From Aquirhabdus parva (lineage in GTDB: Bacteria; Pseudomonadota; Gammaproteobacteria; Pseudomonadales; Moraxellaceae), in assembly GCF_003351745.1 (NCBI RefSeq), contig NZ_CP031222.1, positions 454,207 to 478,206 of the forward strand: DNA of 24,000 bases. The letters are read 5' to 3'. Below are positions 1 to 24,000 of the stretch, in pieces; positions within the stretch are counted from its first letter, which is position 1; each line of letters begins with the position of its first letter. The notes beneath the pieces are model-generated. The model saw only the letters and a program-made list of their open reading frames with translations. It was not told where the DNA came from and made no database searches. The position numbers and the translations under genes were made by a program.

Positions 1-299
1 TCGCGTTCTTCTTTTGAATTCGCACGCTCAAAGCGCAAAAATACATCTTGTTGGGCTGTGGGATCTATTATTTTTGCTGGGGTGGGTGTTGGGGCTCCAT
101 CATGGGTGATCGTGACTTGCTCAGATTTATGAAACTTGTTTTCTGGAGTTTGTTGTTTTGGGGAGTCCATCGCTGTGGTTTCAATGGCAGTTTCTGGCGT
201 GGGAGGAGGGGCGGAGACGATGAACCAACTGATACCCGCACCGATCAAGAAACACAGCCCGCTGCTACAGAGCAATTGAGTCAAATTATAGTTTTTCAT
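1..299 (-). CDS. hypothetical membrane-anchored Pro/Thr-rich protein (5' part only, continues beyond left edge)
   Basis: Minus-strand ATG at 299 is preceded by AGGGA, 5 nt upstream. The frame reads MKNYNLTQLLCSSGLCFLIGAGISWFIVSAPPPTPETAIETT...RFERANSKEE and stays open to position 1. It has an N-terminal hydrophobic helix followed by a P/T-rich linker. It is absent from the ORF track because it is open-ended; the + ORF at 48..374 is its antisense shadow. Confidence 0.5.
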   Translation of the reverse strand, partial: MKNYNLTQLLCSSGLCFLIGAGISWFIVSAPPPTPETAIETTAMDSPKQQTPENKFHKSEQVTITHDGAPTPTPAKIIDPTAQQDVFLRFERANSKEER

Positions 300-428
300 T
301 ATTATCCCTGGGTGCAACGATGTCCTTCAAACTACATTATTCTATTTTTTCCACAAGAGATATCTTTTAGATAATTTCATATTGCTTTATTTAATACAAT
401 AATGTCTTCGCAGGGCACGGTTTTATGC

Positions 429-469
429 AAAAAAAAGGATGCGTTCTCCTAGAGGCATCCTTTTATTTT
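429..469. terminator. bidirectional rho-independent terminator downstream of proA
   Basis: An A-run (431-436) precedes the stem GGATGC (437-442) / GCATCC (455-460), which is followed by TTTTATTTT. It lies 18 nt after the proA stop codon. Confidence 0.6.
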
Positions 470-486
470 GAGGCTGATATAAAGTT

Positions 487-1773
487 TTACACCCGAATCT
501 GACCATCCCCAAGTACAATCCATTTCTGCGACGTCAGACCTTCAAGACCTACAGGTCCGCGGGCATGGATCTTATCGGTTGAAATACCAATCTCGGCACC
601 CAAACCATACTCAAAGCCATCAGCAAAACGGCTGGATGCATTGATCATCACCGAGCTTGAGTCAACTTCATTCAAGAAACGACGGGCTTTGCCATAGTTC
701 TCAGTCAGGATGACATCGGTATGGTGTGAACCATACTTATTAATATGAGCAATGGCTTCATCTAAGCCATCAACCACTTTAATGGCAAGAATCGGTGCAA
801 GATATTCTTCATACCAATCTTGCTCAGTCGCTGGAAGTGCATCACTCAAGATGCTACGCGTAGTTTCATCACCGCGCAATTCCACACCTTTTTCACGATA
901 CAGTGCCGCAATTTGTGGCAAGAATTCAGCCGCAACAGGTGCGTCAACCAATAAGGTTTCCATCGCATTACATACGCCATAGCGGTGGGTTTTGGAGTTC
1001 AGACAAATCGGTAAGGCTTTGACCAAGTCCGCTTGGCGCTCAACAAACACATGGCAGTTGCCATCTAAATGCTTGATCACTGGCACGCGTGCTTCACGGC
1101 TGACACGTTCGATCAAGCCCTTGCCACCACGTGGAATGATCACATCGACATAATCACTCATGGTGATCAGTAAACCGACAGCGGCACGGTCAGCGGTATT
1201 GATCACCTGCACGCTAGACTCCGGCAAGTTTGCAATCTTGAGTCCGGCCTGAATGCTCTTGGCAATCGCTTGATTTGAATTAAAAGCCTCTGAACCACCG
1301 CGCAGGATGATGGCATTGCCTGATTTTAGCGCCAGCGATGCTGCTTCTAAGGTCACATTAGGGCGTGACTCATAGATCATGCCAACCACACCCAGTGGAA
1401 CGCGCATTTTTCCTAGTTGAATACCAGAAGGGCGATAGGTCAGATCCGTGATCGCACCAATCGGGTCAACCAAGGCAATGACATCGTGCAGACCATCGAG
1501 CATGCCTTTAAAGCGTGCGGGAGTCAGTTCCAGACGATCAAGCAAAGCCGCATCAAGGTTATTTGCACGACCATTTTGCATATCAATCGCATTGGCTGCG
1601 AGGATATCGGCTTGTTGATTTTGTAATTCTTGAGAGATGGCTTGCAGCGCAGCATTTTTGCTTTGCGTTGTTGCGCCAGCAAGAATGCGTGATGCCGCGC
1701 GGGCTTGCTGGCCAAGCGTCGTCATCATCTGTTCGATGCTTTGGGTAGTGGCTTGGTGAACGGCCTGATTCAT
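487..1773 (-). CDS. proA: gamma-glutamyl phosphate reductase
   Basis: The full-length product matches the ProA aldehyde-dehydrogenase fold (e.g. [42 protein letters not shown]). The track start at 1791 is TTG; the first ATG is at 1773 (MNQAVHQ...). Confidence 0.95.
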
Positions 1774-2047
1774 GACAAACACCCGAGACAAATTTGGAAA
1801 AATTGACTTTTAATTATAACAATTTTCGGGTAAAAAAACGTTTGTTTTACTTTGTATATTGAAATATCCGTTAAATCAGAAGTTTCCTTAAGATCACATG
1901 GTTCAGCGAGCAGATTGAGTTGGCGTTTGAGACGACGAAGTGTCCTTAGTCGGCATATTCAATCCGTTATAAATATGCTATTGTTTTCGAGATAAAGGAT
2001 CCTAGGACAAATGGATTGTCCTTTAATGGAAAATAATGGAGAGCATA

Positions 2048-3436
2048 ATGATGAATGCTATGACCAGTGTTCGTTTGAAGGATAGGCCAAATAATTTAGC
2101 TGGAAAGCAAAGTTTTATGGATAAAGTTGTGCAACACATTGATACTTTTCCATTTTATACAGAATACAATCGAGGCGCTCTCAAAGAAAGTCCCCGTGTA
2201 CATTGGATCAATGGCTGGAAGGTTGAATTTCTTGCATTTGCAAATGAAGCTACCCGTCATTTACCGCCTGTCGTGATTTTAGGTGGCGCATTTCAAAATT
2301 TTAATTCTTATAAATACTGTGTCGAGCCATTACTTGAGACAGGTTCTGTCATTCTTGTGGATTTACCCTCTCTCGGCAGTAATGATCAGGTTCATAATTT
2401 GGTCACGGGTGAGCGCTCATTGGATTTAGACATTGGTGATCTTGCTCAAATTTTAGGAGATTGGACCAATTCCGTTCATTTAAATAAAGTCTCCATGATG
2501 GGCATGTCGCTAGGTTCGGTCATTGCGGCAAACTTTGCTGCTGCACATCCAGACAAAATGTCGCGTTTGGTGCTGATGGGCGTGATGCAGCAAACCCGCA
2601 AAAGCTGGCGGATGCTGATTCAGGAAGCATGTGATTTATTACATGAAAATCGCATGGTAGAGTTTGGTCAAGCCATGGTTTTGTTTTTGGTCAATCATGC
2701 CCGAATGAAAGAAACCCGCATGTCTCCGACTGCACGGAAGCTGTTTTTTCAGCAAATGTCTAACTTTGGCCTGAATGAACGGCTGCGCTACGAGATTAAT
2801 GCTAATCGCTTGCTTCGTATCAAACATGTACCGAGTCCAAGCTGTCAAACCTTGGTGGCCACGGGTCAATATGATAGCTTTACCTTACCGCACGAAAATG
2901 CCAAGTTCGCATTAAGCTGCCCACATATGCAATTTGCCCTGATCAAAAATGCCGATCATGTGCCGCAATTGCAAAAAAGACGTGAAACTCTGGAACTCTT
3001 TACCACATTCTTACGTGGAGAACCCATTGATCAGCTCGACGGCATCATGCCGATGAGTCGTGAAGAGCTCCAACAAATGGATCGTCGCGGTGAAGAGCGG
3101 GTTAAACTGGTTGATTCGACATGTCAGATGACACACCGAACCAAAGTTGATTTTAATATGACAGTCAACGTCGTGGATCTTACGTATTTTGGTTTATTGC
3201 TTGAAGCGGGCAGTGAAGCGAATGCCGCTGCGATACTCGCTGAGCCACGTGACTTATCGATCCATTTGCCGTCTGTGGATAGCGAAGGCAATGTCTCCAC
3301 TGAAAGGCTTTCTATCGAATGTCTGATCTTTGAGCAAGTAGGTACGCAAGTGCGCGCGTTACTTAAGCATGGTAACTTTGAAACCTCAGATCGTTTGTCA
3401 GCGATGTTAACCAGTCGCGCGGTCATACGCGACTAA
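2048..3436 (+). CDS. alpha/beta-fold hydrolase with C-terminal PilZ-like domain
   Basis: The N-terminal part has hydrolase hallmarks: PPVVILGG, the nucleophile elbow GMSLGS, acid candidate GQYDSF and His candidate NADHVP. The C-terminal 121 aa (3071-3433) carry RRGEER (RxxxR) and, 22 aa later, DLTYFG (D-x-S/T-x-x-G). GGAGAG at 2038-2043 favours ATG 2048 or 2051 over the track start at 2036. Confidence 0.8.
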   Translation: MMNAMTSVRLKDRPNNLAGKQSFMDKVVQHIDTFPFYTEYNRGALKESPRVHWINGWKVEFLAFANEATRHLPPVVILGGAFQNFNSYKYCVEPLLETGSVILVDLPSLGSNDQVHNLVTGERSLDLDIGDLAQILGDWTNSVHLNKVSMMGMSLGSVIAANFAAAHPDKMSRLVLMGVMQQTRKSWRMLIQEACDLLHENRMVEFGQAMVLFLVNHARMKETRMSPTARKLFFQQMSNFGLNERLRYEINANRLLRIKHVPSPSCQTLVATGQYDSFTLPHENAKFALSCPHMQFALIKNADHVPQLQKRRETLELFTTFLRGEPIDQLDGIMPMSREELQQMDRRGEERVKLVDSTCQMTHRTKVDFNMTVNVVDLTYFGLLLEAGSEANAAAILAEPRDLSIHLPSVDSEGNVSTERLSIECLIFEQVGTQVRALLKHGNFETSDRLSAMLTSRAVIRD

Positions 3437-3456
3437 GCTATTTTCTCATCAGTTAT

Positions 3457-4338
3457 TTACGCTTTTGCTTCAATCACCCAAACCAAGTCCCCAAGGTGCT
3501 TGGTTTTTTGGTTTTCAGCATCCGAGTTTCCTACAGAGTTGCTATTTTCAAAGGCAGGTTGAAAAACTTTGATGTCAGAAAATCCAGCCTGCTTCATCGC
3601 ATCGATGATTTCTACAGGCGAGATGAAGTGAAAGGCAAATGCACTCCTTGACATGATCCTTAGCAGTTTACTGCTTTGCCAAATCAGTCTTCCTAAGCGG
3701 CGGGTAATTGGTTCGGGATAGATATCGGTCAGATAAATGCCGACTTTAAAGCGACGCAGTCCTGTTGAGAGTTGTGTCCATAAATCGTGTAGCATGTCTT
3801 TGGTAAAATAATTGACCAGCCCTTCGCTAATAATGACCAAGGGCTTGCTCTCATCAAATGTGCTCAGAAGCTGCTGAAATCCCTCACCAAATAAATCGAC
3901 GGCTTCTATGCGGGGCTGTGGGTTCTCTATCTGCATTAAAGCGCTGCGTTTGGCTGCGGCCATATCCGGTAAATCGGCTTCGACATAGACCAGATTGGGA
4001 TGTTTCTGGCGATAGCGCCAACCGCGTGGTGAAAGTCCGGTCGCAATTTCTAGTACCTGTGCATCTGGGTGCGCTGCCAGAAATCGATCCAGTTGACGAT
4101 CAATCAACTGATGTCGTTGGCGCAGGGTCGAGCGCATGCTGTCACCGATGATGAGCTCTGCCCATGATTCCAGTGGGCTGACCATCTTGGCGAGGAAGCG
4201 ACCTTTACTGCTGGCCAGTACGGGGTGTGAGATACCCTCTTGAAACCAGATATAACCCGTGTAGTGCGCTGTAAAAGAAATATGACGATGTGGGGATTCT
4301 GCCACAGGAGGCTTCTGAGGTATGGATTGTTTTGACAC
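3457..4338 (-). CDS. class I SAM-dependent methyltransferase (leucine carboxyl / O-methyltransferase-like family)
   Basis: The motif pattern ISFTAHYT ... VLEIATGLSPRGWRY ... VYVEADLPDMAAAKRSAL ... VIISEGLVNYF matches the layout of the LCM/PF04072-type family as I recall it. The start codon is GTG at 4338 and its position is uncertain, because the SD is weak and distant. Confidence 0.7.
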   Translation of the reverse strand: MSKQSIPQKPPVAESPHRHISFTAHYTGYIWFQEGISHPVLASSKGRFLAKMVSPLESWAELIIGDSMRSTLRQRHQLIDRQLDRFLAAHPDAQVLEIATGLSPRGWRYRQKHPNLVYVEADLPDMAAAKRSALMQIENPQPRIEAVDLFGEGFQQLLSTFDESKPLVIISEGLVNYFTKDMLHDLWTQLSTGLRRFKVGIYLTDIYPEPITRRLGRLIWQSSKLLRIMSRSAFAFHFISPVEIIDAMKQAGFSDIKVFQPAFENSNSVGNSDAENQKTKHLGDLVWVIEAKA

Positions 4339-4423
4339 GTTTTTTTTACCGTCCTTGGCTTAAGTCTTCATTTTGTGCACTGCACAAACATACAAATCAT
4401 GGGTGAGTGAGTATAAAGGTTTT

Positions 4424-5452
4424 TTAGGTTGCAAAACGCTCGCGAATGGCGCGTGCTTGCATGTTTGCGATTTCCCATTCATCGCCCAAGGCAATTGATC
4501 CATCGATCAGGTTTAATGTACCGAGTTTACCTCGCATTTTGGCGAGTCTTGCTTGGTTTGGCATGGGCGCATCTACCACCGCATGCAGCGCATCCAGAGC
4601 AGCTGCGCGGTCATTACACACCAGTCCCATGTCACAGCCTGCATGGAGTGCGGCAAGGATACGCGCGCCTGCACCGCCCGCCACACAAGCCGCTTGCATA
4701 GTCAGATCGTCAGAAAACAGCACGCCATCAAAACCCATTTCACCACGGACAATATCTTGCAGCCAATGCTTAGAGAAACCTGCAGGATTGGGATCGACTT
4801 GCGGGTAGATCACATGTGCGGGCATGAGGGCATCCAGTTGATCGGCGACCTCAAAAAACACGGTCATGTCTTGTGCGCGAATTTCATCCAGTGTGCGGTG
4901 ATCGACAGGAGCGGCCACATGCGAGTCGGCTTCGACTGAGCCATGACCGGGGAAGTGTTTCCCTGTCGTGGCCATGCCTGCACGGTGCATGCCTTGCATA
5001 AACGCGCGCGATAGTTGAATGACGATATCTTTATGCGCATGAAAACCGCGATCACCAATAACGTGACTGATGCCATTCACATCCAGCACGGGCGCAAAAC
5101 TAAAATCAATCCCGACCGCCAGTACTTCACTTGCCATCAGCCAACCCGCAGTTGCCGCAGCGCTGAGTGCTTCATCGGGATCAATGTCATAGAGTTGACC
5201 CAGCATGCCCATAGCCGGCAAACGGGTGAAACCATCACGCAAACGTTGTACTCGGCCGCCTTCTTGATCGACGGCGATCAGGATATCGGGGCGGACGGCA
5301 CGGATGCTATCGGTTAAGTCGCGAACTTGCTGTGGGCTTGCCACGTTGCGACCAAATAAGATCAGACCACCGACTTGCGGTTCCTTGAGTAATTGTTGAT
5401 CATCCTGTGTGAGCGTCAGCCCCGCAATATCTAACATCAGTGAGCCGATCAT
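4424..5452 (-). CDS. nagZ: beta-N-acetylhexosaminidase (GH3, peptidoglycan recycling)
   Basis: The product has KHFPGHG, the D-rich GH3 core and LMLDIAGLTLT near the N-terminus. The track ORF extends to 5521, but ATG 5452 (MIGSLMLDI) has GGAG 9 nt upstream and gives a typical length of about 342 aa. Confidence 0.9.
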   Translation of the reverse strand: MIGSLMLDIAGLTLTQDDQQLLKEPQVGGLILFGRNVASPQQVRDLTDSIRAVRPDILIAVDQEGGRVQRLRDGFTRLPAMGMLGQLYDIDPDEALSAAATAGWLMASEVLAVGIDFSFAPVLDVNGISHVIGDRGFHAHKDIVIQLSRAFMQGMHRAGMATTGKHFPGHGSVEADSHVAAPVDHRTLDEIRAQDMTVFFEVADQLDALMPAHVIYPQVDPNPAGFSKHWLQDIVRGEMGFDGVLFSDDLTMQAACVAGGAGARILAALHAGCDMGLVCNDRAAALDALHAVVDAPMPNQARLAKMRGKLGTLNLIDGSIALGDEWEIANMQARAIRERFAT

Positions 5453-5675
5453 GGCGTTGTATCTCCAAAAACCATATACATAACGATTAAAACAATTATT
5501 ATAGGGAAAGAGATACGACAATACCCGATTTTCCTACAGGTCTGCTACATTCAACAGGGATAAGTTCGTGGCAGAATTGCATTTTTAATGATTGATGTGG
5601 TAATTGATGAGCCGTTCGAATATGAACCCAGTCAAAAGCCGTTTGTTTTAACGATCAAGGACTTTGTAGATAGAT

Positions 5676-7958
5676 ATGAAACCAAAGAAAACAGAGCAAG
5701 ACGTAGCGTCAAAAGCACAAGCACAAGTAACACAAGGTTCTGGGGCACAGGTTAAGGCACGATTTACCACCAAATTGCAGACTATAGTCGGTGCAATTGC
5801 TGTAGCGAGCGCTGGATTATTCTTTTCTCAAGTGTATGGCGAGGCAACAGCCTCCGCAGTTGATAAAAGTTCGGTTACGGCGACTACAGGTGCACCGCTG
5901 GCACCGACACGTGAACAAAGTATCGTTACACGCCAGATGGCGATGTATATGGATACCCAGCATTATCTCAATATGCCTTTAGATGCCAGTGTTTCTCAGC
6001 GTGTGCTGGAAATGTATCTGGATAATCTTGATGGCGACCATGCCTTATTTCTTGCATCGGACATTGATGAGTTTCGCAAAAAATATGCGACAACCCTAGG
6101 TGCATCCATGAAGAAGGGGGATTTAACCCCCGCCTTTGCCATTCAGAAGCGCTTCACGGAGCGTTTGAAGGATTATTATCAGTATTCGCTAGATCAATTG
6201 GATCAGCCGCAAAACTTAAAGCGCACTGATAGTCTGAATATTGATCGTGAGAAAGCACCGTACTTCAACAGCACTAAAGAACAGCGCGCTTACTGGCAGC
6301 AACAGCTGGTGTCTGAGCTAATCTCGCTGACGATTTCGCAAGAAGAAGAAACCGCCAAGCAAGCCGCGTTGAAAGCCGATCCTAAATTGGCCGCAGGTCA
6401 AGACTTGAGCCCGCCAAGTGAGCTCAATCCTGTTGATACGTTAAAGAAGCGCTTTAAACGTAAACTGCAGCAAATTGATCGTATTAAAAGTGACCGCGTG
6501 CTTGAGGGATTGCTCAATGCTGCTTTAGCAACCTACGATCCGCATAGCCTTTATTTTGCCCCTGTTGAAGCGATGGAAATGAATCGCCAGACAACCCTGC
6601 AACTCGAAGGGATCGGTGTGTCGATTCGTCCAGAGCGCGGCAATGATGACTATACCCGTGTAGAAACCTTGGTGGATGGTGGTCCCGCCAGTAAGTCTGG
6701 TTTGGTTAAACCGGGTGATCGTATTGTGGGTGTCGCACAAGATGGACAACCGATGGTGGATGTGGTCGGCTGGCCGAGCAGTGAAATTGTAGGGCTGATT
6801 CGCGGTAAGCGCGGTACCAAAGTCTTGCTAAAACTACAGGCGAAAGATGCTGCCGCGCGCACCATCACCTTAACCCGTGATGTGATTCAAGAAGAAGACT
6901 CTGGTGTGCAAGATCGTGTCGTGAATGTCCAGCGTGATGGCAAGACCTATAAAATGGGCGTGCTCGACATTCCTTCGTTCTATTTGAACTATAAAGCACG
7001 CCGTGATGGCAAAAACTATCGTAGCGTCAGTGAAGATACACAAAAAGCCCTGATCGACTTAAACAGTAAGAAAGTCGATGGCCTTGTGGTTGATCTGCGC
7101 GGTGATCCAGGCGGCTCCTTAGAAGAAGTTGCTAATATGATCGGGCTATTTATTAAGCAAGGTCCTGTAGTACAGATACGTGATCGTAATGGCGCCATTA
7201 CCGCCTACCGTGATGATGATGGCGGTGCTGAGCTGTATAAAGGCCCGATGATTGTATTGGTCAACCTTGCTTCTGCATCGGCCAGTGAGATTTTTGCTGC
7301 GGCGATTCAAGATTATGACCGAGGTCTGGTTGTGGGTAGTACCACAACGGGTAAAGGAACCGCACAGGTTCAACTCGATAACTTGGCGTACGGTTTAGCA
7401 ACCTTAACCCAGCGCAAGTTCTATCGAGTATCTGGTGGCAGTACGCAGAATAAAGGTGTAGTCCCTGACATTCCTTTTGTCAGTATCTACGATGAAGATT
7501 TGGGTGAGCGTAAAGCCAAGAATCCACTCAAGTGGGATACGATTCCGACCGCACCGTTTATTCCAGAGGACAACTTGAAGCCGCTGGTTCCACAGTTGAC
7601 GGTTGCCTCTAAGGCGCGTCAAGAGGCTGATCCGCAATACGTCTATTTGTCTAAAATCAAAGAGATCAGTAAAGCGCATAAAGATCAAAAAGTATTGTCT
7701 TTAGATCTGGATGCCCGTCGTAAAGAAGTGGATGCCATTGAGGTGCAGACGCTTGCGGCTGAGAACGAGCGCCGGAGTAAGACCGGTTTAGTTCCTTATC
7801 CTAATTGGCAGACCTATCAAATCTCGCTAGATGCGCAAGCTGAAGCGCGTGCCAAGATTTCAGAAGGCAAGCGCCCACCACTTCCTGAAGAGGAAGCCTT
7901 CATCACTGAGTCCGCAAATATTCTGCTGGATCAAGTGAAGGCTAAACAAGCTAAGTAA
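5676..7958 (+). CDS. prc: tail-specific (C-terminal processing) protease, S41 family with PDZ domain
   Basis: The N-terminal signal/anchor is TIVGAIAVASAGLFFSQVYG. A PDZ-like block (GIGVSIR...VETLVDGGPASKSGLVKPGDRIVGV) and the S41 catalytic region (DLRGDPGGSL, ASASASEIFAAAIQD, TTGKGT) are both present. Confidence 0.9.
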   Translation: MKPKKTEQDVASKAQAQVTQGSGAQVKARFTTKLQTIVGAIAVASAGLFFSQVYGEATASAVDKSSVTATTGAPLAPTREQSIVTRQMAMYMDTQHYLNMPLDASVSQRVLEMYLDNLDGDHALFLASDIDEFRKKYATTLGASMKKGDLTPAFAIQKRFTERLKDYYQYSLDQLDQPQNLKRTDSLNIDREKAPYFNSTKEQRAYWQQQLVSELISLTISQEEETAKQAALKADPKLAAGQDLSPPSELNPVDTLKKRFKRKLQQIDRIKSDRVLEGLLNAALATYDPHSLYFAPVEAMEMNRQTTLQLEGIGVSIRPERGNDDYTRVETLVDGGPASKSGLVKPGDRIVGVAQDGQPMVDVVGWPSSEIVGLIRGKRGTKVLLKLQAKDAAARTITLTRDVIQEEDSGVQDRVVNVQRDGKTYKMGVLDIPSFYLNYKARRDGKNYRSVSEDTQKALIDLNSKKVDGLVVDLRGDPGGSLEEVANMIGLFIKQGPVVQIRDRNGAITAYRDDDGGAELYKGPMIVLVNLASASASEIFAAAIQDYDRGLVVGSTTTGKGTAQVQLDNLAYGLATLTQRKFYRVSGGSTQNKGVVPDIPFVSIYDEDLGERKAKNPLKWDTIPTAPFIPEDNLKPLVPQLTVASKARQEADPQYVYLSKIKEISKAHKDQKVLSLDLDARRKEVDAIEVQTLAAENERRSKTGLVPYPNWQTYQISLDAQAEARAKISEGKRPPLPEEEAFITESANILLDQVKAKQAK

Positions 7959-7981
7959 TTCTGGCAGTGTCTTCAAATCGT

Positions 7982-8011
7982 AAAAACCACTCCATATGGG
8001 GTGGTTTTTTT
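7982..8011. terminator. bidirectional rho-independent terminator (prc / small minus-strand ORF)
   Basis: AAAAACCACTCCA-TA-TGGGGTGGTTTTTTT forms a stem of about 13 bp flanked by an A-run and a T-run, sitting between convergent stop codons at 7958 and 8030. Confidence 0.8.
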
Positions 8012-8029
8012 ATGATGATGCTTAAAGAA

Positions 8030-8263
8030 TTAGGCTTCTAAAATAACGATATCATTTAATGCCCCTGATGTTGAGAAGATATAGAGCTTTCGATCATGTT
8101 GACCGATCAACATACTGCCCAAATTTAAAAAGCCCTGTTTGGTCTCACGATAATACTGCAGGATATCGGTTTTCTTGATCGGATCAGGAACTGAGTCAAA
8201 CTGACCACATATGGAATCTGGTTGAGGTAAATGGTTCGTCGTGGAAAAAAGAGTTGTGTTCAT
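8030..8263 (-). CDS. hypothetical small protein (77 aa)
   Basis: ATG at 8263 is preceded by GAGGA, 7 nt upstream, and reads MNTTLFSTTNHLPQPD...IVILEA. The longer track form (to 8428) would overlap the creD 3' end and lacks an SD. I recognise no family, so whether it is coding rests on the ORF and SD alone. Confidence 0.4.
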   Translation of the reverse strand: MNTTLFSTTNHLPQPDSICGQFDSVPDPIKKTDILQYYRETKQGFLNLGSMLIGQHDRKLYIFSTSGALNDIVILEA

Positions 8264-8369
8264 CAGGTGATCCTCACGGTGATGATCTGTTGTGTAAAAA
8301 TTGCGATGGATCAGACTGAGGCATCTCTGCGTGTGTAGAAGTGCCTCCGCCCACATTGTCATCACACGT

Positions 8370-9752
8370 TTAGTTTTCGAGACTTGCCGATGATGGCGGT
8401 TTGATTTTTGAGGCACTGTTTGATGCATTGATGTCGTACCAATCGATATGACGGGTCAGGAACATCGTGGCAGCGATCAGGCCAAATACCAATAAAGCAC
8501 CTAAGATCATGGTCATTTCTTCCGTTTGGAGGATGAGATACATTGAGCTGTACATCAGGGACAGGATGCCTGTGAGGAGTAGGGTGCGTCCGATTCCCTT
8601 GAGGACGTAATAGACGTAGTAACTAATCAAAAATACACAGGCGATACTGGACCCCAAATAAGCCAGTGCAAAACCGACATGCTCGCTAAAAGACAGCAGT
8701 AACAGATAAAACACGCCAAGTGCAGCAGCAACCAGTGTGTATTGCATCGGATGGATCGGCAGTTTTTTCAGGACTTCGAACAAGAAGAAGGTTCCGAAAG
8801 TGATCAGTAGGAACAGCATCGCGTATTTAATCGAACGATCAGAAAGCGTGTAATTGTCCACGGCTTCGATCAATTTGACCGAGAATGCGCTACTTTCTGC
8901 ATTTTTCAATGCATCACAGGCCGGGGCCTCATTTGCATTCAGGCAGGCATTTAGATGCTCGGCATTCTGATTGCTGATATAGGTATTTTGCCAAGATGCG
9001 CTAAATTGGTTGGATTGAATTTTCTTTTGTGGCAGTGACGCGCCGTAGAAGCTGGGGTGGGCCCAGTTTGCATCCATGGACATGGACATGTCTTTGCCGA
9101 CCGGAATGACTGCCAAGCTGCTCATGCCATTTAGGCTGAAATCCAGACTAAAATCAAAATGTGGGTTTTGTGCACTAAGGACAATAGGTACCTCAGTATA
9201 GGTCATGCCCAAGGGATTACTGCTATCGCCAGTAGGGAAGTCAAAAGTGAATTTTTGTCCACCGAGGGTCAGGATGGGTTGATTGGTGAGGCCGCGTAGA
9301 TCTGAAATACTCAAACGGAGTTTGGCTTTATCCCAATGAATGGTTTGATTTTGTTCAGGAGTAATTAATTGCTCCGGCAGTGAAAACTTGCCTTTGACAG
9401 AGAGATTGTCGACATAGGTAATTGCTTTATAAATGCCACGTTTGAAATTGGTATTACTGACTTGTAGTTGGTGACTCCATGCGGAGTCTTGCGGGGTCAG
9501 GAGAATGTTGTAATCAACCAGACATTTTTTTGCGATGTCTTCTTTACAGACAACCTGTAGGGTCGTTGGAACCACGATATAGGGTGCTAGGATGGTTTGT
9601 GGATTGACGTAATCCTTACCAATGCCTTGGATGACGTCTTCATTGTACTGCTGACGCTCTCTGACCAGACTGGAGAGCATCGTCAGTCCGATCATAAAGA
9701 GTAAAACCAGAAACCCGATGACCACGAACTTCGAGGTTAAGAATCGAGCCAT
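8370..9752 (-). CDS. creD: cell envelope integrity inner-membrane protein CreD
   Basis: The layout is one N-terminal TM segment, a large periplasmic region, then a C-terminal cluster of about 5 TM helices (IKYAMLFLLITFGTFFLFEV..., LLLSFSEHVGFALAYL...), which is characteristic of CreD. The track start at 9767 is GTG; ATG 9752 (MARFLTSKF) has GGGAG 8 nt upstream. Confidence 0.85.
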   Translation of the reverse strand: MARFLTSKFVVIGFLVLLFMIGLTMLSSLVRERQQYNEDVIQGIGKDYVNPQTILAPYIVVPTTLQVVCKEDIAKKCLVDYNILLTPQDSAWSHQLQVSNTNFKRGIYKAITYVDNLSVKGKFSLPEQLITPEQNQTIHWDKAKLRLSISDLRGLTNQPILTLGGQKFTFDFPTGDSSNPLGMTYTEVPIVLSAQNPHFDFSLDFSLNGMSSLAVIPVGKDMSMSMDANWAHPSFYGASLPQKKIQSNQFSASWQNTYISNQNAEHLNACLNANEAPACDALKNAESSAFSVKLIEAVDNYTLSDRSIKYAMLFLLITFGTFFLFEVLKKLPIHPMQYTLVAAALGVFYLLLLSFSEHVGFALAYLGSSIACVFLISYYVYYVLKGIGRTLLLTGILSLMYSSMYLILQTEEMTMILGALLVFGLIAATMFLTRHIDWYDINASNSASKIKPPSSASLEN

Positions 9753-9859
9753 GTTGCACACTCCCACATATAAATAAGAGTGTGCAGTGTGGAAGCTTGA
9801 TATGGGTTACTTATGAAGTGAATATGAAAGGGGTGAGGAGTTTCGATGAAGTCAGCGAC

Positions 9860-10288
9860 TTACTGAATTTTGCTATCCAGTAGCGTGCGAATATCTGATA
9901 TACACGCATCCAAATCCCATCCAAGCCATGCAGGCTCAAACACTGAAGAGTAATGCGCGCGATGATCACTGCTGACCAATACTCGAATCGGACAGTCTTC
10001 TTCCATCATCCGCCATGGGAAGATCGGTGCTTCGGCATCAAGCAAGAAAGGCAAATCACGCAGATCAATGACCATGCCTGCAAGGAACTCAGGAAAGCCA
10101 ATAATCGAGAATTCATCGGCACGTCGGCGAATGTATTCGAGATCATCCCATTCTGCGGTGAGGCGTGTTTCAGGTGCGCTAAAAGCAATGACACCGATCA
10201 GATGATAGTCACGGGTGGTGTGTAGCCAGGTCTTGTAACGGACTGGCGTTTCGACTTCGAGAGTGACGGGTTCTATACGGTGGGGCAT
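9860..10288 (-). CDS. hypothetical cytoplasmic acidic protein (142 aa)
   Basis: This is a clean ATG-initiated ORF with flank-like composition, no TM segment or signal peptide and no motif I recognise. The SD is weak. Confidence 0.5.
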   Translation of the reverse strand: MPHRIEPVTLEVETPVRYKTWLHTTRDYHLIGVIAFSAPETRLTAEWDDLEYIRRRADEFSIIGFPEFLAGMVIDLRDLPFLLDAEAPIFPWRMMEEDCPIRVLVSSDHRAHYSSVFEPAWLGWDLDACISDIRTLLDSKIQ

Positions 10289-10388
10289 GGTGAGTATTTT
10301 CAGCGATTTGGCTCTGGAACGAAATTGTACGCGGATTACAAGGTGGGGTCAAAACCGAAGCGTGATTGGTAGGTATGTGGGTATAGAT

Positions 10389-10423
10389 AAGACCGTTAAG
10401 ATCATTGATCACTTAACGGTCTT
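10389..10423 (-). terminator. hairpin downstream of the PACE transporter gene (probable terminator)
   Basis: A perfect 12-bp stem, AAGACCGTTAAG (10389-10400) / CTTAACGGTCTT (10412-10423), begins 10 nt after the stop codon at 10433. The T-run is better on the + strand (TTTT) than on the minus strand. Confidence 0.45.
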
Positions 10424-10432
10424 TTGTGATGA

Positions 10433-10879
10433 CTATGCGGTTCGCGTCTTGGTCCGTTTGACGATTTTCAACTTGGGCAAACCAAAGATACGGTCAAAGC
10501 CCCAGTTAAAGACGAGACCATACACCAGATAAAACAGCATAAATGCAATATCCGTGATCAGCGCTTCCCACAAGCCAATATTTAAAGTCCAAGCCAGCAG
10601 CGGCAGAGAAACGGTCATTAAACCGGCCTCAAAACCAAAGGCATGGAGAATACGCCGTTTGAGCGTACGGATTTGGCTCTTTTGGCGCGCTTCCCAGCGT
10701 TCAAAGAGTTTGTTAAACAACAGATTCCAGCCCATGGCAATCAGGGACAATAGGATTGCGAGCGCCCCAAGGTGCGCCTTGTCCTCATGAAAAAATAGGG
10801 CAGCAATCATGATAAAGAGTACAACTGCAATGGATTCAAAGAGTGCAGTATGGATAATTCTACGTTTTAGGCCTTGCAT
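10433..10879 (-). CDS. PACE-family efflux transporter (AceI-like, tandem BTP domains)
   Basis: The protein is about 149 aa with 4 TM helices and a duplicated motif, KRRIIHTALFESIAVV and LKRRILHAFGFEAGLM, matching the AceI pattern KRRLIHAISYEG / VRILHAIGFEGG. With ATG 10879 the conserved TM1 glutamate falls at residue 15, as in AceI. The track start at 10891 is TTG. Confidence 0.85.
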   Translation of the reverse strand: MQGLKRRIIHTALFESIAVVLFIMIAALFFHEDKAHLGALAILLSLIAMGWNLLFNKLFERWEARQKSQIRTLKRRILHAFGFEAGLMTVSLPLLAWTLNIGLWEALITDIAFMLFYLVYGLVFNWGFDRIFGLPKLKIVKRTKTRTA

Positions 10880-10960
10880 GATCTTTCTCAACTTTTTAAA
10901 GCGGTCTGATTTGAAATTGATGTTTCAAATGCTTAGTTAGCCGCGATAAGTTGACTTTAT

Positions 10961-10975
10961 ATCGAAATACATGAT
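10961..10975. promoter_or_regulatory. candidate LysR-type regulator box (ATC-N9-GAT, T-N11-A)
   Basis: ATCGAAATACATGAT lies in the 198-bp divergent region between the PACE gene and the LysR gene. It fits the generic LTTR dyad, which is a short motif that can occur by chance. Confidence 0.25.
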
Positions 10976-11077
10976 ACTTAAAAGTTAGTACCTTTCAGTT
11001 TTTTTGATAGATTGGTGGTCTCGAGTTTTAGATAATAATCTTAATGATCCACAAGGCTTTGATTAATAGGTGTTTCG

Positions 11078-11998
11078 ATGCTCGAACATGGTGTGAATGG
11101 CTTTGTAGTCGGCAACGTCTCTGTTGAAAGTTGGCGCGTTTTTTTATTGGTGGTTGAGCACGGCTCTTTTTCGGCGGCAGCACGACAACTTCACAAAGTC
11201 CCTTCAGCGATCAGCATGATGATTGCCAATCTTGAAGCCGACTTGAATCTGGAGTTATTTGATCGCAGCCGACGGGAACCGATCCCCACGGCTGCTGCAC
11301 GAGCTCTTCTACCCAATGCGCGCTATGCCATCCAGCAATTGCAGCAACTTGAGACGCATGCCTTGTCATTGTCGCAAGGATTAGAAAGTACGCTCACCCT
11401 CGTTGTTGATCCTGCATTGCTGGTTGGGGATTGGATAAGTGTTCTGGGCGATTTAGCGACAGCTCACCCTGATCTTGCGGTTGAAGTGTTGGCTGCACAA
11501 GCCTCTGACGCGATGCAACTGCTTCATGAAGGGCGTGCGCAATTGGGACTCTTACTTGAACGACCACAAATGGATAATCGTGAAGGATTCTTTGAGATTC
11601 ATAGCGAGACATTTGTTGCCGTGATGTCACCCAAGCATTCCATCTTTGTGACTCAAGAAAGCATCAACTTTGATGATTTGATGGCCTCGCGGCAGATCGT
11701 TGTTGCAAGTTGGAATGCGGATGAGGTCGATGAACGTTTCGCAATGAGCAGTCAAATCTGGCGAACCGACAATTACACCTCAGCGGTCGGCTTGATCCAA
11801 GCTGGATTGGGGTGGGGGATGCTGCCGCGTTCGATGGTACGGTCTTATATTAACTCTGGATCACTGGTAGAGATTCCGCTAGAGAACCTTAAAAATACCA
11901 TGGTGCTTGCAGTGGATATGGTGTGGTCCAAAGAGCAACCGATGGGGCTGGCCACGCGTTATATTCTGGATCGAATCGGGGCGAGCTATCTACGCTAA
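11078..11998 (+). CDS. LysR-family transcriptional regulator (AceR-like position, divergent from PACE pump)
   Basis: An N-terminal wHTH (FLLVVEHGSFSAAARQLHKVPSAISMMIANLEADL) is followed by a C-terminal substrate-binding domain. AGGTG lies 5 nt upstream of ATG 11078. Confidence 0.9.
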   Translation: MLEHGVNGFVVGNVSVESWRVFLLVVEHGSFSAAARQLHKVPSAISMMIANLEADLNLELFDRSRREPIPTAAARALLPNARYAIQQLQQLETHALSLSQGLESTLTLVVDPALLVGDWISVLGDLATAHPDLAVEVLAAQASDAMQLLHEGRAQLGLLLERPQMDNREGFFEIHSETFVAVMSPKHSIFVTQESINFDDLMASRQIVVASWNADEVDERFAMSSQIWRTDNYTSAVGLIQAGLGWGMLPRSMVRSYINSGSLVEIPLENLKNTMVLAVDMVWSKEQPMGLATRYILDRIGASYLR

Positions 11999-12034
11999 GT
12001 TCGCGTTAGCGAAGCACTTAAAATCCCTATCAGG

Positions 12035-13252
12035 TTAGACAAATTGCCCTGCAGCATGTCCAGACGCCCAAGCCCACTGAAAATTAAACCCGCCCAAGTG
12101 GCCTGACACATCGACCACTTCGCCAATGAAATACAAGCCCGCTTGTTTCTTGCTTTCCATCGTTTTGGAAGATAGTTCAGTCGTATCCACCCCACCCAAA
12201 GTGACTTCAGCAGTCCGATAGCCTTCGGTGCCCGAGGGCTTTTGTGACCAATGCTTTAAGGCATGTGCAATGTCTTCAAGCGTACTGTCAGAGAGTTGTC
12301 CCAGTGCTGTTTCAGCATGAGTTGGCCAGAGCAGAGTCTGAAGTTCTAGCACCAAGCTCTTGGCAAAGCGTTCATAGAGATGGGTGCGCAGTAAGGTCTT
12401 GGGATGTTGCTGCTTGAGGCGTTTAAAGCTCTCAGCCAGTTCTACTTCTGCTTCGGTCGGGAAGATATCCATGGTGATGGCTTCACCCACTTGCCAGTAA
12501 TTCGATACTTGCAGCGCCGCAGGACCACTGATACCGCGATGGGTAAACAGGATGGCTTCATTAAACGATGCCGCATCGGTACTCATCGTACCATCGACAG
12601 CAAGTCCTGATAGGCGCTCAGAGACGGCCTTAAACCCGTCTGTGAAGGTAAATGGCACCAGACCTGCGCGAGTGGGGAGTACATGGTGGCCAAACTGCTT
12701 CGCCACGTCATAGCCAAAACCACTGGAACCTAACGTTGGGATCGATAATCCGCCACTGGAAACCACCAAGGATTCCGCACTGAATATGCCGAGATTGGTG
12801 GTGAGCTTAAAGCGGGCCGAGGGATGAACTTTACTGTTTTCAACAGTCTCAATCTGCTGAATCTCGCATAGCGTTTTGATCACCACATTGACTTTCTCAC
12901 ACTCAGACAAGAGCATATTGAGGATGTCTTTGGCGGAGTCGTTACAGAAGAGTTGACCGTGTTTGCGCTCGTGGTAGGGGATCTTGTATTTTTCGACGAG
13001 TGCAATGAAATCCCATTGGGTATAGCGATTCAGCGCTGAGATACAGAAGTGCGGGTTATTGGAGATAAAGTTTTCTGGTTCAACAAATAGATTGGTGAAG
13101 TTACAGCGCCCGCCACCAGACATGAGGATTTTTTTACCCACTTTATTACTGCTATCGAGCACGAGTACACGACGCCCACGTTTGCCTGCGTGTATTGCAC
13201 ACATAAGACCTGATGCACCTGCACCAATGATGATGACGTCGTAACTATTCAT
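12035..13252 (-). CDS. NAD(P)/FAD-dependent oxidoreductase, HI0933/YhiN (BaiN-like) family
   Basis: The product has the N-terminal dinucleotide fold YDVIIIGAGASGLMCA, then GGGRCNFTN, and C-terminal GLYFIGEVVDVSGHLGGFNFQWAWASG, which is typical of this family. Confidence 0.9.
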   Translation of the reverse strand: MNSYDVIIIGAGASGLMCAIHAGKRGRRVLVLDSSNKVGKKILMSGGGRCNFTNLFVEPENFISNNPHFCISALNRYTQWDFIALVEKYKIPYHERKHGQLFCNDSAKDILNMLLSECEKVNVVIKTLCEIQQIETVENSKVHPSARFKLTTNLGIFSAESLVVSSGGLSIPTLGSSGFGYDVAKQFGHHVLPTRAGLVPFTFTDGFKAVSERLSGLAVDGTMSTDAASFNEAILFTHRGISGPAALQVSNYWQVGEAITMDIFPTEAEVELAESFKRLKQQHPKTLLRTHLYERFAKSLVLELQTLLWPTHAETALGQLSDSTLEDIAHALKHWSQKPSGTEGYRTAEVTLGGVDTTELSSKTMESKKQAGLYFIGEVVDVSGHLGGFNFQWAWASGHAAGQFV

Positions 13253-13322
13253 GGGAAACGTATTTCTTGGGGTTAGGCGGAAAAGGCGGCATTATACGCG
13301 ATTTTACTCCCAGCTTTGCAGG

Positions 13323-14249
13323 CTAGGTCTGCTGATTGATACCGCTTAAGTTGCCTTGCAAGCCACCGGTATGAATCGCCAGAATTTTGCTGTGCGCAGG
13401 GAAGTAACCGCGTTCAATTAAGTCAAAAATCCCAAACAGCATTTTTCCTGTATAGATCGGTTCGAGCTCAATTTGAGTTTGCTTTTGAAAATCATGGATA
13501 AAATCGAGTAGCTCAGGTGTAGTCTTGGCGTAGCCACCAAAGTGATAGTCCAAGCACAGATCCCAATTGGTGCGGGTTGCCCATTGCCTGATTTCATCAA
13601 AAAGAAAACCACCTTTGAGTGCAGGGAAGCCCAAGACTTTTTGTCGTTCAGCACTTGAGTTAATGATCCCCGCTATGGTGCCACCAGTGCCTACGGCACA
13701 GCAGATCACATCGAAGTTTGCACGATCCTGCACGGTCAATATCTCTTCGCAGCCTTGTACTGCCAGTTGATTGGTTCCGCCTTCTGGAATCAGGTAGAAC
13801 TCACCCAATTTTGCTCGAAGATTTTCGAGGAAATCGGTATCGGTTTTTCGGCGATAATCTGTGCGACTGACGAAGTGCAGTTGCATGCCGTTGGCTAGCG
13901 CTTGGGCAAGCGTGGGATTGTCGGCGATTTTATCTGTTAGCTCTTCGCCACGAATGATGCCGATGGTTTGAAAGCCATGCTCTTGACCTGCTGCGGCAAC
14001 AGCAGCGATGTGGTTGGAGTAGGCGCCGCCAAAGGTAAGGAGGGTAGTGTGTCCCTGTTTCCGAGCTTCAATCAGGTTGTATTTGAGCTTGCGGAATTTG
14101 TTGCCTGAAATCGTGGGGGGCAGGAGGTCTTCACGTTTGAGGTGGAGTTGGATGTTGCGGGGCTGAATCTGTGGAAGACGGTGCATGCTAGAGATGCCTG
14201 CTTTATTGAACCCGTTAAAGCAGGACATTGGATTAAGATGCTTTTCCAT
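13323..14249 (-). CDS. PLP-dependent 1-aminocyclopropane-1-carboxylate deaminase / D-cysteine desulfhydrase family protein
   Basis: Supporting motifs are KREDLLPPTISGNKFRKLKYNL (the PLP lysine motif GNK-x-RKL), TFGGAYSNH, CAVGTGGT and IHTGG. The start is uncertain: ATG 14249 overlaps the upstream gene by 17 nt, and the alternatives ATG 14228 and 14186 also lack a strong SD. Confidence 0.85.
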   Translation of the reverse strand: MEKHLNPMSCFNGFNKAGISSMHRLPQIQPRNIQLHLKREDLLPPTISGNKFRKLKYNLIEARKQGHTTLLTFGGAYSNHIAAVAAAGQEHGFQTIGIIRGEELTDKIADNPTLAQALANGMQLHFVSRTDYRRKTDTDFLENLRAKLGEFYLIPEGGTNQLAVQGCEEILTVQDRANFDVICCAVGTGGTIAGIINSSAERQKVLGFPALKGGFLFDEIRQWATRTNWDLCLDYHFGGYAKTTPELLDFIHDFQKQTQIELEPIYTGKMLFGIFDLIERGYFPAHSKILAIHTGGLQGNLSGINQQT

Positions 14250-15561
14250 AGTATTCTACAAGGAGTTTTTCTATGGTTTTATTAATTTTGGATGCATCTA
14301 TTTTATTCGATATTTTTAATAATAAAGAAATACTTCTATTGTTTTTAATGTCAATTTCATTAAGTTTATGTTTTTCAACAAGCTTAATCCAGTTTAATTG
14401 AGGTTTATCGGACGTTAATTTATGTAAAATTCTAGTATCGCTAGGTAGTACATTATTTAAATAATAGGCCCATCTATCTACAGTTATTCGATCAAGGATT
14501 TGTGATGCTTCACTTTCAGCACTCCAAGCAACTCCATAAGAATTTCCTAGTACAATGCATAAAAGAGCACTTATGCATGCAGGAAGTGCGGGGGTTGGAA
14601 TTGTCGATCCGAGTTTAGAGAGGTTCTTAACAGGCGTGGCTTCATTGTAGAAGTTATTTAAACCTTCATGAGCTCGAATAATAGCTTCGGCTGCTTTTAC
14701 AAAGGTGTCACTGCGAAGGTTCTCTGGTACATAGTCGAATCCACCTACTTTAAGCAGTGCACTTTTTAACCCACTTACAACAGTTGCTTTTCCATCAGCA
14801 TAAGCCTCGGCATAGGTGTGCCCTATTTGCCACTTTTCTGTATCGCGTAGATTTAACCAAAGCGCTGGTAAAAGTACATTAATATTAGCAAGGGTATGTT
14901 CTAAGTTAGCCCCATTATTTTTTTTCGCGGCATTCATTAATACACTAATAGTAAGCTTGTAATAAAAATATGGCGAGCTTTTAAGCATTTCAACACGTTG
15001 ATCTTTATCATTGAATGTTTCATCTTCAAGCGCATCTCTAAAATCAACAAACTTCTTAGCAACTTCAACCTTAGGCCGACCAAGAACCCCTTTTATGCAT
15101 GCTTTCAGTGAGCCAATGGCTTCAGCTTCATCTATTTCTTCAGCGTCACTTTCTACAGTTTCCATCTTGGAGAAGTGTGTAATGAGTTCATATGTATGCC
15201 GGAGCCGCATTCCTTCGGTGGATGATATAATACCCAGTTCTTCAGCCAGTCGTACCGCATCCTTAGTTGTTAAGATATCATCAACATCATCATCTTCATT
15301 TACATCGGGTTTTCCAAGCATTTCCCCTAATAAGCCAACGCCTACAGTGGAAAGTTCTTTTTTCAAAGCGGTTATTGTTTTTCCCCAGAGATAATTTATG
15401 GCCATTTCAAAATGCCCTGCATCAAATGCAGAAACAATTTGATTTCTATCCTTAATACTAAGCTGTTCTGCATATTGTGATATCTCAGCAGGAGTTTTAG
15501 CACTAGAAGGAATTAGGTCACTATTTTTTTGTTGCCATAACGCGATGTTATACATTTTCAT
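14233..15561 (-). CDS. hypothetical helical protein (442 aa), partner of the DAC-like protein
   Basis: This long uninterrupted ORF in AT-rich DNA has ATG 15561 or ATG 15555 as its start. AAGGA lies 7 nt upstream of 15555. The start overlaps the upstream stop (15548) by 8-14 nt. The product has an acidic tract (DVNEDDDVDD) and no family motif I recognise. Confidence 0.75.
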   Translation of the reverse strand: MKMYNIALWQQKNSDLIPSSAKTPAEISQYAEQLSIKDRNQIVSAFDAGHFEMAINYLWGKTITALKKELSTVGVGLLGEMLGKPDVNEDDDVDDILTTKDAVRLAEELGIISSTEGMRLRHTYELITHFSKMETVESDAEEIDEAEAIGSLKACIKGVLGRPKVEVAKKFVDFRDALEDETFNDKDQRVEMLKSSPYFYYKLTISVLMNAAKKNNGANLEHTLANINVLLPALWLNLRDTEKWQIGHTYAEAYADGKATVVSGLKSALLKVGGFDYVPENLRSDTFVKAAEAIIRAHEGLNNFYNEATPVKNLSKLGSTIPTPALPACISALLCIVLGNSYGVAWSAESEASQILDRITVDRWAYYLNNVLPSDTRILHKLTSDKPQLNWIKLVEKHKLNEIDIKNNRSISLLLKISNKIDASKINKTIEKLLVEYYGKAS

Positions 15562-16570
15562 TTCCTTTAAATTCTGACCAACCGTCTTGGGATTGCATAA
15601 AAACAGCAGTCAAACCTTTACCGATTTTCATCCCCAGAGCTTCAAATGCTCTTCTTCGCGCGCCACCAACTATGCCATGTTCTTGTCTTAGCTTCACAAA
15701 ACAGTTATAGCCTAGAAGTTGTCCAGAGTCATTGAATAAAATAATTCCATCAGAATTTAACATCCCATTTAGTAGATACCCTTTACTTTCTAATTCAGAT
15801 GGGGGTATTTGATCCTTTTTAAGAGATTTAACCAGATCTGGGAAACTAATTGGTTTTTCAAGTATTACACCATCATTAGATAGGAATGCAGGCGCTTTCG
15901 TTCGATTTGTGACGGCAATAATACAGCCATGCGATTGACGAAGAGCTTCGAAGAGCATTCTTGATACAAAACTGATAGTAGGCTCTCGTTCAATATCCTC
16001 AGTTTTCTCGGTAATGGCTCCAACCAATGCATCCAAAAATTGAAGTGGAGGGGGGCTATTATCTTTTCTATGGTTTAAAAAAATATAATGATGTCCTCCA
16101 TTATTGCAACGGATTTCAACGCAATCATCGGCAATTTGGTAGGCTTTCACAATTGGGAAAACAGGATTTTTATCCATCAATACTACATCAATTAATACAG
16201 ATATAGGATGACTAGACCCTCTGAATACCCCGTATTCAATACCGTTAGAACTTCCTTGTATATAAACTAGCCATCCACTTGTTGCAAGCGGTGCACATTT
16301 TTTTAGAGCTTGTTTTATTCCAGAAATATTAGCACTTGAACTCCCTATTTTTATACGTTCAGCTTCGGGAAGCATGCTTATAATATTGTTCATATTGTTT
16401 GTTAGATAGACTTTAGGACATAGACTAATCCCTTCTTCTTGGTATCTGGATAATAATACAACTAATTCAACCAAGTGTAAGTTATCGGCTAATAATTCTA
16501 TTTTACTATTCTGGCAAAATTCTGAGACGCCGCCAATTAATTGAGTTCTAAAAGTTATATTTGTTGACAT
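15548..16570 (-). CDS. diadenylate-cyclase (DisA_N/DAC)-like domain protein with uncharacterised N-terminal domain (340 aa)
   Basis: ATG 16570 has TAGGAT 10 nt upstream. The C-terminal half carries HGCIIAV (aa 214-220), SDGIILFNDSG (273-283), GGARRRAFEA (302-311) and AVFMQSQDGWS (322-332). These run in the same order, with about the same 30-aa DG-to-RxR spacing, as the DAC motifs GALIV / DGA / GTRHRAA / S-x-x-x-G. Aa 1-190 are unrecognised. Confidence 0.75.
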   Translation of the reverse strand: MSTNITFRTQLIGGVSEFCQNSKIELLADNLHLVELVVLLSRYQEEGISLCPKVYLTNNMNNIISMLPEAERIKIGSSSANISGIKQALKKCAPLATSGWLVYIQGSSNGIEYGVFRGSSHPISVLIDVVLMDKNPVFPIVKAYQIADDCVEIRCNNGGHHYIFLNHRKDNSPPPLQFLDALVGAITEKTEDIEREPTISFVSRMLFEALRQSHGCIIAVTNRTKAPAFLSNDGVILEKPISFPDLVKSLKKDQIPPSELESKGYLLNGMLNSDGIILFNDSGQLLGYNCFVKLRQEHGIVGGARRRAFEALGMKIGKGLTAVFMQSQDGWSEFKGNENV

Positions 16571-16607
16571 TGTTTAGCGATCCTATTGCTAATACTTTCT
16601 AGGATTT

Positions 16608-16635
16608 ATTCTATCAGATATGATGTTATTCTGAA
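16608..16635 (-). promoter_or_regulatory. candidate sigma70 promoter for the two-gene islet operon
   Basis: On the minus strand, TTCAGA (16635-16630) is followed by a 16-nt spacer and TAGAAT (16613-16608), about 38 nt upstream of ATG 16570. This is a pattern match only, made in very AT-rich DNA. Confidence 0.25.
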
Positions 16636-16775
16636 TAAATAAAAATTGCTCAAAATTTCATTTTTAATATTTATATTGGTTTTGTGAAACTAAACACGCT
16701 CGATTAATTTTCGGTTAACATTAAGTTTCACAGATTGAAAGTACTCAGAGAATCTATGCTGTAAGTATTCGCAAG

Positions 16776-16812
16776 ATACATCTTGATTTTTTTGATAAAA
16801 ATCAAGATGTAT
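16776..16812. repeat. perfect 16-bp inverted repeat with 5-nt spacer
   Basis: ATACATCTTGATTTTT (16776-16791) - TTGAT - AAAAATCAAGATGTAT (16797-16812), read directly from the sequence. It sits in the divergent region between the islet operon and the acyl-CoA synthetase gene. Confidence 0.9.
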
Positions 16813-16980
16813 AAACCTAAGTTAGAGTTGAAATGTAGTTCCATTCATACTTTTTGATTGTTTCGTTATATTTTAAGACTTCATTCTGACCATTTCCATC
16901 ATTGACACCCCATCATCCATACGTTAAACCTGTTTTGAACAACATACCCCTGAAAATAATGAAACATCACAAGGAAAGAG

Positions 16981-18678
16981 ATGATGACGAATGGCGCACC
17001 AACCAACCGCAAAAACCTGATCGATTGTGTCCTGCATTGGGAACAGCAAAAACCAGATGCCATCTACCTGACCCAGCCTTATGGCGATGGTAACATTGTT
17101 GATTACACATGGCGTGAAGTGACTGATCAAGCCCGTCGTTTTGCTGCATATCTCCTGTCTTTAAACTACCCCAAAGGCAGTAATATCGCGATTTTGGGCA
17201 AAAACAGTGCCCATTGGATCATGGCGGATATCGCCATCTGGATGGCAGGCCACGTCAGTGTCCCGCTGTACTCCACGTTAAATGCGGAAACCGCACAATA
17301 TATTTTGCAAGATAGTGAAGCCAAACTGCTGATCTTGGGCAAGATGGATGGCACAACTGATACGTGGAATGACGTTAAAGATCATCTGCCAGCAGGTCTA
17401 CCCATCATCAGCCTACCGATGTCACCTCGCAATGATGTCCCACAGTGGCTAGACATCATCAAGCAGTATCCACCGCTGCAAGACGTCATCCAGCGTGATG
17501 ATGATGCGCTGGCGACCATCGTGTATACCTCGGGCAGTACGGGTAAGCCCAAAGGCGTCATGCACTGTTTCCGCTCCATGACTGCGGGGATGCAAGGACT
17601 ACAAGATGAGATGGGTGTGACGGAGAACGACCGCATGCTGTCTTATCTTCCACTGGCCCATGTGGCCGAGCGTGCGGCAGTCGAGACCAACTCCCTGTAC
17701 TCAGGATTTCGACTGTATTTTGCCGAGAAGCTGGAAACCTTTCAGGCCGATATTAAACGTGCGCGTCCTACCATATTCTTCTCAGTCCCTCGGTTGTGGA
17801 TGAAGTTTTACTTAGCCGTGAATCATAAAATGTCACCCGCGAAGCAGCGCATTTTGTTTGCTATTCCGATCCTGTCGGGATTCATTAAGAAAAAGATTTT
17901 AACCGAGCTTGGCTTTGATCAGATCCGCTTTGCGCTCACTGGCGCTGCACCGTTACCACCAGATATTATTTTGTGGTATCGCAAGCTCGGCTTAGAGCTG
18001 CTTGAAGTCTATGGCATGAGTGAAGACTTCGGAAACTCGCATTTAAGCCGTCCGGGCAAGGTGCGGATTGGCTATGTCGGCAGTCCTACGCCGGGTACGC
18101 TGAGTCGTATTGCTGCCAATGGCGAACTTGAGGTTAAAAGCCCAAGCCTGATGCTGGGGTATTACAAGCTGCCGGAAAAGACCGCAGAAGAGATGACACC
18201 TGATGGTTTCTTGCGAACAGGAGATCGTGGTGAATTTGATGCAGAAGGTCGCTTGCGGATTACCGGACGGGTTAAGGAGCTGTTTAAAACCAGCAAAGGT
18301 AAATATATCGCGCCTGCGCCAATAGAGAACAAATTTAATCATCCACAGCTTGAAGTGAGTTGTGTCACGGGGCCAGATTTGCCTCAACCGTTTATTTTGC
18401 TCATGCTCTCATTAGAAGCGCGGCAAGCGTTGGACAAAGGTACATTGAACCGTGAAACGCTTACGGGTGAATTCGATAAATTAATTAGCCAAGTGAATGC
18501 AACTCTAGAAGACCATGAAAAGCTGGCTTTTGCGGTCATCGTGAAAGATCAGTGGACGATGGAAAATGGCTTCTTGACGCCAACCATGAAGATCAAGCGC
18601 AATGTGATTGAAGAGCGCTATTTGCCATTTGCGGAAGGATGGCAGAAACAAGGGGTTCGGGTGATTTGGGAAACGTAA
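16981..18678 (+). CDS. long-chain acyl-CoA synthetase (AMP-forming, COG1022/FAA1-type)
   Basis: AMP-binding motifs are present: YTSGSTGKPKGV, YGMSE, TGDRGEFDAEGRLRITGRVKELFKTSKGKYIAPAPIE. AGGAAAGAG lies immediately upstream of ATG 16981. Confidence 0.9.
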   Translation: MMTNGAPTNRKNLIDCVLHWEQQKPDAIYLTQPYGDGNIVDYTWREVTDQARRFAAYLLSLNYPKGSNIAILGKNSAHWIMADIAIWMAGHVSVPLYSTLNAETAQYILQDSEAKLLILGKMDGTTDTWNDVKDHLPAGLPIISLPMSPRNDVPQWLDIIKQYPPLQDVIQRDDDALATIVYTSGSTGKPKGVMHCFRSMTAGMQGLQDEMGVTENDRMLSYLPLAHVAERAAVETNSLYSGFRLYFAEKLETFQADIKRARPTIFFSVPRLWMKFYLAVNHKMSPAKQRILFAIPILSGFIKKKILTELGFDQIRFALTGAAPLPPDIILWYRKLGLELLEVYGMSEDFGNSHLSRPGKVRIGYVGSPTPGTLSRIAANGELEVKSPSLMLGYYKLPEKTAEEMTPDGFLRTGDRGEFDAEGRLRITGRVKELFKTSKGKYIAPAPIENKFNHPQLEVSCVTGPDLPQPFILLMLSLEARQALDKGTLNRETLTGEFDKLISQVNATLEDHEKLAFAVIVKDQWTMENGFLTPTMKIKRNVIEERYLPFAEGWQKQGVRVIWET

Positions 18679-18694
18679 TCCAAAAGTGATTCAT

Positions 18695-18736
18695 AAAAAA
18701 AAAGCGCGATCCGTTTAAGGCATCGCGCTTTTTTTT
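18695..18736. terminator. bidirectional rho-independent terminator (acyl-CoA synthetase / valS)
   Basis: Nine A residues (18695-18703) precede the stem GCGCGAT (18704-18710) / ATCGCGC (18722-18728), which is followed by eight T residues (18729-18736). It lies between convergent stops at 18678 and 18753. Confidence 0.85.
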
Positions 18737-18752
18737 ATGCTTAACGGTTATT

Positions 18753-21656
18753 TTACAGAGCCGCTAATTGAGTCATTTGCACTTGCAAACGTCCCAACTG
18801 CTCTTGTTGCTCAGCAAGTTTGGCGCGTTCAACTTCAACCACGGCAGGCGGTGCTTTGGCAACAAAGCCTTCGTTCGACAGCTTGTTCGATAAGATATCG
18901 ACCGCTTTTTGCAGTTTATCAATGGATGATTGCAGGCGCGCTTGCTCAGCTTTGGGATCAACCAAACCTTTCATCGGGACAAACAAACTGACCTGCGCAA
19001 TCACGCTGCTGCAAGACAGAGGCGGCTCGACATCGGCATCCAGAATCTCAAGTGACTCGACCTTCGCCAGTGCTTTAAACAGTGGTGCAATACGTTCCAA
19101 TTGCTCACGTTCAGTCGCTGAAAGGTTCTTCAGCAAAACAGGCAACAGGCGTGCATTACCCAAGTTCATTTCACCGCGAATATTACGCACTGCGCTAATC
19201 AGATTTTGCAACCACTGCATGTCTGACTCGGCTTGATCACTGATCTTGCTGAGGTCGGGTTGTGGGTAAGCTGCCAGCATGATGGACGGTGTATTTTTAC
19301 GACCAATCATCGGTGCCAGTGTTTGCCAGATTTCTTCACTAAGGAATGGCATGAGTGGATGCAGCAAACGTAAACTGGTTTCTAGTACTGCAAGCAGTAC
19401 ACGACGGACTTCGGCCTTACGTTCGGGGCTGGTATCGCCGTTGAGTACAGGTTTGGTCAGTTCAACGTACCAGTCGCAGTATTCATTCCAGACAAAGTCA
19501 TAGATGGTCTGGGCGACCAGATCCAAGCGATAGTCGCCAAAGTGCTGATGAACCGCAGCTTCTGCACGTTGCAGACGGCTCATGATCCAGCGCTCAGGCA
19601 GCTCCCACAAGTCTGGGCGGGCTTCTTGTGCGATCTCATGGCCTTCGCAGTTCATCATCACGAAGCGCGTTGCGTTCCAGATCTTGTTGCAGAAGTTTCG
19701 ATAGCCTTCAACCCGTTTAAGATCGAACTTGATATCACGACCGGTATTGGCGAGTGCACAGAAAGTAAAGCGCAGGGCATCCGTACCAAAAGCGGGCAGA
19801 CCATCGGCAAATTCTTTACGGGTGGCTTTTTCGATCTTAGGTGCATCCTTAGGATTCATCAAACCCGTGGTGCGTTTAGCAACGAGGCTTTCCAAATCAA
19901 TGCCATCAATCAGGTCAATCGGGTCAAGCACGTTACCTTTGGACTTGGACATCTTTTGTCCTTCGCCATCACGTACTAGACCGTGTACATAGACGGTCTT
20001 AAACGGCACTTGCGGCGTGCCGTCTTCGTTTTTGACGAAGTGCAGGGTCATCATGATCATCCGGGCAACCCAGAAGAAAATGATGTCAAAACCTGTGACC
20101 AATACATCGGTTGGATGAAAGGTTTTCAGCTCTGGAGTATTTTCTGGCCAGCCCAGTGTAGAGAAGGTCCAGAGTGCTGAAGAGAACCATGTGTCGAGCA
20201 CGTCCTCGTCTTGACGTAGCGGTAAATCACTCGCCAAGTTGTGCTTGCTGCGCACTTCGGCTTCATCACGCCCAACATAGATATTACCCGCGTCGTCATA
20301 CCATGCAGGGATACGATGTCCCCACCACAGTTGACGCGAGATACACCAGTCTTGCAGGTTATTCATCCACGCCATATACATGTTGGTGTATTGCTCAGGC
20401 ACGAACTTGATCGAGCCATTCTGTACCGCTTCGACCGCAGGCTTGGCGAGTTCTGCCATGCTGACGTACCATTGGTCGGTCAATAATGGCTCAACGATCA
20501 CGCCAGAGCGGTCCCCTTTGGGCGCTTTTAAGGTATAGGGTTCGATCTTGTCCAGCCAGCCATTTTCAGTGGCTTCCAGCACAAGCTTCTTACGGGCAGC
20601 AAAACGCTCCAGACCCGCGTATTCAGCAGGGGCGGTGATGGTACTGGTAATCGGCGCACCCGCTTTTTCAAAGTAATCAAACTCGCCCAAAACTTCGGCA
20701 TTGAGATTGAAAATATTGATCATCGGTAGGCTATGACGCTTACCCATTTCAAAGTCATTGAAGTCATGCGCTGGGGTGATTTTGACGCAGCCAGTTCCAA
20801 ATTCTTTTTCGACATATTCATCGGCAATAATCGGGATCAAGCGTCCAGATAGTGGCAGGCGAACTTGTTTGCCGATCAAATGCTGGTAGCGTTCATCAGT
20901 AGGGTTAACGGCAACCGCTGTGTCGCCTAGCAGGGTTTCTGGACGTGTGGTTGCCACAACCAGATAGTTGTTACCGTCTTCGGTCTTCAGATTTTCATCC
21001 GCGAAGAAATATTTAAAGTGCCAGAGTGAGCCCGCAGTTTCGACACTCTCAACTTCAAGATCTGACAGTGCAGTGTGGAGCTTTGGATCCCAGTTCACCA
21101 GACGCTTACCACGGTAGATCAAGCCTTCTTCATGCAGGCGTACGAACACTTCTTTGACCGCATTGGATAAGCCATCATCCATGGTGAAACGTTCACGTGA
21201 CCAATCAACCGATGAACCCAAACGACGAATCTGCTTCGTGATGGTATTGCCTGACTCGGCTTTCCATTCCCAGATTTTTTCCAAGAATTTTTCACGGCCT
21301 AAATCATGACGGCTGACCCCTTGTGCCGCCAGTTGACGCTCGACCACCATCTGTGTCGCAATCCCAGCATGATCAGTGCCGACTTGCCACAAGGTGTTGT
21401 TGCCTTTCATACGGTGAAAGCGGGTCAGAGCGTCCATGATGGCATTATTAAAGCCATGACCCATGTGTAGGCTACCAGTCACATTGGGTGGCGGGATCAT
21501 GATGGAATAAGGCACGCCTGAACCTGATGGCTTAAAGTAGCCATTCTTTTCCCATTCGGCATACCAACGGCTTTCAATCGCAGCAGGATCAAAAGTCGTG
21601 GCAATGTTATTGTCAGAATTGGTGGTTTGGGACAAGTCAGTATCAGGTGCGGTCAT
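18753..21656 (-). CDS. valS: valine--tRNA ligase
   Basis: The 967-aa class I aaRS has the HMGH (HIGH) signature in [19 protein letters not shown] (QKMSKSKGN), a CP1 editing domain and a C-terminal coiled coil. ATG is at 21656. Confidence 0.97.
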
Positions 21657-21911
21657 GGTATTCCAAGCATTTTTTAAAAAAGTTCAGCAGCAAAATGCGC
21701 TGCAAACTGATGACTAAAGGGTAATGGCCTATTGTAGCGGATTTTGATCGGATTTTGAGGGTGGTTTTGAGGGGATTGTACGTTGTCGATTTTTTAAGAA
21801 ATGATCGCGCTTGGGTCATGTTCAATATCGGCTTGCTGATGTGATACTCTCACAGCATAAGATTTAGACATGTTGTCATGTCACGTTTACAGACTATCGA
21901 GCGATTATAAA

Positions 21912-22736
21912 ATGACGTCATCTAGAACACAGCAAGGGAAGCTATCGAATCAAACCGTGTGGATCACCGGTGCATCCAGTGGCATCGGTGAGGCATTGGC
22001 GATTGCCTGTGCGGCACGTGGGGCCAATGTGGTTTTGAGTGCACGCCGCTTAGATGAGCTTGAACGGGTCAAGGCGGCTTGTGAGGAAGTGGGGCTTGGG
22101 CAGTTTTTAGCGGTGGCCTTGGATGTGACTGATGATATCGCTTGTGATCAGGCTTATTTTGATATTTCCAAACAAATGGGCAAGGTCGATTGGCTGATTA
22201 ACAATGCTGGCATCAGTCAGCGTTCACTCATCAGCGATACACTCACAGCAGTTGACCGTAAGATTATGGAAGTGGATTACTTTTCGGTAGTGAATCTGAC
22301 GCGCAAAGTCCTGCCGGATATGTTGAAGCGTCGATCTGGTAAAGTCATTTTTATTTCCAGTGTTGCAGGTCTGGTGGGCACGCAATATCGGGCCAGCTAT
22401 GCTGCGGCTAAAGCGGCCGTTCATTTATGGGCCAATAGCTTGCGTGCTGAAGTGGGCGGGCAGGGGATAGGCGTTAGCGTGGTCTTCCCCGGTTTTGTAA
22501 AAACCAACGTTTCGGTTGCAGCGCTAGTGGGCGATGGTTCAGAGCAAGGGACTATGGATGATGCGCAACATACGGCCATGAGTGCCACCGATTTTGCCGA
22601 GAAAACGGTTAAGGCTTTATTGGCGAACCGAGAATATATCGTGGTGGGCGGTGCGAAGGAAAAAGTTGCTGCGCTCTTATCGCGAGTCTCGCCCACGCTG
22701 TTGTATAAGGTCATTCGTCGCACGAAAGTCACATAA
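21912..22736 (+). CDS. SDR-family oxidoreductase
   Basis: The product has TGASSGIGEALA (cofactor motif), NNAG and S...YAAAKAA (YxxxK). The track start at 21870 adds 14 aa with no SD; ATG 21912 (MTSSRTQQGK) gives the usual N-terminal spacing, but neither start has a strong SD. Confidence 0.85.
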   Translation: MTSSRTQQGKLSNQTVWITGASSGIGEALAIACAARGANVVLSARRLDELERVKAACEEVGLGQFLAVALDVTDDIACDQAYFDISKQMGKVDWLINNAGISQRSLISDTLTAVDRKIMEVDYFSVVNLTRKVLPDMLKRRSGKVIFISSVAGLVGTQYRASYAAAKAAVHLWANSLRAEVGGQGIGVSVVFPGFVKTNVSVAALVGDGSEQGTMDDAQHTAMSATDFAEKTVKALLANREYIVVGGAKEKVAALLSRVSPTLLYKVIRRTKVT

Positions 22737-22758
22737 ATTTTTAGAAAAGCGGTGCAAT

Positions 22759-22793
22759 AAAAAATCCCCTCTGATTACAGTGGGGATTTTTTT
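22759..22793. terminator. bidirectional rho-independent terminator (SDR / outer-membrane factor)
   Basis: AAAAAA precedes the stem ATCCCC (22764-22769) / GGGGAT (22782-22787), which is followed by TTTTTTT. Confidence 0.75.
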
Positions 22794-22800
22794 AATCTGG

Positions 22801-22822
22801 CATTTTTCTACGTAGAAAAATG
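22801..22822. repeat. perfect 22-bp palindrome
   Basis: CATTTTTCTACGTAGAAAAATG is identical to its reverse complement. It lies 14 nt from the stop codon of the outer-membrane factor gene and 8 nt from the terminator T-run. Confidence 0.9.
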
Positions 22823-22836
22823 ACTAGATTTAGAGA

Positions 22837-24000
22837 TTAAGGCTTAGCAACTTGTGCAGCAGTCGTATTGCCATTAGTCACAGGCTGAGCATCTAGACCA
22901 ACACTATTGGTCGCGCCGCCGCCCAAAGCCGTATACAAATTCACTTGACTCAACAGTGCCTGCTGTTTCAAGGTGATCTGGGCTTGTTGACTGCTAAATA
23001 AGGCATTTTGTGCAGTCAATACACTCAGATAGCTATCCACACCTGCTTTAAAGCGAGACTGTGAGAGATCATAGTTAGACTGTGATGCCTCAACCAGACG
23101 GTTTTGGGATGCAAGACGTTCATCCAGTGTAGCGCGTGTTGCCAGTACATCAGAAACATCACGGAACGCAGTTTGAATGGATTTTTCATAGGAGTTCAGA
23201 GCCAACTTCTGGTCAACACGTGCTGACTCAAGAGTTGCTCGACGTGAGCCCCAATCAAAGATCGGCAGGTTAATTGAAGGTCCTACGCTCCATGCAAAAG
23301 AGCCCGATTTAAACAGATCGGACAATTGCGAACTGCCATAGCCGACATTACCAGTGAGGGTAATCGAAGGGAAGTAAGCCGCACGTGCCGCTGCAACATT
23401 ACCGCCTTGTGCTTTGAGCAAGAACTCTTGCTGCGCGATGTCAGGACGATGCTGTAGCAATTCACTTGGCAGACCAGCTGGCAGGTTCTGACTTGCGGTG
23501 ATCTGGTTGATCGCGCCAGTTGGAAGCAGATTGTCAGGTACGGTTTGGCCCACGACTAAGGTCAAGGCATTGCGGTCCTGAGCGATCTGAGTTTCAGCGT
23601 TTTTGGCAGCAAGAATCGCTGTTTCCACATTGATTTGGGCTTGTTTCACAGGTACTAATGAAATAATCCCTGCTTTAAACTGCTTTTGATTCAGATCATA
23701 AGACTCTTGTTGCGATTTCAGCGTTTGCTTCGCCAACTTGAGCTGCTCTTGGTCAAACGCTAGTTGCAGATAGTACTGAGCGATGGAACTCACCAAGCTG
23801 ATCTGTGCGGTTGAACGTGCACTTTGGGTCGCAAAGAAGCTTTGCAAAGCAGAATCTTTGAGATTCGCAACACGTCCCCAAAAATCGAGTTCATAGCCGG
23901 TTAGAGCCAAGCCAGCATTGTACTTGGTCGTGTTATCCGATTTGTTACCTGTAGTCGTTGAGCCAGCAGTTACACCTAAGCTAGGGAACTGAGCCGCACG
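22837..24000 (-). CDS. efflux transporter outer-membrane factor (NodT/OprM/AdeK-like), 3' part; continues beyond right edge
   Basis: The product shows the typical OMF repeat pattern (YELDFWGRV, PDIAQQEFLL, YFPSITLTGNVGY, LPIFDWG, LYTALGGG). The track start at 23910 is an internal TTG (Leu). I read the frame open from 23911 to 24000 (RAAQFPSLGVTAGSTTTGNKSDNTTKYNAG...). Confidence 0.9.
   Translation of the reverse strand, partial: RAAQFPSLGVTAGSTTTGNKSDNTTKYNAGLALTGYELDFWGRVANLKDSALQSFFATQSARSTAQISLVSSIAQYYLQLAFDQEQLKLAKQTLKSQQESYDLNQKQFKAGIISLVPVKQAQINVETAILAAKNAETQIAQDRNALTLVVGQTVPDNLLPTGAINQITASQNLPAGLPSELLQHRPDIAQQEFLLKAQGGNVAAARAAYFPSITLTGNVGYGSSQLSDLFKSGSFAWSVGPSINLPIFDWGSRRATLESARVDQKLALNSYEKSIQTAFRDVSDVLATRATLDERLASQNRLVEASQSNYDLSQSRFKAGVDSYLSVLTAQNALFSSQQAQITLKQQALLSQVNLYTALGGGATNSVGLDAQPVTNGNTTAAQVAKP

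Follow-up and report, generated by a model that had tools for sequence, protein, structure and literature searches.

A low-GC two-gene islet of Aquirhabdus parva encoding a DAC-fold protein and an all-helical partner: a predicted nucleotide-signalling anti-phage system

Described DAC-based defence systems and the present locus

DAC enzymes have a precedent in immunity (10.64898/2026.08.10.743927; PMC13640721; PMC13092281; PMC13069673). The original prediction for this locus held that no described defence system was known to be built on a DAC-fold enzyme, which is contradicted by CBASS-DAC/DS-2, a validated DAC-based defence described in 2026 (PMC13092281; PMC13069673), and by Panoptoo/PanDA, described in the same year, in which the minimal DAC PanS is encoded with the 2TM-beta effector PanE (10.64898/2026.08.10.743927; PMC13640721). 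The catalytic residues of DS-2C are required for defence in the former (PMC13092281; PMC13069673), and a guard logic against nucleotide sponges has been shown for PanS/PanE in the latter (10.64898/2026.08.10.743927; PMC13640721).

The locus analyzed here consists of two genes, A and B, within a 24-kb stretch of Aquirhabdus parva DNA (the window). The pair is similar to Panoptoo/PanDA in being a two-gene operon, mainly of Proteobacteria, with a DAC-fold partner that carries DG and R-x-R type motifs, and also in its low GC content relative to the host, its presence in defence islands and the proximity of CBASS (at one A-B locus). However, PanS has ~150 aa and a DAC domain only, whereas the 340 aa of A include a conserved N-terminal domain of 190 aa, and A has no Pfam DAC match. 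Likewise, PanE is a membrane effector with two transmembrane segments and a beta-barrel, whereas B is a soluble all-alpha protein of 442 aa with no PADLOC or Pfam match. Assignment to Panoptoo/PanDA was therefore rejected, since the pair has neither the ~150-aa DAC-only synthase nor the 2TM-beta (S2TM-beta, Cap15-like) effector.

CBASS-DAC/DS-2/Liu-DS2, with the CdaG-family protein DS-2C, is similar to A in having a multi-domain DAC protein in a defence context. DS-2C has ~550-575 aa arranged as DACNG, DACNH, DAC and a helical bundle, compared with 340 aa for A, and this DACNG/DACNH/DAC Pfam architecture is absent from A and 94 relatives at E<=1. The operon of DS-2C also contains genes for a CD-NTase and a patatin phospholipase, whereas A is always paired with B and neither of those genes is present in the window; on length, domains and gene content, CBASS-DAC was likewise discarded. 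In their fold, the canonical DACs (DisA, CdaA, CdaS and CdaM/DacM) correspond to the last 150 residues of A, and the DG, R-x-R and Ser-acidic-Gly motifs occupy equivalent positions, but A lacks the histidine of RHR and the alanine of DGA, has other accessory domains and a different partner, and is an accessory, mobile gene where the canonical enzymes are encoded by core genes. The A-B pair fits neither the CBASS-DAC/DS-2 nor the Panoptoo/PanDA architecture and is a strong candidate for a third type of defence architecture built on a DAC fold.

Location and composition of the islet

The original prediction described two overlapping minus-strand genes (340 and 442 aa) of abruptly low G+C, acquired horizontally as a compact islet between PLP-enzyme and acyl-CoA synthetase (ACS) genes that would otherwise be ordinary divergent neighbors, with no integrase, transposase, tRNA or flanking repeat visible. 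All of this is upheld, and the two open reading frames lie exactly where they were placed (Table 1). The GC content is 0.363 in gene A, 0.367 in gene B and 0.293 in the leader (16571-16980), against 0.47-0.49 in the flanks, and GC3 falls to 0.246 in A and 0.257 in B, compared with 0.50-0.53 in five neighboring genes. At 0.356, the GC content of the islet is ~7.5 sd under the mean of 316 non-overlapping 2.75-kb windows (minimum 0.444, mean 0.477, sd 0.016).

A metagenome contig (L027) represents the empty site. Its PLP gene, with 81% amino acid and ~76% nucleotide identity to that of the window, is directly divergent from the ACS gene, and the ends of homology are separated by 226 nt, whereas the same ends in the window (16895 and 14149) are 2745 nt apart. 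The bounds of the islet are placed at ~14150-16894 because homology to this contig stops at those two positions. Two further relatives (L026 and L025) carry other cargo in the same ACS-PLP gap, and the presence/absence variation proposed for this junction is seen across relatives. The islet has been acquired horizontally, between ordinary divergent core genes.

No tRNA was detected in the window, no meaningful flanking direct repeat was found, and no integrase or transposase is encoded in the 24 kb, where the remaining genes belong to housekeeping Pfam families. A 17-nt overlap of B with the PLP open reading frame is probably an artefact of longest-ORF calling, because homology to relatives starts only at ~14149-14154. 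Sigma-70-like matches in the leader are no commoner than in shuffled sequences, no Rfam family was matched there, and the inverted repeat of the leader is not kept upstream of A in 17 other loci.

Table 1. Features of the A-B islet, in positions of the window
Feature	Position	Strand	Basis
Inserted low-GC islet (A, B and leader)	14150..16894	-	homology ends versus L027; GC 0.356
AT-rich leader/promoter region of the A-B operon	16571..16894	-	GC ~0.29
Perfect 16-bp inverted repeat with 5-nt loop, in leader	16776..16812	.	sequence
Gene A, 340 aa, N-terminal domain and C-terminal DAC-fold domain	15548..16570	-	ORF; AF2
A N-terminal domain, residues 1-188	16007..16570	-	conservation
A C-terminal DAC-fold domain, residues 189-340	15551..16006	-	Foldseek, family profile
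D274-G275, counterpart of the DGA motif of DACs	15746..15751	-	aligned to D75-G76 of T. maritima DisA
G302-G-A-R-R-R307, counterpart of the GTRHR motif of DACs	15650..15667	-	alignment with DisA (G-T-R108-H-R110)
S327-Q-D-G330, matching the CdaA S-E-E-T-G loop in position	15581..15592	-	between last two model strands
Gene B, 442 aa, all-alpha	14233..15561	-	ORF; AF2
B motif A297-H-E-G-L-N-N-F-Y-N-E307	14641..14673	-	top conservation in B superfamily
B motif L338-G-N-S-Y-G343	14533..14550	-	G343 invariant; L338, N340 >=90% conserved

The two encoded proteins

Proteins of the A family (631 representatives at E<=1e-3 in a 50%-identity cluster library) are mostly ~340 aa long. In the AF2 model of A (pLDDT 95.8, pTM 0.90), the C-terminal half has the DAC fold with its motifs kept. 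The top 45 Foldseek PDB matches of this domain are all CdaA, DisA, CdaM or DacM (probability 0.99-1.00, E from 2e-4, target-normalised TM <=0.63), at 12-18% sequence identity to the matched DAC structures. The family profile matches 2fb5, DisA (3c1y) and CdaA (6gyw) at E 0.03-1, and UniProt labels the P. synxantha homologue of A a 'DAC domain-containing protein'. These searches and the label bear out the DAC-like first gene of the original prediction, whose DG and RRR motifs correspond to D274-G275 and G302-G-A-R-R-R307. Across 94 family members, D274 and R305 never vary, and conservation is at least 90% at G275, R307, S327, D329 and G330; the middle residue of GGAR-x-R is variable, and the alanine of DGA and the histidine of RHR are not conserved (DGI and RRR in the window). 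The S327-Q-D-G330 segment is taken here to be the equivalent of the CdaA metal-binding loop by position, rather than by a residue-level alignment. In three dimensions (AF2 and Foldseek), A has the DAC fold; by sequence it has no Pfam match at E<=1 and so falls outside PF02457 (DAC/DisA_N), and weak Pfam DAC matches occur in seven of the 94 members (best E 0.0023). DAC catalysis requires two DAC domains facing each other, an arrangement that A would have to adopt as well.

In the N-terminal domain of A, E45-E46 are invariant and G47, K90 and W100 are at least 90% conserved. The domain has no Pfam, PDB or profile match, and hhalign of this domain against the C-terminal half gives a probability of 0.1%. 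As an observation only, its order of helices and strands in the AF2 model is DAC-like; in CdaG, the DACNH domain that precedes the DAC is described as catalytically dead and only very distantly related to DACs (PMC13640721).

The second gene had been called unrecognisable, and B indeed has no Pfam, PADLOC or informative fold match. The NCBI protein (WP_114897888.1) begins at Met3 and has 440 aa; the overlap with A is 14 nt, or 8 nt with this start. The AF2 model (pLDDT 91.3) has 25 helices and no strands, and a single hydrophobic helix lies inside the globular helical model. The best Foldseek PDB match is a designed ARM repeat (E 6.5e-3, TM 0.25), the weak structural likenesses are all ARM/HEAT/TPR solenoids, and nothing was found in BFVD. 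B matches PHROG 27609, of unknown function, at 7e-17. Neither an effector nor a receptor domain can be recognised in it, and it lacks a transmembrane segment of the kind associated with known cyclic-dinucleotide effectors. In the 297-307 motif, A297, N303 and E307 are invariant and conservation is at least 90% at H298, F304, Y305 and N306, with relatives at 20-24% identity included. The invariant polar motifs AH-x-G-x-NNFYNE and LGN-x-YG suggest that B has its own pocket or active site.

Stand-alone, long-form B-like proteins encoded on plasmids are homologous over ~80% of the length of B at 19-26% identity, and have the invariant positions W59, C155, AH..NNFYNE and LGN.YG in common with it. 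They differ in their length (455-486 aa, with an extra N-terminal segment, versus 442 aa) and in an invariant RN-x-x-S-x-A-H-P motif that is missing from A-linked B, which therefore may not be catalytic. Classification of the B superfamily as a HEPN/Abi_C RNase, which would call for an R-x4-6-H motif in a HEPN-type helical domain, was considered and rejected, as the window protein has ITHFSKME where the stand-alone relatives carry RN-x-x-S-x-A-H-P. There is no Pfam Abi_C/HEPN match and no HEPN among the Foldseek matches, and hhalign against an AbiJ Abi_C protein gives a probability of 0.2%.

Genomic context and candidate functions

Linkage of A and B is obligate: all 11 genome loci (in Methylobacter, Massilia, Chromatiaceae, a Clostridia MAG and others) have the two genes side by side, as do Vibrio and Agrobacterium plasmids, and the genes overlap in the window and several other loci. 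Their distribution is patchy across unrelated phyla. Among 72,556 plasmids only 2 carry the pair, and it is absent from all 50,697 phage records. Divergence is faster in A than in B (38% versus 60% identity in one comparison), and adjacency is kept even at one locus whose A and B proteins have only 28% and 42% identity, respectively, to those of the window. The slower divergence of B is compatible with A as the sensor and settles nothing.

Several loci place the pair among defence genes. It lies within type I R-M operons in two of them, in the orders hsdM-hsdS-A-B-hsdR (L008) and hsdR-hsdS-A-B-hsdM (L009), with HsdR of different families. In Agrobacterium, it adjoins and is divergent from a CBASS cyclase (8.6e-120) and phospholipase (1e-154), the only CBASS-adjoining context among ~16. 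A type II R-M system adjoins the pair in L110 (9e-103, 7e-156) and is close to it in Vibrio. An HmaB-like methylase (1e-262) is located upstream in L010, with PDC-M38A/B (4e-223) near, and the PADLOC candidates PDC-S04 and PDC-M30A accompany the pair in L011 and P. synxantha, respectively. In a widespread island, a P4-type integrase adjoins the pair, and BstA and RmrA are present. Overall, R-M, CBASS, Hma-like, PDC, RmrA or BstA genes occur within 10 kb in ~10 of 16 distinct contexts (a raw count with no background rate), while in the window, L105-L109 and L111 the pair is alone among housekeeping genes. The expected defence-island association is thus recovered, and the recurrent siting among known defence genes and mobile elements is of the kind used for guilt by association. 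With regard to the proposed co-occurrence and PADLOC check, homologues of the two genes are adjacent and, in several loci, near defence genes; neither A nor B is matched in PADLOC 2.0, nor in Pfam or NCBIfam, at E<=1.

The islet is best read as a mobile two-gene conflict module, most likely anti-phage and based on nucleotide signalling by the DAC-fold A with the helical B, to which a probability of roughly 0.55 is given. Because the pair travels together via R-M operons, CBASS neighborhoods, plasmids and integrative islands, it is predicted to be, probably, an undescribed nucleotide-signalling anti-phage system. A would be a cytoplasmic enzyme whose C-terminal domain, judging from its motifs and model, is a divergent and probably active DAC-fold nucleotidyltransferase, and whose N-terminal 190 residues may form a family-specific regulatory or sensor domain. 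Its product would be c-di-AMP or a related (cyclic) dinucleotide made from NTPs. B, presumably translationally coupled to A and in physical contact with it as the soluble all-helical partner of an obligate pair, would read this product. By analogy, the signal could be an activator triggered by infection, in the manner of CBASS, or a constitutive inhibitory decoy, the loss of which releases B, in the manner of Panoptes and Panoptoo.

A defence module with the roles reversed, or without signalling, is possible but rather unlikely. B would then be a sensor or scaffold for a phage component and A the effector, which would consume ATP, flood the cell with c-di-AMP, which most Proteobacteria do not normally use, or nucleotidylate a target held by its N-terminal domain. 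The weak likenesses of B to ARM/HEAT/TPR solenoids, a class that typically serves as recognition scaffolds, agree with such an arrangement, as do the loss of RN..S.AHP from A-linked B, the second strongly conserved domain of A with its invariant E45-E46, and an A-like protein (P0069) that has no accompanying B and is fused to a different extension of 260 aa. However, B keeps both polar motifs at ~20% identity, suggesting its own pocket or active site, and evolves more slowly than A, while fast evolution is usual for sensors of phage proteins; to our knowledge, every characterised DAC is a signal synthase.

More doubtful is a selfish addiction or exclusion module (TA-like, or serving to stabilise plasmids and islands or in competition between elements) whose primary role is not anti-phage. 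The pair is compact and overlapping, and is often near TA genes: ParDE in L016, PIN-like and HipA-like open reading frames, judged by eye, in L003, L004 and L009, and ImmA/IrrE-type regulators close by. On small plasmids of Clostridium, Bacillus, Acinetobacter and Streptomyces, the stand-alone B-like genes have resolvases, TA pairs and partition genes as neighbors. Against this, proteins of 340 and 442 aa are far above the typical size of type II TA components, the HipA-like neighbors have no PADLOC match, and repeated embedding in type I R-M operons with CBASS and R-M adjacency is a classic signature of phage-defence cargo. Many TA-like modules are abortive-infection systems, and addiction therefore overlaps with the anti-phage signalling module. 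It is very improbable that the pair is a horizontally acquired housekeeping c-di-AMP pair (e.g. for osmotic or envelope homeostasis) outside genetic conflict, although canonical DACs are housekeeping regulators and the genes around the pair are metabolic ones in A. parva as well as in several other genomes. Its patchy spread, its presence or absence at a variable site and its extreme composition argue otherwise, as do its occurrence on plasmids, within R-M operons and beside integrases, the divergence of the A family beyond the Pfam DAC model, and the lack of a linked known c-di-AMP target or phosphodiesterase in any examined locus.

The plasmids with stand-alone B-like genes come from Streptomyces, Clostridium perfringens, Bacillus, Rhodococcus, Listeria, Acinetobacter schindleri and Pantoea; these genes have no A beside them, and their neighbors are resolvases, TA pairs and ParAB. 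On Listeria pLIS32, an AbiJ-type protein is encoded next to the stand-alone B-like gene.

Fold assignments for the two genes

Gene A, the upstream gene of the pair, has no match as a single sequence in Pfam, NCBIfam, PADLOC or a PDB sequence search. When 1.84 billion cluster representatives were searched exhaustively with HMMER, 631 relatives were retrieved (E<=1e-3), almost all about 340 aa long; they represent 631 clusters at 50% identity and range across Proteobacteria and beyond. In a 94-member alignment of this family, E45, E46, L95, G114, G215, D274 and R305 are invariant, and G47, K90, W100, H214, G275, G302, G303, R307, S327, D329 and G330 are at least 90% conserved. The AlphaFold2 model built with the same alignment (pLDDT 95.8, pTM 0.90) was searched against the PDB using Foldseek, and all top 45 matches are diadenylate cyclases (DACs; CdaA, DisA, CdaM and DacM), with probabilities of 0.99-1.00 and coverage of the C-terminal 145-175 residues. 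The family profile matches 2fb5, DisA and CdaA among PDB sequences, so that D274-G275 falls on the DGA motif and G-A-R305-x-R307 on GTRHR. Weak Pfam DAC matches are present in 7 of the 94 members, and one homologue is labelled 'DAC domain-containing protein' by UniProt. Because the model, Foldseek, the profile, the weak Pfam hits and the UniProt label agree, the original prediction of a DAC-like protein is right at the level of the fold, with most phosphate- and metal-binding positions retained; it does not extend to Pfam membership by sequence.

The N-terminal 188 residues of A are as conserved as the C-terminal half and are predicted to be confidently folded, and no match to them was found. 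Their order of helices and strands resembles that of a DAC domain. A degenerate DAC arising by internal duplication was considered but found no support, as hhalign gives a probability of 0.1% against the C-terminal half and just the order of elements is alike. The same order brings to mind DACNH, a domain of CdaG proteins (PMC13640721), a likeness of order only.

Gene B, originally described as unrecognisable, indeed belongs to no Pfam, NCBIfam or PADLOC family and has no meaningful PDB sequence match, its sole match being PHROG 27609, for which PHROG specifies no function. Its homologues, annotated as hypothetical throughout, occur in Pseudomonas, Halomonas, Marinobacter, Rheinheimera, Agrobacterium, Rhizobium, Sphingomonas and many metagenomes. 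An AlphaFold2 model generated with 67 diverse sequences (pLDDT 91.3) contains 25 helices, and Foldseek returns weak solenoid likenesses alone from the PDB (best E 6.5e-3, TM 0.25) and nothing from BFVD. A and B both look soluble.

The B motifs A297-H-x-G-x-N-N-F-Y-N-E307 and L338-G-N-x-Y-G343 are kept in relatives down to about 20% identity. The distant relatives are stand-alone, plasmid-borne proteins of 455-486 aa with no accompanying A, found in Streptomyces, Clostridium perfringens, Bacillus, Rhodococcus, Listeria, Acinetobacter schindleri and Pantoea. Their usual neighbours are resolvases, toxin-antitoxin pairs or ParAB, and on Listeria pLIS32 the B-like gene adjoins one for an AbiJ_NTD3+Abi_C (AbiJ-type) protein. 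Such genes on Gram-positive and Acinetobacter plasmids bring a second uncharacterised family into view. An RN-x-x-S-x-A-H-P motif is invariant in the stand-alone family and missing from A-linked B. The motif appears HEPN-like, yet a HEPN/Abi_C reading of B was dropped for want of profile or fold support. The idea that B-only forms are confined to c-di-AMP-producing phyla is weakened by the stand-alone genes on Acinetobacter and Pantoea plasmids.

Linkage of the pair and its genomic contexts

Of the two checks called for by the original prediction, co-occurrence is found, and so is a recurrent location near defence genes. A and B are adjacent in 11 of 11 genome loci recovered with A, on both plasmids carrying A and at every locus recovered with B, and adjacency holds at identities as low as 28% for A and 42% for B. 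Of the two, B is the better conserved throughout. Known or candidate defence genes lie within 10 kb of the pair in about 10 of 16 distinct contexts (raw count), and in the remaining contexts, including the window, the pair forms a lone islet among core genes. Neither gene was matched in 50,697 phage genomes.

One A-like protein (P0069; 31% identity) was recovered without B: none lies downstream, and its C-terminus continues into an unrelated extension of 260 aa that has no Pfam match and is not B. This extension may be an alternative partner domain for an A-type synthase. No informative domain came from A-like fusions.

Among these contexts, the island represented by L016 occurs in at least 24 contigs and places its P4-type integrase directly beside B; its cargo comprises BstA (KilA-N + BstA_C), an RmrA-like ImmA/IrrE protein and ParDE, and the element looks like a satellite or an integrative-island defence hotspot. 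In a small accessory islet of Pseudomonas synxantha, next to a Dus-family gene, the genes after the pair encode a GMT-wHTH protein and a DUF5131 protein.

Features of the window and of other contigs (L-numbers); PDC labels are PADLOC candidate systems, R-M is restriction-modification
Feature	Sequence	Coordinates	Strand	Description
Gene A	window	15548-16570	-	ORF, 340 aa
Gene B	window	14233-15561	-	ORF, 442 aa (440 aa from NCBI start)
Region of B/PLP overlap	window	14186-14249
Inverted repeat	window	16776-16812
BTP-domain gene and 306-aa ORF	window	10433-11998		306-aa ORF at 11078-11998
ACS-PLP gap with secreted protein	L026	3980-5322
ACS-PLP gap with two ORFs	L025	1-1359
A-like fusion P0069	L113	675-2495
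Island	L016	1-1530; 11493-12809
Genes after pair	L015 (P. synxantha)	11565-13628		GMT-wHTH protein (PDC-M30A), DUF5131 protein
Stand-alone B-like gene	L014	5794-7254		hypothetical
Stand-alone B-like gene	L022	4848-6215		hypothetical
Stand-alone B-like gene	L023	4785-6203		hypothetical
Stand-alone B-like gene	L024	4797-6215		hypothetical
Stand-alone B-like gene	L114	4303-5703		hypothetical
Stand-alone B-like gene	L115	4791-6206		hypothetical
Pair context	L008			hsdM-hsdS-A-B-hsdR, within type I R-M operon
Pair context	L009			hsdR-hsdS-A-B-hsdM, other HsdR family than L008
Pair context	Agrobacterium pAtCG920			adjoins CBASS cyclase and phospholipase
Pair context	L110			type II REase and MTase directly after pair
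Pair context	Vibrio plasmid			type II R-M at 2 kb
Pair context	L010			HmaB-like methylase directly upstream; PDC-M38A/B downstream
Pair context	L011			PDC-S04
Pair context	island common to many samples			P4-type integrase beside pair; BstA and RmrA present

Relation to known DAC immunity systems and competing readings

DAC enzymes are established in immunity (PMC13092281, PMC13069673, PMC13640721, 10.64898/2026.08.10.743927), and the original statement that no defence system uses the DAC fold is outdated with the description of DS-2/CBASS-DAC and Panoptoo/PanDA (PMC13092281, PMC13640721). In DS-2/CBASS-DAC, a CD-NTase and a patatin phospholipase accompany a CdaG-type protein of about 550-575 aa (PMC13092281, PMC13069673). 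Panoptoo/PanDA uses PanS, a minimal DAC of about 150 aa, which constitutively makes c-di-AMP or cUA; this signal keeps the 2TM-beta effector PanE repressed for as long as phage sponges do not take it away (10.64898/2026.08.10.743927; PMC13640721). The A-B pair lacks the defining features of Panoptoo/PanDA and likewise those of CBASS-DAC, and it appears to be undescribed within the literature searched. DAC enzymes joined the immune signal synthases only in 2026, in just two architectures, and both DAC surveys found only these two systems to be defence-enriched. Because both surveys were seeded with recognised DAC families, a clade too divergent for the Pfam DAC model would escape them.

A more far-reaching reading, with a probability of roughly 0.4, is that A-B represents a third, independent recruitment of the DAC fold into bacterial immunity, with a new sensor domain on the synthase, a partner fold absent from solved structures, and a signalling logic, possibly also a nucleotide product, unlike those of Panoptoo and CBASS-DAC. 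B would descend from the widespread stand-alone plasmid-borne family and would have lost that family's invariant motif on becoming dependent on a DAC partner. In the mechanism proposed as the likeliest, A and B would form a translationally coupled complex in which the DAC domain of A is predicted to make a (cyclic) dinucleotide. Linking its synthesis to infection would fall to the N-terminal domain of A or else to B, and B would be the reader of the signal, which may be activating or repressing. If validated, the pair would bring nucleotide-based immunity both a new synthase architecture and a new fold for a receptor or effector.

In the main rival reading, a defence role would also be kept with the parts exchanged, B being the sensor and A a nucleotide-consuming or nucleotide-transferring effector, an arrangement that is considered unlikely. 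An addiction module would be somewhat less probable again, and it fits the genomic contexts less well. The same contexts also fit a housekeeping function less well, an improbable role for the pair.

The insertion site in the window

As originally predicted from the sequence, a PALP-family PLP-enzyme gene and an AMP-binding acyl-CoA synthetase (ACS) gene (Pfam) flank two minus-strand ORFs that overlap each other, and the break in composition is real and extreme. The flanks have a GC content of 0.47-0.49, A and B each 0.36 and their leader 0.29; the GC3 of the pair is 0.25-0.26, versus 0.50-0.53 for neighbour genes. No other 2.75-kb stretch of the window is as poor in GC as the island, which falls about 7.5 sd short of the average for non-overlapping windows. 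NCBI protein WP_114897888.1, from the 3.78-Mb chromosome of Aquirhabdus parva, is gene B at 100% identity. Also in line with the prediction, the 24-kb window is free of tRNA, integrase and transposase genes and of any meaningful flanking repeat; as for insertion scars, the search for flanking direct repeats and tRNA came up empty.

The PLP-ACS junction, where the prediction called for presence and absence to be compared, was evaluated in three close relatives (76-81% aa identity) obtained from a metagenome scan with the PLP enzyme as the query, a comparison between rather than within species. The site is empty in L027, whose divergent ACS and PLP genes have no other gene between them. Homology with L027 stops at window positions 16895 and 14149, ends that are 226 nt apart in L027 versus 2745 nt in the window, which sets the limits of the insert at about 14150-16894. 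The gap is filled in L026 by an unrelated secreted protein (324 aa, with a signal peptide), and in L025 two ORFs occupy it ahead of the PLP gene, a lipoprotein-like one of 232 aa and a membrane one of 98 aa. Since these three contigs differ in content, the gap is a variable spot in the lineage, and it behaves like a small variable hotspot with no recombinase visible.

A 17-nt overlap of the end of B with the PLP ORF probably arises artefactually from longest-ORF calling, because homology to the relatives begins at about 14149-14154 and their PLP ORFs start differently; translation of the PLP enzyme likely begins at an internal Met, either Met8 or Met22. The AT-rich leader contains a perfect 16-bp inverted repeat (ATACATCTTGATTTTT / AAAAATCAAGATGTAT, 5-nt loop) about 205 nt upstream of A, which could be an operator or a hairpin. 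No conservation of the repeat is seen ahead of A at 17 other loci, and the leader matches no riboswitch or any other Rfam family.

The remainder of the 24-kb window encodes housekeeping families. It includes a gene for a BTP-domain protein (chlorhexidine efflux transporter family, AceI-like) divergent to a 306-aa ORF, a putative LysR-type regulator judging by sequence and position, in a layout that we take to resemble the AceI/AceR pair of Acinetobacter.

Follow-up and report, generated by a model that had tools for sequence, protein, structure and literature searches.

The two-gene locus of Aquirhabdus parva

We analyzed 24,000 nucleotides of the Aquirhabdus parva genome (Moraxellaceae; assembly GCF_003351745.1, contig NZ_CP031222.1, positions 454,207 to 478,206), hereafter called the window. 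Between housekeeping genes it carries a two-gene insertion whose GC content lies well below that of the surrounding DNA (Table 1). Its neighbors are the genes for a PLP-dependent enzyme and a flavoprotein at one end and for an acyl-CoA synthetase and ValRS at the other. With both flanks being housekeeping DNA, no other defense genes were found in the window beside the pair. We likewise found no tRNA near the pair and no direct repeats flanking the low-GC insertion.

The first gene of the operon, which measures 2.4 kb, encodes a protein with a domain resembling diadenylate cyclases (DACs). Its sequence is that of an A. parva hypothetical protein which UniRef names "DAC domain-containing protein." The second gene encodes a helical protein, referred to here as the partner. 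The overlap between the partner start and the stop of the DAC-like gene amounts to 14 nt (8 nt if the second ATG is taken as the start), and just upstream of the partner start there is an AGGA sequence.

Promoter-like matches in the AT-rich region upstream of the operon were no more common than in shuffled sequence. The same region harbors a perfect 16-nt inverted repeat at positions 16776 to 16812. We considered this palindrome as a conserved operator and rejected it, since it occurs only at this locus and is missing from the other loci. A c-di-AMP riboswitch or another RNA element near the operon was also discarded as a candidate, there being no Rfam match at an E value of ≤1.

Table 1. Features of the locus, numbered from the first nucleotide of the window or by residue of the DAC-like protein
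Feature	Position	Strand	Basis or remark
Low-GC two-gene insertion between housekeeping genes	14233..16980		GC 0.356 vs 0.48-0.50 in the flanks; 2.7 kb
Partner gene, 442-aa (annotated 440-aa) soluble all-alpha protein	14233..15561	-	ORF list; 545 homologues
Gene of the 340-aa DAC-like protein	15548..16570	-	ORF list; 100% match to Aquirhabdus parva hypothetical protein; AF2 model
C-terminal domain with predicted DAC fold, residues 176-340	15551..16045	-	Foldseek, hhalign, sub-threshold PF02457
SQDG, probable counterpart of S-E-E-T-G in CdaA (Ser and acidic metal ligand)	15581..15592	-	Conservation; register ±1-2 residues
AVFMQSQDGWSEF	residues 321-333	-	Contains SQDG
GGARRR, counterpart of GTRHR (phosphate binding)	15650..15667	-	hhalign; R305, R307 conserved
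DGI, counterpart of catalytic DGA	15743..15751	-	hhalign; D274, G275 148/148
SDGIILFNDSGQLLGYNCF	residues 273-291	-	Contains DGI
HGCIIAV strand, residues 214-220, counterpart of GALI(S/V)V in CdaA/DisA	15911..15931	-	hhalign; H214 143/147, G215 147/147
N-terminal alpha/beta domain, residues 1-175	16046..16570	-	No Pfam, PDB or DAC similarity; conservation
AT-rich intergenic region upstream of the operon, presumed promoter	16571..16980		Composition; GC 0.29

Fold and motifs of the DAC-like protein

The original prediction, made from the nucleotide sequence, had placed a DAC-like catalytic core at positions 15566 to 15988. This segment lies on the minus strand and corresponds, in frame, to residues 195 to 335 of the 340-aa open reading frame. 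All four predicted motif strings, including GGARRRAFEA (residues 302 to 311), are present there in the order known from DACs, and the predicted spacings are correct as well, with 53 residues from HGCIIAV to SDG and 31 from D274 to R305. The latter distance is 32 residues in Listeria CdaA (D171 to R203; sequence checked against PDB 6hvl). Compared to canonical DACs, the DAC-like family harbors an insertion of about 16 residues before the DG.

The DAC-like protein has no Pfam domain at an E value of ≤1, PF02457 (DisA_N) included, and the HMMER search proposed along with the prediction would by itself have appeared negative. No PADLOC or NCBIfam model significantly matched the DAC-like protein or its partner. 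The PDB sequence search with the DAC-like protein gave no match, and neither did the family HMM when run against the DAC sequences of the PDB.

A structural comparison had also been proposed. We obtained an AF2 model of the DAC-like protein with a pLDDT of 87 and a pTM of 0.82, using 33 homologues as input, and compared it to the PDB with Foldseek. Ranks 1 to 38 were all diadenylate cyclase domains, with E values from 1.9e-4 to 2.3e-2 and TM scores of about 0.5 to 0.58, normalized to targets of about 150 residues. These chains comprise DisA from Mycobacterium and Thermotoga, CdaA from Bacillus, Listeria, Staphylococcus, Streptococcus, and Enterococcus, and CdaM/DacM from Mycoplasma. The first match beyond them, at rank 39, had an E value of 0.12 and a probability of 0.03.

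Profile-profile alignment led to the same family. A profile of the C-terminal domain built from 61 divergent members was aligned by hhalign to the sequences of five solved DACs taken from the PDB (P value of 3.2e-5, probability of 73%), and this alignment pairs HGCIIAV with GALISV, DGI with DGA, and GGARRRA with GTRHRAA. Furthermore, when the 61 relatives were scanned singly, PF02457 was the only Pfam family to recur, in 7 of them, with a best E value of 0.0023 and all matches below threshold. The assignment of SQDG is uncertain by 1 to 2 residues because this motif falls in the low-confidence tail of the hhalign alignment.

To define the family, we searched 1.84 billion cluster representatives with its profile, using a cutoff of an E value of ≤0.001. 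The search returned 560 clusters at 50% identity, nearly all of them composed of proteins of 335 to 355 aa with the same two-domain layout. Conservation was then counted in 150 representatives clustered at 50% identity. Besides the residues counted in Table 1, R305 (148/148), R307 (139/148), S327 (146/148), D329 (143/147), and G330 (146/147) are near-invariant. While overall identity across the family drops to 26 to 30%, the motif positions stay at 94 to 100%, and since they are the most conserved positions of the family, the motif match exceeds what chance would produce.

Nevertheless, we considered whether the likeness to DACs could be a chance motif match or the product of convergence in a protein of unrelated fold and function. 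Such an explanation would fit the lack of any Pfam or PDB sequence match and the identity of just 14 to 19% to the DACs found by Foldseek. However, the structural model, the profile-profile alignment, the sub-threshold Pfam matches, and the conservation pattern all agree on one register, and we regard a fortuitous likeness as barely credible. Taken from sequence and model together, the evidence supports a C-terminal domain with a strongly divergent DAC fold that keeps the residues used for catalysis. The main claim of the prediction is supported by these results: of the grounds named for refuting it, neither a lack of profile and structural similarity to DACs nor a lack of motif conservation in homologues was observed.

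The prediction had also pointed to two altered signatures, and only the first of them characterizes the family. The replacement of DGA by DG(I/V) is family-wide, with isoleucine or valine as the third residue in 144 of 148 representatives (125 I and 19 V; a single one has A). In contrast, the exchange of the central histidine of RHR for arginine is not a family trait, because this position is free: among 148 representatives it is occupied by R in 55, S in 27, K in 26, T in 18, and H in 6.

The region preceding the DAC-like domain was described by the prediction as soluble and unrecognized, which is what we found. The protein has no membrane anchor (the highest Kyte-Doolittle mean over 19 residues is 1.49), and its N-terminal ~175 residues show no likeness to any Pfam entry or PDB sequence, nor to the DAC domain. 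The check proposed with the prediction, for sensor domains known from the N termini of stand-alone DAC proteins, gave no match: neither the protein nor any of the 61 relatives had a Pfam match there. A profile search for the N-terminal domain in other architectures returned only fragments of the same family. Five of its residues, E45, E46, K90, W100, and G114, are invariant in the family, and the domain may serve in sensing, in regulation, or in binding of the partner.

The order of secondary-structure elements looks alike in the N- and C-terminal domains. An internal duplication, in which the N-terminal domain would be a second DAC that has degenerated, was nevertheless not supported, hhalign giving E values of 0.24 to 0.32 for the N-terminal domain against the C-terminal one and against DACs.

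The helical partner and the mobility of the pair

The DAC-like gene and the partner gene form an obligate pair, which the original prediction had missed, as it had the low GC content, the patchy distribution, and the mobile and defense context of the pair. In 46/46 loci fetched by the DAC-like gene, as in the window, the partner gene follows the DAC-like gene directly, in the same orientation, either overlapping it or starting a few nucleotides further on, and this holds for DAC-like relatives at just 29 to 38% identity. There is no third conserved gene beside the pair. The longer members of the DAC-like family differ by low-complexity extensions only, and we found neither informative fusions nor a fusion to the partner.

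The AF2 model of the partner (pLDDT of 85) consists of 25 helices and contains no beta strands. Foldseek returned only weak, generic ARM/HEAT-type solenoids from the PDB, with E values of 0.02 or higher, and nothing among the viral models of BFVD. At the sequence level, the partner matches the phage family phrog_27609 with an E value of 7e-17. Because the protein harbors no recognizable catalytic, membrane, or nucleotide-binding domain, its designation as an effector is a guess.

Two more specific assignments of the partner were tried and rejected. Identification as one of the known helical enzymes, such as HD or HEPN, finds no match in Pfam, NCBIfam, or PADLOC, and the protein has neither an Rx4-6H motif nor an invariant HD doublet. 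As for a membrane protein, the one candidate segment is a borderline hydrophobic helix (residues 321 to 339, Kyte-Doolittle value of 1.93), which the model places in the protein interior.

The partner belongs to a wider, uncharacterized helical superfamily. Its profile finds plasmid proteins of 440 to 490 aa with E values of 1e-25 to 1e-17, and the shared core includes AH-G--NFYNE (residues 297 to 307). These plasmids come from Streptomyces, Rhodococcus, Bacillus, Clostridium perfringens, Listeria, Acinetobacter schindleri, and Pantoea. The genes stand alone, without a DAC-like open reading frame, and are surrounded by toxin-antitoxin, partition, and recombinase genes; in Listeria, 8 nt separate the gene from an AbiJ_NTD3/Abi_C gene upstream. 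The occurrence of such solo genes suggests that the helical protein can act without the DAC-like gene.

These solo genes next to toxin-antitoxin and AbiJ genes are in agreement with a different division of labor, in which the DAC-like domain would be a non-catalytic module for nucleotide binding or regulation and the partner an autonomous Abi-like effector sensed or restrained by the DAC-like protein, which would resemble an antitoxin or a sensor subunit in this respect. Two further observations speak for it, namely, the free central position of the RHR equivalent and the higher conservation of the partner, which is 70% identical where the DAC-like protein is 60% identical, and 40% where the latter is 28%. 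On the other hand, D274, G275, R305, R307, S327, and D329 are the residues of DAC chemistry, and their invariance would be unusual after a loss of catalysis. We therefore consider a non-catalytic module unlikely, although it is the strongest of the alternatives.

The pair is present in alpha-, beta-, gamma-, and deltaproteobacteria, and also in Smithella, with a patchy distribution. A peptide-pattern search hit 22 of 185,579 species genomes, a count that gives no estimate of prevalence because only two patterns from the close family were matched. Neither Escherichia coli genomes nor phage genomes yielded a homologue; on plasmids the pair is rare (2 records).

In other genomes, the pair is a horizontally mobile cassette that takes up variable cargo positions and recurs near defense genes and mobile elements. 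In Pseudomonas it occupies one variable site, where the neighboring cargo is Gabija with a reverse transcriptase, a SIR2-STAND gene, or a P2 prophage. In Enterobacteriaceae, it directly follows the integrase of an SmpB-adjacent island; in Raoultella, a CP4-57-like element carries it at its end; and in Vibrio and Burkholderia, it is found in integrase islands. In one metagenomic lineage, it is inserted between hsdS/Ymh and hsdR, within a type I restriction-modification (RM) operon. Among 138 neighbors from 20 further genomes, type I RM subunits, MADS, type IIG, HipA, Schlafen/AlbA_2, and PIN recurred. This proximity to defense genes is a qualitative reading of about 30 contexts rather than an enrichment score.

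At a minority of loci, a patatin phospholipase gene adjoins the pair in varying orientation and in three configurations: Enterobacteriaceae and Raoultella have it convergent, Acinetobacter beijerinckii has it divergent, and Agrobacterium has it divergent together with a nucleotidyltransferase gene, being the only one of the contexts examined with such a gene beside the pair. Identity between Acinetobacter and Agrobacterium is 66% for the patatins but only 28% for the DAC-like proteins next to them.

This distribution bears on two other explanations. The first is that of a housekeeping c-di-AMP synthase with ordinary c-di-AMP physiology, such as osmoregulation or DNA damage signaling, as might be expected of a DAC fold with conserved catalytic residues. 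However, the genes are patchy and strain-variable, reside in a low-GC insertion, and are tied to integrases, RM systems, and prophages. In addition, the protein has none of the accessory domains of CdaA, DisA, or CdaS. The original prediction had already doubted a housekeeping role, and in the light of these data we find it very improbable.

The second sees in the pair an addiction module, or one of the toxin-antitoxin type, which would stabilize mobile elements and have no anti-phage role. A coupled two-gene cassette residing on islands and plasmids, often near toxin-antitoxin genes, could well be of this kind. However, proteins of 340 and 440 aa are much larger than typical toxin-antitoxin components, and the cassette is found within an RM operon and at defense hot spots. 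Moreover, toxin-antitoxin and defense roles are compatible. A pure addiction module hence seems quite unlikely to us.

Relation to known DAC systems and proposed function

Of the major classes of cyclic-nucleotide synthases, DAC enzymes were tied to immunity last (2025-2026), and both known classes of defense DACs were detected through the Pfam DisA_N signature. In general, DAC enzymes are mostly missing from Proteobacteria (PMC12901056). The first defense class, DS-2C of CBASS-DAC (DS-2), is a protein of about 550 aa made of DACNG, DACNH, and DisA_N (PMC13092281, PMC13069673), and the DAC signal of this system has been proposed to drive its patatin effector (PMC13069673). The second, PanS, is a shorter DAC, about 150 aa in length, and its partner is the membrane effector PanE. 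PanS carries the motifs DGF and GGR and is active, its product being 3'3'-cUA or c-di-AMP (bioRxiv 10.64898/2026.08.10.743927).

With the canonical enzymes CdaA/DacA, DisA, and CdaS (PF02457), the family described here shares the predicted fold, the order and spacing of the motifs, and the Asp, the Gly, both Arg residues, and the Ser. It differs from them by having DG(I/V) in place of DGA and GGAR-x-R in place of G(T/S)RHR. As had been predicted, its architecture is also unlike theirs: with no hydrophobic segment and no Pfam domain, and with the DAC-like domain at the C terminus, it has neither the membrane anchor of CdaA nor the HhH domain of DisA nor the N-terminal helices of CdaS. Instead, it combines an N-terminal domain of 175 aa with an obligate helical partner and a location on proteobacterial mobile DNA.

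The Panoptoo system (PanS-PanE) is similar in being a proteobacterial two-gene operon of defense islands, in which a divergent DAC with altered motifs is associated with a single partner. Since PanS makes 3'3'-cUA with DGF and GGR, active defense DACs evidently tolerate altered motifs. However, PanS consists of the DAC domain only and is detectable by Pfam DisA_N, whereas the protein described here has 340 aa and two domains and is missed by Pfam. PanE, moreover, is a membrane effector of the beta-rich, Cap15-like S2TM-beta type, unlike the soluble all-alpha partner.

CBASS-DAC, in turn, resembles the pair in that DS-2C is a DAC preceded by non-catalytic N-terminal domains and acts in proteobacterial defense. 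A patatin gene, joined in Agrobacterium by a nucleotidyltransferase gene, sometimes adjoins the pair, and this adjacency recalls CBASS-DAC, for which an action of the DAC signal on the patatin has been proposed. Nevertheless, DS-2C has a canonical DisA_N and no helical partner, and its operon includes a cGAS-like cyclase and the patatin. The DAC-like family thus matches neither published defense DAC class, DS-2C or PanS. The pair is absent from the models of PADLOC v2, and we found no description of the family in the searchable literature, although the census of 22 DAC architectures by Galperin (2023; J Bacteriol 205:e0002323) may already list this one.

A divergent DAC fold, a constant partner, and a mobile cassette often located among anti-phage genes together suggest that the pair is probably a defense module based on nucleotide signaling and as yet undescribed. 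More broadly, we lean slightly toward a self-contained, mobile two-gene module that would most likely serve as an anti-phage or other conflict system. In such a module, the N-terminal domain, as a candidate sensor or regulator, would gate the DAC-like enzyme, and the DAC fold could condense NTPs to yield a nucleotide signal, either a cyclic dinucleotide or a related compound, and not necessarily c-di-AMP. The partner, translationally coupled to the DAC-like gene, would receive or control this signal and would most likely act as the effector.

A more far-reaching proposal is that the pair represents a third class of DAC-based immune signaling, overlooked so far because searches by Pfam signature do not detect it. 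In this class, a sensor-fused divergent DAC would produce a non-canonical signal that is read by a new superfamily of all-helical effectors and that in some lineages would also feed a patatin. We put this forward tentatively and hold it to be possible but rather doubtful. In any case the family, being large and having an N-terminal domain and a partner superfamily of its own, would widen the repertoire of DAC-type signaling, perhaps with a novel product and a novel effector. The pairing also provides a testable context for a helical family that is found on many plasmids and has no assigned function.

Flanks of the pair and integrity of the partner gene

Upstream of the low-GC pair formed by the DAC-like gene and its partner gene, we found a perfect inverted repeat located in the AT-rich gap between the DAC-like operon and a divergent acyl-CoA synthetase gene. 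None of 28 other loci has this repeat upstream of the pair. Downstream of the partner gene lies an ORF for a PLP-dependent enzyme which, as listed, shares 17 nt with the partner gene end. Translation of this ORF probably begins at an internal Met codon (M8 or M22), and the overlap may therefore be an artefact of choosing the longest ORF. In Vibrio parahaemolyticus, the 3' end of the partner gene overlaps a 210-aa ORF on the same strand, which had no match in Pfam and no counterpart in the other loci. The partner gene is broken into two ORFs by a frameshift or stop in one Rhodoferax MAG, which may reflect decay of this copy or an error in assembly.

Features in the window and in loci fetched from other genomes (L numbers, each with its own coordinates)
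Feature	Location	Strand	Remarks
Inverted repeat	window 16776-16812		16-nt arms ATACATCTTGATTTTT / AAAAATCAAGATGTAT, 5-nt loop
PLP-dependent enzyme ORF	window 13323-14249	-	
210-aa ORF	L009-L011 12336-12968	as partner gene	V. parahaemolyticus
Split partner gene	L032 11016-11819		Rhodoferax MAG
Type I restriction-modification operon with pair	L050/L051 4476-13754		
Patatin-like phospholipase gene	L045 8663-9625; L039 2746-4619; L041 12819-13919; L005 12691-13806		adjoins pair
AbiJ_NTD3 + Abi_C gene, then solo partner-like gene	L037 2932-5215		Listeria monocytogenes pLIS32

Genes accompanying the pair in other genomes

A patatin-like phospholipase gene adjoins the pair in Acinetobacter, Agrobacterium, Enterobacteriaceae, and Raoultella, its orientation relative to the pair differing among loci. 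Between Acinetobacter and Agrobacterium, the patatins share 66% identity, whereas the adjacent DAC-like proteins share only 28%. In Agrobacterium, the patatin is accompanied by a nucleotidyltransferase gene in a CBASS-like arrangement; the Acinetobacter locus lacks a CD-NTase. Elsewhere, the pair interrupts a type I restriction-modification operon, following hsdM, hsdS, and a Hypoth_Ymh gene and preceding hsdR, the product of which carries DUF4145 at its N terminus.

Solo relatives of the partner protein

The partner protein, encoded at window 14233-15561, is a member of a broader uncharacterised all-alpha superfamily, with which it shares the motif AH-G--NFYNE, and it matched the phage family phrog_27609 (E 7e-17). 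Solo partner-like genes, without any DAC-like gene, are borne on plasmids of Streptomyces, Rhodococcus, Bacillus, Clostridium perfringens, Listeria, Acinetobacter schindleri, and Pantoea (loci L034-L038, L052, and L053). On pLIS32, 8 nt separate the abortive infection gene (AbiJ_NTD3 + Abi_C) from the solo gene start, suggesting that the solo gene shares an operon with the gene for a known Abi-type protein.
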